From Gammaproteobacteria bacterium (lineage in GTDB: Bacteria > Pseudomonadota > Gammaproteobacteria > GCA-001735895): a stretch of DNA of 64,000 nucleotides. The notes beneath the pieces are model-generated. The model was not told the DNA's origin. It ran no database searches and worked only from the letters and a program-made list of their open reading frames with translations. The stretch covers positions 160,001 through 224,000 of the forward strand of contig JBNKUM010000085.1 in assembly GCA_050298595.1 (NCBI GenBank), read 5' to 3'. Shown here one piece after another: positions 1-64,000 of this stretch. A program made the position numbers and the translations under genes. Position 1 is the stretch's first letter, and each line of letters starts with the position of its first letter.

Positions 1-486
1 TTTGTTGAAATCACCGCCTATGCACTAGATGGCTTTGCCTTTGCTGCTGAAGCCATTGTAGGTCAGGCATTTGGTGCTAGATCACGCTCCACATTACGCC
101 GAGCTTCCTTGCTCACTTCCTGGTGGGGGCTGATCATGTCTGGGCTTCTGGCGGTCGCGTTTGCATTATTTGGCGGGGTGATCATTGACACGATGGCTAC
201 GGCGGCAGATGTTCGATTGGAGGCCAGAGATTATCTGCCATGGATGATAGCCACGCCTTTGTTAGGTCTACCCGCCTGGATGCTGGATGGGATTTTTATT
301 GGTGCAACTCGTACGCGGGATATGCGGAATATGATGGTGGTCAGTATCATTATTTACCTGCTGTCTGTTGCTATTTTGATGCCGATGTTCGGCAATCATG
401 GGCTTTGGATGGCTTTGAGTATTAGTTATCTGGCGAGAGGCTCGACTTTGTTTTGGAAGTATTTTGGGCTGGAAGCAGAGGTTTAA
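1..486 (+). CDS. MATE family efflux transporter (DinF-like), 5'-truncated by window edge
   Basis: Frame 1 is open from base 1 (FVEITAYALDGFAFAAEA...LDGIFIGATRTRDMRN...GNHGLW); typical DinF C-terminal half with hydrophobic helices. Confidence 0.85.
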   Translation, partial: FVEITAYALDGFAFAAEAIVGQAFGARSRSTLRRASLLTSWWGLIMSGLLAVAFALFGGVIIDTMATAADVRLEARDYLPWMIATPLLGLPAWMLDGIFIGATRTRDMRNMMVVSIIIYLLSVAILMPMFGNHGLWMALSISYLARGSTLFWKYFGLEAEV

Positions 487-552
487 TATTTGCCTCTATC
501 CAGAGCATGATTTCATATGCCCAGGCTTTCCTTGCTGCACAGCATCTTTCTT

Positions 553-578
553 GTAGGTGTACGAGCCTCTGCTCGATG
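553..578 (+). repeat. Degenerate GTAG-type REP-like palindrome
   Basis: GTAG followed by cgagc-ctct-gctcg hairpin between two convergent genes. Confidence 0.35.
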
Positions 579-612
579 AAGTTGTATCCCTAAATTAAGC
601 AAATCCATCTAG

Positions 613-652
613 TCACATATCACAGATGCGCTTCACATATCACAGATGCGCT
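613..652. repeat. Exact 20-bp tandem duplication of the hemG 3' end
   Basis: tcacatatcacagatgcgct at 613-632 and 633-652. Confidence 0.95.
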
Positions 653-1160
653 GACCAAATGCTTCAACCTGAGACCAGTCGGTAAAATCTATATTGGTGT
701 CTGGATCTGTTGGGCCTTTGGTCATCCACATAATCATCCTGATCATGGTGCGGTCAAACAGGCTGTATTTTTGATAATCGATCTTGCCAGCAAACACAGC
801 AAGATTTTTTGGCTGCCAGCTAATTTGCTTAAGAAACTTTTTTAAATACGGATTGGTGTCAGGCAGCCTTTTTTCAGCTTTGCGCGCTACAACATTCACC
901 GAAAAGAAAGCATTAGACTTGCTATCTAGCACCGACTCATTTTGCTTAATAAAATGATATATTTTATTACTGTGCTTGCCGTAACGAATACTCGCACCTA
1001 TGACAATCTTATCGTATTTATTTAACTCGGAAGGATTAACCTCGTCTACAGAAACAAGCGTCACCTGATTATTCTGCTTTTGTATAATTTGCCTGAGGCG
1101 TAAGCAGATCTCTCGAGTATGCCCATCGGTGGTTGAATAAATTATTAGAATGTTAGCCAT
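633..1160 (-). CDS. hemG: Menaquinone-dependent protoporphyrinogen IX dehydrogenase (flavodoxin fold)
   Basis: ILIIYSTTDGHT, GASIRYG, FFSVNVVARK, NPYLKKFL, IMWMTKGPTD, FTDW motifs; ATG at 1160. Confidence 0.92.
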   Translation of the reverse strand: MANILIIYSTTDGHTREICLRLRQIIQKQNNQVTLVSVDEVNPSELNKYDKIVIGASIRYGKHSNKIYHFIKQNESVLDSKSNAFFSVNVVARKAEKRLPDTNPYLKKFLKQISWQPKNLAVFAGKIDYQKYSLFDRTMIRMIMWMTKGPTDPDTNIDFTDWSQVEAFGQRICDM

Positions 1161-1594
1161 TGATTGCAAATTGTGTATTAGTCAAGCTACCACCTGATTC
1201 CCTTCCAGAAGCCAGGACCGTACTCATCTGATAACTGGACGCGTAGCGGGCACCGCGTCCGACCGCAATATATCTATTAAGCCTTCTTTATTGTCGCAGA
1301 AAACCTGTAGGGCAGGTCAAATATTTAGCCCTCATACAGAGAGACACTCAGGAAAATCATTAATTTAGATTCTACGAAATCCACTTATACTCATTCATAG
1401 TTTTTGTCATTTGAGCTCAGAAAAACGAGTCATTTTGCAGGATCTGAGCAAACTACAGCAGAGATATGGGCGAAGCTATATCAATCAATTCTGCTCTTAT
1501 TGATTGAGACTTATTGTTATATCTGGCCACCAACCTCGATATTAATTTATCAATGTGAGATGATAAATTCTAGAAATCACTAAAAGAGGAAATC

Positions 1595-1963
1595 ATGCAA
1601 ACCAATGTCTTCTTAGGAGAAAGAATCACAAATGCTCGTTTGGCGAAAGGCATCAGTCAGGAAAAGCTGGCCGAACTGACCGGAGTTAAGAAATCTACTC
1701 TCATCAAATGGGAAACAGATCGGAGTTCTCCTCGTATAAACCGATTAAACCAATTGGCAGGAATCCTGGGTGTATCTATAGTTTGGTTACTTGCCGGTGA
1801 TAAATCGCCGCTGGACGTTGACCCTCCCTCATTAAACGAAACCATGATGCTAGAAAACAAACTGGATGCTGCAGAAGCGACGATAGACCAGCTAAAGGAC
1901 ATCATCAGGGATATTCGTCATCAGTCAAAAAGAATCCAGAATGAATTTGATCAGGAAGACTAA
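1595..1963 (+). CDS. XRE-family HTH transcriptional regulator with C-terminal coiled coil
   Basis: LGERI..AR...GISQEKLA...WE.DRSSPR...LA..LGVSIVWLL.G; GAGGA RBS upstream. Confidence 0.88.
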   Translation: MQTNVFLGERITNARLAKGISQEKLAELTGVKKSTLIKWETDRSSPRINRLNQLAGILGVSIVWLLAGDKSPLDVDPPSLNETMMLENKLDAAEATIDQLKDIIRDIRHQSKRIQNEFDQED

Positions 1964-1995
1964 TAAGCCTGTATAGGCTATTTAATAAGTACGGA

Positions 1996-2423
1996 CCGGA
2001 TTATGGTTTCACACCCCTTAGCTTTCCTGGCGCCGTAGTATCTGACGAGTACGTGTGCGAGTGGCTTTCTTTTTTCGCGAAAAGAAAGCTACCAAAAAAT
2101 TTACAGGATTAATTTTGAACAGCTCTGCTGGCCCGAAGGGTAGTGGGCAGGACACCCGGAATAACGACGTTCCACAGAAGTGGCCTGCGGCTTCTCGAAA
2201 CACAGCCATTTTCACAGAAAATTGCTCGGCTCTGGCACCCTAGGCTCAGGCATCCTGCTTCGCTCTATCTCCTCCCTCCCTGGAGTCGTGCTTCGCCCTA
2301 CCATCTAAGTCCCTTTAGGCGTCCTGCATTTTCTGCATACATGCCATCCCTGGCAATAAGGGCGATATAAAACCTCACCCTTCGATTCTGATTTTTGATT
2401 AAAGTTTTGAAGCCCGAACTTGC
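1996..2423 (+). repeat. Large structured mosaic repeat, left copy, containing nested smaller repeats
   Basis: Shares collinear blocks (ccggattatggtttcacac; gtgcgag; gtggcctgcggctt; caataagggcgat) with the reverse complement of 8204-8578; tail repeated at 4786-4869. Confidence 0.85.
2226..2323 (+). repeat. ~48-bp repeat unit (2241-2288) nested inside another copy of itself
   Basis: Outer halves tcggctctggcaccc / tgcttcgccctacc flank inner taggctcaggcatcctgcttcgctctatc...gtcg; other copies at 4630-4695 (minus) and 62841-62924. Confidence 0.8.
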
Positions 2424-2647
2424 ACGATTCCTTCCTGAAAACAGTCGCTCCCGGTTAATGAGTGTACCAATATCAGTCATTCAATACTGCGGTAAATCTT
2501 ATGAAATACCATAGTAATCTCACCTGACTTCTTCCCAAAAGGCATATATCTCTAGTGTCACGAAATTCTCACCATGTATGACGAAACAGCAGTTTGCCAA
2601 CTCATTGATTTCAAAACGCTTACAGTGATATAAAGAGGTCTTACAAT

Positions 2648-2692
2648 AAATGTATAACGAGACAAGGGGTCTCGTTAAGATAACTGTTAAGT
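2648..2692 (+). other. attI-like recombination site heading the left cassette array
   Basis: AAATGTATAACGAGACA-aggg-GTCTCGTTAA-gataa-CT-GTTAAGT; core GTTAAGT is the exact complement of ACTTAAC at the end of cassette 1; 36/42 identical to 7593-7634 (minus). Confidence 0.7.
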
Positions 2693-2700
2693 GTAAAACA

Positions 2701-3060
2701 ATGGGTAAGTATCGAAACTCTAAACTCTTTCCAAACGAACGTCAGGAAAAGACATTCCTTTATCCTCATGTTTGCCTAAGCTGTAGAAAGAGTTTTAAAA
2801 AAAGTCATTCTGAACAGCCTAGGTTGTGCCCTGATTGTCAGCAGCCTTTAATTCTGTTGAGTCGAAATTTTTCTGCACCTAAAACTAATGACGAGAAACA
2901 GTGGAAGAAAGTTGCTTTTCTAATTGAACAAGGGTTCCTATTTCAGCACGTTTACCAGAATGAATGGGGTGGTCAGTATGCGGCTTACCCAAAAACTTTG
3001 GCAGAGGCCAGAGAATTTGTCGTTAAGTACAAGAAATGGGCAATACAAAATGACACTTAA
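2701..3060 (+). CDS. Gene cassette 1: small zinc-ribbon protein of unknown function
   Basis: CLSCRKSFK...CPDC...F.APK..D.KQW; ATG 9 bp after the GTTAAGT core; stop codon overlaps the attC R'' box. Confidence 0.8.
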   Translation: MGKYRNSKLFPNERQEKTFLYPHVCLSCRKSFKKSHSEQPRLCPDCQQPLILLSRNFSAPKTNDEKQWKKVAFLIEQGFLFQHVYQNEWGGQYAAYPKTLAEAREFVVKYKKWAIQNDT

Positions 3061-3113
3061 CAAAAACATCAACCCAGACCCAGTAAAGCGGTCCGGTTAT
3101 ATTGGCGTTATGC
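3055..3113 (+). other. attC site (59 bp)
   Basis: R'' ACTTAAC ... aacccagacc / ggtccggtt inner stem ... R' GTTATGC. Confidence 0.85.
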
Positions 3114-3119
3114 ACTGAA

Positions 3120-3725
3120 ATGAGAAAACCAATAAGAAGAAGCAGGAATATCGGGAAAACCCAAGGTGGCAGGGTCAAGGATGGTCGTGCCGAAGAAAAG
3201 TGGAGCCGCCTTTTCCCTGAGAATAAATGGAGGCAAATATCCGAAGCAGAAATGTCTTGGCAGGCCTTCATTGAAAACCCGTCAAGAGATTTTTATCACC
3301 CCTGTAGTCCTGCTGACTACCTGGCCGTCCTAAGAAGGCTTCCTAATCATCAAACGGAAGATATTAAAGGAATTATTTTACGACGAACCCCCAAAAGAGA
3401 TTCACAGCTTGGAATTGATGCATGGCGAAGGTGGTCATGCATCATTATGAATGCGTTTCCATCAAACAACACATTTACTTACGAATACAAGCCAAAGCAA
3501 TCTCAGATCAGCTATTTCAAACCTTTCTGCAACAGGTGGAGAGAAGAAAATGGTGTTTGGTCATTAGAGTGGGAGGAAGAAGAAGTTCGTCGATACTATT
3601 TGTACCACGTATTTTTACACGAAATAGGTCACATCAACGATTTGTCAAAAACATCGCAAACGAAAAGGGAAAACTATGCTAATTCATTTGCAAGAGATAT
3701 GGCTGAATATCTTGGAGAGCGGTAA
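3120..3725 (+). CDS. Gene cassette 2: protein with HExxH (zincin-like) motif
   Basis: YHVFLHEIGH...E.YAN.FA; bounded by GTTATGC (3107) and complementary GCATAAC (3730). Confidence 0.75.
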   Translation: MRKPIRRSRNIGKTQGGRVKDGRAEEKWSRLFPENKWRQISEAEMSWQAFIENPSRDFYHPCSPADYLAVLRRLPNHQTEDIKGIILRRTPKRDSQLGIDAWRRWSCIIMNAFPSNNTFTYEYKPKQSQISYFKPFCNRWREENGVWSLEWEEEEVRRYYLYHVFLHEIGHINDLSKTSQTKRENYANSFARDMAEYLGER

Positions 3726-3729
3726 TAAT

Positions 3730-3800
3730 GCATAACATAACAATCAGATACATAGTACTCGCTCGCTGCCCTCACACTCCTGTGAGCCTGGCCGTTATGT
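3730..3800 (+). other. attC site (degenerate inner stem)
   Basis: R'' GCATAAC (alternative ACATAAC at 3735) ... R' GTTATGT at 3794-3800, immediately after a stop codon. Confidence 0.7.
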
Positions 3801-3878
3801 TCTTTTTTAATACAGTGAAGAACTATGAAAGTAGTGATCAATAATTTTCACACATATAAACAACAGTATTAATAGCTT

Positions 3879-4592
3879 ATGGAATGGTATACTGAAATTG
3901 ATCTTTATTGTGAACGAATTGATCCAGGTTTTTGGGCAGAGCCTTTAAATGCTATTACAAATATTGCTTTCATAGTTGCATCTTTTTGGGCCTGGCATAC
4001 GGCATATAAGCTCGGAAAGTTAGATATCACAATAAAATTACTTTGTATTATGGCTGCAAGTATTGGCATTGGTTCGTTTCTATTTCATACCTATGCAAAC
4101 TTATGGTCTTATTTTGCTGATGTGATTCCTATTTGGAGTTTTGTCGCCTTATATGTGGTGGTCTTAATAATTAGAACATCCGCTAAATCACCATTACGAG
4201 TCGATGGAATTGCAGCTGGTATTATAGCTATTATTGGCGTTGTATGGATTATAGGATCAGGCAGTGCCACCCAAACTAAAGCATCCCCTGATGTGCTAAA
4301 TGGATCTGAACAGTATGCTCCAGCCTTAATTGCTTTATATTTCTTTGCATTCATGAGTGTTCGTAAGAAAAATCCAATTAGACTATGGATTGTAAGTGCA
4401 GCAATGATTTTTACATTATCGTTAATTGCGCGCACAGTAGATTTACATTTATGCGAAACATTTCCTCACGGCACACACTTTTATTGGCATCTATTAGATG
4501 GGTTAATGGTTGGGCTTTTATTACAGGGGCTTATTCGAATTGAAAGGAAAGAAACGAACCTCAAATATGATCGTGTAACAGGAGGGCTCTAA
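3879..4592 (+). CDS. Gene cassette 3: ceramidase-domain (CREST superfamily) membrane protein
   Basis: YCER...WAEPLNAITN, GSFLFH, GTHFYWH motifs; about seven TM segments; AT-rich relative to core genes. Confidence 0.85.
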   Translation: MEWYTEIDLYCERIDPGFWAEPLNAITNIAFIVASFWAWHTAYKLGKLDITIKLLCIMAASIGIGSFLFHTYANLWSYFADVIPIWSFVALYVVVLIIRTSAKSPLRVDGIAAGIIAIIGVVWIIGSGSATQTKASPDVLNGSEQYAPALIALYFFAFMSVRKKNPIRLWIVSAAMIFTLSLIARTVDLHLCETFPHGTHFYWHLLDGLMVGLLLQGLIRIERKETNLKYDRVTGGL

Positions 4593-4633
4593 TGGTCTGT
4601 CCCCACAACACCCTGAATACGGGTCCACACACG
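4592..4633 (-). mobile_element. Short remnant of a group IIC-attC intron 3' end (degenerate domain V)
   Basis: Minus strand cgtgtgtggacccgtattcagggtgttgtgggg...AT|TAGAG resembles 6720-6750; junction lies at CTCTA|A, the R'' position after the cassette 3 stop. Confidence 0.55.
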
Positions 4634-4695
4634 ACTGAGGGGATTCAGGAAGTAGAGCGAAGCAAGATGCCTGAGCCGAGGAAGCCAGAACCGAG
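4630..4695 (-). repeat. Copy of the ~48-bp unit plus outer left half
   Basis: Minus strand ctcggttctggcttcc-tcggctcaggcatcttgcttcgctctacttcc...gtcg. Confidence 0.75.
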
Positions 4696-4785
4696 GGTGT
4701 TTCCCAAAGATGTTAAAGCAAGCTAAAGAAAATCAAACACAGAATATTCTAATATTAGAGTAATTTGTGACCCCGGATTGGCGCT

Positions 4786-4869
4786 TGCCATCCCTGACAA
4801 TAAGGGCGATAAAAAACCTCACTCTTCAGTGCTGATTTTTGATTAAACTTTTTTGATGCCCGAACTTGC
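4786..4869 (+). repeat. Direct repeat of the tail of the large structured repeat (2342-2423)
   Basis: tgccatccctg.caataagggcgat.aaaacctcac...ctgatttttgattaaa...gcccgaacttgc in both. Confidence 0.9.
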
Positions 4870-4969
4870 CATTCCTGACATCCTACGTATGTCTTTTTAA
4901 TGCACGTTAAGAGCTCTCAATATAATTCAGCTGATACCGCACACCTCCCATCAATGTGAAAACTTTTGT

Positions 4970-5001
4970 CGTAGGTCGGATAAGCAAAGCGCCATCCGAC
5001 A
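4970..5001 (+). repeat. GTAG-type REP
   Basis: cGTAG-GTCGGAT-aagcaaagcgcc-ATCCGAC-a, enterobacterial-style REP. Confidence 0.85.
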
Positions 5002-5041
5002 TAAACGATACAAGCACATTACCAAACTAAAAGTACGTCAA

Positions 5042-5068
5042 TGTTGGAAGGCGTCGTTCCTCCTTTTC
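5042..5068 (-). repeat. GTAG-type REP split by the IS (remainder at 6489-6497)
   Basis: Joining 5042-5068 to 6489-6497 gives, on the minus strand, cGTAG-GTTGGAA-aaggaggaacgacgcc-TTCCAAC-a. Confidence 0.85.
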
Positions 5069-5147
5069 CAATGACATGGACTCCTCCCCACTAAAGCGGT
5101 GATCCGTTAAAGTGAGAGGTCAACGAAACCAAAACAGGAGCCATGCC

Positions 5148-6177
5148 ATGAAAAATGATACAACAATTTGCATCGATTTATCGAAAGAGGTTTTTCAAGT
5201 AGCCGTATTCAACCGAGGAGGTAAAACCCTCATCAATAAAGCGATGTCATGCAAAAAAATGGTGAAAACCATCCACGAATACCCTGGCGCAAAAATCTAC
5301 ATGGAAGCATGCGGTTCAGCGCATTATTGGGGTCGATATTTTGTCGGGAAGGGATTTGAGGTAGGCCTGATCCCTCCTCATATTGCAGCCAGGTACCGTA
5401 CAGGAAATAAGAGTGACAAAAATGATGTGTTAGCGATCTTCGAAGCGAGTAAAAACCCAAAAATCCACTGTGTCCCCATCAGGACTGTGGAGCAGCAGGA
5501 TATTGCCTTGCTGCATAAACAGCGAGAAGGCTTCAAAAAGGAGCGTAATCAGGTGGTTAACCGGATCAGAAGTTTTTGCTCGGGAGTACGGTGTTCATTT
5601 CGCCATTGGAATCAAGCCTCTTTTAAGGCAGGTTCCTGAGGCTTTAGAGGATGCGGAAAACGAGCTCAGTGTGATGGCTCGGGAAATACTCTCAGAACTG
5701 CTCGTTCATCTCAGAGAGCTCATCTAACGGCTTGACAGTATGAGCCACACAATAGAGACCTATGCAAGAACGATAGAACCTTGCCGGCGATTGGTTATGC
5801 TGCCAGGTATATCCTGGCTGATCGCTAGTATGCTATATGCAAAATTTGGCGATTGTCATGCCTTTCAACGAGGGCGAGACACCAGCGCGAGTATAGGAAT
5901 CGTACACGCCCATTCAGAAAGCGGGGGGAAGATCAAGATCGGCAGCATCACAAAGCGAGGGGACATTTACCTTCGAAGTCTTGTGGTGAATGGCGCTCGA
6001 TCCGTGGTGAGTCATATCCAGGAGAAAGCCGATGGCTTAAGCTGCTGGATCAGGAAGTTGCTTGCGACAAAGAAATTTAACCAGGTCGTCATCGCGGTGG
6101 CCAACAAAGTGATCAGGATGGCTTGTGCCATGCTGAAAAGTGGCGATGAATACCGCCAGCCTGTCACCCAGGCATAA
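5148..6177 (+). pseudogene. IS110-family DEDD recombinase/transposase, disrupted
   Basis: IDLSK, MEACGSAHYWGR, KSDKND, ESGGK, ITKRGD.YLR motifs; frameshift in the T-run near 5573-5577 and in-frame TAA at 5725-5727. Confidence 0.92.
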
Positions 6178-6234
6178 CGGTATTCTTTAGCCTGTGTTTA
6201 ACGATAACAGTACCTATCATGTAGTTAGCTAATG

Positions 6235-6410
6235 AAGTAACGGATCATTATAGCTGGTAGCAGACCAGGCAAACCCTGAGTAGGTTGAAGGCCCTTTGAG
6301 GCCTCTTTTCCAATAAGGAGTTTGGTCTTCACGGCAAATAGCCGTACAGGTCTGGAGTAGCTCTCCATAACAAAGACCGAATATACGACAGCTAACACAG
6401 CTTATAAGAG
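6235..6410 (+). ncRNA. Putative bridge RNA / seekRNA of the IS1111-group element (ends approximate)
   Basis: Internal loop with GTAGGTTG (6280-6287) and CTTTTCCAA (6305-6313) matching the two strands of the reconstructed target CTTTTCCAACCTAC; closed by aggcc/ggcct and agacca/tggtct stems. Confidence 0.82.
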
Positions 6411-6463
6411 CGTTGCAACACAATGCCAACGAAGTGGAGTACTTGTAAGTTTTCTCAATAGTA

Positions 6464-6488
6464 TTGCAAAACAGGAGGAGTCCATATA
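6464..6488 (+). promoter_or_regulatory. -35 half of the circle-junction promoter of the IS
   Basis: TTGCAA at 6464-6469; joining the right end to the left end yields TA|CAAT exactly 17 bp downstream. Confidence 0.75.
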
Positions 6489-6536
6489 CAACCTACGATT
6501 CCGGGTTACGGGTTTACAGGTTATAGAAGGCAGCTG

Positions 6537-6783
6537 ACTGGTGGAAACAGAAGTCCTACCACCAACGCCGGTTTGAACAATGCACATTTCGAAAAGACAA
6601 GTCTCATATCCATGCGAAAGCTATGGTGCAAGATTCACCATCCGGCTACGGCCCGATAGACACTTGATATGAATTCGATTTACCCGATGAAGTATCTCAG
6701 TTAATAACTGGTCAGGCACCGTATACGGACCCGTATCTACGGTGTTGTGGCAAGGGGCTACTTGAGTAGCTCCCTATCCCGAT
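6537..6783 (+). mobile_element. 3' remnant of a group IIC-attC intron (IEP C-terminus, domains V and VI)
   Basis: Frame 6549-6659 reads RSPTTNAGLNNAHFEKTSLISMRKLWCKIHHPATAR*; DV gcaccgtatacggacccgtatctacggtgt (6716-6745); DVI ggggctacttgagtagctccctatcccgat ending AT|TAGCT, antisense to the cassette at its R'' box. Confidence 0.85.
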
Positions 6784-6789
6784 TAGCTT

Positions 6790-7122
6790 TTATCCTTTTA
6801 CGCCAAGCTCAAGAATATGACAAAAGATTTTTCCATTTCCATAGAAATCCTTTGGCTCTACCTTAAGATATACATCTTTTCCAGCTGCGTAAGCGCTCAA
6901 TAGTGTTGATATTTTCCCCTTTTCTCCTGAATCTTTTTCATCAACATATGCCCATGCGGGACCATCAGGGCAGTAACTCATGGATGCCATACCATATACT
7001 CTAAAGTAAAGGTTGTTACCACTAGATACAAACACTTGATTGATCTTAAACCAGCCTGTTGACTCAGCTGCATATGAAATACTAGATAATAATATCATTA
7101 CCGTTACTAATAAAACTCTCAT
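6790..7122 (-). CDS. Gene cassette B: small secreted protein of unknown function
   Basis: Signal peptide (SYA-A), two Cys, ISTLLSAYAAGKDVYL helix-strand; AGGAG RBS; begins after GTTAGTT core. Confidence 0.8.
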   Translation of the reverse strand: MRVLLVTVMILLSSISYAAESTGWFKINQVFVSSGNNLYFRVYGMASMSYCPDGPAWAYVDEKDSGEKGKISTLLSAYAAGKDVYLKVEPKDFYGNGKIFCHILELGVKG

Positions 7123-7144
7123 ACTTCCTACTCCTTTAAATTTA

Positions 7145-7228
7145 AACTAACGCTGCAAACACCGGAGGCAAAGCCATAGCGACGTAGGAGCGACAGCTTT
7201 TCCTTCCGTGTGATTTGCTTTGTTATAA
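7145..7228 (-). other. attC site (84 bp)
   Basis: Minus strand R'' TTATAAC-aaagcaaatcacacggaagg ... cctccggtgtttgcagc-GTTAGTT; R'' complements GTTATAA at the cassette start. Confidence 0.9.
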
Positions 7229-7229
7229 A

Positions 7230-7571
7230 TTATCTGATTCCGGCTCCCTGACTTGCTGTTGATGAGGCAGAGCAGATATCTTCGGCCATGGGGAGGTCTA
7301 TAACAACACCCCAGTCTTTATTGGCTGCAAATGCGGTCATCACCATTGATAAAGCCGCTTTAGCTCTCTCGGCCCCCATATCTGATACTTTGAAATACAC
7401 TCTATCCCACTTACAGAAGCCTTTAATATCTTGATTATCCAAGTCGACTTCAAAGCTACCATCAGGTCCAATAGTTCGAACAGATGTTACTTTTCCCCAA
7501 TACCATGCATTAGAAGCATAGGAATTAGAGGCTGCAATTATCAATAATAAAGTGGTGATGATTTTCAACAT
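7230..7571 (-). CDS. Gene cassette A: small secreted protein, distantly similar to cassette B
   Basis: Signal peptide (SYA-S), two Cys, ALSMVMTAFAANKDWGV; GGAG RBS; bounded by GTTATAA and TTATAAC. Confidence 0.8.
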   Translation of the reverse strand: MLKIITTLLLIIAASNSYASNAWYWGKVTSVRTIGPDGSFEVDLDNQDIKGFCKWDRVYFKVSDMGAERAKAALSMVMTAFAANKDWGVVIDLPMAEDICSASSTASQGAGIR

Positions 7572-7589
7572 AAACTATTTCTCCAAAAT

Positions 7590-7634
7590 TTATAACAGAT
7601 GTATTAACGAGACTTCATGTCTCGTTATACATTT
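7590..7634 (-). other. attI-like recombination site heading the right cassette array
   Basis: Minus strand AAATGTATAACGAGACA-tgaa-GTCTCGTTAA-tacat-CT-GTTATAA; 36/42 identical to 2648-2689. Confidence 0.7.
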
Positions 7635-7790
7635 TAAAAAAGCATTAGTAAAACAGAGTCGACAAGAAAAATATATAATCACTTTAGCGTACGACACTCA
7701 TAGTCATCTCTACCATATTCCAAAGGAAACCAGAGCTATTTTTTTTTAATATAAAGTAAAAATACGGCAATGTAGTAATGGCCTACAAAA

Positions 7791-7835
7791 ATGGACAATG
7801 CATTAAGGATACTTATTGTTGACGATCATAGTCTC
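7791..7835 (+). pseudogene. N-terminal fragment of a NarL-type response regulator
   Basis: MDNALRILIVDDHSL, after which the frame runs into repeat DNA. Confidence 0.5.
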
Positions 7836-7852
7836 GACAGAGTAGGGTCAGG

Positions 7853-8004
7853 CCTGAATGGTACTTACTTAAGGCTGTTATGCTGTTCATTGCGAGGAAC
7901 TAGCGACGTGGCAATCCCTTTGGGCAGATGGTTTCAGCACGGTTTAGAGATCGCCGCGCTGACGCTCGCAATGACATTTTTCTCTTAAGCAAGCTCCATT
8001 CGGG
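7853..8004. mobile_element. 152-bp MITE-like element carrying a REP-like hairpin
   Basis: 21-bp TIRs (17/21 match) at 7853-7873 and 7984-8004; TCAGG direct repeat at 7848-7852 and 8005-8009; internal tcattgcgag...ctcgcaatga palindrome. Confidence 0.7.
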
Positions 8005-8203
8005 TCAGGCCTTAATGACACACATAAATATCCCAAATCAGTAACGACTGCTATTGGCACCAACTTGCCTTTTTGCACCGCACAACGCGAACGTCGGCTT
8101 TATCAACTAACTTTCCATTCCCTGCAAACTGTCAGGAAGGGTAGAAATGGGTCGACACTAGCCAAATAAGCTAAAACTACAAATATCGCCTATGAATTCG
8201 AGC

Positions 8204-8578
8204 GCAAGGTCTGGCCTTATATTTAGAGCCCAAGGATTAGTAGAATCAAAATCCACACATTTAAATTCAAATTTTTCCCTTATTAAGATTTCAAGCACTG
8301 CTTGAAATCTCTGTCTTTTAATCGCCCTTATTGAGTGCCGAAAATCGAGCCATTTTGCAGGGTCAGAGCACATAGATGTGCGATGAGGACAGTCGAGCGG
8401 GGATGCGAGTCTGTCCGTGTCTTGCAAAATGGCTTGATTTTCGGGAAGCCGCAGGCCACTCAAATCGGGCTGGCCTTTTTTGCGCCTCTTTTTTGGCCAA
8501 ACAAAAAAGGGGCTCGCACGCCTACTAGAAAGACACTACGAAGCAAGGAAAGCCCGGGCGTGTGAAACCATAATCCGG
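8204..8578 (-). repeat. Large structured repeat, right copy, inverted relative to 1996-2423
   Basis: 8560-8578 is the exact reverse complement of 1996-2014; long internal stem ccgaaaatcgagccattttgca / tgcaaaatggcttgattttcgg. Confidence 0.85.
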
Positions 8579-8659
8579 GAAGTTGCTAATTTTTCAAGAG
8601 AGATTACTTCACTACGTTTGTAATGACATAGCCAAAGGTTATGAAGTGGGTGAAAGCCC

Positions 8660-9856
8660 TTAAAAATACCTAGCCAATTCCACCAACAAATAATCATCCC
8701 TCTCATAAGCCTGTAACGGATCAGCAGCATCAATATCCGTAAAAACCTGCAACTCCCCACTCAACTTCCAGCTATCCCCCAAACGCCGACTGGCTTCCAC
8801 ACGCAGGGTCTTCGACTGGTTATCCGTATCCACTATCAACCCCGCCAGAACCTCACTACTTTGAACATCATTAAAAGCAAATCGAAAGCCCGTAAATAAA
8901 TCGTTATTAAACATCCCTGCCTCAGCTGCATCCCGATCATCATAGGAATACTCCATCAAAACACCAAAGTCGGTGTCTGTGTCCATTATTCCGTATAAGG
9001 TGTATTCAAACCCTGCCGTGGTGGCATTATAGGAGCCAGAGTCCTGTTCTCGATGTATGAACTCCCATTTCCACAACCAGTCTTCGACGATGGATTGCAA
9101 ATCGATACCAAATTGCTCGATAAGCGCATAGTAAGGTATCAACACCGGCTGTCCATTGCCATCCAGACCAATTTGCATTTCAGGCTCGCGATTGGTGCCA
9201 CTAAAATAGGAAAGACCTAACTCAGTATCACCAAATGCCTGCGTATACCGTAGCGCATAGTCAACATGGTTCTCCTTATCTGACGATTCAAAGCTTGCCT
9301 GACTATCATCAACCGGTAACGGAAATCTCAAACGTCCTTCTTTAGAGTGATACTCAGACTCTCGTAATCCGGGCAGGATAAAAACATGAAACACACCCCA
9401 GTCCTGAATAGTCGTGTAATGCAGCATTGGCTGGCCCAGTTTATCTTCACCATCTATACCCTCAACTTTGTCGATTGAATTGATAACATCCACCAGATGC
9501 TGTGATTCGGTAACCCCCCAGAACACGGTGTCTATTCCCACTCGCCATTCATCATTACCACTGAGGTGTAGCCATTTAAGTTCATGAATATCAGCATGTT
9601 GTCGATTATCATCTCCACCATCGGCTCGCATGAATAATTCTGCACTGAAGGCGTCGTCACCGTCGTTCCAGTCATGACTGACTTTAGGTTGAAAAGATAG
9701 CGACAAACTTTCATCCTGCTGATCCGGATACTGCCCATCCTCTGAGTAGAGCTGAAGCTCGGCAGCGATATTTCCCGAATACTCCCAGGCCGATGCTGTG
9801 CTTAACCACGCTGCCGTTAGGATGAGCGGCAGCATAGTTTTATTCGCTTTGATCAT
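8660..9856 (-). CDS. Predicted outer-membrane beta-barrel protein of the MMPL/LolA-like operon
   Basis: Signal peptide, VFWGVTES.HLVD.IN motif, C-terminal aromatic YF; overlaps the upstream stop. Confidence 0.75.
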   Translation of the reverse strand: MIKANKTMLPLILTAAWLSTASAWEYSGNIAAELQLYSEDGQYPDQQDESLSLSFQPKVSHDWNDGDDAFSAELFMRADGGDDNRQHADIHELKWLHLSGNDEWRVGIDTVFWGVTESQHLVDVINSIDKVEGIDGEDKLGQPMLHYTTIQDWGVFHVFILPGLRESEYHSKEGRLRFPLPVDDSQASFESSDKENHVDYALRYTQAFGDTELGLSYFSGTNREPEMQIGLDGNGQPVLIPYYALIEQFGIDLQSIVEDWLWKWEFIHREQDSGSYNATTAGFEYTLYGIMDTDTDFGVLMEYSYDDRDAAEAGMFNNDLFTGFRFAFNDVQSSEVLAGLIVDTDNQSKTLRVEASRRLGDSWKLSGELQVFTDIDAADPLQAYERDDYLLVELARYF

Positions 9857-10632
9857 CTTGCTCTTTTTAAGGTTTGTGAATTAAAGTCACCATCTTGCAG
9901 TCCTGTCCTGAATTTATAATTACTCCATTCCAGCTCAGTAGATTTGCCATTTTGATGATTCACCATCTGCATTTTTCCCGCACGCCAGTAGTGATCCAGA
10001 TACTGTTTGTAATCACTCGACTTTAGCGTTTTTAGTGGTTCATCCTTACGATCAAAGAAATCAATCTGAACCATTCTATAGGCCTCCTTATCGAGCCATA
10101 CGACCTGCCGCTTGTAGCCAGAATATTCATAGGCAGGAAAACGTTCGATGACATAGCATTGATATTCACCACAAGCTTCATCGCGCAGGTATTTGTAGCT
10201 GTATTTCTCGACTTCCTGTGAGCTGAGATCTTCGAATGCAAACTCACTGCCCATAAACGGGCCAGATTTGTTTCTTGAGCTGATGCGTTTTACTCGCTTT
10301 ATCGCAGGCAGATACAGCCATTGGTCATCGGGCTTTAAGCCGTGTGAAAAAGTCAGCATGGCGGTTCCTTTCACATCTGCAGGCTCATCAAAAATTGACA
10401 TACTTTTATCACCGTCACCTTCTACTTCTAGTGATCGAATTCTGATTTTTCTGGTGGAGGTGTCGCCCATTTTATTTTTCAACGTCATCTTCATATCAGC
10501 AATAAAGTCAACAAAGCCTTTATCGTAAGCCTTGGCATCCTTTGCAATCTGCAAGCCTTTTTCTTCTGCAGTTTGAGCATTTGCCAGAAGCGGCAGACAC
10601 AATACCGCTGCCATTAAAATCTTTTTAAACAT
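9853..10632 (-). CDS. Outer-membrane lipoprotein-sorting (LolA-like) protein
   Basis: PADVKGTAML, DDQWLYLPA.KRVKRISS, FMGSEFAFED. Confidence 0.88.
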   Translation of the reverse strand: MFKKILMAAVLCLPLLANAQTAEEKGLQIAKDAKAYDKGFVDFIADMKMTLKNKMGDTSTRKIRIRSLEVEGDGDKSMSIFDEPADVKGTAMLTFSHGLKPDDQWLYLPAIKRVKRISSRNKSGPFMGSEFAFEDLSSQEVEKYSYKYLRDEACGEYQCYVIERFPAYEYSGYKRQVVWLDKEAYRMVQIDFFDRKDEPLKTLKSSDYKQYLDHYWRAGKMQMVNHQNGKSTELEWSNYKFRTGLQDGDFNSQTLKRAR

Positions 10633-12922
10633 GTTTAATCTCCTTCTTATCCAGCGCCATCAATAATGGCGGTAACAGTAAAAAATCAGCTAACAAAGCA
10701 AATACAATGGTAGCAGCAGTCATCAACCCCATATCTGCATTCAGCGTAAAGGCAGATTTAGTCAGCACCAGAAATCCAAAGGCCAGTATCACCGAGGTGG
10801 CTACCAATGCCAGTCCAACCGTTCTAAAAGCGTAACGTGTTGCATCCTGCGGGCTAAGGCCTTTCTCACGCCGGGCACGCAGGTATTTACTTAGAAAGTG
10901 CACAGTATCATCAACCACAATACCTAGTGTCATCCCGGTAACTACCGATAAAGCGAGACCTACCTGACCCACTGCTAATCCCCATACTCCAAACGCCATG
11001 GCTGCTGGAATCAGGTTAGGTACCAGGCTGATCAGGCCAAGACGGAACGAACGTAAGGCTACAATCAAAATCAATGAAATCAGTACCAGTGCCACGGTAG
11101 TCCCCATCAACATGGCTCTAATATTTCTGTAACCGATATGACTAAACATCACTGCCGGGCTGGCACCAGCACTCCGCATTGACTCTGGTACATTATCTTT
11201 GAGCCATTGCTGTGCGCGCTCCTCAAGCGATAGTAGAGCAGTCGTCGATGTGTTATATAACATCACTGTCATTCTGGTTGCCGATTTATCCACATTGATC
11301 TGGTTATTCAGATCAAGGCCATAGGGCAGGGACATCTCATACAGCAGCAAGTACTGTGCCGCCAGATCTCGTTGATCAGGTATTTTATACCAGCTTTCAT
11401 CATCACCATGCATATTACGGTTGAGGCGCTTGAAGATATCGGTCAACACATTGACATGAATAACTTCTGGCTGGGCACGAAACCAGTTGGCAAACTTCTC
11501 CAGGTTGGCCAGAAACTCTGGATCACTCACCCCTCCATTCTCACCAGATTCTAACGCATAATCGATCAGGTAAAGGCCACTCAGGTTTTCCGAGGCAAAA
11601 TCTGCATCACGCCTGAATTCAATCTGAGTGCTAAAGTATTTGGTGAATTCATCGTTTAAATCATTCCTCGGGACAAAGCTAATCAGACCCACCGTCAACA
11701 GCCCCATTAAGATCAACAGACCTTTGCGTCTTGCAATAACAAACTCCGCCATATTGATCATTAATTTGCTGGAGCGGGTTTCAACTATATGCTCCTTAAC
11801 AGGTAGAATCATCATCAACGAGGGTAGAAAAGTAATGCTCAACGCCCAGGCGATAACCACGCCCATAGCCACGATATTACCCAGATCACGAAACGGCGGC
11901 GCATCGGAAAAATTCAGACTCAGAAAACCAATACAGGTGGTAACGGTAGTTAAAAATACCGGTTGCATATTGATGCGCAAGCTATCTACCATTGCTTCCT
12001 GTTTGCTTTCTCCCTGATGCATGGCGATCAGAAAGTTCATCAGTATGTGCACCGAATGCGCTATCGACATGGTGGGAATAATCATGATGGCGGAAAACGA
12101 GGGGGGTGTTAACGCTATTCCCAGCCAGCCCGCCATACCCATCGCGCCTACGATGGAAAAGATAATGACAAAAAAGGTGGTAATGGTCCCACTGAATCCC
12201 TTCACCCAGAAGAACAGTATGATGGCAAACACCAGAAACATAAAAGGTACCAGATGAGTCATGTCATAGATGCTGGCTTCAGGAAAAGCCTGGTTCATAA
12301 CGATGATGCCAGTGAGCTTGACATCGATATCGGGAAATTTCTGCTCAAACCTGGTACGCAGATCACGCACAAATTCGACCACCTGTGGATTCTCTTTTGT
12401 TAAATCAATTCCTTTTAATTCAATGGTGATATTCACCCCAGTGACATGCCCGCTTTTTGAAACCAGTCGATTCACCAGTAGTGGCTCATGTAGCGCGATA
12501 TCCCGCACTTCCTGCAGACGTTGGTCATTCAGTTCATCGTCTGCAAATACCAGATCCTCAACGATCAGGTCATCGCCTTCGGCATAGGTGTGCTGGAAGT
12601 TAGTTATTGAATCGACACGAGTTGAAAACGGTGTTTGCCAGGCCTGCTCGGTTAACCAGGTGATGGCCTTGAGTGTTTTTTCGGTAAACACATTGCCATC
12701 CTTCGGTACCAGCACCATCATTACGTTATCGTTTTTTGAATAGGTATCCTGTAGATTTTCAAACGCCAGTAACTGGGGGTTTTCCTTACTGAAAAAGGCT
12801 CGATAATCATTGGTAAAAGTTAAAAACTGAGCGCCATAACTCATCGTTAGCACTGCCAGTACACTGAGCATGACGGCCAGCCATTTAAAACGAATAACCA
12901 TCTCTGAATATCCCTTGGCCAT
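10625..12922 (-). CDS. MMPL/RND family transporter
   Basis: Two-repeat 12-TM layout; LGIVVDDTVHFL motif. Confidence 0.9.
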   Translation of the reverse strand: MAKGYSEMVIRFKWLAVMLSVLAVLTMSYGAQFLTFTNDYRAFFSKENPQLLAFENLQDTYSKNDNVMMVLVPKDGNVFTEKTLKAITWLTEQAWQTPFSTRVDSITNFQHTYAEGDDLIVEDLVFADDELNDQRLQEVRDIALHEPLLVNRLVSKSGHVTGVNITIELKGIDLTKENPQVVEFVRDLRTRFEQKFPDIDVKLTGIIVMNQAFPEASIYDMTHLVPFMFLVFAIILFFWVKGFSGTITTFFVIIFSIVGAMGMAGWLGIALTPPSFSAIMIIPTMSIAHSVHILMNFLIAMHQGESKQEAMVDSLRINMQPVFLTTVTTCIGFLSLNFSDAPPFRDLGNIVAMGVVIAWALSITFLPSLMMILPVKEHIVETRSSKLMINMAEFVIARRKGLLILMGLLTVGLISFVPRNDLNDEFTKYFSTQIEFRRDADFASENLSGLYLIDYALESGENGGVSDPEFLANLEKFANWFRAQPEVIHVNVLTDIFKRLNRNMHGDDESWYKIPDQRDLAAQYLLLYEMSLPYGLDLNNQINVDKSATRMTVMLYNTSTTALLSLEERAQQWLKDNVPESMRSAGASPAVMFSHIGYRNIRAMLMGTTVALVLISLILIVALRSFRLGLISLVPNLIPAAMAFGVWGLAVGQVGLALSVVTGMTLGIVVDDTVHFLSKYLRARREKGLSPQDATRYAFRTVGLALVATSVILAFGFLVLTKSAFTLNADMGLMTAATIVFALLADFLLLPPLLMALDKKEIKHV

Positions 12923-12927
12923 TATTA

Positions 12928-13578
12928 TTATTCCTCTTTTTTATGAATTAAATTGAGATATTGAATCAGACCAGCTCCACAACACTTTAGCTTATCAATA
13001 TCCTGTGAAATCATGCCTGCGCTCAGGCATCCCTCCATTGTTGCAACAATCATCACCGCAGCCTGCTGGGGGTTTACTTCATCAATAATCATTCCGGCTT
13101 GCTGTGCACGGGTAAATGAGCGAATAATCACGTCATACCATTGCTGATAAATACTATCCAGACGTAAACGAAACCCTTCATCGATTGGCGCCATCTCCTG
13201 CGCCAGGTTGCCAAGTGGGCAGCCTAGTTGAACATCCGCTATCGAAAAAGCATAACCCGCCTGTTCAATGAGCTCTATCAATGCCTCGATTGGATTTTCG
13301 GCATTTTCTAGCGGGCTTATAAAGCTGAGCAGGATACGCTTGGCAATCACCTCTTCTATCACTGCATAACCGAGCGCAGTCTTATTCGGAAAATGATGAT
13401 AAAGCGCACCTTTGGTGACCCCGGTACGCGCCAGAATACGATTTAAACTGGCAGCCTGAAATCCATTCACATGTATTTCCTTATACGCAGCAAACAGAAT
13501 TTTGTCTCGCGTATCAGGCTTTGCCTCATTTTCCAGCAGACGCCACCAATATATTTGTTTGTCGTCGTATTCTGTCAT
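12928..13578 (-). CDS. TetR/AcrR family transcriptional regulator
   Basis: GVTKGALYHHFPNK HTH; GCPLGNLAQE C-terminal motif; start placed downstream of the promoter. Confidence 0.9.
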   Translation of the reverse strand: MTEYDDKQIYWWRLLENEAKPDTRDKILFAAYKEIHVNGFQAASLNRILARTGVTKGALYHHFPNKTALGYAVIEEVIAKRILLSFISPLENAENPIEALIELIEQAGYAFSIADVQLGCPLGNLAQEMAPIDEGFRLRLDSIYQQWYDVIIRSFTRAQQAGMIIDEVNPQQAAVMIVATMEGCLSAGMISQDIDKLKCCGAGLIQYLNLIHKKEE

Positions 13579-13589
13579 ATCATGTCCAC

Positions 13590-13635
13590 CATACCGACCG
13601 GTATGTTTTATAATACCGACCAGTCGGTTTGTCAA
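13590..13635 (-). promoter_or_regulatory. Sigma70 promoter with two palindromic TetR-type operators
   Basis: Minus strand TTGACA (13635-13630)-17 bp-TATAAA (13612-13607); near-palindromes cataccgaccggtatg (13590-13605) and accgaccagtcggt (13615-13628). Confidence 0.8.
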
Positions 13636-13686
13636 TTATTATTTATATCGATAGCCATAAAAGTTTTAAAACTTCAGGGAACATCT

Positions 13687-14115
13687 ATGATCAATCAAGA
13701 TTTATCGGTAATCTTTTCAACCCATATATCAATACGCTGGGGAGATATGGATGCCTATGGACATGTCAACAATACGCTTTATTTACGATTTATGGAGGAG
13801 GCTCGAATACAGCTGCTGTTGCAGATGGGGTATCCACTGGATAACGATGAAGAGGGGCCTGTGGTCATCAATGTTCAAAGCACCTTCCTGCGACCGGTAA
13901 TCTATCCCGATACCCTGAACATAGACTGCTACGCCGCCGCCCCCGGCAACTCAAGCTTTATGACCTATTACAAATTATACAGCCAGCAACAGGATTGCCT
14001 GGTGTGTGAAGGCTCAGCCAAAGTGGTATGGATCAACAAGCAAAGCAACCGTTCAAGCCCACTGCCCGCAAGCCTGAGAACGATGCTGGAAGAGCAGGAT
14101 ATTAGCGCTGATTAA
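13687..14115 (+). CDS. Acyl-CoA thioesterase (4HBT/YbgC hotdog fold)
   Basis: IRWGDMDAYGHVNNTLYLRFMEEAR. Confidence 0.9.
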   Translation: MINQDLSVIFSTHISIRWGDMDAYGHVNNTLYLRFMEEARIQLLLQMGYPLDNDEEGPVVINVQSTFLRPVIYPDTLNIDCYAAAPGNSSFMTYYKLYSQQQDCLVCEGSAKVVWINKQSNRSSPLPASLRTMLEEQDISAD

Positions 14116-17018
14116 ACAGCCACCAGCACACGCACTGCATCCAGGCGCAGGTTGGCCTGGGCGATTTGCTGTTCTACCTGTGCCAGTTGCTGGCGGAAAA
14201 AATCCACCTCTTCATCACGCACATTGGGGTTGATAGTTTGCAGAGCAAGCAGTCGCTCAATTTCTTTATTCAGGGCCTGTTGTGCAGATTGCTGTGCCTG
14301 ATCGAGCTTTTGAGGCATAGCTTCGGTAGCCTTCATTTCGGCCTTGCTTAACAGCTTTTTGATCACATCTTCACGCGATTTAATCACCTTGATGGCTGTA
14401 TCTATATCCACATATTGCGAAGTTTGAGCAATCACATCAGGGGTCAGTTTCCGCTGATGTAGCTGATCATATTCATCGATGCATAGTCGCATCAGATTAT
14501 CTGGCAGATAGCGCTGAGCCTGCGCACCTTTGATATCGGCCACTTCGAGTCGGAAGAAGCAGTCCAGTATCAAAGTACCCGGTTTGGCTGCTGGATACTT
14601 CACGGCCAGTAAAGCGGTATTACCCAGTTCACTGCTTAGCACCATATCCATCAGGGTACGCACAAACGGGTGCTCCCAGGTGAGAAAGCGTACATCTTCA
14701 TTTGCCAGTGCCACCTGGCGAACATAGGTTACCGTCATACCATCCTCTGGTAGCCCAGGCACCTTGGCTAGCATCGTATTAGTGGGCTTAAGCACCCAGC
14801 AACCGGGGCCCTGGATTTCATAGCTAATGCCATAGCAATCATATAGCGACTCGATGTAGCGTGGTAAATCGAGCTTTAGATGGAGAGTCTCTGCCTTATC
14901 ACGCAGCTGTTCAGCTTTTGCCGGGCGACAGGAATTGTATTCCAGCAATCGATCACGTCCCTGTTGCACCTGCTGATTCAAGGTGTCGTGTAGCTGTGCA
15001 CTGCGCTGATAGAAGTCAGCATGATCCTGATCTCCCTGAGACAGGCATTGCAATAGCTCATGATGCATTTGCATGTATACGTTATGCCCTGCTGGGCAGG
15101 TTTGTTCGAAGGCGTTCAGACCCTGATGTAACCAGTTCATCATCACCTGTTGCGCAGTATTCGCCAGATAAGGCACATGAATCTGGATGGTACTCACCTG
15201 CCCGATACGATCCAGACGCCCGATACGTTGTTCCAGCAGATCCGGGTTTGCTGGTAAATCAAACATCACCATTTGATGCGCAAACTGAAAATTGCGCCCT
15301 TCGGAACCAATTTCAGAGCATATCAAGGCAGGGGCTCCGCTTTCTCTATCAGCAAACCAGGCCGCAGCTCGATCTCGTTCGATCAGGCTTAAGCCTTCGT
15401 GAAAAGCAGCCAAAGCAATTCCAGTTCGATCTTTTACTGCCTGCACCAGGCTTAATACAGTTTCTGCACTGGAGCAAATAACCAGCACTTTAAGTGAGCG
15501 ATTATCCTGTAAAAACTGACATAACCAGTCAACACGCGGATCGATACTGACCCACTTTTCGGGACTCTGACTGAGCGCACGTAACACCATCTCAGGCGAC
15601 AGTAGCCATTGGCTATTATTGGCTGCACCATCGTTCTCTACCAGCCCTTGATACAGCTCCTGATAAACCTGTGGGCAATCCAGTGCATAAGGATTTAATT
15701 CACGTCCGGGGAAACCCTGCACCACATGCCGGGTATTGCGGAATAACACGCGTCCGGTGCCGTGACGATCCAGCAAATGCTCTACCAATTGATTGCGAGC
15801 TGATTGCGCCAGCTCATCATCTCCATACTGCATGTCCTCAATTAGCAGCTGGTTATCTCCTTCTCCTACAGTTGCCTGCAATTCAGTCATCTGATCAGGG
15901 TTTAATTCGTTATTCTCCACCAGAGCCTGAACAATATCGGCAATCGGTTTGAAATTGATTTCGTCGGCAATGAAATGCTCCAGATCGACAAAGCGATCAG
16001 GGTCCAGCAAACGTAAACGTGCGAAATGACTTTCCTTACCCAACTGCTCAGGGGTGGCAGTTAATAACAGCACAGAAGGTATTTTTTTAGCCAGTTGTTC
16101 TACCAGTTGATATTCGATGCTGGGTTGTGCAGCTTCCCACACCAGATGATGCGCTTCATCCACCACCAGCATATCCCAGTCACCCTCGAGTGACTGACCG
16201 AATCGGTGGGGGTTGTTAACCAGAAATTCAAGACTGCATAACACCAGTTGTTCGCTATGGAATGGATTTTCCAGCGCATCTTCAGCATGTTCCTCATCTG
16301 TGCCATCCAGTGCTGAACAACGTTCTTCGTCGAATACGCTAAACAGCAGGTTAAAACGACGCATCATCTCCACCAGCCACTGGTGTAGCAGGCTTTCAGG
16401 CACCACGATCAACACACGGTTTGCGCGCTCGTTGAGTAATTGCTGGTGCATGATCAGACCAGCTTCGATGGTTTTGCCCAGACCTACTTCGTCTGCCAGT
16501 AGCACGCGTGGCGCAAAGCGACTGGCGACTTCATGTGCAATATACATTTGGTGATCTATCAGGCTGGTGCGGCAACCGGTCAATCCCTGCATGCTTGACT
16601 GGGTTAATAGACTGGCAATTTTTTGCGTACGCGCACGGACCTCAAACCATTTGTTTTTATCAACCTGTCCGTTTAATAGTCTCTGTAATGGATGGTTTAG
16701 TTTGAGGAAATTGCTGAGTTTACCTTCACTGAGCCGGACCTGTTGACCCGACCTGTCGACGCAATGGTAATACATGATGTCTGACTTGCTTTCGACTTCC
16801 TCAACCTTGAGTTCGCGGTTATCCTGATCAGTGATTTGATCACCGACTGCAAACAAAACACGCGACAAAGGCGCACTTTGCTTGGCATACATACGTGTTT
16901 CGCCAGTAGCCGGAAAGATGATACTCACCGTTCGAAATTCGACCTCCAGTACCAGCCCTATACCCAGATGTAACTCACCGGCGCTAACCCAGCGCTGTCC
17001 TACCGCAAACTGTTGCAT
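14112..17018 (-). CDS. rapA: RNA polymerase-associated SWI2/SNF2 ATPase RapA
   Basis: GQRWVS, LADEVGLGKT, DEAHH, SEIGSEGRNFQF, EQRIGRLDRIGQ. Confidence 0.97.
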   Translation of the reverse strand: MQQFAVGQRWVSAGELHLGIGLVLEVEFRTVSIIFPATGETRMYAKQSAPLSRVLFAVGDQITDQDNRELKVEEVESKSDIMYYHCVDRSGQQVRLSEGKLSNFLKLNHPLQRLLNGQVDKNKWFEVRARTQKIASLLTQSSMQGLTGCRTSLIDHQMYIAHEVASRFAPRVLLADEVGLGKTIEAGLIMHQQLLNERANRVLIVVPESLLHQWLVEMMRRFNLLFSVFDEERCSALDGTDEEHAEDALENPFHSEQLVLCSLEFLVNNPHRFGQSLEGDWDMLVVDEAHHLVWEAAQPSIEYQLVEQLAKKIPSVLLLTATPEQLGKESHFARLRLLDPDRFVDLEHFIADEINFKPIADIVQALVENNELNPDQMTELQATVGEGDNQLLIEDMQYGDDELAQSARNQLVEHLLDRHGTGRVLFRNTRHVVQGFPGRELNPYALDCPQVYQELYQGLVENDGAANNSQWLLSPEMVLRALSQSPEKWVSIDPRVDWLCQFLQDNRSLKVLVICSSAETVLSLVQAVKDRTGIALAAFHEGLSLIERDRAAAWFADRESGAPALICSEIGSEGRNFQFAHQMVMFDLPANPDLLEQRIGRLDRIGQVSTIQIHVPYLANTAQQVMMNWLHQGLNAFEQTCPAGHNVYMQMHHELLQCLSQGDQDHADFYQRSAQLHDTLNQQVQQGRDRLLEYNSCRPAKAEQLRDKAETLHLKLDLPRYIESLYDCYGISYEIQGPGCWVLKPTNTMLAKVPGLPEDGMTVTYVRQVALANEDVRFLTWEHPFVRTLMDMVLSSELGNTALLAVKYPAAKPGTLILDCFFRLEVADIKGAQAQRYLPDNLMRLCIDEYDQLHQRKLTPDVIAQTSQYVDIDTAIKVIKSREDVIKKLLSKAEMKATEAMPQKLDQAQQSAQQALNKEIERLLALQTINPNVRDEEVDFFRQQLAQVEQQIAQANLRLDAVRVLVAV

Positions 17019-17448
17019 TGTTAATCAAATCAATAGAAAGGACGGGCATTATACAGAGACCACAAAAGATGAAAACCTCGCTCTATCGGAAGTCACAAAA
17101 TTTAACAAAGGTAAAGCTTTAACTAAGCACTTCAACGCATTGAAGATAAATGATTTTTAAGTTAGTCTTTAATCCAGAAAAGGTGCTAACAATTATCTGC
17201 ACAAATTAAAGGGGCGCAATGGCATCTTTAACATCGGTATTGATAATCTTTACTCATTTACCTGTCTCCAAATCTCGTCCATTCTGTACAGATGAAACAA
17301 ACCATCCTTCTAACCCGCTTTAATAGAAAAATCCGGGCTGCTTGAATCAATTAAAAACGCCCCCTTTACAGAGATGCTGTAGCTGTTTCTGAGGTAAAAT
17401 GACTACTATTCAAGCCACGATTAACCAATAATATGCACCGGGCTGTGC

Positions 17449-20418
17449 ATGGAAGTACCGCCAAAATCATATTATCAGAGAACCAGAATGGGACAACCCG
17501 TAACACTTAAATATGTGCAACAGCATGACTCCAGAAGCGATTACTGGTTAATCATCGGGCGTATTTTATCTGTCGCAGCGCTTGTCAGTCTCCTGCTTAC
17601 TGTTTTATTTTACCTGCATCAAAAACAGAATCTCGACATGGCTCGTCAGCAGGAGCATCAACAGGATCTTCAGCTAATCCATACATTGACCAGCAAGTCT
17701 GGACTCCAGTTGCAAAAGCTTTTTTCGCTATTCACCTCTCTGGAAGGAGTTACTCCTGCTCTACAGTCAGGTAATAGAAGCCTGATCCATTCGGTTATCG
17801 ATAATCATTTGAATAAAATTCAGTTTGAATGGAATATGGATATGGTCGGCATTTACTCTATAAATAACGAAAAAATCGCTTCATGGTCATCCCATCCAAT
17901 AACTGAGGCACTGAATAATAAGATTGCCCAATGGGTTACACTTAGCAATGAGTCGATTAAGGAAATCAAGGCGATCAGCTGTCTACAAACCTGCAGCCAG
18001 TATCTGATTGCCCCTCTGCCAGAAAAAATCGGCCATCAGTCAGTGATGGTAATTTCAGTCTCATTACTTGAGATACTTGAACAATTTCACCAGGCAACCT
18101 CTAAAACTACCGGCATACTCATCGCTCCGCTAGATAAAGAAACATCTGATGACTTGCTGGTGAACCACTGGGGACTGACTCTGTACAGCCTGACTCAAGC
18201 TGACAGCTACGAGTCAATATTACACGGTTTCATGCGCGACTTTACACCACTAAAAGATGTTGAGCAGCATGTCCAACGCAGTATCCAGCAAAAATTCTTT
18301 GAACTCAGCCTGTATCCTTTATCCAGTTATGAGGATAGTATTCTGGTAATCATCCAGGACATAACTCATAGCATTGATGCGATACGACATCAAACATTGT
18401 TATTTGCCATATCCTTATTCACGGCCGTGTTGATATTGACTCTGTTACTGTATTTTGCGCTGCGCAGATTGATGCCGCGTACTAGATATAAATTTCATAG
18501 CCCTGACTCAAGCAGTAGCAAATTTGAAATTACCAATATCGACATAACAGACTGCGATGAGCTGTATACGGAAACTGTAACCCCGCTAGATTTTGACCTT
18601 ACCAATAGTGACGAAATGCCTATCCGAGACCGGCTGGATCAGTTACAAAAATATAATCACCGAATCAATCAGGAACTCGCTCATCAAATGCTGATGCTGG
18701 GACAGGAACGCGATCAGATTCGTAAAATCCTGGATAACACTCAGACTATTATTCTGACATTAACCCAAGATGGGAATATCACATCCATCAACCGTTATGG
18801 TGAGTCAATAACAGGATATTCCAGTAAAGAAATCATCGATAAGAACTTCATCGATCTTTACCCGGATCAGATACCCTATGCACTAAATGACCTGCACACC
18901 ATGTCATCTATAGCCGACGGCACTCAGGAGTCTTACCGTCACGAGGCGCGCCTGCGCTGCAAAGATGGTAAAGAACGCTCAATCCTGTGGTTACATTCTA
19001 GCCTGACCAATGAAAGTAGCATTCAGCTACTAGCTACGGGTCTGGATATCACAGAGAGTAAGCAACTGGAAAAGAATTTAAGCTGGCTGGCCGATCATGA
19101 TTCACTCACAGCATTATTTAACCGCAGGCGCTTTGAGAAGGAACTGGAAGACGCACTACTGTGGGCCAATAAACACGATGCTCAGGGTGCTCTACTCTAT
19201 CTGGACCTGGATAATTTTAAGGACATCAATGACTACTGCGGACATCAGATTGGCGATATCATCCTGCGTAAAGTAGCCAGCACTATAACGACCCTGACCA
19301 AAGATATAGACCCTTCAGCGCATTTGATCTGCGCCCGTCTGGGTGGAGATGAATTTGCCATCTTACTTAGAAATACCGATGAAGAAGCCGCCTGTATTCT
19401 CAGTAAGCGCATATTGGACATACTTTTCCAGATTCGCCATGAAGAAAACAATTTCAAATTTCAGCTTACCTGCAGTATCGGCGTTGCCACCTTTACGGGC
19501 ATGGAGTCGAGCGCTACCGAACTGCTTACCAATGCCGACTTTGCCATGTATCAGGCCAAGTTACTGGGGCGTAATCAATATAATGTTTTCAGAGAGGACG
19601 ACAGCCATCGTGAAAAAGTAAATCAAAGACTGATCTGGCGAGAAAAAATAGAAACCGCTTTAAGCAATGGCCGCTTTGTACTGCATTATCAGCCCATTCT
19701 TAACATTCAAACACGCACCATCTCCCATTATGAAACACTAATACGAATGAAGGATGATAATGATGAGCTGATTTCTCCCGGGTTATTTATCAATGTCGCT
19801 GAAAGGCTAGGGCTGATACAGGAAATAGATCATTTCATTTTAAAATCCAGCATAAAAAAACAGGCCGAACTGTTACGCCAGGGCTACGACATTAAGCTGG
19901 CCATCAACCTCTCCGGTAAGGCTTTTGATGATCCAGAGCTCACCAATATTGTGCAACAGACAATACAGGAAAATAACGCCCGAGCCGAAAACCTGATCTT
20001 TGAAATCACCGAAACGGCTGCTGTTACAGATATCGTATCAGCGGAAAAGATCATGGCAGAAATTCAGTCTTTGGGTTGCCAGTTTGCTCTCGATGATTTT
20101 GGGGTAGGCTTTTCTTCTTTCTATTATTTACGCGAACTTCCGGTCGAATACGTCAAAATCGATGGATCGTTCATCCATGAGCTGCCCGCCAATACTGACA
20201 ATCAAATTCTGGTTAAAGCATTAAGTGAAGTCGCCATTGGCTTTAACAAACTTACTGTCGCAGAATTTGTAGATTCACTTCAGACACTGAATATTCTTAG
20301 CGAAGCCAAGGTTAACTTTGCCCAGGGATATTTTATCGGCAAACCAAGTGAAAACATTCCGGTCAAACCGCCTAACTTTTATCAGGCATCTATCGCTAAA
20401 AACACTGCTTATCAATAA
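17449..20418 (+). CDS. Membrane sensor PAS/GGDEF/EAL c-di-GMP signalling protein
   Basis: Two TM helices around a periplasmic domain, PAS, RLGGDEF, ETL variant of EAL, DDFGVGFSS, KIDGSF; start uncertain. Confidence 0.92.
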   Translation: MEVPPKSYYQRTRMGQPVTLKYVQQHDSRSDYWLIIGRILSVAALVSLLLTVLFYLHQKQNLDMARQQEHQQDLQLIHTLTSKSGLQLQKLFSLFTSLEGVTPALQSGNRSLIHSVIDNHLNKIQFEWNMDMVGIYSINNEKIASWSSHPITEALNNKIAQWVTLSNESIKEIKAISCLQTCSQYLIAPLPEKIGHQSVMVISVSLLEILEQFHQATSKTTGILIAPLDKETSDDLLVNHWGLTLYSLTQADSYESILHGFMRDFTPLKDVEQHVQRSIQQKFFELSLYPLSSYEDSILVIIQDITHSIDAIRHQTLLFAISLFTAVLILTLLLYFALRRLMPRTRYKFHSPDSSSSKFEITNIDITDCDELYTETVTPLDFDLTNSDEMPIRDRLDQLQKYNHRINQELAHQMLMLGQERDQIRKILDNTQTIILTLTQDGNITSINRYGESITGYSSKEIIDKNFIDLYPDQIPYALNDLHTMSSIADGTQESYRHEARLRCKDGKERSILWLHSSLTNESSIQLLATGLDITESKQLEKNLSWLADHDSLTALFNRRRFEKELEDALLWANKHDAQGALLYLDLDNFKDINDYCGHQIGDIILRKVASTITTLTKDIDPSAHLICARLGGDEFAILLRNTDEEAACILSKRILDILFQIRHEENNFKFQLTCSIGVATFTGMESSATELLTNADFAMYQAKLLGRNQYNVFREDDSHREKVNQRLIWREKIETALSNGRFVLHYQPILNIQTRTISHYETLIRMKDDNDELISPGLFINVAERLGLIQEIDHFILKSSIKKQAELLRQGYDIKLAINLSGKAFDDPELTNIVQQTIQENNARAENLIFEITETAAVTDIVSAEKIMAEIQSLGCQFALDDFGVGFSSFYYLRELPVEYVKIDGSFIHELPANTDNQILVKALSEVAIGFNKLTVAEFVDSLQTLNILSEAKVNFAQGYFIGKPSENIPVKPPNFYQASIAKNTAYQ

Positions 20419-20424
20419 CCGACT

Positions 20425-21084
20425 ATGCAAACACCCAGTAAAGGCTATTTTATTACCGGCTCTGATACCGATGTTGGCAAAACATGGATTGCGTGTCAGA
20501 TCATCCAGCAATTACGTTCAAAATATGATTCAGTCAAGGTGAGAAAGCCAGTTGAGTCAGGCTGCAAGAAAATTGATGGTGAATACTTCCCTGCTGATGG
20601 CAGTGCTCTTTTCCAGGCCAATCTTCAGGCTGAAAATCTCACATTGGTAACACCTTATCGTTTTCATGCTGCTCTGGCACCTGATCGTGCAGCCCATATG
20701 GAAAATCACACGCTCACTCTGCAACAGTTACATCAGGCCTGTCTAAACCAGATAGAATCAGATGACACCCTACTTGTAGAGGGTGCCGGGGGGTTTTATT
20801 CACCTATATGCGAAGACGGATTGAACGCCGATCTTGCCAGAATATTAGGGTTAAAGGTCATCATCGTCTGTGAAGATCGTCTGGGCGCTATCAATCAGGC
20901 ACTATTAACCATTGCTGCGGTCAGGCGGGAAGGTCTGGATATTCAGGCCCTGGTTCTGAATCAAAACAAGCCACCAGAATTACCCACAGATAAACTCGAT
21001 AATTACCAGGATTTATGCCAGCGCAGCGATATCCCCGTTTATACCTGCGCTTACCAGTCCGAGATTAATGGTCAGGTCGTATAG
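20425..21084 (+). CDS. bioD: Dethiobiotin synthase
   Basis: FITGSDTDVGKT, KPVESG, VEGAGG, LGAINQALLT. Confidence 0.95.
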   Translation: MQTPSKGYFITGSDTDVGKTWIACQIIQQLRSKYDSVKVRKPVESGCKKIDGEYFPADGSALFQANLQAENLTLVTPYRFHAALAPDRAAHMENHTLTLQQLHQACLNQIESDDTLLVEGAGGFYSPICEDGLNADLARILGLKVIIVCEDRLGAINQALLTIAAVRREGLDIQALVLNQNKPPELPTDKLDNYQDLCQRSDIPVYTCAYQSEINGQVV

Positions 21085-21116
21085 CTGATTCTGACTAAAG
21101 GGAGTGGAAAGTGATC

Positions 21117-21488
21117 TTACGAGCTCCCGAAGCGTTGCTCTAGATAATGGATAATATCGGAAGATTCATACAACCAGGCATCTTCCCCCTGATCACTGAT
21201 CTTAAGACAGGGAACCTGTATTCGCCCTCCCCCCTGCTCCAGCTCCTGCCGATAGGGGCTTCCCTGATTCACGTTACGAATCTCAACAGGAAGATTCAAT
21301 CTACGTAAAGCACGACGTGTTTTGATGCAGAATGGACAGGCGTATAACTGATACAGGGTCATGGTTTTTAAAGCCTGCTCTACCTGCGCCTGTTGTTCTT
21401 CAGTACGTTGGACAGATGTGGGACGCGTCAGCCAGTCGATGAAAATAATCACCCTGCCCAGACCTTCACGAAGTAATTTAATTAGCAT
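21117..21488 (-). CDS. Glutaredoxin / GST N-terminal domain protein
   Basis: CPFC, QVPCL, LYESSDII.YL. Confidence 0.88.
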   Translation of the reverse strand: MLIKLLREGLGRVIIFIDWLTRPTSVQRTEEQQAQVEQALKTMTLYQLYACPFCIKTRRALRRLNLPVEIRNVNQGSPYRQELEQGGGRIQVPCLKISDQGEDAWLYESSDIIHYLEQRFGSS

Positions 21489-21521
21489 AACCAGCTCCCA
21501 CCGCAGAATAAAAAAGCAAAG

Positions 21522-21547
21522 AAAAAAGGGAGCAAAGGCTCCCTTTT
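21522..21547 (-). terminator. Intrinsic terminator after fba
   Basis: aaaagggagc-aaag-gctccctttt hairpin with a T-run on the minus strand. Confidence 0.8.
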
Positions 21548-21566
21548 AATCAAATTCTAAATCAAA

Positions 21567-22604
21567 TTACTTATAGAAAGAAAACATTTGTTCCAATGAT
21601 TTAACCTTGATTTTATCCGCATGACCAGCACTACCAAAGGCTTCGAAACGTGCCTTACAGATTCCTTTCATTCCTGCAGTTGACTCTTTAAGGAATTTAC
21701 GCGGATCAAAGTTACTTGGATTTTCTGCCAGGTGCTTACGAATCGAACCGGTAGATGCCATACGCAAATCGGTATCAATGTTAACCTTACGCACACCATT
21801 CTTGATGCCTTCCTGAATCTCTTCAACTGGTACACCGTAGGTTTGACCCATATCGCCGCCGTATGAATTGATCACCTTCAACCAGTCCTGAGGGACCGAG
21901 GAAGAGCCATGCATTACCAGGTGAGTATTTGGAATACGGGCATGAATTTCACGAATGCGGTCGATGCGCAGGATTTCGCCGGTAGGCTCCTTAGTGAATT
22001 TGTACGCACCATGAGAAGTACCAATCGCTATCGCCAGTGCATCGACACCGGTATCTTCTACGAAGCGAGCCGCTTCTTCAACGTCTGTCAGCAATTGATC
22101 CATGTCCAGCTTGCCTTCTGCGCCGTGACCATCTTCTTCACCCATTTCACCGGTTTCCAGCGAGCCCAGGCAACCCAGCTCACCCTCAACAGAAACGCCA
22201 CCCGCGTGTGCCATATCAACAACCGTTTTAGTGACCTTAACATTGTATTCGTAAGAAGCTGGAGTTTTCATATCTGCCATCAGGGAGCCATCCATCATGA
22301 CCGAGCTGAAACCAGACTGAATCGAACGCAGACATACAGCAGGCTCTGAACCATGATCCTGATGCATACAAACTGGAATATGCGGATACATTTCGATAGC
22401 TGCGCTAATCAGATGACGCAGGAAGGGTTCACCGGCGTATGAACGAGCACCTGCTGAACCTTGCAGAATAACTGGACTGTTGGTTTCATCGGCGGCCTGC
22501 ATGATGGCATGCACCTGTTCCATGTTGTTCACATTGAATGCAGGCATACCGAAATCGTTTTCTGCTGCATAGTCGAGTAACTGTCTTAATGATATAAGAG
22601 CCAT
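21567..22604 (-). CDS. fba: Fructose-bisphosphate aldolase class II
   Basis: [39 protein letters not shown]. Confidence 0.97.
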
Positions 22605-22654
22605 GTTAACTTTCCTCAAAGTTGATATTGTTTATATAAAAATTGGAACCTTAA

Positions 22655-22690
22655 ACGTATGAGGTATGCTTTACAACATACCTCATACGT
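22655..22690. other. Perfect 14-bp-stem intergenic hairpin between pyk and fba
   Basis: acgtatgaggtatg-ctttacaa-catacctcatacgt. Confidence 0.7.
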
Positions 22691-22701
22691 CATGATCCCG
22701 G

Positions 22702-24165
22702 CTAATCGGCAAGTACCGGCATGTCGCCAACCTTGACTATCTTCATTGCATTAGTACCACCACCGGTCCCCATCAAATCGCCCTTGGTAATAATGACCAG
22801 ATCACCTTTGGTAACCACTCCTTCCTTTAACAGCACATCTATCACAATTTGATTGGCTGCCGCGTGATTATTGTTTTCAATCACCGGAATATCTACCGGC
22901 GTGACACCCCGGTACATAGAAACCCTACGATTGGTTTTTTCCTGCGTCGATAAGGAATATATCGGAATACCGGAACTGATACGCGACATCCATAACGGCG
23001 TTGCTCCAGATTCGGTCATAGCGGCTATAGCGCGTACATTCAGGTGATTGGCTGTATACATACTTGCCATGGCAATAGCCTCATCCACCTGTTCAAACAT
23101 CATATCCATTCGATGATGCGATCGTAATGCAGCCGCCTGTTGCTCTGCGTTACGACAGATGCGCGACATGGAGACAACGGTCTCTACCGGATAGGCTCCG
23201 GTTGCTGTTTCTGCCGACAACATGACTGCATCGGTACCATCCAGAACTGCATTGGCAACGTCGAATACTTCTGCTCGAGTTGGAATCGGGTTTTCACGCA
23301 TCGACTCCATCATCTGTGTCGCTGTTATCACCACGCGATTCATATCGCGCGCCATCTTAATCAGGCGTTTCTGTACTGCAGGTAATTGATCGTCTCCAAT
23401 CTCAACACCGAGATCTCCACGAGCAATCATAATGACATCAGAGGCATCGATAATGGATTCGATATTATCAAGCGCTTCCGCGCGCTCGATCTTGGAAACG
23501 ATAGCACCATGACCACCCGCCTGACGTAACAGGGTACGTGCGAGTTTAACGTCGCCTGCATTACGTGGAAATGAAATAGCAACATAATCGGCTTCGATAG
23601 CGGCAGCGACGAGTATATCTTCCCTATCCTTTTCGGTCAGTGCATCTGCCGATAAACCACCGCCTTTAAGGTTAATCCCCTTATTGTCAGAGAGTGTGCC
23701 GCCAACCATCACCGTAGTATTTATACTATTACCCTCTACCGAGACAACCTGCAACACGATACGCCCGTCATCCAGTACCAGAACATCGTGTTCTTTGACA
23801 TCACGGGGTAGCTCTGCATAGGTAATACCAACCTGTTTCTGGTCACCTTCGTCACGCGCCAGATCGGCATCCAGGCAAAACGAATCACCTTTAACCAGCT
23901 CAATAGAGCCTGACCTGAAACGTTGAGTACGAATCTTGGGTCCCTGCAAATCAACCAGAACCCCTACAAATCGTCCGTTAGCTTTTGCGATAGCCCGAAC
24001 CCGTTCAGCTCTGTTCTGATGCTCTTCAGGACTTCCGTGCGAAAAATTTAACCGCACCACATCGACACCGGCCTTAATCAGGCTATCGAGAACCTCTTCT
24101 GATTCAGTAGCCGGCCCTAAAGTAGCAAGAATTTTTGTACGACGTAAAACAACGTTATCCTTCAT
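22702..24165 (-). CDS. pyk: Pyruvate kinase
   Basis: RRTKILATLGP, RLNFSHG, DLQGPKIR, ARGDLG, ATQMMESM. Confidence 0.97.
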   Translation of the reverse strand: MKDNVVLRRTKILATLGPATESEEVLDSLIKAGVDVVRLNFSHGSPEEHQNRAERVRAIAKANGRFVGVLVDLQGPKIRTQRFRSGSIELVKGDSFCLDADLARDEGDQKQVGITYAELPRDVKEHDVLVLDDGRIVLQVVSVEGNSINTTVMVGGTLSDNKGINLKGGGLSADALTEKDREDILVAAAIEADYVAISFPRNAGDVKLARTLLRQAGGHGAIVSKIERAEALDNIESIIDASDVIMIARGDLGVEIGDDQLPAVQKRLIKMARDMNRVVITATQMMESMRENPIPTRAEVFDVANAVLDGTDAVMLSAETATGAYPVETVVSMSRICRNAEQQAAALRSHHRMDMMFEQVDEAIAMASMYTANHLNVRAIAAMTESGATPLWMSRISSGIPIYSLSTQEKTNRRVSMYRGVTPVDIPVIENNNHAAANQIVIDVLLKEGVVTKGDLVIITKGDLMGTGGGTNAMKIVKVGDMPVLAD

Positions 24166-24170
24166 ATAGA

Positions 24171-25352
24171 CTATTTCGCTGCCTGCTCTTCCAGCATAGC
24201 AACAGCTGGCAGGGTTTTTCCTTCCAGGTATTCGAGGAAAGCACCACCAGCAGTGGAGATGTAAGAAACTCTATCGTAGATATCATACTTCTGAATCGCG
24301 GCAATCGTATCGCCACCACCAGCCAGACTGAAACAATCAGATTCGGCAATGGCCATAGAGACTGTTTTGGTACCTTCACCGAACTGGTCAAACTCAAATA
24401 CACCTACCGGGCCATTCCACACAACGGTGCCTGCATTTTTAATAATCTCAGCCAGCTCATTTGCAGAATCGGGGCCAATATCAAAAATCATATCGTCGTC
24501 TTCAACTTCGGTCACTGGTTTCAGGCTTGCTTCAGCTGTTTCAGAAAACTCCTTGCCGCATACAACATCTGTAGCGATTGGAATAATGGCTCCTCGTGCA
24601 GTCATTTTTTCGACCAGCGCTTTTGCAGTATCCACCAGGTCAACTTCACATAACGACTTACCTACGTTATGGCCCATGGCCTTCAAAAAGGTATTGGCAA
24701 TCCCACCACCAACAACCAGTTGATCAACCTTTTCAGACAGAGCTTCCAGCACGGTTAGCTTGGTAGATACTTTTGAACCACCCACGATTGCAACCATAGG
24801 ACGGGCGGGCTCAGCCAAAGCTTTAGCCAGACTGTCCAGCTCATTTGAAAGCAGGATTCCAGCGCAGGCTGTAGGCGCAAACTTGCCCACACCATGCGTT
24901 GATGCCTGTGCACGATGCGCTGTACCGAAAGCATCCATGACAAAAATATCGCACAATGCAGCATACTTTTGAGCCAGCTCTTCTTCGTCTTTCTTTTCGC
25001 CGACATTGAAGCGCACATTTTCAAACAGCACTACTTCGCCATCGGCAACCACCGGAGCAGTCTCAAGATAATCCTTGATCAGGCGTACGTTTTTGCCCAG
25101 CTTGCTGGATAGGTCATCGGCAATAGGCAGCATGGAGTTTTCTTCATCAACCTTACCTTCTTCAGGACGTCCACGGTGAGACATCACCTGAACCTTGGCA
25201 CCTGCTTTGACACAATGCTCAATGGTAGGCATAGATGCCGAAATACGTGCATCAGAAGTGACTTTGCCATCCTTTACCGGCACATTTAAATCCGCGCGGA
25301 TAAGTACACGTTTACCAGCAAGATCAAGATCAGTTAATTTGATAAAAGCCAT
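24171..25352 (-). CDS. pgk: Phosphoglycerate kinase
   Basis: [29 protein letters not shown]. Confidence 0.98.
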
Positions 25353-25439
25353 GAAGATTCTCCTTCAAGTATTTAGATTTTTAAAACGGTTTGTTAAATC
25401 TGAGTGATAAATTAATTTAACAAACAGTTCTGTGAGAGA

Positions 25440-25467
25440 AATCTGCCCGGATGATTCCGGACAGATT
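25440..25467. other. Intergenic hairpin between gap and pgk
   Basis: aatctg.ccgga / tccgg.cagatt stem. Confidence 0.5.
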
Positions 25468-25477
25468 AATTACTCTG

Positions 25478-26620
<1,143 letters not shown>

Positions 26621-26643
26621 TTAACTTTTTATAGTGTTAATAA

Positions 26644-28629
26644 CTAAGCTACAGAATTAACAGCTTCTACGACCTTATCAACCGTGAAACCGAAGTATTC
26701 AAATAACTGACCCGCAGGGGCAGACTCCCCAAAGCGATCAATACCGATTACTGCACCATTCAATCCTACATACTTATACCAGCTGTCGGTTACCGCCGCT
26801 TCAACAGCTACACGTGCGGTGACTGAAGCAGGCAACACCGATTCGCGGTAGGCTGCATCCTGAGCATCAAACAGATTGGTAGATGGCATAGATACCACAC
26901 GAATCTTTTTATCAGACAGCTTTGCCGCCGCATCAACCGCCAGAGCAACCTCTGAACCAGTCGCAATAATAATGACTTCAGGTGTACCGTCACAGTCTTT
27001 CAATACATAACCACCTTTGGCGATGTCAGCAATTTGAGCACTGCTACGTGGCTGATGTGCCAGGCCCTGACGAGAGAAAATCAGACTGCTAGGGCCATCT
27101 TTACGTTCGATAGCCTGTTGCCATGCAACCGCAGACTCTACGGCATCACAGGGGCGCCATACTGCCATATTTGGAATCATACGTAATGTAGGAATTTGCT
27201 CTATAGGCTGATGAGTTGGGCCATCTTCTCCCAGACCGACAGAGTCGTGGGTATAGACGAAGATTGAACGCTGTTTCATCAATGCGGCCATACGCAGTGC
27301 ATTACGTGCATATTCCGAGAACATCAGGAAGGTCGCGCCAAAAGGAATCAGGCCACCATGTAGCGCAATACCATTCATAATGGCTGACATACCGAATTCG
27401 CGTACACCATAACGCACATAGTTAGCGTCTTCATTCGCATCCATTGGCTTGTAACCAGACCATTCGGTCAGGTTGGAACAACCCAGATCAGCCGATCCAC
27501 CAAACAGCTCTGGAACCATCGGAGAGTATGCTTCGATACAGGCTAAGGAAGCCTGACGAGTCGCTGGACTTTTAGCATCGGCGTTCACTGCTGCGATATA
27601 ATCTGCAGATTTCGCAGCCCAGTCTGCTGGTAATTCACCGGACATACGGCGTTCGAATTCCGCGGCCAGCTCTGGGTTATCTGCTTTATACGCTGCGAAT
27701 TTTTCATTCCACTCGGCTTCTACATGACTACCTTTAGCTTTGGCATCCCAACCGGCATAGATATCTTCTGGAACCACAAAAGCTTCATATTCCCAACCTA
27801 ATGCTTCCTTGGTTTGATCGATCTCTTCCTGACCCAATGGGGCACCGTGACAGGAGTGGCTACCCGCTTTATTTGGTGAACCAAAACCGATAGTCGTCTT
27901 ACAGCAAATTAGAGTGGGCTTATCAGTATTTGCTTTAGCCGCTTCAACTGCCTGAGCAATCGCTTCAGCATCATGCCCATCGACATTAGGAATAACATGC
28001 CAGCCATAGGCTTCAAAACGTTTTGGAGTATCGTCGGTAAACCAGCCATCAACATGACCATCTATAGAAATACCATTGTCATCCCAGAAAGCAATCAGCT
28101 TGCCGAGACCCAAAGTTCCTGCAAGCGAGCATGACTCATGCGAAATACCTTCCATCATGCAGCCATCGCCCAGGAACACGTAGGTATGATGATCGACTAC
28201 CGTATGACCGCCTTTATTGAATTCAGCAGCCAGTGCTTTTTCAGCAATCGCCATACCTACAGCATTGGTAATACCCTGGCCTAATGGACCGGTAGTAGTT
28301 TCAATGCCTGGGGCATAACCATGCTCTGGATGACCTGGAGTTTTGGAATGTAGTTGGCGGAAGTTTTTAAGATCGTCGATTGAAATATCGTAACCGGTTA
28401 AATGCAGCAAAGAATAAATCAGCATTGAACCATGTCCATTGGACAGGACAAATCTATCTCTGTCCACCCATCCAGGATTGGAAGGGTTGTGTTTCATATG
28501 GTCATTCCATAGCACTTCAGCAATGTCAGCCATACCCATTGGGGCACCTGGATGACCAGAATTCGCCTTCTGGACAGCGTCCATACTCAGCGCACGAACA
28601 GCATTTGCGAGATCTCTACGAGATGGCAT
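26644..28629 (-). CDS. tkt: Transketolase
   Basis: [27 protein letters not shown]. Confidence 0.98.
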
Positions 28630-28928
28630 AGCTTTCTCCTCACTTTTAAAAAAAATCATTGTCCTACTCAGCCATCGTGGCTAAGCAAAAAGCTTTATAA
28701 TCGTTATATATCGCTTTAAATAAACTAATAGTCTGTATTGAAAATACCATTAGCAGCGATTAAGGCGCGCTATTCTCGCCCAGAATCAATTTTTCAGCAA
28801 CTCAAAAAGGTTATTGCGGTATCAATTCACACTATTACGACTAAATGATGACCACTCTGCTATTGGCTTGTGAACTGTCTGTAAAAGCGCTATATAATGC
28901 GCGCTTTGCCTAGACCTTAAGGTAGATC

Positions 28929-30092
28929 ATGTCCAATACATTCATATTTACATCTGAGTCAGTCTCAGAAGGCCATCCTGACAAACTCTGCGACGCAGTA
29001 TCCGATGCGATACTGGATGCGGTTCTGGCTCAGGACAAGCACGCACGTGTCGCCTGCGAAACTCTTGCCAAAACAGGTATGGTGTTGCTAGCAGGTGAGT
29101 TAAGCACCACGGCTCGAGTCGATTTCGAATCTATTGTACGCAATACCGTCATCGAAATCGGATACGATAATTCAGATGTAGGATTTGATGGTAAGACCTG
29201 TGCCGTCATTAATGCGCTGGGGCATCAGTCGCCTGATATCGCCATGGGCGTTGATCGAAGCATTGACGAAGACCAGGGCGCTGGCGATCAGGGCCTGATG
29301 TTTGGTTACGCAACCAATGAAACCGATAATCTGATGCCTGCCCCTATAAGTTATGCCCACAAACTTGTAAAACGCCAGGCTGATGTGCGCCGTGCTGGGA
29401 CACTCAGCTGGTTAAGACCCGACGCCAAAAGTCAGCTAACTTTCCTGTACCGTGACGGCAAACCGGCAGCAGTTAATGCGATTGTATTATCCACCCAACA
29501 CTCTCCTGATGTTTCATTAGCTGACCTGAAAGAAGGCGTAATGGAAGAAATCATCAAGCCAGTCATCCCCGCAGAATGGATAAATCGAGATACCCAGATC
29601 CATATCAACCCAACCGGCAACTTTGTGATTGGAGGCCCTGTTGGCGATGCTGGTTTAACCGGGCGCAAAATCATTGTCGACACCTATGGCGGTATGGCTC
29701 GTCATGGTGGCGGAGCCTTCTCGGGCAAGGATCCTTCCAAAGTTGATCGCTCGGCTGCCTATGCCGGGCGCTATGTAGCCAAGAACATCGTCGCCGCGGG
29801 TTTAGCCAATCGCTGTGAAATCCAGATCAGTTATGCGATAGGCGTAGCCAAACCAACCTCTATCAGCATAGAAACCTTTGAAACCAATCATGTTGATGAA
29901 AAAATGATCGTTGATCTGGTACGTGAGCATTTTGATCTTAGGCCATGGGGCATCATTAACGGCCTGAATCTGCTCAACATGACCTATCGCGATACTGCGG
30001 CCTATGGTCACTTTGGTCGCGAAGATCTGGATCTGAGTTGGGAAAAAACAGATATAGCTAAATTGCTAAGAGCTGAAGCGGGTCTATCATAA
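28929..30092 (+). CDS. metK: S-adenosylmethionine synthetase
   Basis: [28 protein letters not shown]. Confidence 0.98.
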
Positions 30093-30148
30093 ATACACGT
30101 CGTGGCTTTACAAATTTAATTCTCAGGCTAGAATACACCATCTTGATT

Positions 30149-30176
30149 TGCCCGTAGCTCTACGGGCACTTTATTT
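30149..30176 (+). terminator. Probable intrinsic terminator after metK
   Basis: tgcccgtag-ct-ctacgggca followed by ctttattt. Confidence 0.55.
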
Positions 30177-30240
30177 GAGGAGCGCTGCGACAGTCTTTAC
30201 TGCCAGGCTCGAATGAAGTTATACGGTCAACGGCGCTCAT
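30173..30240 (+). ncRNA. SAH riboswitch
   Basis: GAGGAGCGCTGCGAC...GCCAGGCTCG...AACGGCGCTC consensus blocks directly upstream of ahcY. Confidence 0.92.
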
Positions 30241-30265
30241 AAATCAAACCCACGAGGTAAAATTT

Positions 30266-31672
30266 ATGAACACTGAAACATCCCCTGATTACATCATCAC
30301 CGACCTGTCACTCACCGACTGGGGTCGTAAAGAAATCCGCATTGCTGAAACCGAAATGCCAGGTCTGGTTTCATTACGCGGAAAATACGCAAACGAACTC
30401 CCGTTAAAAGGTGCCCGTATAGCTGGCAGCCTGCACATGACGATTCAAACAGCCGTACTCATCGAAACTTTAATCGCTTTAGGCGCAGAGGTTCGCTGGG
30501 CATCCTGCAACATTTTCTCCACTCAGGATCATGCTGCGGCTGCGATAGCGGCTAGTGGTATCCCTGTTTTTGCCTACAAGGGCGAATCACTGGAGGAATA
30601 CTGGCAATTCACTCACCGCATTATGGAATGGTCCGATGGCGGTACGCCGAATATGATTCTTGACGATGGCGGGGATGCAACCCTGCTGTTAATTCTTGGC
30701 GCAAAAGCAGAAAAAGATATCTCGGTGCTGGACAACCCTGGTAGTGAAGAAGAGACCGTTATGTACAATAGCATCAAGACCCGTCTCAAATCCTCGCCTA
30801 ACTGGTATTCAGAGCGCCTGGCTAATATCAAGGGTGTGACTGAAGAAACGACCACTGGAGTGCATCGACTTTATCAAATGCAGGCCAGGGGCGAACTGCC
30901 CTTCCCAGCTATCAATGTCAACGACTCTGTAACCAAGTCAAAATTCGACAACCTGTATGGCTGTCGCGAGTCTCTGGTCGACGGTATTAAACGCGCCACT
31001 GATGTCATGATTGCAGGCAAGATCGCATTAGTACTGGGTTATGGAGATGTGGGTAAAGGCTGCGCTCAATCACTACGTGGACTTGGGGCTACCGTATGGG
31101 TAACTGAGATTGATCCCATTTGCGCGCTACAGGCTGCAATGGAAGGTTACCGTGTGGTTACCATGGACCAAGCCTGCAAGCAGGCAGACATTTTCGTCAC
31201 TACTACGGGTAATTACCATGTCATTAACCACGACCACATGATTCAGATGAAAGATCAGTCGATTGTTTGTAATATCGGTCATTTTGATAATGAAATCGAT
31301 GTTGCCTCACTCAAACAATACCAGTGGGAAAATATCAAGCCTCAGGTTGATCATATTATCTTTCCTGATGGCAGGCGCATCATTCTTCTCGCCGAAGGGC
31401 GACTGGTAAACCTGGGGTGTGCTACGGGGCACCCTAGCTTCGTCATGTCTAACTCTTTTACCAATCAGACGCTGGCCCAGATTGAACTATTCAATAATAC
31501 CGGCAGCTATGAAAATCAGGTTTATACCTTACCTAAAAAGCTGGATGAAGAAGTAGCCCGACTGCATCTGGAAAAGATTGGCGTTCAACTGACCACCCTT
31601 ACGCAAGAACAGTCTGATTACATCGATGTTCCCGTTGAAGGCCCCTACAAGTCTGATCACTACCGTTATTAA
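30266..31672 (+). CDS. ahcY: Adenosylhomocysteinase
   Basis: [41 protein letters not shown]-terminus. Confidence 0.98.
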
Positions 31673-31690
31673 TACGGGCAGGGCTAACTT

Positions 31691-32533
31691 ATGTCTGTAA
31701 AAGTACTTGAACTCAGTTATGAGTTCTTTCCTCCGCGTACCGATGCAGGGAAAGAAACGCTTGCTCGAACTCGCAGAGATCTGGCAGAACTGAATCCTGC
31801 TTTTTACTCTGTCACCTTTGGGGCTGGCGGCTCTACTCGAGATAAGACTCTGGAAACAGTTATAGATATACAACAAAACTCTGAAGTCGACGCCTGCCCA
31901 CATATCACCTGTGTCGGCGCAAGCAATGATGAAATCATCGAGCTGCTTGAGATTTATCGCAGCAACGATATACACCGACTACTGGTGTTACGTGGAGACC
32001 TGCCGTCTGGTATGGTTGGCATGGGTGAGTGTAAAAATGCAAATCAACTGCTGGAGCTGATTCGGTCGCATTTTGGTAATTATTTTAATCTGACGGTTGC
32101 GGCCTACCCAGAGGCCCATCCTGATTCCAGACACCTGCTAAGCGAAGTCGAATTCTTCGTCCAAAAGATGAATGCTGGAGCTGACGCAGCGATCACCCAG
32201 TACTTCTATAACTGTGACAGCTATTATCACTTTATGGATCTATGTACAGCACAAGGTATTCAGCAGCCGGTTTATCCGGGAATAATGCCGATAGCCAATT
32301 TCGACAGTCTTAAACGGTTTTCCAGACAATGCGGTGCTGAGATTCCGCGCTGGATCAAAAAAAGCATGGCTGCTTATGAAAATAACTCGGAGTCGCAACG
32401 TCAGCTTGGAATAGAAATTGTAACCCGCCAGTGTGAACAGTTGATTGCCAACGGTGTGCCAGGATTACACTTTTACACCATGAACCAGTCAACACTGACT
32501 CGTGCTATCCTGCACAATCTGAATCTGGATTAA
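31691..32533 (+). CDS. metF: 5,10-methylenetetrahydrofolate reductase
   Basis: SYEFFPPR, SVTFGAGG, LRGD, AYPE.HP, ITQ, LHFYTMN. Confidence 0.95.
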   Translation: MSVKVLELSYEFFPPRTDAGKETLARTRRDLAELNPAFYSVTFGAGGSTRDKTLETVIDIQQNSEVDACPHITCVGASNDEIIELLEIYRSNDIHRLLVLRGDLPSGMVGMGECKNANQLLELIRSHFGNYFNLTVAAYPEAHPDSRHLLSEVEFFVQKMNAGADAAITQYFYNCDSYYHFMDLCTAQGIQQPVYPGIMPIANFDSLKRFSRQCGAEIPRWIKKSMAAYENNSESQRQLGIEIVTRQCEQLIANGVPGLHFYTMNQSTLTRAILHNLNLD

Positions 32534-32547
32534 TTCTCAAGGGTAAG

Positions 32548-33282
32548 ATGCGTCTTTCACGTATATACATTGATGAGCCCCTCTCCACTGGTCAAAGTGT
32601 GTCACTACCAGTGGACAGGGCTCATTACGTAAAAAATGTATTACGACTGCAAAATGGCCAACAGATTTTGCTGTTTAATGGAACTGAAGCCCTTGACCAT
32701 CTGGCTCAGATTCGCATTGAGGGCAAAAACGTTAGTGCCCAGCTGCAATCATCTATTCCGAAATCCAATGACCCCTCTATCGACATCCGCCTGATACAGG
32801 CTCTGGGACGCTCAGAACATAATGACTTTGTGATTCAAAAGGGTACTGAGCTAGGCGCCAGTCATTTCATTTTTTTTAATGCTGAGCGGACTCAATCACC
32901 CCTGAAATCGAGTCGCCTGGATAAGAAGTTATCGCACTGGAAATCGATAGCGATCAGCGCCAGTGAGCAGTGTAAGCGAAATATAATTCCTCAAATTACC
33001 TTCTCCCGATCACTTGAAGATTGCCTGCTTAAAACAAGTTCAGGCAATGGCATATTACTGGATTTAGGGGGTGAAAAATTTTCTCAGATTGCTGGACGTT
33101 TAAATCCAGTTAATCCACTTTACATTGTAATCGGGCCGGAAGGCGGATTTAATCACCAGGAAGTTCAGCTATTAACTGACAGTGAATTACTGGCCTGTAA
33201 TATTGGGCCAAGAGTTTTGCGCATGGAATCTGCAGCAATTAGTGCAATAACGCTAATGCAACATTATCTGGGAGACATGTAA
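32548..33282 (+). CDS. rsmE: 16S rRNA m3U1498 methyltransferase
   Basis: QKGTELG, ASEQC.R, IGPEGGF, GPRVLR.E.A. Confidence 0.95.
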   Translation: MRLSRIYIDEPLSTGQSVSLPVDRAHYVKNVLRLQNGQQILLFNGTEALDHLAQIRIEGKNVSAQLQSSIPKSNDPSIDIRLIQALGRSEHNDFVIQKGTELGASHFIFFNAERTQSPLKSSRLDKKLSHWKSIAISASEQCKRNIIPQITFSRSLEDCLLKTSSGNGILLDLGGEKFSQIAGRLNPVNPLYIVIGPEGGFNHQEVQLLTDSELLACNIGPRVLRMESAAISAITLMQHYLGDM

Positions 33283-33311
33283 GAAATAACATAAAAAAAA
33301 TTACTAAGTGA

Positions 33312-33770
33312 TCAGTGTTGAATTTTCTGTTTCAGACTAATCAGGATGGCATCAAGATCCGGGATAAACAACTGACCAATTATCGCGTCGGCCTGTGTCA
33401 CTAAATACTTACAATCAACAGCCACATTTGACTGAATCAATCGCTCTTCTTCAGCCAGATAGGCGCGTGGAATATCCTGCAAGATGATGCCAAAATAGGG
33501 CATACTCTGATCTCCGGTCAAATTATACACAATAGCGATTCGACTACGTGGCCCAGGCTCAATCGTGACATTCTGGCACATTTTTTCTACGGATATCACT
33601 GGCACCATAGCACCGCGCCAGGAGATTTCACCATTGTACCAGTCAGATCCTTCATAGCCGACTTCAGGCTCCGTGTAACCGATGATTTCTGCTACCGCCG
33701 AATTAGGTAACAGCAGATACATACCCATCAAAGGTAATTGCATACAACGAATTGAAGAATTCTCAGCCAT
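33312..33770 (-). CDS. chpC: CheW-like protein of the Pil-Chp system
   Basis: LLLPNSAVAEII, G.ISWRG..VPVIS; follows chpA. Confidence 0.8.
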   Translation of the reverse strand: MAENSSIRCMQLPLMGMYLLLPNSAVAEIIGYTEPEVGYEGSDWYNGEISWRGAMVPVISVEKMCQNVTIEPGPRSRIAIVYNLTGDQSMPYFGIILQDIPRAYLAEEERLIQSNVAVDCKYLVTQADAIIGQLFIPDLDAILISLKQKIQH

Positions 33771-33793
33771 AATCTAATTCGTACTCTTAGTCA

Positions 33794-39895
<6,102 letters not shown>

Positions 39896-39913
39896 ATCTG
39901 CCCTATACCGTTG

Positions 39914-42061
39914 TTAAACCTGCTCTGATTCTGGATTGAAGCTAGCCAGATCATTGACATTATTGATAATTGTACTTTCCGGCGTAACCTGCAGGTCATC
40001 TGGCAGTTTAAATCCAGCCACAGAATGATGCAGTGCTTTAACCATTCCAGATAACTGACCTATTGATTCGGCTGTATGCACGGCATTTTCTGATGTCTTT
40101 ATAGTAATCTGTTGAATCTCATCCATATTTTGGGTGATTTCCACACTGTCCTTAGCGTGCTTCTGAGTCGCATTGGATATCTGCAAAATACGTTGCGCGA
40201 GATTGGTTGATACCGTTTCAATTTTATCCAGAGCGTTACCCGCATCCTCTGCCAGATTGGCGCCTTCAACCACGTTAGAGGTACTTTGTTCCATTGATGA
40301 AATCGCTTCATTTGTATCTGCCTGAATGGTTTTCACCAGCGCTTCTATCTGCTTGGTCGCATCACCCGTCCTTTCCGCCAGTCGTTGTACTTCATCCGCA
40401 ACCACCGCGAAGCCTCGACCCGCTTCACCCGCCATGGATGCCTGTATTGCCGCATTCAATGCGAGAATGTTGGTTTGATCCGAGATCTCATTAATCAGGT
40501 TTACGATATCACCGATTTCCTGCGAGCTTTCACCCAATCGTTTAATTCGTTTTGAAGTTTCCTGTATTTGCTCACGTATAGATTCCATACCAGCAATAGT
40601 TTTTCTTACTGTTTCACCACCATTATGAGCGATGTTTACCGAGTTTCTCGCAACATCTGCAGAGTCAGATGCATTCTTAGACACCTCACTCATGCTTTCT
40701 GATATTGAAGTAATGGATGAGCTGGCTAGAGAGATTTCTTTTGCCTGTTGTTCACTTGCCCTCGCCAGCTCACTGGTAGTAGCCTGGGTTCTCTTCACCG
40801 AGCTGGCAACCTGCACAGCAGTTAAGTTGATAGTTCCAACCAGATCACGTAGTGCATCAATAGAGTAGTTTACCGAGTCAGCAATCGCACCGGTAATATC
40901 TTCAGTTACTGTAGTATGTGTAGAGAGGTCACCATCAGCAAGATTGGTCATCTCATCCAGCAGCCTGAGGATCGCTCTCTGGTTTCTTTCATTCTGTTGC
41001 TGAGACTCTTCTAACTGTTGATTAGATGCTTTTACCAGTTGCATACCAAGCAATATGAGAAGGATAACCGCCACACCACCAGCCAAATAAGAAAGAAAAA
41101 TCAGATAGCCAAGCCCTTCATTATAAAGAGAGAGATTGCTGCCAAAATCTCGCGATGCCGCCAACAATTTAACACTGATAAGTTGAATGTTACTAGCTGC
41201 GTCACGTACTTCAAATAACTGCGGAGAATTTTTCAGAATCTGATCTACATTCTTTTTCACCACTGAAAACAGATCAGCAAGTTGTAACAGCTTTGAAACA
41301 ACTTCATCTCCGGTTAACTTTGTTATACCTAGCTCTCTGTCTCCTTCCAGCATACCAATCAGAATGCGTTCGATGAGCACGGTTTCTCGGCCGAATTGAT
41401 CAGCAGCAGCCATAACTACTTCACCACCACCCATGATTCGATTCAGGCTGTTTTGTACCGACTGGATTAATGCCAGCTGTTTAGAAGCCGAAGCGATATC
41501 GGTTCTAGGCGCTTTATTTTTTACCAGAATTTTAACTACATCATCTGACAGCACCAGCAGTTCTGGTATTGATTCATTAATCAGCGTGACATATTCGGTT
41601 ACTGTCTCGATTGCCACACGAGCATTAAGGATAGTGTCTATGCCTTTATTGTACTCCAGCCAAACCTGCTTGATTTTATCCAGATCCCCCTGCAATTCAA
41701 AAGGAATCGGTGGTAGACCCTGCTCAGGATCACCTGAATTAAGCTGTGTTAAAGTGTTTTCAAAACGTGACTGATAGCGTTTCAACTGTACAAATGCAGC
41801 AGAATTGCCTATGGATGCTTCCAGTGCAAAGGTAGCAATCTGCTGCGATACGATCTGTTGCTCATTTGAAATATTAGCATAAGCCTTAGTATGCTTTTCC
41901 TGAGTAGTTTCATAGCTAAATAAAATAACCATGGCCAGAATGGCAGCAACAATCCCCAGGGCATAAACCAACACACTGCGGCTGCCTTTTGAAACTGACC
42001 TACCCCTAGCACTAGCCCCTTTTTTTCCTAGTAATGATTTTTTTGTACCAAATAACCCCAT
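39914..42061 (-). CDS. pilJ: Methyl-accepting chemotaxis protein PilJ
   Basis: [39 protein letters not shown]. Confidence 0.93.
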
Positions 42062-42092
42062 AATACCCTCGATAAAAATAGTCGCTTAGCGA

Positions 42093-42626
42093 TCAGACAA
42101 TCTTGAGAAATTGTTCGTGTTGAACCAGTCTGTCTACGCTAAAAATAAACCATTCATTCTGGTCATCATCGAAAACACCATCCAGATAGGGTTCCAGAGA
42201 TCCATTTCCAGACACCTCCAGTTCCTTTCTCATATCAGGCTTAAATCTGCGTAGACCGAAAACCTCTTCAACCAACAAAGCAGCCACAACTCCATTCCGA
42301 TCAATAATCAAAACTCGACTATCCCCAGGTTTATCGATAGCTTGACTGTTTAAAAATTTATTCATATCCAGCACAGGCATCAGGTTGCCACGAATATTGG
42401 CCAATCCCTTTACCCAGCTCAGCACACCGGGTACCCGTATGGTTTGAGGCGGAGGCAGGATTTCAGCTACTTCATTCATCGGTGCAATTAGTCTAGTACC
42501 TGCTAATTTAAAGCCTATACCCACCCAATCATGGACGACTTTAGCACCTGTAGGCAGACCATTGGCGTTCTGACGGCAGCGCTGGTCATATTCCTGCAAT
42601 AGCGCAAAAGGGGAGGAGGCTACCAT
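42093..42626 (-). CDS. pilI: CheW-like protein PilI
   Basis: WVGIGF, VPG..SWVKGLANIRG.L.PVLD. Confidence 0.9.
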   Translation of the reverse strand: MVASSPFALLQEYDQRCRQNANGLPTGAKVVHDWVGIGFKLAGTRLIAPMNEVAEILPPPQTIRVPGVLSWVKGLANIRGNLMPVLDMNKFLNSQAIDKPGDSRVLIIDRNGVVAALLVEEVFGLRRFKPDMRKELEVSGNGSLEPYLDGVFDDDQNEWFIFSVDRLVQHEQFLKIV

Positions 42627-42631
42627 AATTT

Positions 42632-42994
42632 TTAGTTAAGCACCTGGTTGATTCTCGAAATAAGATCAGCTTCATTTGCTGGTTTTACAATATAATCTTT
42701 AGCACCCTGACGCATCCCCCAAATCCTGTCAGTCTCCTGGTCTTTGGTAGTAATAATAATTACCGGGATATTTGCAGTAGCTGGATTACGGCTAAGATCT
42801 CGAGTTGCCTGAAATCCATTCTTACCTGGCATCACTACATCCATCAAGATACAATCAGGTTTCAAATTAATAGCTTTTTCTATGCCTTCTTCGCCATTAC
42901 TGGCTACTGAAACCTGGATTTGATTCTTTTCCAGAATCGATTTAAAAACATGGACTTCAGTAGGTGAATCATCAATGATTAATATGTGTGTCAT
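42632..42994 (-). CDS. pilH: Response regulator PilH
   Basis: ILIIDDSPTE, MDVVMPG.NGFQATR, WGMRQGA. Confidence 0.93.
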   Translation of the reverse strand: MTHILIIDDSPTEVHVFKSILEKNQIQVSVASNGEEGIEKAINLKPDCILMDVVMPGKNGFQATRDLSRNPATANIPVIIITTKDQETDRIWGMRQGAKDYIVKPANEADLISRINQVLN

Positions 42995-43025
42995 TTATCT
43001 TAAGCCTCGATAACTGGAAACGACG

Positions 43026-43445
43026 TTAAACGCTCGCCACATGCGAGGTAATCGCCCCTATCAGATCTTCTTTAGAAAAAGGTTTGGTTAAATATTCTTC
43101 AGAACCAACAATACGTCCTCTAGCCCGATCAAAAATACTATCTTTACTAGACAGCATAATTACCGGGGTAGACTTGAATGTCTGATTATTTTTAATGAGA
43201 GCACAGGTCTGATAACCATCCAGACGTGGCATCATAATATCTACAAAAATGATATCAGGGTTATGCTCGGTAATTTTGGCCAGTGCCTCAAAACCATCTG
43301 TGGCTGTAACCACATCGCAGCCTACCTTTTTAAGTAAGGTTTCAGCGCTTCTCCGTATCGTTTTACTATCATCAATTACCATAACCTTTACATTTAGCCG
43401 TAAAGGTGGTTTTAGATTTGCTGATTGTTGAGACTCGTCGCTCAC
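43026..43445 (-). CDS. pilG: Response regulator PilG
   Basis: VMVIDDSKTIRRSAE, DIMMPRLDGYQTCALIK. Confidence 0.95.
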   Translation of the reverse strand: MSDESQQSANLKPPLRLNVKVMVIDDSKTIRRSAETLLKKVGCDVVTATDGFEALAKITEHNPDIIFVDIMMPRLDGYQTCALIKNNQTFKSTPVIMLSSKDSIFDRARGRIVGSEEYLTKPFSKEDLIGAITSHVASV

Positions 43446-43650
43446 ATCTCCCCCGATTTTAATATAAGTGCTTCACAGCCAATTCGGTCGCAAGTGATTA
43501 TAGACAGCATTTTGTTTTAAACCAGTGCTTTATTAAAAAAAAGTAAAGTAGATTCTAAATCAATACTAACAATACTGCCACGTTAAATATTTTTTACATT
43601 ATAACTACTAAATCAGTAGAATAAGCCGACATAAATCAACCAGATCGAGC

Positions 43651-44949
43651 ATGAACGTTCTAAGCTTACCTACAGTCCCTCATCTCATCACCGCCAACTA
43701 TCATCCACCAGAAGAATTAGAGAGACACATTCTTAACCATCAGGATGATATTGAGATCTGGTTTCACCAGCAATTCCAGGAATTTCCTGCTCCTTTCTAT
43801 ACCAGTGTAGACCTGCGTAACACAGGGTACAAACTGCCCCCGATAGATACTAACCTTTTTCCTGCAAGCTTTAATAACCTGAATCCAGCATCTAAGCCCT
43901 TATGTATACAGGCTATACAGATCGCACTGGAACGCTTTTGCCCAGATGCGAAAGGCATATTGATTATACCTGAAAACCATACACGTAACCTTGCTTACCT
44001 GGAAAATGTAGCAACCATTCAGGATTACATCAGTATTGCTGGTTATCGTTGCGCTTTAGGCACTCTAAGAGATGATGTTAAGTCCATAATCTCTATCGAT
44101 CTTCCTAGTGGGCGCTCAATTACGTTAAATAAAATCCACCGTAACGAAAACAATCAAATCAGTATAGATGATTTTACGCCATGTGCAGTATTATTAAACA
44201 ACGACATGTCTAGCGACCTGCCCAGAATTCTTAAGAACATACAACAAACCATAATCCCACCGTTAGATCTGAACTGGTCTAACCGTTCTAAGTCTGATCA
44301 TTTCCAGATTTATGATGATGTGGCAAGTAAATTCTGCGAGATAATAGATATAGACCCCTGGTTAATCCCCCCCCTGTTCACCAATTGCGGTGCAATTGAC
44401 TTTATGAAGCGCGAAGGAGAGGAATGTCTGATTAAAAACACTAGAGATCAGCTAGAGCAGATACAGAAGAAATACAATGAATACGGCATTACCGATAAGC
44501 CTTATGTAGCCATCAAGGCTGACCAGGGCACCAATGACATGCGTATTATGGTCGCTTATTCAGAAGATGACACAAAAGGCCTGAATAGAAAACAACGTAA
44601 CAATATGTCTTCAATTAAACAAGGTTGCGATACCTCAGAAGTCATACTGCAGGAAGGCGTACCGACCAGTGAAACCAGAGGCGATAACCGGCACACAGCA
44701 GAACCTGTAGCTACTATGATCGATCATTATATGGCTGGTGGCTTTTATCGCATACATCCCAGGAAAAGCACCACAGGCAACCTGAATTCTCCAGACATGT
44801 CTTTCGAACCTCTGGCATTTGCCGAAGCCTGCAATACCCCTGATGAAGAACTTGCAGAAGACGCCCGTCCAAACCGTTTCTATTCCTATGGCGTCATTGG
44901 CCGACGGGATCAATTAGCTGCTGCACGCGAAATTCAACAAGTCGATTAA
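43651..44949 (+). CDS. gshA: Glutamate--cysteine ligase (GshA, non-enteric type), divergent
   Basis: PFYTSVDLRN, DTNLFP, IPENHTRN, LLNND, QEGVPT, GGFYR; directly upstream of gshB; several conserved residues altered. Confidence 0.85.
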   Translation: MNVLSLPTVPHLITANYHPPEELERHILNHQDDIEIWFHQQFQEFPAPFYTSVDLRNTGYKLPPIDTNLFPASFNNLNPASKPLCIQAIQIALERFCPDAKGILIIPENHTRNLAYLENVATIQDYISIAGYRCALGTLRDDVKSIISIDLPSGRSITLNKIHRNENNQISIDDFTPCAVLLNNDMSSDLPRILKNIQQTIIPPLDLNWSNRSKSDHFQIYDDVASKFCEIIDIDPWLIPPLFTNCGAIDFMKREGEECLIKNTRDQLEQIQKKYNEYGITDKPYVAIKADQGTNDMRIMVAYSEDDTKGLNRKQRNNMSSIKQGCDTSEVILQEGVPTSETRGDNRHTAEPVATMIDHYMAGGFYRIHPRKSTTGNLNSPDMSFEPLAFAEACNTPDEELAEDARPNRFYSYGVIGRRDQLAAAREIQQVD

Positions 44950-44953
44950 ACAT

Positions 44954-45913
44954 ATGTCCACAGAAAAAAAACTGGGCATCGTAATGGATGCCATCGAAAG
45001 CATTAAGCCTTACAAAGACAGTAGCTTTGCCATGTTGCTGGAAGCACAAATACGTGGCTGGCAGATCTTTTATATCCAGCTAACGGATATCTTCATGGAT
45101 CAATCAGTCAGCTACGCCGAAAGCATGCAACTCAAGGTCACTGATAATACAGCTGACTTTTTTGAGCTAAGTAATCCCTCTACAATAAAATTATCCGATA
45201 TGGATGTCATCCTGATGCGCAAGGATCCACCCTTTAATATGGAGTACATCTATGCAACCTACTTACTGGAACAGGCTGAACAGAAGGGCACATTGGTCAT
45301 CAATAAGCCGCAGAGCCTGCGCGACTGTAATGAAAAACTTTTCACCTATCAATTCCCGCAATGCTGCGCCCCCTTTCGTGTTTCACGCAAAGCGAGTCTG
45401 TTAAAAGAGTTTCTGGATATTCATCAGGATATCATTATCAAACCACTGGACGGCATGGGTGGTCGATCAATCTTCCGCGTTAATCAAGATGACCCGAATA
45501 CTAACGCCATTATTGAGAATGTGACTCAGTATGGCGAGCAACAGGCCATGGTGCAGAAATTCATCCCGCAAATCTCTGCCGGTGACAAACGCATTTTGTT
45601 GATAGATGGAAAACCCGTACCTTATGCTTTAGCCCGCATACCTGCAGAGGGAGAAAATCGTGGCAACCTGGCCGCAGGCGCCAGCTCTAGAGCACAACCA
45701 CTTAGCGAACGTGACTACTGGATCTGCCAGCAGATAGCGCCTACCCTGCAGCAAAAAGGATTGATATTTGTCGGAATAGATGTGATTGGCGATTATCTTA
45801 CCGAAATCAATGTGACCAGCCCGACCTGTATCCGCGAGCTCGATAAAGCTTATAACCTGAATATTAGTGCAGACCTATTTGAATGTATCGAACAAAAGTT
45901 AAACTCCGTCTGA
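44954..45913 (+). CDS. gshB: Glutathione synthetase
   Basis: MRKDPPF, KPLDGMGG, RGNLAAG, EINVTSPT. Confidence 0.97.
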   Translation: MSTEKKLGIVMDAIESIKPYKDSSFAMLLEAQIRGWQIFYIQLTDIFMDQSVSYAESMQLKVTDNTADFFELSNPSTIKLSDMDVILMRKDPPFNMEYIYATYLLEQAEQKGTLVINKPQSLRDCNEKLFTYQFPQCCAPFRVSRKASLLKEFLDIHQDIIIKPLDGMGGRSIFRVNQDDPNTNAIIENVTQYGEQQAMVQKFIPQISAGDKRILLIDGKPVPYALARIPAEGENRGNLAAGASSRAQPLSERDYWICQQIAPTLQQKGLIFVGIDVIGDYLTEINVTSPTCIRELDKAYNLNISADLFECIEQKLNSV

Positions 45914-46923
45914 TTCAGTTTTTTCTACTCATTGCCCTTATCTCAAGCACCGCCTGTCAAACGGAAAGAAACCATTCACAACAGTTTCTTCAGTTTGGGA
46001 CGCTGATTGATATTACACTGGCATCAACTACCGAGGAAAAAGCCAACAGCTCCTTTGCCGAGATTGAAGCATTGTTAGTTAAAAGACATAGTGACTGGCA
46101 CGGCTGGGAAGACGGAAGCCTGACACGCTTTAATAAAGCGCTGCATGAATCACCTGACAAAGGCATTCCTGTACCAGAAAATCTGCACCGCTTAATTCAG
46201 GATTCAAAAAAGTATTATCAAATCAGCGGCGGATTATTTAACCCTGCATTAGGCAAACTGATAGGTGCCTGGGGCTTTCATGGTCATGCTGAATCCGATC
46301 TACCATTGATTAATGAAATAAAGAAAAACATCCCGGGCATGGATGACCTCCAAATTCGCAATCAACTCGCCTATTCAAACAACCCCCATCTACAGCTTGA
46401 TTTTGGCGGTATTGCCAAAGGCCTCGCGATCCAGGAAATCCAGCAATTATTAGAAGGCAAAGACATTGAAAATTTTATTATAAATGCTGGCGGCGACATC
46501 CTCGCAGCTGGTCAAAATGGCAATCGAAACTGGCGAGTCGCGATACAGGACCCATTTAAAGAAGACGTAATTGGTACTATCGAACTGGCACCGTCACAGA
46601 GTATTTTCACCTCAGGCAACTATCGCCGATTTCACAACCAGCCCGACCATAAAAAACGTCACCACATCATCAATCCCAAAACAGGTGAACCATCACTTTA
46701 CATCAGCTCAGCCACTGTAATTAGCAATGACCCGATATTGGCCGATGCTGCAGCAACGACACTCATGCTTGGGGCCAAAGATCAAATCAAAGATCTTGCT
46801 TTAGCGCTGGGTATACAGCAATACATGGTCATCACCGAACAAAGCGAAGTTATTATCAGCCAATCGATGTACGATAAACTAGTTTGGCATGAACAGCAGC
46901 AATTCAAAATTCAATTACAGTAA
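45883..46923 (+). CDS. apbE: FAD:protein FMN transferase (lipoprotein)
   Basis: Lipobox STAC, DFGGIAKG, INAGGD, TSGNY.R, HHII.P.TG. Confidence 0.9.
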   Translation: MYRTKVKLRLIQFFLLIALISSTACQTERNHSQQFLQFGTLIDITLASTTEEKANSSFAEIEALLVKRHSDWHGWEDGSLTRFNKALHESPDKGIPVPENLHRLIQDSKKYYQISGGLFNPALGKLIGAWGFHGHAESDLPLINEIKKNIPGMDDLQIRNQLAYSNNPHLQLDFGGIAKGLAIQEIQQLLEGKDIENFIINAGGDILAAGQNGNRNWRVAIQDPFKEDVIGTIELAPSQSIFTSGNYRRFHNQPDHKKRHHIINPKTGEPSLYISSATVISNDPILADAAATTLMLGAKDQIKDLALALGIQQYMVITEQSEVIISQSMYDKLVWHEQQQFKIQLQ

Positions 46924-46985
46924 GTAATTCACCTGGCTAATTAAATAACTGGCGAGGCTAGCAGCATGTTGGCAAAATATAAAAT

Positions 46986-47879
46986 ATGAGTAACCCCACC
47001 CTAATTTCAAGCAAACCCAGCATCGGTGCCAATGACCGCCTGGGCTTCACTTTGTTTATTGCAATCGCGATACATTTGATCATAGTACTCGGCATAGGCT
47101 TCACTAAATCTGACGCAACCCAGGCAGAAACCATGCCCAGCCTGGATATCATACTGGCGAACACCAGCTCCCCAGAACAACCAGACAATCCGGATTTTCT
47201 CGCTCAGGACAACCAGACCGGAGGCGGAAACCAGGATGAAAAAGCGCGCCCAAGCGCACCTATATCAGCATCATCACCCATCAATGAGAAGGGACTAAGC
47301 GAACGCGCACAATCCCGAAAAATCGCCAACCGAGTGAGGGTTGAAAATATTTACTACATCAATAAACGCGAAGCACCGGACAAGATCGAACATGCAAAAC
47401 GTGATGATCGTGCGATACCACAGGAAATCAGTACCCAGGAAATCGAACGTCAACAACAGCGGATCGCCAGCCTGCGCGCTGAAATCCGCAAGATGACTGT
47501 TAATTACGCCAATCGTCCACGCTCAATCACACTTACTGCCAGCACCCGTAAAGCTGTGGAAGCTGGCTATCTAGCGAAATGGGTGAGCAAGATCGAACAC
47601 ATTGGTAACCTCAACTATCCGGCCGAAGCTGAGGTAAAAAAAATTAATGGTAGACTGCGCCTGAATGTTCGTATCAACTCACTGGGAGAGGTTATCGACG
47701 CTAAAGTAACCAAATCATCTGGAGAAGCCTTACTGGATGAAGCCGCCAGACGCATCGTTCGCCTGGCACAACCGTTCGACGCCTTCCCGGCAGAACTAAA
47801 GCAACGTGCGGATCAGATAGTGATCGTTCGCACCTGGGATTTTAACAGTAACAAACTCACCACCAGCGGCGGCTCCTGA
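46986..47879 (+). CDS. TonB family protein
   Basis: N-terminal TM with His, IE.IGNLNYP, SSG..LLD.AA, APF..FP, IVRTW.F. Confidence 0.85.
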   Translation: MSNPTLISSKPSIGANDRLGFTLFIAIAIHLIIVLGIGFTKSDATQAETMPSLDIILANTSSPEQPDNPDFLAQDNQTGGGNQDEKARPSAPISASSPINEKGLSERAQSRKIANRVRVENIYYINKREAPDKIEHAKRDDRAIPQEISTQEIERQQQRIASLRAEIRKMTVNYANRPRSITLTASTRKAVEAGYLAKWVSKIEHIGNLNYPAEAEVKKINGRLRLNVRINSLGEVIDAKVTKSSGEALLDEAARRIVRLAQPFDAFPAELKQRADQIVIVRTWDFNSNKLTTSGGS

Positions 47880-47881
47880 TC

Positions 47882-48445
47882 ATGCAGATCCAAAACAACC
47901 TGACCAATCAATACCTGCTTGCTACCCCTAATATTCAGGATCCACTGTTTGCTTCCAGCATCGTATACATGTGTGAACACAGTAGCGAAGGTAGCATGGG
48001 CATGGTCATCAACCATCTAGCAGACCAGACCTTGCAAAACATATTCGAGCAACTCGACATCGAATGCGATGACCCGGATATTCTCAGCACCCATGTATTC
48101 ATTGGCGGCCCGGTAAAGCTACAACAGGGATTCGTTTTGCATACCCCCCGTGGCAACTGGGATAAAACCATGCCGGTAGGTGATGATATTTACCTCACCA
48201 GTTCACGCGACATTCTGCAAGCTATTGCACAGCACGAAGGTCCACAAGAATTTCTGGTGTTACTCGGATTCTCCGGCTGGGCGGCTGGGCAACTGGAAAA
48301 AGAATTAGAGGAAAACTCCTGGTTAACCGCCAAAGCCTCACCTCTTATCACCTACAATCAGGATATAGATCAGAAGTGGCAAATGGCATTCGACACCCTC
48401 GGTTTTAATCTGGATAAACTATCCCCCTTCACAGGCCATGCCTGA
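47882..48445 (+). CDS. yqgE: YqgE/AlgH family protein
   Basis: CEH...GSMG.VIN, GGPV....GFVLH, GW..GQLE.EL..NSW. Confidence 0.93.
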   Translation: MQIQNNLTNQYLLATPNIQDPLFASSIVYMCEHSSEGSMGMVINHLADQTLQNIFEQLDIECDDPDILSTHVFIGGPVKLQQGFVLHTPRGNWDKTMPVGDDIYLTSSRDILQAIAQHEGPQEFLVLLGFSGWAAGQLEKELEENSWLTAKASPLITYNQDIDQKWQMAFDTLGFNLDKLSPFTGHA

Positions 48446-48869
48446 AGACAATATCACCGCCATCGGTTTTGACTTTGGCAGCTTCTGGATCGGTTCAGCC
48501 GTTGGGCAGACTCGCACCTGCACAGCTTCACCTCTGGAAGCCATACGAGCAAATCAATTCAAACCCGACTGGCCACATATCGAAAAACTGATCAAAACCT
48601 GGCAACCCACTCGACTTATCGTTGGTCTTCCGACCACCATGAATGATCAGGAGCATGAAATGACACGTCAGGCGCGCCGTTTCAGTCGCCAACTGGAAGG
48701 TCGCTTTCATATTAAAACCGAACTTATAGATGAGCGACTAACCACCCGAGAAGCCTGGCAGATAGTCGAACATCAAGCGAGCAAAAAACAAGACAAACAA
48801 ACCATCGACTGCATAGCAGCGGTACTCATCACTGAAAGCTGGCTGCATCACTATAAAAGCCAGCTTTAA
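48438..48869 (+). CDS. yqgF: YqgF/RuvX pre-16S rRNA nuclease
   Basis: FDFG...IG.AVG, VGLP, DERLTT.EA, D..AA. Confidence 0.93.
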   Translation: MPEDNITAIGFDFGSFWIGSAVGQTRTCTASPLEAIRANQFKPDWPHIEKLIKTWQPTRLIVGLPTTMNDQEHEMTRQARRFSRQLEGRFHIKTELIDERLTTREAWQIVEHQASKKQDKQTIDCIAAVLITESWLHHYKSQL

Positions 48870-48967
48870 GCGATTAGGACACCTCTAATCAAAAAAGTCA
48901 TTTCTGCTTAATTGTCAAATATGGTATAAAGCGACTACATTTATCGACTCAACCCCGGCTGTAAAAA

Positions 48968-49471
48968 GTGACTGATATACCTGTCGAACCACTTATCGAA
49001 CAACTCAGCGAAACACTGGCTCCTTTATTTTCTGTTACGGACCAACCAATCATCATTGGTATCGAAACTGGTGGTTACTGGATAGCCCGAGAGATCCACA
49101 ACAAACTCAACCCAGATACCGAGTTAGGTAAGCTCAACATCACCTTCTATCGTGATGATTTCACCAAAATCGGCCTGCACCCCACCGTAAAACCATCACG
49201 CCTGCCCACCGATATTGATGGCAAAACCATCATACTGGTAGACGATGTTTTACACTCTGGCAGAACCATTCGCGCAGCAATGAATGAAATATTTGATTAT
49301 GGTCGACCCGATAAGATTTTACTGGCGATACTCATTGACCGAGGGGATCGCGAATTACCCATCCAGGCAGACTTTGTAGCAAAAACCATCAGCTTGAATA
49401 AAAATGAACATATTAAGCTTGAAGGATCTGAATCCCTAACACTCACAATCCAGCAACTAACGACTGAATGA
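48968..49471 (+). CDS. pyrR: PyrR bifunctional regulator / uracil phosphoribosyltransferase
   Basis: [29 protein letters not shown]. Confidence 0.93.
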
Positions 49472-50436
49472 GCTATCAAAACCTGCAACTGACCCAAGAT
49501 GGCAAGCTCAGACACTTTCTGAGCATAGAAGGCCTTAATAAATCCATTCTCAACGATATACTGGATACCGCCGAATCTTTCACCTCTATTACAGATCGAA
49601 CCATCAAGAAGGTACCCATCCTGCGCGGCAAAACAGTTGCTAATCTGTTCTTTGAAGCTAGTACTCGCACCCGCTCCACATTTGAACTGGCCGCACAGAG
49701 ATTATCAGCCGATATCCTCAACCTGAATATAAACACCTCGGCCACAGTAAAAGGAGAATCGCTACTGGATACCATTCAGAATCTGGAAGCCATGCAAATA
49801 GACATGTTTGTTATCCGTCACCAGGACAGCGGTAGCGCACATTTTTTTGCTCAACACGTTAGGCCAGGGGTAAGCGTTTTAAATGCAGGCGATGGACAAC
49901 ATGCCCACCCCACCCAGGCAATGCTCGACATGTTCACTATTCGTCGACATAAGCAACAGTTCGAAAACCTGACGGTCGCCATAGTGGGTGACATCAAACA
50001 TTCTCGTGTTGCACGCTCACAGATCCATGCACTCAATATTCTCAACACCGGCCAGGTCAGAGTCATCGGACCACAAACTCTGCTACCCGACCACTGCGAG
50101 ACGCTGGGCGTACAGGTTTACCATGATTTTGATCAGGGACTGAAGGATGCAGATGTCGTGATCATGCTACGGTTACAGAAAGAGCGTATGACCGGCGCTT
50201 TACTACCCAGTGAAAAAGAATATTTCCAGCAATATGGATTAACTGCAGAACGATTAAAGCTGGCCAGGCCCGATGCCATAGTGATGCACCCTGGGCCTGC
50301 CAACCGAGGAATTGAAATCGAGTCCAGTGTCATGGATGGCAAGCAATCAGTGATTCTGCAACAGGTCACCTTTGGTATAGCCGTTCGTATGGCAGTGATG
50401 TCAATGATAGCTTCAAGTGCGGAAACCGAGCTATGA
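49468..50436 (+). CDS. pyrB: Aspartate carbamoyltransferase catalytic subunit
   Basis: [23 protein letters not shown]. Confidence 0.97.
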
Positions 50437-51704
50437 AAATCCTTATTCAAAACGGTCGAGTCATTAACCCTGCCAGCGCGCTTGATAGCATTAGCGACAT
50501 CTACATTGACGGCCAGTTAATCGTAGCTATTGGACAGGCTCCCATTAATTTTATTGCCGATCAAACCATTGATGCCAGCGACAAGCTGATAATACCCGGA
50601 CTTATTGACATTCAATGCCGAGTACGCGAACCGGGCTATACCCTGAAGGCGACTATTGCCAGTGAAAGCAACGCAGCTGCGCATGGAGGCATCACCAGCC
50701 TGTGCATCCCACCCGACAGCAATCCAGCAATCGATAACTCTGCAGTCGTTGAACTGATACATCACAGCAACCAGAAAGCAGGAAATCGTTGTCATTTATA
50801 CACCATCGGAGCATTAACCAAAGGTCTGGAAGGTGAGCAATTAAGCAATATGGGAACGCTTAAATCTGCCGGATGTATTGCACTCAGTAATGCGCAAAAA
50901 CCTATTGCCAACAATTTAATTCAACGTCGAGCTATGGAATATGCGCACGGCCAGGAGATGCTGGTAGTAATTCAACCTTACGATCATGCTCTGTATGCCA
51001 ACGGCTGTGCACACGAAGGTGCATTATCCACTCGTATGGGGCTACCACCGATTCCTGAAGCAGCGGAAACTGCGGCGCTTGCCAAAGATATTGAACTGGT
51101 AGTACAAACCGGTGCCAGAACCCATTTTGGTCAGCTATCCTGTGCGCGCTCGGTAGAAATGATCCGACAGGCCAAGAAAGATGGATTACCCATCACAGCA
51201 GATGTCAGCATGCATCAGTTATTTCTGACAGACCGTGATATTGATGGATTTGATACCGCCAAACTTACCATCCCACCCTTGCGCGATGATCAGGACAGAC
51301 TGGCATTACGCGAAGGTCTTTCTGATGGGACAATCGATATCATCTGTTCCGATCATCAGCCGCATGACCGAGATGCCAAGCTCATGCCATTTCCTTCAGC
51401 CGAAGCAGGCTGTAGTACATTAGATACGTTTCTACCGCTCGCATTCAGGCTGGTCGAAGAAGGACTATTCGATCTGGCAACCCTGTTAAACAAGATCACA
51501 ACAACCCCTGCCAGAATATTCAAGTTACCCGCTGGCAATCTGGCCCAGGGGGAACTCGCTGATGTTGTCATTATCGATGATAAATGTCACTACCAATGTG
51601 CCGCTAAAAATTTCTATTCGGCCGGTAAAAACACACCATTTGAAGGATGGGATTTTAATGCCAGAGTGATTAAAACGTTGGTAGCAGGAAAACTGATTCA
51701 ATAA
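50433..51704 (+). CDS. pyrC: Dihydroorotase-like PyrC' subunit, probably inactive
   Basis: PGLID..CR.REPG, PPLR, SDHQPH; the Zn-binding HxH is replaced by QCR. Confidence 0.88.
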
Positions 51705-51709
51705 TAAAA

Positions 51710-52597
51710 CTATTGTGTTTTCTCAGTAAGCGAGAGAAAAACGCCAGCACCAATCGCTGCGGCCCCTATTACATGAAACCAGTATAACTGCTCACCCAGA
51801 AAAGCCACCGCCATCAGGGTTCCGAGCACAGGCATTAAATGAATAAACTGCCCAGCTGTTGCAGCACCCACCATCTTTACCCCCTGGTTCCATAATAAAA
51901 AAGCACCAATAGACGGAAACAACGCGACATAAGCAATGGTAAGCAGATTAGGTGAATTTATTTCCAGATAGACGCCCTGAGACAGCACGTAAAGATAAAA
52001 CGGAATCAATATCACCACACCCACCAACATGGTAAATAATAAAAAACCTGAAGAAGACAACCCCGCAGGTCGCCAGCGTAAACTAATTGAATAAAGCGCC
52101 CAGAACAGGGCCGCCAGTAAAATCCACAAATCACCAAAGTTAATTTGCAGAGCGAAAAGATTTTGCATATCGCCTTTTACCACCAGTAACAAAACACCCA
52201 GGCTGGAAATCAGCACTGCAATAATCTTGCGTAAACTCATGGTTACACCCAGCATAATACGGGTGAGGATAATGATAAAAATAGGGATAAAGCTATTGAT
52301 GAGCAAAGCGTTGGTAGCGCTAGTATGACGCAGACCTAAGTAAACAAAGGTATTGAAAGCAGCAACTCCCAGTGCTCCCATTAATATCATCAGAGGTAAA
52401 TTGTTTCTGACAATTCGCCAGTCCCTGATCAGAGCCATTATAGAAAACGGCAGAAATACCAGCAGCGCGATCATCCAGCGCCAGAACGAAAGCGTAATTG
52501 GCTCTATATCCAGAGACATTGCACGGGCTAGCACAAAATTGCCCGACCAGAACAACACTGGGCCGCACAGCATCAGATAAGCCCAGTTTTTATTCAA
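51710..52597 (-). CDS. DMT/EamA family transporter
   Basis: FWSGNFV, about 10 TM, two EamA repeats. Confidence 0.9.
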   Translation of the reverse strand: MNKNWAYLMLCGPVLFWSGNFVLARAMSLDIEPITLSFWRWMIALLVFLPFSIMALIRDWRIVRNNLPLMILMGALGVAAFNTFVYLGLRHTSATNALLINSFIPIFIIILTRIMLGVTMSLRKIIAVLISSLGVLLLVVKGDMQNLFALQINFGDLWILLAALFWALYSISLRWRPAGLSSSGFLLFTMLVGVVILIPFYLYVLSQGVYLEINSPNLLTIAYVALFPSIGAFLLWNQGVKMVGAATAGQFIHLMPVLGTLMAVAFLGEQLYWFHVIGAAAIGAGVFLSLTEKTQ

Positions 52598-52632
52598 AAC
52601 ACAACTTCACTATAGTTAGAGAAGAACTCGAT

Positions 52633-53787
52633 TTATTCTTCTGATGGTAATTGCAACTCATCAGGAAATGGCTGCTCATTAAGATTATGACGGGTGTCCC
52701 GAGTCTGCTCACCACCAAAATTGATTTTCCATTCCAGATTACTGCTCGAGTCAGCATAAGCCAGGGCAGTTTTGATAGAGATCACATCGGCTTTATAGAG
52801 ATCGTATAATGACTGGTCAAAGGTCTGCATAGCTGCCGCATCGCCTTTTTCCATAATCTCTTTAATTTCGTTAAAGTTACCTTCGCGTAATAGCTCAGAG
52901 ATATAGGGGGAGTTCATCATTATCTCTACCGCACAGGCCAGTTTGCCATCCATAGATGGAACCAGGCGTTGTGAGATAACCGCTCTCAGATTGAGCGATA
53001 AATCCATCAACAGCTGCCCTCGCATATCGGTTGGAAACATATTCATAATCCGGTCCATCGCCTGATTCGAGTTAACCGCATGCAAAGTGGTCAGACATAG
53101 ATGTCCGGTATCCGCATAGTTAATCGCCGCCTGCATAGTTTCACGATCACGCGCCTCACCAATCATGATCACATCGGGTGCTTCACGCAAAGCTTCGCGT
53201 AATGCATTCTCGTAAGACAGGGTATCTATACCCACCTCACGTTGTGAAACCACTGACTTATCATGCTTAAATACGAATTCAATCGGGTCTTCAATGGTCA
53301 GAATATGCCCACTCTCGATCTGGTTTCGATAATTAATCATTGAAGCCAGCGTGGTAGATTTACCCGAACCGGTAGAACCTACTACCAGTACCAGTCCGGT
53401 TTTATCCATCACGATTTTTTTTAAAATCTGCGGTAGTAACAACTCATCGATACTGGGGATATCCCACTTGATATAGCGAATCACCATGGAAACTTCAGAA
53501 CGCTGGATGTAGATATTTACCCGGAAACGGCCTACTCCTAACAAAGTAAAGCCCAGATTCAATTCACGGTTGATTTCAAAATCCTGAACCTGGTCATCGT
53601 TTAGCAGGCTATATGCCAGCTTTTGCACATGACCCGGCTTCAATGGATTTTTGGCCATGGGCGCAGTCTTGCCCTGTATCTTGATATGAGGAGAAGCACC
53701 AGAAATGAAGTAAATATCTGAGGCCTGTTTCTCCGCCATAATCTTCAGGTAGGGCTCCAGTAACTGGGTAGTTGGCTCACGTTCCAT
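52633..53787 (-). CDS. pilU: PilT/PilU family retraction ATPase (second PilU paralog)
   Basis: GSTGSGKST, TIEDPIE, GE.RD, TGHL...TLH, MQTFDQ. Confidence 0.88.
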   Translation of the reverse strand: MEREPTTQLLEPYLKIMAEKQASDIYFISGASPHIKIQGKTAPMAKNPLKPGHVQKLAYSLLNDDQVQDFEINRELNLGFTLLGVGRFRVNIYIQRSEVSMVIRYIKWDIPSIDELLLPQILKKIVMDKTGLVLVVGSTGSGKSTTLASMINYRNQIESGHILTIEDPIEFVFKHDKSVVSQREVGIDTLSYENALREALREAPDVIMIGEARDRETMQAAINYADTGHLCLTTLHAVNSNQAMDRIMNMFPTDMRGQLLMDLSLNLRAVISQRLVPSMDGKLACAVEIMMNSPYISELLREGNFNEIKEIMEKGDAAAMQTFDQSLYDLYKADVISIKTALAYADSSSNLEWKINFGGEQTRDTRHNLNEQPFPDELQLPSEE

Positions 53788-53798
53788 ACAAATAACCT

Positions 53799-54971
53799 CT
53801 AAATCAGCCCACCATCATTATCTTCATCGGTTTCTTCCAGCTCAAAATCATCCCGATGATCATCCACCAAGCCGGTTTTACGCGCAGTGTCACTTTCCAG
53901 TTTAATACGTAAACGTAAATCATTCACTGAGTCGGCATTTCTTAACGCATCCTCGAAAGTAATCTTGCGCTGTTCGTACAGGTTGAATAAAGCCTGATCA
54001 AAGGTAATCATACCCTGCTCGTTTGACTTGGCCATCAAAGATTTCATTTCATGTACTTCACCTTTAAAAACCAGATCCGCCATTAATGGCGTATTCAACA
54101 TAATCTCAACCGCAGGAATTCGCCCTTTGCCATCAATCCTGGGTATCAGGCGCTGTGAAACCAGCCCTTTGAGGTTGAGCGACAGATCCATCAACAACTG
54201 CTGACGGCGCTCCTCCGGAAAAAAGTTGATGATGCGATCCAGCGCCTGATTGGTGCTGTTAGCGTGCAAAGTTGACAGGCAGAGATGACCGGTTTCTGCG
54301 AAGGCTATGGCATGATCCATGGCTTCACGGTCGCGAATCTCACCGATAAGAATGACATCTGGCGCCTGTCGCAGCGTATTCTTCAGAGCGACCTCATAAC
54401 TCTCGGTATCCACACCCACTTCGCGCTGTGTGACCAGGCAATTTTTATGTTCATGTACAAACTCCACCGGATCTTCGATCGTAATAATATGACCATAACT
54501 ATTACGATTACGATAATCCACCATAGAAGCAAGTGAGGTCGACTTACCCGAACCGGTACCACCCACAAAAATCACCAGACCACGCTTGGTCATAGCTATA
54601 TCCTGCAGCGTATCCGGCAGGTTCAACTCGCTGAAACTGGGAATATCTGAATTGATAATACGTAACACCAGGCCGGTACTACCTCGCTGCACAAACGCAT
54701 TAACCCTGAAACGGGCCACGCCGGGTAAGGCGATTGAAAAATTACATTCCTGGTTTTGTTCAAACTCAGATACCTGCTTATCATTCATGATAGAGCGCGC
54801 CAACATCTGAGTATGACTGGGCGCCATTATCTGCTTGGACACGGTCTGGATCTTGCCGTCAACCTTCATCGCAGGTGGAGAACCAGAAGTGATAAATAAA
54901 TCCGAGCCATCCTTGCTGACCATCATGCGTAATAAATCATGCATGAAACCAATCGCTTTATTTCGATCCAT
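53799..54971 (-). CDS. pilU: Type IV pilus retraction ATPase PilU
   Basis: GGTGSGKST, LRQAPDVILIGEIRD, ANSTNQALDRI. Confidence 0.93.
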   Translation of the reverse strand: MDRNKAIGFMHDLLRMMVSKDGSDLFITSGSPPAMKVDGKIQTVSKQIMAPSHTQMLARSIMNDKQVSEFEQNQECNFSIALPGVARFRVNAFVQRGSTGLVLRIINSDIPSFSELNLPDTLQDIAMTKRGLVIFVGGTGSGKSTSLASMVDYRNRNSYGHIITIEDPVEFVHEHKNCLVTQREVGVDTESYEVALKNTLRQAPDVILIGEIRDREAMDHAIAFAETGHLCLSTLHANSTNQALDRIINFFPEERRQQLLMDLSLNLKGLVSQRLIPRIDGKGRIPAVEIMLNTPLMADLVFKGEVHEMKSLMAKSNEQGMITFDQALFNLYEQRKITFEDALRNADSVNDLRLRIKLESDTARKTGLVDDHRDDFELEETDEDNDGGLI

Positions 54972-55003
54972 TGTGACTCCCGTCTATCTCTAGAAAATTC
55001 AGT

Positions 55004-56038
55004 CTATAGCGAGTCAGGACTAACCGACTTACGCATTGCCTCTTCCTTGGAAACCAGGCCCTGAGCCAGAATTTTCTTCAGGTTCTGGTCCAGAGTCTGC
55101 ATACCCACACTCTGCCCGGTTTGAATCGCCGAATACATCTGCGCCACCTTATCTTCGCGAATCAGGTTGCGAATTGCCGGGGTTCCAATCATGATTTCAT
55201 GTGCCGCGATACGCCCACCGCCTATCTTTTTTAACAGAGTCTGAGAGATGACCGCTTTCAGTGATTCTGACAACATAGAGCGGACCATAGATTTCTCAGC
55301 CGCAGGGAATACGTCAACAATACGGTCGATAGTTTTAGCTGCAGAGCTGGTGTGCAGGGTACCAAACACCAGATGTCCCGTTTCAGCCGCTGATAAGGCT
55401 AGTCGAATGGTTTCCAGGTCACGCATTTCACCCACCAGTATAGTATCTGGATCTTCACGTAAAGCTGAGCGCAAAGCTTCGTTAAAGCCTAACGTATCGC
55501 GATGTACTTCCCTCTGGTTAACCAGGCATTTTTTGCTTTGATGAACAAATTCGATAGGATCTTCAACGGTCAGAATATGCCCGTACTCAGAGTCATTTTT
55601 ATAATCGACCATGGCCGCCAGTGTGGTGGATTTACCCGAACCTGTCGGACCTGTGACCAGCACGATACCACGTGGGTATTCGGAGATTTCCTTGAAAATA
55701 GAGGGAGCGCCGAGGTCTTCCAGCGACAGTATCTTTGAAGGAATGGTACGGAAAACACCGCCGGCACCACGATTATGATTAAAGGCGTTTACGCGGAAAC
55801 GTGCCAGACCGGGGATTTCAAAAGAGAAGTCGGTTTCCAGAAACTCTTCAAAATCCTTACGCTGTTTATCACTCATGATGTCGTACAACATATCATGGAC
55901 CTGCTTATGATCCATCTCCGGCACATTAATACGGCGAATATCGCCGTCGACCCGGATCATAGGCGGTAATCCCGCAGACAGATGCAAATCAGATGCACCC
56001 TGTTTTACACCAAAGGCCAGTAATTGAGCTATATCCAT
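55004..56038 (-). CDS. pilT: Type IV pilus retraction ATPase PilT
   Basis: GPTGSGKST, AIRNLIRE, GMQTLDQ. Confidence 0.97.
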   Translation of the reverse strand: MDIAQLLAFGVKQGASDLHLSAGLPPMIRVDGDIRRINVPEMDHKQVHDMLYDIMSDKQRKDFEEFLETDFSFEIPGLARFRVNAFNHNRGAGGVFRTIPSKILSLEDLGAPSIFKEISEYPRGIVLVTGPTGSGKSTTLAAMVDYKNDSEYGHILTVEDPIEFVHQSKKCLVNQREVHRDTLGFNEALRSALREDPDTILVGEMRDLETIRLALSAAETGHLVFGTLHTSSAAKTIDRIVDVFPAAEKSMVRSMLSESLKAVISQTLLKKIGGGRIAAHEIMIGTPAIRNLIREDKVAQMYSAIQTGQSVGMQTLDQNLKKILAQGLVSKEEAMRKSVSPDSL

Positions 56039-56226
56039 GTTAAAACCACATTATGTTTGTTCGTTATAATAAGATTTAGTGTATATTCGTGAGTTTTTTG
56101 AGTTGTCTCAGTCAACGCTCCTAAACACTTCAGCCCTCGTATGCATAGAACACAAACGATACAATTAGTGTGATCAGAGCAAACCATTAAAGTAAACGCA
56201 TGACACCATGACTATAGCAAAAACCT

Positions 56227-56925
56227 ATGCATAACATCGAAAAAAATCTTTTACAGGTGAAATCTCTGATTGCCGATGCTGCAACTGCTGTTGGCCGCTC
56301 ATCAGATGACATTACTCTGTTAGCGGTAAGCAAAACCAAACCCGTGTCAGACATTCTTGCAGCCTACCAGGCTGGTCAAATTGATTTCGGAGAAAACTAC
56401 CTGCAGGAAGCCGAGCAAAAGATTCTGGCTTTGGCCGATAAAGGCATACGGTGGCACTATATCGGCCCAATTCAATCTAATAAAACGCGTAAAATCGCCG
56501 AACTATTCGACTGGGTACATAGCGTTGAACGCTTTAAGATTGCTAAAAGACTCAGTCAGCAGCGTCCCGAGAAACAAAAGCCGCTCAACATCCTGCTGCA
56601 GGTTAATATCGATAATGAAGCCAGCAAAGCGGGTATCAGTGCCGATCAGGTATTACCACTCGCAGAGCAGATTGCAGAGTTACCACAGCTTAAATTACGA
56701 GGATTGATGGCGATACCGTCGGTGCAGGATGACTATCAGCAACAATGTATTCCATTCGCCAGAATGCATACACTGCTGCAGGAATTACACAAACAACACC
56801 CTGAGTGCGATACTTTATCCATGGGCATGAGCGGTGATATGCAGGCGGCCATTGCACAGGGCTCAACGCTGGTTAGAATAGGCACAGCCATTTTTGGAAA
56901 ACGCAACACACAGGTCAATGTATGA
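56227..56925 (+). CDS. yggS: PLP homeostasis protein
   Basis: AVSKTKP, FGENYLQE, IGPIQSNK, LSMGMS.D, VRIGTAIFG. Confidence 0.96.
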   Translation: MHNIEKNLLQVKSLIADAATAVGRSSDDITLLAVSKTKPVSDILAAYQAGQIDFGENYLQEAEQKILALADKGIRWHYIGPIQSNKTRKIAELFDWVHSVERFKIAKRLSQQRPEKQKPLNILLQVNIDNEASKAGISADQVLPLAEQIAELPQLKLRGLMAIPSVQDDYQQQCIPFARMHTLLQELHKQHPECDTLSMGMSGDMQAAIAQGSTLVRIGTAIFGKRNTQVNV

Positions 56926-57734
56926 CACAGGTAACTCTTTGTTTTATAGGTGCTGGCAATATGGCAGGTAGCATGATTGGTGGATTGGTCACCAAAGGCT
57001 ACCCTGCTGAAAAAATCATCGCCTGCGATATCAATCAGGAAAAACTGGAGCAACTACAATCGGATTTTAATATTAGTTATGAAACCGATATTAATCAGGC
57101 CGTTAGCCAGGCAGCCATAGTAATTCTTGCGGTTAAACCACAGGTCATGCAGTCGGTATGTGGCGAGATCACTCAAACCCAGCATAAACCCTTATTCATC
57201 AGTATTGCTGCCGGACTACGCGAAAAGGACATCAACCGCTGGTTAGGGGATGGCTTTGCCATGGTTCGATGCATGCCAAATACCCCAGCCCTGGTAGGAC
57301 AGGGCGCCACCGGTTTATATGCGAATCAATACGTGACTGAATTACAGAAGCAACAGGCTGAATCTATCATGCAAAGCACTGGCATCACGGTTTGGGTCAA
57401 TACAGAAAGCCAGCTGGATGCGGTAACAGCCATATCCGGTAGCGGCCCAGCGTATTTTTTCCTGTTCATAGAAGCACTCGAAAAAGCCGGCATTCAACTG
57501 GGGCTGGATGCAGAAACCTCAGCGAAATTAGCACGCCAAACCGCGCTGGGGGCCGCCACCATGGCGGTTGATCAAGATGTAGTCACTCTACGCAAACAGG
57601 TCACCTCACCGGGTGGCACTACCGAACAGGCCATTGCCAGTTTCATTTCCAGCGACATATATGGCATGGTTGCTCAGGCAACTGCAGCAGCGAATACCCG
57701 TTCAACCGAGCTAGCCGAACAACTGGCTCAATAG
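56922..57734 (+). CDS. proC: Pyrroline-5-carboxylate reductase
   Basis: FIGAGNM, RCMPNTP, SGSGPAY, VTSPGGTT. Confidence 0.96.
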   Translation: MTQVTLCFIGAGNMAGSMIGGLVTKGYPAEKIIACDINQEKLEQLQSDFNISYETDINQAVSQAAIVILAVKPQVMQSVCGEITQTQHKPLFISIAAGLREKDINRWLGDGFAMVRCMPNTPALVGQGATGLYANQYVTELQKQQAESIMQSTGITVWVNTESQLDAVTAISGSGPAYFFLFIEALEKAGIQLGLDAETSAKLARQTALGAATMAVDQDVVTLRKQVTSPGGTTEQAIASFISSDIYGMVAQATAAANTRSTELAEQLAQ

Positions 57735-57795
57735 AGCACCTTGATAAGTAAGATAAAAGCAATACATAAGCAACATTAATTAAGAGAAAGAAGCA

Positions 57796-58404
57796 ATGGG
57801 ATCATCTTATCTGGCATCACCCCTGTTACTGATCATCAATACACTGTTTGATCTGTATGTCATGCTGGTATTGCTGCGATTTTTATTTCAGATGCTACGC
57901 GCCAACTTCTACAACCCCATTTCTCAATTTGTGGTGCGAGCGACTACACCACCACTTAAGCCATTACGCCGGGTAATCCCTGGCTTTGCCGGTCAGGACA
58001 TGGCTGCGATAGTACTATCTCTGCTACTGCTCATGGTCAAATATTTTCTGGTGCGCGCTCTGGGCGCTGCTGCTCTGGATATTGCGAATGTGCTAGCCCC
58101 TATCGCCAGCATTAGCATTGCAGGACTGGTTGTGGTCGCTATTGCTGAAATACTCGCTACTATTATCAATATCTTCCTGTTCGCGATTATTATTGAGGTG
58201 ATCCTCAGCTGGGTTAACCCAGGGGCTTACAATCCCGTGACCGCGCTCATTTCATCCATCAGCCGTCCAGTCATGCAACCGATCCGTCGATTTATCCCCC
58301 CCATGGGTGGACTTGACCTCTCTCCTTTATTTGCCACACTGGCACTTATGGTGATTAAGATGCTATTAATCCCACCTGTCATCTATATAGCTACCCAACT
58401 ATGA
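57796..58404 (+). CDS. yggT: YggT family membrane protein
   Basis: ILSWVNP, IPPMGGLDLSP. Confidence 0.92.
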   Translation: MGSSYLASPLLLIINTLFDLYVMLVLLRFLFQMLRANFYNPISQFVVRATTPPLKPLRRVIPGFAGQDMAAIVLSLLLLMVKYFLVRALGAAALDIANVLAPIASISIAGLVVVAIAEILATIINIFLFAIIIEVILSWVNPGAYNPVTALISSISRPVMQPIRRFIPPMGGLDLSPLFATLALMVIKMLLIPPVIYIATQL

Positions 58405-58700
58405 ACCCACAGCCCTGGTCGCTGGAAAATAAGCGCCTGACACTTTACTGCCATCTACAACCTGGAGCGAAACAGAATCAAATATGCGGTCTATATAATG
58501 AGCGCTTAAAAATCCAGATCAAGGCCCCTGCCGTTGATGGCAAAGCCAATAAGGCATTAATCGAATTTCTATCAAAATCATTCAACATAGCTAGATCAAA
58601 AATTCTGATACACAAGGGATTAAATCAGCGCGTTAAAACAGTTTTGATTGAAGGTATCGAGCAGCTACCCAGCGCTCTACTACAGCTCGACAATAAATAA
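58401..58700 (+). CDS. yggU: DUF167 family protein
   Basis: QPGAK, APAVDGKAN.AL. Confidence 0.9.
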   Translation: MNPQPWSLENKRLTLYCHLQPGAKQNQICGLYNERLKIQIKAPAVDGKANKALIEFLSKSFNIARSKILIHKGLNQRVKTVLIEGIEQLPSALLQLDNK

Positions 58701-58795
58701 TCGAATCTTTTTCGATAGAATCAATCTATACTGTTTACAGTTGGGGTCATATAAAAACAAACCCTCAGCCGCTTTGTTACCAGAGGAGAATAACA

Positions 58796-59230
58796 ATGAA
58801 AATAACCATTAAATTAATCATTTCCACTCTACTTTTCTGCTTACCCGCCTTCGCTTTTGCAGAAAACTCACTAACCATCGGCAATTACATCGTCCATTAC
58901 AACGCCTTATCCACCGAATCTTTACCCCCGTCAGTAGCCAAAGCCTATGGCATTACTCGCAGTACAAACCGGGGCTTACTGAATATTTCGGTGCTGAAAA
59001 AAGGCAGTGGATTTGAAGGCGCTGAAGCAGATATCAAGGTTAGCGCAACTAACCTGAGCGGCCAGTTGCGCGCTATCGACCTGCGCAAAATTAAAGAGCA
59101 AAACGCGGTGTATTACATCAGTGTATTTTCAGTCGCCAACGAAGAAACACTGGATTTTTCTATTGATGTGACCACTCAGGATAATCAGACTGGCAACATC
59201 AAAATACGCCAGCAGTTCTTCACCAAATAA
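58796..59230 (+). CDS. DUF4426-like exported protein
   Basis: Signal peptide, VHYNA, P.VA.AYGI.RS, LLNISV, E..AVYY. Confidence 0.8.
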   Translation: MKITIKLIISTLLFCLPAFAFAENSLTIGNYIVHYNALSTESLPPSVAKAYGITRSTNRGLLNISVLKKGSGFEGAEADIKVSATNLSGQLRAIDLRKIKEQNAVYYISVFSVANEETLDFSIDVTTQDNQTGNIKIRQQFFTK

Positions 59231-59250
59231 TGCGTGAAATCCTCAGCCTA

Positions 59251-59709
59251 TCAGGCAGAGGCAGCAGCTTCTGCCTGATGGCGAGCCTGGATAAAATTAG
59301 CGTGGTCAACATACAGTAAATCTGATATCTGGCGCATCAAATGTTCTTCATAGTGATGTTTCTCTCCATCGGCGTAGACCACCTTCCACATAAGCTCTAT
59401 CACCTTAACCTTACCCTGTTGATCGAGCTGCTCATTCATTAAACGTGTAATATGCTGTAACGAAACCAGTTGATCAGCCTCTTCATGCGCATTCTCTAAC
59501 AGCGTATCAACCTCCTGCTCGCCAAGAGATAAATGCTTTAATAACAGGCTTCTGATCGTTGCCAGTTCAGTTTCATCCTGCTCGAAGTCTGCCTTACTCA
59601 CCTCAATCAGCAACACAGCAGTGGCCAGATCAATGGCCATTGCTGGTTGTTGTTGTTGATTAAAACGATCAAACGCGGGTTTAAAAAAACGGTCAATTAA
59701 TGCTTTCAT
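59251..59709 (-). CDS. TerB-like (tellurite resistance family) protein
   Basis: LATAVLLIEV..AD, MW.V.YADG...HYEE...R.I..LL. Confidence 0.8.
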   Translation of the reverse strand: MKALIDRFFKPAFDRFNQQQQPAMAIDLATAVLLIEVSKADFEQDETELATIRSLLLKHLSLGEQEVDTLLENAHEEADQLVSLQHITRLMNEQLDQQGKVKVIELMWKVVYADGEKHHYEEHLMRQISDLLYVDHANFIQARHQAEAAASA

Positions 59710-59831
59710 ATCGTCATTTTTAAGGATTATTAAAATAAATTCAATAGGTATAATTGATCGATAACATTTTTTTAATTGCAAAACACAGTCTATCCTTACA
59801 CAATAATCGTTCAATCATAGTTTCAGCTGTC

Positions 59832-60752
59832 ATGACGCTCACCGAACTCAGATATATAGTTGCAGTTGCCCAGAAAAAACATTTTGGCCAGGCTGCGCAA
59901 TCCTGCTTTGTAAGTCAGCCCACCTTAAGCATAGCGATCAAAAAGCTCGAAGAAGAACTTGATATTAAGCTATTTGAGCGCAGTTCAAAAAACGAAATAC
60001 GCATTACCGAAATCGGCCAGAAAGTCGTACAACAGGCACAGAAGGTATTACGCGAAGCTCAGGTTATCAATGAAATTTCACAGCAGGGTAAAGATCCATT
60101 ATCCGGCACCTTCAGATTAGGTGCTATCTACACCATAGCACCTTACCTACTACCCGGTTTGATACCTCGCATTACAGAAAGTGCCCCACGAGTGACATTG
60201 ATTATCCAGGAAAACTTTACCCACAACCTGAGCCTTTTATTGAAACAGGGGGACCTGGATGCGATTATTATTTCCTATCCTTTTGACGAACCGGGCATAG
60301 AAACTCAAGCACTTTACGAAGAGCCCTTTATGGTCGCCATGCACAATCAACACCACTGGAGTGAACGAAAGGAAATAGGCGTTAATGAACTAGCCGGTGA
60401 AGACCTGATGCTGTTGGGTGCTGGACACTGCTTTCGCGATCAGGTGCTTGAGGCCTGTCCGCAATGCATATCTTCAAGAAATGAACTCACTCGTTCACTG
60501 GAAGGAAGCTCGCTGGAAACCATGCGCCATATGGTTGCTGCCGGTACTGGCATCACGGTTTTACCCTGTACCAGCATGCTACACAGCCAGCACAATCAAC
60601 AGTTAATCAAGATTAAGCCCTTTGCCAAACCCCAGCCCAGTCGTACGGTAGCGCTGGCATGGCGCAAGCACTATCCACGTAAGGAAGCGATTCAACTCGT
60701 CATTGATATGGTGCGCAAATGCAAGCTCCCAGGCACTCTGGGTATCAAGTAA
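59832..60752 (+). CDS. oxyR: LysR-family hydrogen peroxide sensor OxyR
   Basis: MTLTELRYIVAVA HTH; GHCFRDQVLEACP with both redox Cys; GSSLET.RHMV. Confidence 0.88.
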   Translation: MTLTELRYIVAVAQKKHFGQAAQSCFVSQPTLSIAIKKLEEELDIKLFERSSKNEIRITEIGQKVVQQAQKVLREAQVINEISQQGKDPLSGTFRLGAIYTIAPYLLPGLIPRITESAPRVTLIIQENFTHNLSLLLKQGDLDAIIISYPFDEPGIETQALYEEPFMVAMHNQHHWSERKEIGVNELAGEDLMLLGAGHCFRDQVLEACPQCISSRNELTRSLEGSSLETMRHMVAAGTGITVLPCTSMLHSQHNQQLIKIKPFAKPQPSRTVALAWRKHYPRKEAIQLVIDMVRKCKLPGTLGIK

Positions 60753-60787
60753 ACAAACGAGCAAAGTCCATAAGTCCCGAGATAAGC

Positions 60788-61099
60788 ATGACTGAACCCG
60801 AAATCACATCACAGGAATTAATACGCGGTAAATTAAACAGTGAAACGGCGCGCATTCCCTGGAAAGAATTACAACGCTATTTTGCGGGTGGTTACACCCT
60901 GAATGTAGATCTACAGCTAGATCTGATCGATGTCGCCTACCAGATGCATTGCGATAATGCCGCTCAGATTGAACAATGGATGAACAGCAATCTGGTTCAC
61001 CAGGTCAGCAATGAACAGGCACGCGAATGGTATAACGACGACCAGATCATGTGGGCCTGTGTCATTAAGCCCTGGGTGCTGGTTCAACCAGCGGATTAG
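60788..61099 (+). CDS. DUF2288-like protein
   Basis: ETARIPWKELQRYFA.G, WA.V..PWVLVQ. Confidence 0.78.
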   Translation: MTEPEITSQELIRGKLNSETARIPWKELQRYFAGGYTLNVDLQLDLIDVAYQMHCDNAAQIEQWMNSNLVHQVSNEQAREWYNDDQIMWACVIKPWVLVQPAD

Positions 61100-61941
61100 C
61101 GTAACTGATCAAGGATATTGACCAGCGCATAACCGTCCAGCACAGTTAGCCAGTGAGTAAAGCCCTCAATGATGCGGGTAGAGTTTTTACCAATGGCCTG
61201 CACATTCGCCATATCCTGACTATGCCCTGGCACTATCGGATCACCCAGCATGCCATTAGCAAAAGTACGCACTATTGAAAAATATCGAATGGGCGGATGC
61301 TGGCGCGTATTCAGCCAGTGCAAGATCTTGCCAGGCACCTCGGGGACAATATCGTGTAGCAACCCTTTGGAACGTTGCAGCGTGTCATAGGTAGTCCCTC
61401 CAAAGAATTCTTTCATCATTCTCAAAGGGAGTGGATCATCCAGCTCTTCAAGGCCTCGATAAGCCAGTACTGTACCCAGATGAGGGCTGGCAATGGTAAT
61501 CAAAGCCTTAACATTGCTAGCACCGTTACGCACCAGCGCCAGTCGAGCAGAAACCCCACCCAGTGAATGCCCAGCGATAATAAGCGGCTCGCCAGGGTAA
61601 CGATCATTAATCCAGCGCATGGCGCCGGTCACCACATTAGCCTGACCCAGCAGCGGTACTTCTGAGTTCAATTGAAGGAAGACCACTTTATTTTCCGCGT
61701 TCTGCCATTTCATCTGAATCGCCTGAATACCGACAGGAGTCGAGATTAATACCGCAGCCCTTTTCCAGCCAAATTGATGCAATACGGGCGAAACACCTGA
61801 CCGTTCCCAGCTCATCACATTACCCTGATAACCATGCACCAGCAATAAAACATCTGCTCGTGCCGCTGAAGCAGCCAGCAGGCAAAAGAGCAGCAGAAAT
61901 CCGACTAATTTATGCGAAACATTCATTGTATTTATCCGCAA
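61096..61941 (-). CDS. Exported alpha/beta hydrolase (lipase-like)
   Basis: Signal peptide, LVHGY, GHSLGG nucleophile elbow, TIASPHLG. Confidence 0.85.
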   Translation of the reverse strand: MRINTMNVSHKLVGFLLLFCLLAASAARADVLLLVHGYQGNVMSWERSGVSPVLHQFGWKRAAVLISTPVGIQAIQMKWQNAENKVVFLQLNSEVPLLGQANVVTGAMRWINDRYPGEPLIIAGHSLGGVSARLALVRNGASNVKALITIASPHLGTVLAYRGLEELDDPLPLRMMKEFFGGTTYDTLQRSKGLLHDIVPEVPGKILHWLNTRQHPPIRYFSIVRTFANGMLGDPIVPGHSQDMANVQAIGKNSTRIIEGFTHWLTVLDGYALVNILDQLR

Positions 61942-62027
61942 CCTTTAGATTTATGCAGTAAAAAACATCCCAGCCCAGTAATTATGCATTAACATAACGC
62001 GATACATTAGTATTTTCTTATGCAAAT

Positions 62028-62375
62028 ATGAAACAAATCAATTCCTTCATTTTTGACGTGCATCTGGAAGATTTTCAGTCTTCCGTTTTGCAACGCTCCC
62101 ATGAGACTCCGATTCTGGTCGACTTCTGGGCTGACTGGTGCGGCCCCTGTATTACCGTCGCACCCGTGTTAAATCGAGTAGTTGAATCCTTTCAAGGTCA
62201 GGTGCTACTCGCCAAACTGGAGGTAGATGAGGGAGATAATATGAAACTCGCGGGCAGGTATAAAGTGCGCGGCTTTCCCACCATCATACTATTTCGAGAC
62301 GGCAAAGAACAGGATCGGTTCAGTAGTGCCCGTCCCGCCCATTTTATTGCGCAATTCATCACTCAACAGCTGTAA
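62028..62375 (+). CDS. Thioredoxin family protein
   Basis: VDFWADWCGPC, VRGFPT. Confidence 0.92.
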   Translation: MKQINSFIFDVHLEDFQSSVLQRSHETPILVDFWADWCGPCITVAPVLNRVVESFQGQVLLAKLEVDEGDNMKLAGRYKVRGFPTIILFRDGKEQDRFSSARPAHFIAQFITQQL

Positions 62376-62391
62376 GAACTGGTGTGGTGCT

Positions 62392-62736
62392 CTAACGCTT
62401 TCTTAATAACAAAAATAACTCATGCACCAGACGCTCATTGGTTTGAATCTCCAGCCATTTATCTTTGGGTATCCTGCGTTTTACCAGCTCACGAACAACC
62501 TGAATGGTAAAGGAATCACTCTCCAGGTTGGGGTCGTGTTTGCCTTCCGAAATTTTCTGAAGAGTACGACTTAAGATTAACGTGGTAGATTCATCTGCAT
62601 CCTGATATAGACGCGTTCTAAGACGACTATCATTAATTAAGGTTTCTACAGCCAGACGCTGTTTGCGAACCTGAAAGATAACAACAGCCAACAGAAAAAT
62701 AGTAATCACCGATAATATTGAAAGCATTTTGTTCAC
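62392..62736 (-). CDS. Hypothetical protein with N-terminal membrane anchor
   Basis: 114-aa ORF, hydrophobic N-terminus, AGGA RBS. Confidence 0.55.
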   Translation of the reverse strand: MNKMLSILSVITIFLLAVVIFQVRKQRLAVETLINDSRLRTRLYQDADESTTLILSRTLQKISEGKHDPNLESDSFTIQVVRELVKRRIPKDKWLEIQTNERLVHELFLLLRKR

Positions 62737-62840
62737 TCCTGATTATTATCCCGGATTCCGCAGTTGACCGCTCGCATTAGAGGGTAACCCACTGTTTCGT
62801 AGACCATTACGCTCGATTTATCTTTTCACGCTCCTATGCA

Positions 62841-62924
62841 TCGGCTCTAGCATCCTGCTTCGCCCTACCTCCTCCCTCCCTGGAGTCGTGCTTCGCTCTA
62901 TCACCTAAATCCCTTTATGCGTCC
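62841..62924 (+). repeat. Copy of the ~48-bp unit plus outer right half
   Basis: 74/84 identical to 2241-2324 without gaps. Confidence 0.9.
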
Positions 62925-63344
62925 ATACATTCGCGAAATAACAACATCCATGCTGAAATCCAGCAGATGACTCCCGCCACGAGCTGAATTGCACGTTTGA
63001 GGCAGCGTATCTCTGCGCTGCCTAGAGAGACTAGGTAAGGGGCGTGAGCAGGACGCGGGAGCCTTGTAACGCCTTAATCTACACCACCACAAACGCACTA
63101 CAACTCGTCCAACTTGCAGATGCAAGGATTATATTTAACTGCGTTTTATAACAATGATTCTAGCAGGCACAGGTATTAACGAAGCACCATATGTCTTAAA
63201 TATGCCGCCCCATTTCATTCAACAGAAATTCTCTATAAGCCATAAAAAATAGTTATTAGAAAACAGTGCAAAGTGATATCTAATATTCGTCATGCTGCAG
63301 CCTGAATAGTCTATACTGATTTAAAAAATAACCACACTCATCCA

Positions 63345-64000
63345 GTGTCTGATTTAGAATTTCCAGCAAAAATTGACCGCTTTACTATTCAGAACGTGCT
63401 CGGTAGAGGCGCTCAGGGAATAGTCTATCTGGCGTATGACCCCCAACTCGACCGCGAAGTAGCGATTAAATCGGTTTCCATAAAAACAAGTTTTCAACAG
63501 CAAGATAAAATCGATCACCTGTTACAGGAAGCACGAACTGTCAGCAAGCTGCAACACCCCAATATTGTCAGCATCTATGATGTGGGCAGCGACAAGATAC
63601 CCCCCTATCTGGTGCTTGAATATGTAAAAGGTGTATCACTCTACTCGATGATCAAGAAAGACATTCCAGAGCAACAGGCCATTCATATCATGCGCGATGT
63701 ATTGAGTGCTGTCGCAGCAGCTCATGCCAAAGGCATAATCCATTGTGATCTAAAACCTGCAAACATCATCATAACCCCATCTGGACAGGCCAAGGTCGCC
63801 GATTTCGGTCTCGCGCTACTCGCAAATTCACAACAGGAAGACAATGCTCAGCTTGCCGGTACGCCACAATATATGGCTCCTGAATATATCGAAACACGCA
63901 AACATCTGACGGTTTCGGATGTATTTTCGCTCGGCCTGATCTTTTATCAACTGATGACGGGCAAACTGGCGGTGGAAGGTGAGGATGTCTATCAGCTGCT
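63345..64000 (+). CDS. Hanks-type Ser/Thr protein kinase, 3'-truncated by window edge
   Basis: Hand translation: LGRGAQGIVYLA, VAIK, HPNIV, HCDLKPANI, DFG, GTPQYMAPE, SDVFSLG. Confidence 0.93.
   Translation, partial: MSDLEFPAKIDRFTIQNVLGRGAQGIVYLAYDPQLDREVAIKSVSIKTSFQQQDKIDHLLQEARTVSKLQHPNIVSIYDVGSDKIPPYLVLEYVKGVSLYSMIKKDIPEQQAIHIMRDVLSAVAAAHAKGIIHCDLKPANIIITPSGQAKVADFGLALLANSQQEDNAQLAGTPQYMAPEYIETRKHLTVSDVFSLGLIFYQLMTGKLAVEGEDVYQL

Follow-up and report, generated by a model that had tools for sequence, protein, structure and literature searches.

The island at positions 1996 to 8578 of the window, by which we mean the whole 64-kb stretch of Gammaproteobacteria bacterium DNA that we analyzed, is probably what is left of two unrelated chromosomal integron arrays, placed tail to tail, together with sequences inserted later. 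On the basis of sequence comparison, we give this reading a probability of roughly 75%. The left arm (2495 to 4592, plus strand) would be an integron that lost intI by deletion but still has the spacer, the core of its attI (crossover G at 2686), and three cassettes. The right arm (7642 to 6783, minus strand) would be a fragment of another array, with an internal site of about 48 nt first and two cassettes behind it. A group II intron appears to have entered the bottom strand of the last attC in each arm, and a 5'-truncated 3' end of the intron survives. An IS110-family element probably inserted later between the arms, and dispersed short repeats would have come to fill the outer flanks. The island is ordinary integron debris, of a kind that is common in genomes with many cassette clusters.

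Layout of the island

All of the island features described in an earlier, sequence-only reading of this DNA were found, with slight corrections to their coordinates (Table 1), and comparison of ORFs and Pfam matches agreed with it that the cassette cargo of the two arms is unlike. The edge repeats (1996 to 2098 and 8476 to 8578) are 75% complementary; proposed as a special structured part of the island, they turned out to belong to an ordinary dispersed family, with 15 matches on 11 contigs for 1996 to 2098. Much of the remaining flanks also matches dispersed repeats on many contigs, and the repeat at 2342 to 2423 recurs as a direct copy at 4786 to 4869 (D1, 90%; D8, 95%). The mirror symmetry of the island is not seen in the congener G073, where unrelated DNA, not the right arm, comes after the left arm, and the data require no function for it.

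Two inverted copies of a 42-nt site (2648 to 2689 and 7593 to 7634), which are 86% complementary, each stand at the start of a row of small genes that points inward. The exact motif occurs at only those two places in the whole 5.49-Mb genome, and a genome scan with relaxed forms added C32:519-554 and C85:253800-253835. Contig C32 also carries a second orphan head of attI type, followed by a cassette and an attC.

Table 1. Features of the island, with positions counted from the first nucleotide of the window
Feature	Position	Strand	Remarks
Dispersed short repeat block	1996-2342	+	Edge repeat proper is 1996-2098; adjoins the point of intI loss
Stretch missing from the G073 ortholog	2343-2494	+	Gap between window positions 2342 and 2495 in the alignment to L142
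attI upstream part (intI-attI spacer remnant with degenerate upstream half-site)	2495-2644	+	Starts at the former intI ribosome-binding region
Left-arm core site	2645-2692	+	Hairpin TATAACGAGAC-N5-GTCTCGTTA, then CTGTT; crossover heptamer GTTAAGT 2686-2692; conservation block
Cassette 1	2686-3106	+	ORF 2701-3060, 119 aa, weak zinc-ribbon matches; attC-A 3055-3113
Cassette 2	3107-3793	+	ORF 3102/3120-3725, about 201-207 aa, no Pfam family; attC-B 3730/3735-3800
Cassette 3	3794-4592	+	ORF 3879-4592, 237 aa, Ceramidase family PF05875; attC cut at R''
Short 3' group II intron fragment (domain V region)	4593-4640	-	Abuts cassette 3
More dispersed repeats	4630-4869		4630-4695 is an inverted copy of 2225-2290; 4786-4869 is a direct copy of 2342-2423
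IS110-family insertion sequence	about 5072-6489	+	Transposase in two frames, 5112-5639 and 5740-6177
Group II intron 3' end, 5'-truncated	6563-6785	+	Opposite to cassette direction; inserted at R'' of the last right-arm attC
Cassette 5 (right arm, inner)	6783-7150	-	ORF 7122-6790, 110 aa, no Pfam family; R'' remnant AGCTAA 6788-6783
attC-D	7145-7228	-	Best attC of the window; covariance model 38.7 bits
Cassette 4 (right arm, outer)	7151-7596	-	ORF 7571-7230, 113 aa, no Pfam family
Right-arm core site copy, internal type	7590-7642	-	About 48 nt conserved; crossover heptamer GTTATAA 7596-7590
Dispersed repeats, several families	7644-8578		End is the inverted edge repeat 8476-8578; copies on many contigs

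Cassette boundaries and attC sites

Three pairs of boundary heptamers are exact complements, as had been pointed out (7 of 7 positions in each pair): GTTAAGT (2686 to 2692) and ACTTAAC (3055 to 3061) for cassette 1, GTTATGC (3107 to 3113) and GCATAAC (3730 to 3736) for cassette 2, and, on the minus strand, GTTATAA (7596 to 7590) and TTATAAC (7228 to 7222) for cassette 4. The R'' of cassette 5 has one mismatch to its own cassette start (AGCTAA[C] vs AACTAAC). The R'' of cassette 3, GCTCTAA, has no match to its own cassette start, and its position in the cut attC overlaps the stop codon.

We scanned the window with a covariance model for attC that we built ourselves (R1, 31 seeds, all from other genomes; not the model of IntegronFinder). 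In the alignment of this model, 72.2% of cells are paired, compared to 30 to 42% with the partners slid. The three proposed attC sites matched and nothing else in the 64-kb window did. Their scores were 38.7 bits for 7145-7228(-) (E 1.7e-6), 30.3 bits for 3735-3800(+) (E 1.3e-4), and 30.1 bits for 3055-3113(+) (E 1.5e-4), and the next-best score on both strands with filters off was 11.4 bits. There is thus a cassette array in each arm, marked by 3055-3113 and 3735-3800 in the left and by 7145-7228 and the intron-cut R'' in the right. Elsewhere in the genome, where 150 of 514 candidates were scored, at least 40 matches reached E<=0.01, including an array beside the intact intI on C89. The bottom strand of attC-D forms one bulged hairpin (z -2.4), and that of attC-A alone folds poorly (z +0.2). 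A canonical attC is described in PMC12901181 as R''-L''...L'-R' with a length of 57 to 141 bp. The three window sites share its RYYYAAC and GTTRRRY ends and its bulged stems, whereas the core site of about 48 nt scores 9 to 11 bits on R1, falls below that length range, and has AAA where R'' has AAC.

Loss of the integrase gene from the left arm

The absence of a tyrosine recombinase was confirmed: the genome has 17 matches to TIGR02249 and 11 to PF00589, none of them on contig C85, which carries the window. A complete integron has intI adjoining an attI, with GTTRRRY at the head of the array. Only the left arm has such an attI (2495 to 2692), the right arm does not, and in place of an adjoining intI there remains the spacer up to the former ribosome-binding region. 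An alignment of about 164 nt, which starts in the intI ribosome-binding region and ends with the crossover GTT, matches the left site to attI of the intact integron G076:C339 of the same genus. The left site also fits a multiple alignment with the attI of six other genomes, and blastn homology upstream in the left arm extends 124 nt. Judging from these alignments, a distinct integron class has the 42-nt site as its attI core, and the left arm is an integron with intI deleted and about 160 to 190 nt of the intI-attI spacer kept. A -35/-10-like pair lies upstream of the left core at 2619 to 2647 (a weak promoter-like match, 9 of 12), and the kept spacer may still supply a cassette promoter.

In other genomes, the same site is accompanied by its integrase gene. 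Using this genome's own IntI as a tblastn query, we detected full-length intI beside the site at L026/L050 (same genus), L038, L060, L077, L096, L107, L133, and L141, with intI upstream of the site; in seven loci the distance between the first site and the first aligned codon of intI is 135 to 166 nt. An architecture of free-standing capture sites, which the sequence-only reading had proposed, is not supported, since intI beside this site in relatives answers a refuting condition which that reading had itself set. Across 22 heads of attI type, 6 have a full intI, 5 have an N-terminal fragment only, and 11 have no intI, although 2 of these 11 offer <500 nt of upstream sequence to inspect. The point at which intI homology ends varies across genomes from 30 to 587 nt upstream, with no preferred point. 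This continuum of truncation points suggests stepwise decay rather than design.

Cassette gain at the orphan attI

We compared the left arm to G073, a metagenome-assembled genome with about 6% contamination. Contig C4 of G073 has the same intI-less junction but is without cassettes 1 and 2, and the break coincides precisely with the crossover points; cassette 3 (94% identical) comes immediately after the site, with no IS. The proteins of cassettes 1 and 2 were found in none of the 78 other genomes of the family. Given that the two genomes share the intI-less junction, cassettes 1 and 2 would have been gained after the loss of intI, which indicates that an integrase acted in trans. The identity of the site, the loss of intI, and the gain of cassettes at the orphan attI are all documented by these alignments. 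The cassettes themselves presumably moved as integron cassettes usually do, through attI x attC recombination at G|TT, catalyzed by an integrase made elsewhere in the cell. A point against this reading is that the only two stop-free intI (C89 and C75) are 37 to 43% identical to the clade that accompanies this attI; attI sites are reported in PMC2095811 to be recognized by the cognate integrase only. Service in trans, as proposed in the sequence-only reading, thus stands for the left attI, and the distributed architecture that went with it is not supported. The comparison provides a clean natural case of an attI that still captured cassettes after its own integrase gene was lost, and it bears on how integrase-less clusters remain dynamic.

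That architecture would be an integron whose orphan attI sites selection maintains as additional landing pads, all served by one integrase elsewhere, with two of them head to head here. Cassette gain at the left attI after intI loss would fit it, as would the second orphan head on C32, the presence of at least 40 attC matches over many contigs vs only two stop-free intI, and the recurrence of orphan heads in other genomes, where 11 of 22 are without detectable intI. However, intI fragments of every length beside the same site are a signature of decay, the right-arm site is not an attI head, and the attI stretch is no better conserved between this genome and G073 (89.6%) than the flanking DNA (87 to 94%). 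In addition, the integrase of the cognate clade in this genome (C99) is a pseudogene with a frameshift and a TGA stop. We consider selected landing pads unlikely. In laboratory assays, an attI provided in trans is routinely used by integrases, so no special architecture is needed.

Clusters of attC sites that lack an integron integrase are known as CALINs. The term is that of Cury et al. (2016, PMC4889954). The island resembles CALINs and degenerate sedentary chromosomal integrons in its promoterless small ORFs between attC sites, with no intI nearby, in a genome that has intI and many more attC clusters elsewhere. Unlike a CALIN, the left arm keeps a recognizable attI with part of the intI-attI spacer, and this attI appears to have taken up cassettes after intI loss, so that it is better described as an integron minus its integrase gene than as a bare attC cluster.

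Origin of the right arm

Two attI-like sites had been described in the island. The left one is a true attI, whereas the right one is a copy of internal type and not a head: conservation there is limited to about 48 nt, as in the copies that close cassettes inside arrays, and the sequence upstream cannot be aligned with attI regions. The right-arm copy in G073 is 99.9% identical to the window, compared to 87 to 94% for the left arm, which suggests that the G073 contigs may stem from a mixture of strains.

An alternative origin for the right arm, and possibly for further clusters, is the insertion of cassettes by an integrase into a non-att genomic site, with no local integron ancestor; this attG route has been proposed as an origin of integrase-less attC clusters (10.1101/2022.09.11.507474). 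The lack of an attI upstream region is consistent with such an origin, the site differs from the genome's other three copies at variable positions, and the 99.9% identity to the G073 contig, vs about 90% for the left arm, hints at recent arrival. Yet the arm opens with a complete site of internal type, as expected of a piece broken from an array, and its upstream flank of dispersed repeats could equally have replaced earlier cassettes; moreover, no empty site was found for comparison. We therefore regard the attG route as very unlikely and favor descent of the right arm from a second array.

The attI core as a cassette end

The 42-nt site is present in 112 stretches of a collection of species-representative genomes. 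As a rule it does not stand at the head of an array: roughly 140 of the 169 unique instances are situated between cassettes, with up to five per array, where they alternate with canonical attC. In 26 of 46 cases, the next site is preceded by a word complementary to the first six bases of the cassette itself (shuffled control: mean 3.2, maximum 9, in 1000 shuffles), and in 25 of those 26 this word lies exactly 5 nt before TATAAC. Site pairs within a locus match at all 14 variable positions in 69% of cases, compared to 2.7% between loci. Internal copies equal the local head copy at all 14 positions in L050, L060, L068, and L141, as does the first internal copy in L096, while in some arrays (e.g., L139 and L055) copies differ from the local head, as if brought in with their cassette. 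In this integron class, as far as these patterns indicate, the same site of about 48 nt closes many cassettes instead of attC.

Another reading of the 42-nt element is that it is no recombination site but a small mobile hairpin repeat, a terminator, or a regulatory hairpin between genes. It does form a stable hairpin (z -5.1 and -5.7 for the left core site, -4.8 and -5.4 for the right-arm copy), a terminator scan flags it on the minus strand, and it is multicopy in many taxa. These properties do not account for its fixed position beside intI or for a conservation block that starts about 8 nt before TATAAC and stops exactly at GTT, with variable RRRY after it. They also leave unexplained that cassette presence and absence break at the same GTT, that the sequence before internal copies complements the cassette's own start, and that, within an array, copies and canonical attC alternate. 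We consider a hairpin without a role in recombination extremely improbable.

Cassettes that end in a piece of attI are known from class 1 and class 2 mobile integrons as delta-attI-type cassettes. The internal copies match that type: the 3' end of the cassette is attI sequence up to the crossover G, here the last 48 nt or so, with the cassette's own R''-like word just upstream. PMC12901181 counts 96 delta-attI1-type cassettes in 1,685 class 1 integrons and 14 of the delta-attI2 type in 57 class 2 integrons, and clinical delta-attI cassettes mostly retain only 14 to 18 nt. In contrast, the type is a main one here, in chromosomal arrays of environmental bacteria, and the piece kept, a putative recombination site, contains a 9-bp hairpin.

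Taken together, these observations tentatively suggest, at somewhat short of even odds, a class of chromosomal integrons with a 9-bp-hairpin attI whose last 48 nt or so would routinely serve as the 3' recombination site of the cassettes, and whose orphan attI sites (e.g., 2495 to 2692) would still be active landing sites for an integrase acting in trans. The integron type of the 42-nt site is little described and common in marine sulfur bacteria. The apparent hosts of the hairpin-attI class include Candidatus Thiodiazotropha, Sedimenticolaceae, Ectothiorhodospiraceae-like bacteria, and other marine bacteria, and are mainly marine sulfur-oxidizing Gammaproteobacteria. If this is true, cassette traffic in the class would consist largely of attI-like x attI-like reactions. 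Because cassettes bounded by the core site score 9 to 11 bits on the attC model, they are probably missed by attC-based tools, and for these symbiont and sediment lineages, surveys with attC models may count too few arrays and break arrays into pieces. Delta-attI-type cassettes, which PMC12901181 describes as rarities of clinical integrons, would then have a widespread environmental counterpart.

Intron fragments and the IS110-family element

Neither of the window's own intron stubs matched Rfam RF00029 at E<=10, even in small searches, and their identity as group II introns follows from similarity to copies in the genome that do match. The stub at 6563-6785(+) has six other copies in the genome (65 to 223 nt, 83 to 94% identity) and is 90 to 94% identical to those matched by RF00029, which score 45.6 bits on C74, 43 on C100, and 31.6 on C48. 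The stub at 4599 to 4631 is 91% identical to C18:3359-3391, in the domain V region of an RF00029 match at C18:3330-3399. In all six copies examined, the complement of an R''-like word, xxxATAA, comes after a shared 3' end; the window stub at 6563 to 6785 abuts the stop codon of cassette 5. No intron-encoded protein or reverse transcriptase ORF was found in the window, and RVT_1 matches occur only on C13, C75, and C119.

PMC3001079 describes group IIC-attC introns as inserting into the attC bottom strand, mostly in last cassettes and in the orientation opposite to that of cassette transcription. Both stubs resemble them in bottom-strand insertion, in orientation, in lying in the last cassette, and in their position between the gene and the rest of the attC; unlike those introns, they are 3' fragments, of about 40 and 223 nt, and are candidate members of that lineage.

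The IS110-family element contains both transposase domains of that family, PF01548 DEDD_Tnp_IS110 at 5112 to 5639 (E 2.6e-11) and PF02371 Transposase_20 at 5740 to 6177 (E 6.5e-14), but the frame is split in two, which suggests that this copy is probably inactive. Contig C4 of G073 has the uninterrupted empty site, indicating that the element is a simple insertion relative to G073.

Layout of the island and its attC sites

The window (C85:160001-224000) comes from a draft genome of 5.49 Mb, G000, and all features that the sequence-only reading had listed between 1996 and 8578 are present (Table). Two copies of a 42-nt site (also called here the 48-nt or hairpin site) lie inverted to each other with 86% complementarity. 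Each holds a 9-bp hairpin, TAACGAGAC-N5-GTCTCGTTA, followed by CTGTT; the hairpin folds well above shuffles (z of -4.8 to -5.7), and small ORFs run inward from each copy on the inward strand. The heptamers at the cassette boundaries are exact complements, with slightly corrected coordinates. The centre of the island is occupied by an IS110-family element whose transposase is split over two frames; REP-like palindromic units flank its insertion point, and the uninterrupted target is present in G073, another genome of the family. Contig C85 lacks a tyrosine recombinase, as had been noted for the 64 kb: the genome gave 17 matches to TIGR02249 and 11 to PF00589, none of them on C85.

An attempt to find attC sites by RYYYAAC/GTTRRRY words combined with minimum-free-energy folding was abandoned because it missed eye-obvious attC sites of an array on contig C89, where R'' departs from strict RYYYAAC and the folded structure leaves out the AAC/GTT closure of three bases. 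Instead, we walked arrays from known cassette starts and built a covariance model. In the walk, each cassette start that follows a hairpin site in other genomes was paired with its exact complement downstream; one was present for 73 of 144 starts, compared to 14 of 144 for a reversed-word control. The model alignment comprised 31 clear sites taken from this walk, none from G000, in which the proposed R-box/L-box pairing held in 72.2% of cells (30 to 42% with partners slid) with a covariation score of 0.358 (at most 0.172 with partners slid). Run on the entire window, both strands, with filters off, the model gave three significant matches, which are exactly the three attC sites proposed earlier; the next-best match scored 11.4 bits. 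Rejection of these sites by an attC model, named beforehand as a refuting outcome, thus did not occur. Elsewhere in the genome, the same model detected at least 40 sites at E<=0.01 on many contigs (150 of 514 candidates scored), among them the array adjoining an intact intI on C89. The G000 genome is full of cassette clusters.

Table. Features of the island and two others mentioned in the text (window coordinates)
Feature	Position	Strand	Description
Flavodoxin-domain gene	633-1169	-	PF12724
Left edge repeat	1996-2098		
Left arm	2495-4592	+	cassettes 1-3
Left 42-nt site	2648-2689		
Cassette 1	2686-3106	+	
ORF, left arm	2701-3060	+	119 aa, weak zinc-ribbon matches
attC	3055-3113	+	30.1 bits
ORF, cassette 2	3102-3725	+	no family
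Cassette 2	3107-3793	+	
attC	3735-3800	+	30.3 bits
Cassette 3	3794-4592	+	
ORF, cassette 3	3879-4592	+	Ceramidase family
Left intron stub	~4593-4640	-	
REP-like unit	4965-5010		
REP-like unit	6490-6515		
Right intron stub	6563-6785	+	
Right arm	7642-6783	-	cassettes 4-5
ORF, cassette 5	7122-6790	-	no family
attC	7145-7228	-	38.7 bits
ORF, right arm	7571-7230	-	no family
Right 42-nt site	7593-7634		
Right edge repeat	8476-8578		
SAH riboswitch	30171-30245	+	56.6 bits

The cassette 2 protein has no Pfam family. A HEIGH word close to its C-terminus, spotted by eye in the DNA, points to a possible small zinc metallopeptidase. An Rfam search of the island returned chance-level matches only; the sole match above gathering score in the 64 kb is the SAH riboswitch, far from the island. 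On the left flank, the segment at ~482-1479 with the flavodoxin-domain gene is missing from otherwise syntenic contig C4 of G073.

The hairpin site as an attI core

The G000 genome has four copies of the site: the two in the window, C85:253800-253835, and C32:519-554. Of the 79 family genomes, G000 included, 8 carry it (among them 5 of the 13 other genomes of the genus and 2 of the 61 of a sister genus), and a reversed control pattern gave no matches in these genomes. When species were scanned at one genome each, 112 stretches with the site were recovered, mostly in Candidatus Thiodiazotropha, Sedimenticolaceae, assemblies labelled Ectothiorhodospiraceae, and other marine gammaproteobacterial assemblies; many bear two to five copies spaced as cassettes. 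Conservation across 147 unique instances begins about 8 nt ahead of TATAAC and extends to CTGTTA; the sequence outside this block is variable. Up to five copies per contig were also seen in assemblies labelled as distant phyla (L099, a Thermodesulfovibrionia MAG; L039 and L097, Sulfurovum; L037, Chloroflexota; L070, Actinomycetes), reflecting either horizontal spread of arrays or mis-binned contigs.

In other genomes, the site has an integron integrase gene as its neighbour. Using the C89 IntI as a tblastn query, we found full-length intI beside the site in L026/L050 (G076:C339, same genus), L038, L060, L077, L096, L107, L133, and L141. At seven loci, the first site lies 135 to 166 nt from the first aligned intI codon in divergent orientation, where an attI is placed. 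On their upstream side, the head copies have another conserved stretch in common, which includes a degenerate half-copy of the hairpin. This stretch is present at the left-arm site and the C32 copy and absent at the right-arm site and the C85:253835 copy; of the two attI-like sites proposed in the island, the right one therefore lacks the attI upstream region. A literature search, with supplements (Table S1 of PMC12901181, attC catalogues) outside its scope, found no paper describing the site or Thiodiazotropha integrons, and papers containing one of three short strings were unrelated among the matches listed.

Most site instances stand between cassettes, and they alternate with canonical attC within one array. 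In 26 of 46 cases, the next site is immediately preceded by the complement of the cassette's first six bases (shuffled mean 3.2, maximum 9); in 25 of the 26, this complement lies exactly 5 nt ahead of TATAAC. Fourteen variable positions of the site are identical in 69% of 68 within-locus pairs versus 2.7% of 4,962 between-locus pairs, and head and internal copies match fully at all 14 in L050, L060, L068, and L141. The attC model gives hairpin sites 9 to 11 bits. Judging from these sequence patterns, internal copies probably behave as cassette ends. The delta-attI-type cassettes of PMC12901181, in which a piece of attI replaces attC, show the same pattern, and such cassettes appear to be a standard type in hairpin-site arrays. 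The island led to a poorly described integron variant, in which the attI core probably doubles as a cassette end.

Intron stubs, edge repeats, and symmetry of the arms

The right stub matches six other copies in the genome over 65 to 223 nt, with a shared 3' end and variable 5' ends; in all of them the complement of an R''-like word comes next, and three of the six match RF00029 in Rfam. The stub abuts the cassette 5 stop codon and is oriented against the cassettes, and the left stub matches the domain V region of the copy on contig C18. Within the window, the stubs gave no match to RF00029 and there is no reverse transcriptase. PMC3001079 describes group IIC-attC introns with this position and orientation, mostly in the last cassette; the right stub has the same placement, as a 3' fragment lacking a reverse transcriptase. 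A probable identity of the stubs as 3' fragments of group II introns in attC is supported by these matches, the IIC-attC lineage being a candidate.

The family to which the edge repeats belong was hit 15 times across 11 contigs. Its members are dispersed repeats of ~100 to 200 nt beginning GGATTATGGTTTCAC (contigs include C4, C109, C69, C89, C57, C115, C80, and C21); they border cassette arrays in G000 and G073, and in G073 a dispersed-repeat member follows the intron stub. The flanking sequence largely matches further short dispersed repeat families. These dispersed edge repeats may be MITE-like.

Inverted duplication as the source of the symmetry is ruled out, as the sequence-only reading had held: the cargo differs between the arms, the sites differ at variable positions, and only the left arm has the attI upstream region. 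The features of the mirror-symmetric island were correctly observed. Their apparent mirror order follows with no common design, since both arrays point inward and introns of this kind insert preferentially into the final attC.

Loss of intI and probable cassette gain

Alignment of the left arm with an intact integron of the same genus spans 164 nt, starting at the former intI ribosome-binding region and ending at the crossover; dispersed repeats lie beyond. This marks the left arm as an integron with intI removed. We consider the island to be a decayed integron and an array fragment placed tail to tail, with a probability of roughly 75%. The alternative of a distributed integron, with head-to-head free-standing capture sites served by one integrase in trans, is unlikely; its trans component and its architecture fared differently.

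Service in trans is supported by comparison with G073:C4, the ortholog of the left flank and left arm (87 to 94% identity). The two sequences have in common the junction of a dispersed repeat with the decayed, intI-less spacer, so loss of intI predates the split of the two species. In G073:C4, the site leads straight into cassette 3. Neither the IS nor cassettes 1 and 2 (2686-3793) are present there, and the alignment gap spanning the two cassettes begins and ends precisely at the two crossover positions. The cassette 1 and 2 proteins have homologs in none of the 78 other family genomes. The simpler reading is that both cassettes were gained in the G000 lineage, next to the attI, which is the entry point for new cassettes; on this reading, the island records capture by an orphan attI. 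As caveats, the G073 metagenome assembly is contaminated, and its right-arm contig, only 1,684 nt long, is 99.9% identical to the window; its C4 ends 1.6 kb past the left arm.

A free-standing capture site as an architecture did not hold up. By a crude motif rule, attI-type heads make up 22 of the 169 unique instances; the rule missed four intI-adjacent first sites (L077 and L133 with full intI, L071 and L089 with fragments). Full intI is present at 6 of the 22 heads, only an N-terminal fragment (19 to 164 residues) at 5, and no intI at 11, which include the left arm, C32, and the G073 ortholog (two of the 11 have <500 nt of upstream sequence available). At 15 orphan or truncated heads, homology to intact heads ends at 30, 56, 78, 81, 85, 95, 116, 120, 124, 170, 178, 196, 237, 409, and 587 nt. 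This continuum, together with intI remnants of graded length, indicates random erosion that proceeded from intI inward. The same end-points rule out a discrete mobile attI module, considered because the left arm and C32 keep roughly the whole spacer. The island is not a new architecture.

Integrases and other arrays in the genome

The G000 integrase of the matching clade, at C99:142-1023, is 68 to 69% identical to the L060 and L077 enzymes (42 to 43% for the C89 integrase). A frameshift near residue 40 and an in-frame TGA interrupt the gene, and contig C99 ends within the attI region of this integrase. The missing attI of the pseudogene is not the one on C32, which runs upstream into an unrelated ORF. 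The contig starts C26:2-91 and C70:2-91 are identical over 90 nt and encode the C-terminal 30 residues of an IntI belonging to the hairpin-site clade (67 to 69% identity); a further intI copy may be hidden in this assembly break.

On C32, attC matches at 5244-5312 and 5971-6054 (+) point away from the orphan attI (519-554, minus strand), so two oppositely oriented arrays are present there as well; this contig also has a 535-aa tyrosine recombinase-like ORF, at 8008-8445. A second integron lies at C75:87838-93596, with an intI of 374 bits (model positions 28-314) and an intI-like fragment upstream. One of its cassette attC sites appears to be split by a plus-strand sequence that begins with GTGTG and includes a reverse transcriptase ORF with a TGA (91030-91653); by eye, the orientation of this sequence to the cassettes looked unusual.

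Follow-up and report, generated by a model that had tools for sequence, protein, structure and literature searches.

The segment 5069-6488 of the window (the whole stretch of 64,000 nt that was analyzed) is very probably a decayed, single-copy element of the IS1111 group (IS110 family), whose 3′ region encodes its own seekRNA/bridge RNA for a REP-like target. Four lines of evidence carry this reading, all observed at the level of DNA sequence: the anatomy of the element, the matches between its non-coding region and its target, the covariation of guides and scaffold stems among relatives, and the use of the same target by related copies.

The insertion is a 1420-bp IS1111-type sequence inside a REP-like repeat, and an own-genome DNA search found a single full copy. 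Comparison with an empty-site paralogue put the ends at 5069 and 6488; the CAA leaves 3 bases of ambiguity, and no target duplication was seen. The features of the element and its target were as follows (evidence in parentheses).

5040-5068, plus strand: REP-like repeat up to the insertion (left half), closing with the 6-base left target CTTTTC, 5063-5068 (paralogous copies)
5069-6488, plus strand: IS1111-family insertion sequence, 1420 bp (empty-site comparison, own-genome DNA search, scan for subterminal inverted repeats)
5069-5075, plus strand: left terminal extension CAATGAC, 7 bp, whose first CA(A) is the core common to the target (direct reading)
5076-5087, plus strand: left subterminal inverted repeat ATGGACTCCTCC (perfect 12-bp inverted repeat with 6474-6485)
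6464-6469, plus strand: −35-like TTGCAA of the junction promoter (direct reading)
6474-6485, plus strand: right subterminal inverted repeat GGAGGAGTCCAT (pairs with 5076-5087)
6486-6488, plus strand: right terminal extension ATA, 3 bp (direct reading, empty-site comparison)
6489-6515, plus strand: REP-like repeat beyond the insertion (right half), with core and right target as CAACCTAC, 6489-6496 (paralogous copies)

Subterminal inverted repeats of approximately 11-13 bp (here, 12 bp), asymmetric extensions (7 bp on the left, 3 bp on the right) and a long downstream non-coding region (here, 311 nt downstream of tnp, 6178-6488, vs. 79 nt upstream) are the published definition of the IS1111 group (PMC11187229), and all were present. 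Within the left extension, position 5074 was A in this copy and G in the contigs of runs X5 and X8. The survey set used throughout comprised 94 canonical elements (93 fetched relatives plus the window element). At 17 nt past TTGCAA, the bases TA (6487-6488) and CAAT (5069-5072) form a −10 found in the circle alone; a −10-like hexamer spanned the junction in 84 of the 94 elements, 70 of which also had a −35. No sigma-70-like promoter was found on the plus strand of the linear element.

Paralogous copies of the repeat in the genome and in the genus continue as ...CTTTTCCAACCTAC..., and excising 5069-6488 in silico joined CTTTTC (5063-5068) to CAACCTAC (6489-6496). An earlier note on this DNA had held that such removal restores a repeat with a 14-mer; the genome has one uninterrupted paralogue with the 14-mer in the same repeat, at C56. 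The 14-mer is the consensus of the repeat family and was present in 10 of the 30 copies read, in six genus members. At no more than 2 mismatches, the repeat had 11 copies in this genome (G000) and up to 19 in genus members. The target is a genus-wide extragenic repeat. The earlier designation "GTAG REP" held in one part: copies are extragenic and many, with a conserved 5′ GTAG (the minus strand begins GTAGGTTGG). The remainder found no support. No stable palindrome was found, the stem GTTGGAAGG/CC(TT)TTCCAAC being imperfect and the DNA fold (−7.2 kcal/mol, z = 0.13) no stabler than shuffles, 111 of 200 of which folded as well; and none of the 26 PF01797 matches in G000 placed a RAYT next to a listed repeat copy when coordinates were compared.

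The 3′ non-coding region contains a predicted target-binding module, the parts of which are listed below.

6261-6328, plus strand: predicted target-binding module, the short seekRNA core (folds; covariation of closing stem and hairpin in 40 elements)
6280-6287, plus strand: guide GTAGGTTG, the reverse complement of 6489-6496, i.e., predicted to pair with the top strand over core and right target (CAACCTAC)
6289-6304, plus strand: 5-bp hairpin AGGCC/GGCCU between the guides, 6289-6293 with 6300-6304 (covariation)
6305-6313, plus strand: guide CTTTTCCAA, identical to the left target 5063-5068 plus CAA

In the fold, an outer stem (approximately 6261-6269 with 6320-6328) and a closing stem of CCU (6275-6277) and AGG (6316-6318) bound an internal loop, in which the two guides lie around the hairpin. 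Because 6305-6313 equals left target plus core, it is complementary to the bottom strand; its final A is kept in relatives and therefore may not be a guide base. The complement of the top strand lies 5′ of the complement of the bottom strand, and the two overlap in the target; the same order and overlap have been published for seekRNA (PMC11187229). All coordinates in the earlier note were correct, including both guides, ATATAC at 6381-6386, the 5-bp hairpin and the outer stem.

Because the target is itself a repeat, pieces of it abound in the genome (61 occurrences of the left 9-mer, 79 of the right 8-mer), and some pair of 6-mers arose in 93 of 5000 dinucleotide shuffles of the non-coding region. 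The two matches could thus be due to chance, or to a piece of the repeat captured inside the element, with no guide RNA at all. We consider this extremely improbable. The two halves are oppositely oriented and split by a covarying hairpin, unlike the build of the repeat. None of the 5000 shuffles reached the observed score for the two strands combined (T+B, 17), and the arrangement is unique in the genome: the motif GTAGGTTG-N5-45-CTTTTCCA occurs once in 5.49 Mb, in this element. Relatives with unrelated targets, described below, hold their own flanks in the same columns. Folding energies were only mildly better than those of shuffles (z = −2.2 and −2.0). A search of 4500-7200 against all Rfam families with permissive filters gave no matching family and one chance lncRNA match (E = 0.33).

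The encoding of a seekRNA for the element's own target was weighed against the relatives. Exact guides of at least 6+6 nt in the same order were found in 48 of the 94 elements, mostly with a spacing of 16-18 nt (17 nt here), vs. an average of 1.6 (maximum, 5) elements with cognate guides when flanks were permuted (200 runs). The exact-match criterion was failed by 46 of the 94, in which mismatched sites or misplaced ends are possible. Three relatives (L014, L094 and L173) had their own cognate sequence in the alignment column of 6280-6287. Among the closest relatives with other targets, L014 matched its own flank in the same columns at 8 of 8 positions, and L173 matched at 7 of 8 plus a G-T wobble.

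Structure was counted in 40 of the 48 guide-matching elements, chosen for a gap of 13-21 and unique sequence. Scaffold positions paired in 85.6% of cells (66.1% in shuffles), and cells altered on both sides numbered 64 (18.4 in shuffles, with 0 of 500 shuffles reaching the observed value); when partners were slid as a control, at most 46.9% of cells paired. Within the hairpin, the pairs at columns 28/43 and 30/42 were altered on both sides in 20 and 25 of the 40 sequences, respectively, and RNAalifold recovered the hairpin independently. From relative to relative, the guides change together with the flanks, on a scaffold that is kept. The covariation of guides with flanks in homologs was the check suggested in the earlier note, and its outcome, together with the published layout, bears out the proposal of an IS1111 3′ region with a guide pair for its own REP-like target.

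Downstream of this module, three features belong to the predicted donor-binding part.

6331-6347, plus strand: hairpin ACGGC-AAAUA-GCCGU, with its 3′ arm (6341-6345) aligned to the family right-donor guide
6349-6378, plus strand: conserved stem-loop GGUCU..GGAG-uagc-CUCC..AGACC between the donor guides (fold; kept in L014 and L094)
6381-6386, plus strand: predicted left-donor guide ATATAC, consisting of AT, the right extension ATA and the first base of the left extension

The left-donor hexamer was cognate in 88 of the 94 elements, compared with 13 of 1034 non-cognate combinations; thus, ATATAC as a donor guide, which had been put forward as the weaker part of the earlier proposal, is supported by covariation across the family. 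The right-donor 7-mer was exact in 40 of 88 elements (28 of 792 non-cognate combinations). At the right-donor position of the window element, the complement of ATGAC is expected and GCCGU was observed. Against the present left end, this gives 3 Watson-Crick pairs and 1 wobble of 5; with G at 5074, as in X5 and X8, it gives 4 Watson-Crick pairs and 1 wobble. The A at 5074 is therefore predicted to weaken right-donor pairing. No exact complement of the left end (GTCATTG or ATGTCAT) was found in the non-coding region, which has only TCATT at 6245-6249, outside the homologous position.

The gene of the element is a pseudogene, with the following features.

5148-6177, plus strand: DEDD transposase pseudogene, approximately 342 codons on read-through (PF01548, PF02371, homology to the intact protein P0002)
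5574-5578, plus strand: T5 run with a +1 frameshift (frame switch between 5572 and 5582 relative to P0002)
5725-5727, plus strand: in-frame stop TAA (reading and alignment with P0002; in X5, X6 and X8, A at 5725, giving AAA)
5905-5919, plus strand: conserved C-terminal motif, in which His replaces the invariant Pro (5905-5907) and Glu the invariant Gly (5917-5919)

Both domains of the family were recognized: PF01548 (DEDD, RuvC-like, N-terminal) on 5148-5636 (E = 2.2e-11, 44.2 bits vs. a cut-off of 29) and PF02371 (Transposase_20, C-terminal) on 5740-6174 (E = 6.5e-14, 52.5 bits vs. a cut-off of 21.3). Homologues are 341-342 aa long, and the read-through length lies within the 330-350 aa of IS1111 transposases. 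P0002 (342 aa) was the nearest intact homologue among the matches listed, with 89-90% identity in two frames, and itself scored 251 bits against NF033542, "IS110 family RNA-guided transposase" (cut-off, 140). The alignment with P0002 runs through 5148-5582 in one frame and through 5572-6174 in the next. Across the T5 run, contigs of X5, X6 and X8 were each one letter shorter than the window, which run X1 (the probable source run) reproduced exactly.

Comparison with P0002 bore out the frameshift near 5575 and the TAA, both read earlier from the sequence. The further suggestion that the recombinase could be revived by repair of these two lesions was not supported, because four substitutions at invariant residues and A for G at 5074 are present besides. 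The copy departs at 4 columns invariant in 46 of 46 homologues in alignment A1 (A12S, G142S, P253H and G257E), and two of the four substitutions fall in the conserved G-L-x-P-x4-S/T-G motif. In this copy the motif reads G-I-V-H-A-H-S-E-S-G, with S-G kept and the invariant Pro and the neighboring invariant Gly replaced; X5, X6 and X8 have C for A at 5906 and G for A at 5918. Related copies in other samples had the consensus letter at every substituted invariant place. The copy is dead: it cannot act on its own because of the frameshift, the stop, the four substitutions and a left end that fits the right-donor guide poorly.

A DNA search of 61 related genomes found only one truncated copy (the G001 remnant); with one full copy here and this one truncated copy, the target specificity of the exact element rests on few insertions. 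The remnant retains the whole non-coding region at 97% identity and has no left end. Contigs of other samples were 93-97% identical over the whole element. The G001 remnant and the X5 and X8 contigs had the same right flank, followed by divergence (the X5 and X8 tables list differences incompletely); thus, on a point that the earlier note had suggested be checked, the repeat occupied by related copies from other samples is the same one. Single-protein scans found no close relatives in genome contigs or in viral contigs, and a class-wide protein search of 400 genomes gave nothing above 43% identity besides the window itself. Among the matches listed, the nearest intact relatives came from metagenomes only, at 88% identity or less; the alignment-based scans may have passed over relatives of 55-90% identity.

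In X5, the non-coding region was better kept than the gene, with 0 differences from the window over 6167-6320 and 23 over 5042-5783, and retention of the whole region in G001 points the same way. The copy might accordingly have lost its autonomy but not its mobility, if an intact relative acted in trans on its ends and guide RNA; the MITE-type ssr9 module would be a parallel from ISPpu9, for which modular circles have been reported (PMC12288879). This is very improbable: no intact close relative was found in the genome (only two pseudogene pieces matched at E ≤ 1e-60), the change at 5074 would weaken donor pairing, and the G001 remnant is without the left end. We give still less weight to the view that the non-coding region serves the host or regulation, independently of transposition, and is retained for that reason. 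Two genomes have kept it after losing the gene, but these are two cases only, and both retained regions may simply be young because 97% is near the 93-97% found over whole elements in other samples.

We therefore retain the reading of a dead element with its own guide RNA. From the published mechanism of the family, an RNA of 70-170 nt would be made, bound by the protein and used to guide recombination; no RNA sequencing run was listed as containing the stretch. The element is inserted in one orientation at one position of the genus-wide REP-like repeat. The 5′ guide (6280-6287) would pair with the top strand over core and right flank, and the 3′ guide (6305-6312/13) with the bottom strand over left flank and core, with the structural hairpin between them; the predicted donor-binding part lies downstream, with the right-donor position at 6341-6345 (3′ arm of the hairpin) and the left-donor ATATAC at 6381-6386. 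Once a relative that is still active had excised as a circle, the junction promoter TTGCAA-17-TA/CAAT would arise and would drive the transposase gene and the guide RNA. The RNA-protein complex would then recombine the circle junction with CTTTTC/CAACCTAC.

Several known systems resemble this element. ISPa11 (IS1111, Pseudomonas aeruginosa) likewise sits at a fixed position in a GTAG-type REP (PMC11187229, PMC13604230), and its seekRNA likewise derives from the non-coding DNA at the 3′ end, where the segment matching the top strand precedes the one matching the bottom strand (PMC11187229); the two elements differ in their REP family and in the sequence they target, and the window element is a pseudogene known from its sequence. 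ISEc11 and ISXne4 (IS1111) are built alike and have seekRNAs in a short (82 nt) and a long (154 nt) form; in nature, close relatives have acquired new targets by swapping both guide segments while the scaffold stayed the same (PMC11187229). The window element compared with L014, L094 and L173 mirrors this retargeting, but the target of ISEc11 is a short linear site, whereas that of the window element is a repeat. IS621 (IS110 group) shares REP targeting, and its bridge RNA has two loops, one for the target and one for the donor, each of which pairs with both strands of the DNA (PMC11208160). It differs in having the bridge RNA in the 5′ left end, a reversed guide order and subterminal inverted repeats of only 2-3 bp. 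The donor guides of the window element lie in a multi-stem region rather than in one internal loop, as in many IS1111 members (PMC11208160). ISPpu9 and MITEPpu9 (P. putida) target REPs, and orphan copies of a non-coding module, which include part of the 3′ end of tnp (PMC12288879), resemble the G001 remnant. ISPpu9 is of the IS110 type, with a bridge RNA other than ssr9; the G001 remnant is without the left-end box. The IS4321/IS5075-like plasmid elements belong to the same family by sequence and are only distantly related: thousands of plasmid records matched P0002 at less than 60% identity, with enterobacterial ones among the matches listed at 39-41%. Elements of this kind target the terminal repeats of Tn21-type transposons.

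A separate observation concerned repeat copies without the element that keep its last five bases, ATATA. This form was seen in 3 of approximately 12 copies in this genome, in five contigs of another sample and at one site each in two unrelated genomes that carry other IS1111 members; the joint always lay at (T)CC, which the flank has in common with the terminus of the right inverted repeat. Five genomes showed no such footprint (IS junctions per matches: G083, 5/6; G434, 3/3; G100, 11/14; G306, 1/2; G233, 1/2); 1 footprint was seen alongside 2 junctions in G223, and 1 candidate alongside 11 junctions in G435. As the origin, segregation of a 5-base heteroduplex was rejected, fitting only the in-register copy at C94 (1 of 4 readable sequences), as was slippage across the base of the stem formed by the subterminal inverted repeats, which would leave CAATGACATA, a joint not seen. 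Tentatively, and with the balance tilted against it, IS1111 elements may be lost from their targets leaving a fixed 5-base footprint (left-donor ATATA beside core and right target), with the left target rewritten and the site made unrecognizable.

The window element offers a clean natural guide-target pair of an IS1111 element and a repeat family of an environmental genus of Pseudomonadota, and one more retargeted scaffold beside L014, L094 and L173. For this branch, it also suggests a simple donor rule, in which the left-donor guide equals AT, the 3-bp right extension and the first base of the left extension; the rule could aid the annotation or choice of IS1111 systems. As an example of guided insertion it is clear but ordinary, and a specialist would not be surprised, because the mechanism itself was established in 2024 and the copy is dead. 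If anything here opens a new direction, it would be the footprint-like copies alone. If their proposed origin is true and depends on the transposase, they would represent an outcome of excision that immunizes targets, and a readable record of past occupancy.

Removal of 5069-6488 joins CTTTTC (5063-5068) directly to CAACCTAC (6489-6496), and the resulting uninterrupted 14-mer occurs once in the genome, on contig C56, within a paralogue of the interrupted repeat. The claim of the earlier note that this excision restores a repeat with the 14-mer is borne out by direct reading and by the C56 paralogue, and because this paralogue is empty, the element ends are set apart from a three-base ambiguity (CAA).

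Features of the window element
5069-6488: the element, 1420 bp
Terminal extensions: left, 7 bp, CAATGAC; right, 3 bp, ATA
5076-5087: left subterminal inverted repeat, ATGGACTCCTCC, perfect over 12 bp with the right repeat
6474-6485: right subterminal inverted repeat, GGAGGAGTCCAT, perfect over 12 bp with the left repeat
6280-6287: guide, reverse complement of the right flank, GTAGGTTG
6305-6313: guide, identical to the left flank plus CAA, CTTTTCCAA

The non-coding parts of the element measure 79 nt upstream and 311 nt downstream of the transposase pseudogene. Its gene neighbours encode HemG, an RND-type transporter (below family cut-offs) and a TetR-type regulator, with no acquired resistance gene among them. 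The N-terminal frame of the transposase matches PF01548 and the C-terminal frame PF02371, each above the cut-off. The closest intact protein (P0002, metagenomic, 342 aa) shares 90% identity across residues 1-145 and 89% across residues 142-342, in different frames, and matches NCBIfam NF033542, "IS110 family RNA-guided transposase." In Siddiquee et al. (PMC11187229), IS1111 members differ from IS110 in having subterminal inverted repeats 11-13 bp long, 7/3 extensions, a transposase of 330-350 aa and non-coding sequence downstream of its gene; judged from its sequence, the window element shows these features.

The interrupted repeat is approximately 100 bp long and was found in 11 copies in the source genome and in 14, 12, 19, 5 and 4 copies in members of the genus (≤2 mismatches to the left-arm 17-mer). 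The exact 14-mer was present in 10 of the 30 repeat copies read, nine of them in other genomes; therefore, the guide fits the consensus of the repeat family. The earlier note had called the repeat a GTAG REP. Its minus strand does begin with GTAG, and it is multicopy and, at this location, extragenic; the stem, however, is an imperfect one, with a fold no more stable than those of shuffled sequences, and the 26 Y1-transposase matches of the genome all lie away from repeat copies, so that we call it REP-like only. Those matches (PF01797) are interrupted by internal stops in about half of the cases, and the genome is therefore rich in decayed IS200/RAYT-like genes. A second, distinct GTAGG-type palindrome lies just upstream (4971-5000; GTAGGTCGGATAAG...CATCCGAC), over which contig depth was very high in X8, a sequencing run of another sample; on these two grounds the site resembles a REP cluster. 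Another short repeat of the source genome (C28:70212 and C56:50331-50500) has GTCCATATAGGC beside ..cttccgcgtcctgctcacgc.. and is in tandem on C56.

The two target guides match the halves of the target, as previously described, around a 5-bp hairpin (6289-6293 with 6300-6304), and in the folds an outer stem encloses them all. In 5000 dinucleotide shuffles of the non-coding region, the combined guide score of 17 was never reached (some 6-mer pair arose in 93 of them), and the arrangement is unique in the 5.49-Mb genome. At least 160 related loci (33-68% identity) were fetched, with a transposase frame in 157. A subterminal inverted repeat of at least 10 bp and both flanks were present in 112 elements, including the window element, of which 94 were canonical (1300-1620 bp, inverted repeat beginning ATG[GA]); element ends were placed by the 7/3 rule. 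An exact guide pair, defined as an exact reverse complement of the right flank (≥6 nt) located 5′ of the exact left-flank end plus 2-3 bases, was found in 48 of the 94; the other 46 fail this definition. When flanks were permuted among elements (200 rounds), the mean was 1.6 matches and the maximum five. Guide spacing was mostly 16-18 nt among matching elements (17 nt in the window). Shuffles, uniqueness in the genome and this covariation of guides with flanks across homologues bear out the proposal of a natural guide-target pair.

The nearest flanked relatives among the matches listed (L014, 55%; L094, 51%; L173, 52%, on a Pseudoalteromonas donghaensis replicon) align to the window non-coding region, and their guide columns match their own, differing flanks. 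The L014 column is TGGGAACG vs. its flank CGTTCCCA; that of L173 is GAGTTGCG vs. CGTAACTC, with a single G-T wobble, and ACCTCG vs. the left flank. Compared with the window, these three represent natural retargeting on a common scaffold. L173 (NZ_CP032091.1, 540-541 kb) lies within a tandem array of approximately 14-bp, CGTAACTCGCACTT-like units, which its guides match.

In 40 aligned target modules, picked for guide matches and not for structure, the hairpin and closing stem paired in 85.6% of cells (66.1% when shuffled), with both-side changes in 64 cells (18.4 in shuffles); neither value was attained in 500 shuffles, counts that are not probabilities because the module sequences are related. 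Sliding the stem partners lowered pairing to 24-47%. According to Siddiquee et al. (PMC11187229), the seekRNA from the IS1111 non-coding region is 70-100 nt long, with a longer form of approximately 150-170 nt, and the top-strand match (right flank plus core) comes first, both matches overlapping in the target; the window element has exactly the guide layout described there.

The earlier note had suggested, with less weight, that ATATAC is part of a donor guide, and this idea holds. The left-donor hexamer consists of AT, the 3-bp right extension and the first left-extension base (ATGTAC for GTA|C, ATCTAT for CTA|T, ATACAT for ACA|T and, in the window, ATATAC for ATA|C). Of 94 elements, 88 had the cognate hexamer in the final 20-120 nt of non-coding sequence; with non-cognate classes, 13 of 1034 trials gave a match. 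Approximately 40 nt upstream of it, family members carry a stretch complementary to left-extension bases 3-7 plus AT, exact in 40 of 88 elements, many others being off by U-G wobble (non-cognate classes, 28 of 792 trials). In the window this column is GCCGU (6341-6345), the 3′ arm of a small hairpin, which forms just three Watson-Crick pairs and one wobble with the left end ATGAC; contigs of two other samples have G at 5074 (ATGGC), which would make four pairs and one wobble. Durrant et al. (PMC11208160) report right-end bridge RNAs predicted for 93% of IS1111 entries and donor-binding nucleotides often located in a multi-loop.

Other insertions support the repeat as the target. Another genome (G001) carries a 5′-truncated remnant (L012 1501-1829 = G001:C69:13079-13407) that lacks the left end but retains the last ~20 nt of the transposase gene, the entire non-coding region (97%, with the same GCCGUAC as the window) and the right end; it ends ...GTCTATATA|CAACCTACcattccgggttacggg, in the same repeat. 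Contigs of X8 and X5, a second such run, track the window across the right flank as far as about 6508-6514 and diverge beyond it (the tables list only some differences), which indicates other loci. At L226 (G012:C10:1451), the left arm of the target repeat runs into unrelated sequence after ..TCCTT, which may be another insertion into this repeat family. Right ends of other IS1111-like elements lie near contig ends in the source genome (C14:59080, C39:322, C53:743; ..GGGAGGCGTCCATATA / ..GGAGTGGGTCCATATA); it therefore has more distant, incompletely assembled family members.

Three repeat copies of the source genome without the element (L207, L209, L211) have ATATA, its last five bases, immediately before CAACCTA.

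ATATA-bearing repeat copies
C47:52986: left target kept, 6 extra bases
C70:390: 9 bases replaced
C94:149548 and 149562: TTTTC changed to ATATA in register, unit duplicated

Each joint can be written at TCC, found in the repeat left arm and in ...GAGTCC|ATATA. Five X8 contigs join the repeat left arm to 6481/6482, and four others are of the empty-site type. No other genome of the genus had the ATATA form in the repeat context. With other IS1111 members, unrelated genome G223 has one site (L253; ...cacttttccATATA plus right flank) alongside two true junctions, and unrelated genome G435 has one candidate site (L265) alongside 11 junctions; five further genomes with IS1111 members had none. The ATATA copies are possibly footprints of past occupancy; the joints may be microhomology deletions, recombinase products or something else.

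The frameshift near 5575 and the TAA at 5725 are present as noted earlier. A Logan contig from the probable source run is identical to the window over 5042-6596; the lesions therefore cannot be put down to a single assembler, although the same reads may underlie both sequences. Contigs of X5, X6 (a third run) and X8 each lack one letter in stretches including the T5 run, read AAA at 5725 (A for the window's T), and have the consensus letter at 5181, 5571, 5906 and 5918, where the window departs from every one of the 46 homologues (A12S, G142S, P253H, G257E); P253H and G257E fall within the G-L-x-P-x4-S/T-G motif. The window deviates at seven of the 109 columns conserved at ≥90%. Divergence is greater in the gene than in the guide region: X5 contigs showed no differences over 6167-6320 (154 nt) vs. 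23 over 5042-5783 (742 nt). Counting the 5074 change too, the window element reads as a well-decayed copy, and revival by two repairs, as had been proposed, is not supported, given the four substitutions of invariant residues and the 5074 change.

In an active relative, excision would join the ends to form TTGCAA-17 nt-TA|CAAT. A −10-like hexamer spanned the junction in 84 of 94 elements, and a −35 accompanied it in 70 of these; no promoter-like site was found on the + strand of the linear window element. Transcription from the junction through the transposase gene and non-coding region would yield the guide RNA. In the RNA-protein complex, the target loop would pair with CTTTTC-CA-ACCTAC and the donor guides with ...ATATA|CAATGGC..., and strand exchange would take place at the common core. 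We infer junction promoter, guide-RNA production, pairing and exchange from the mechanism published for the family. The observation holds, and its main reading is right; the mechanism is already known, and the element is new but dead.
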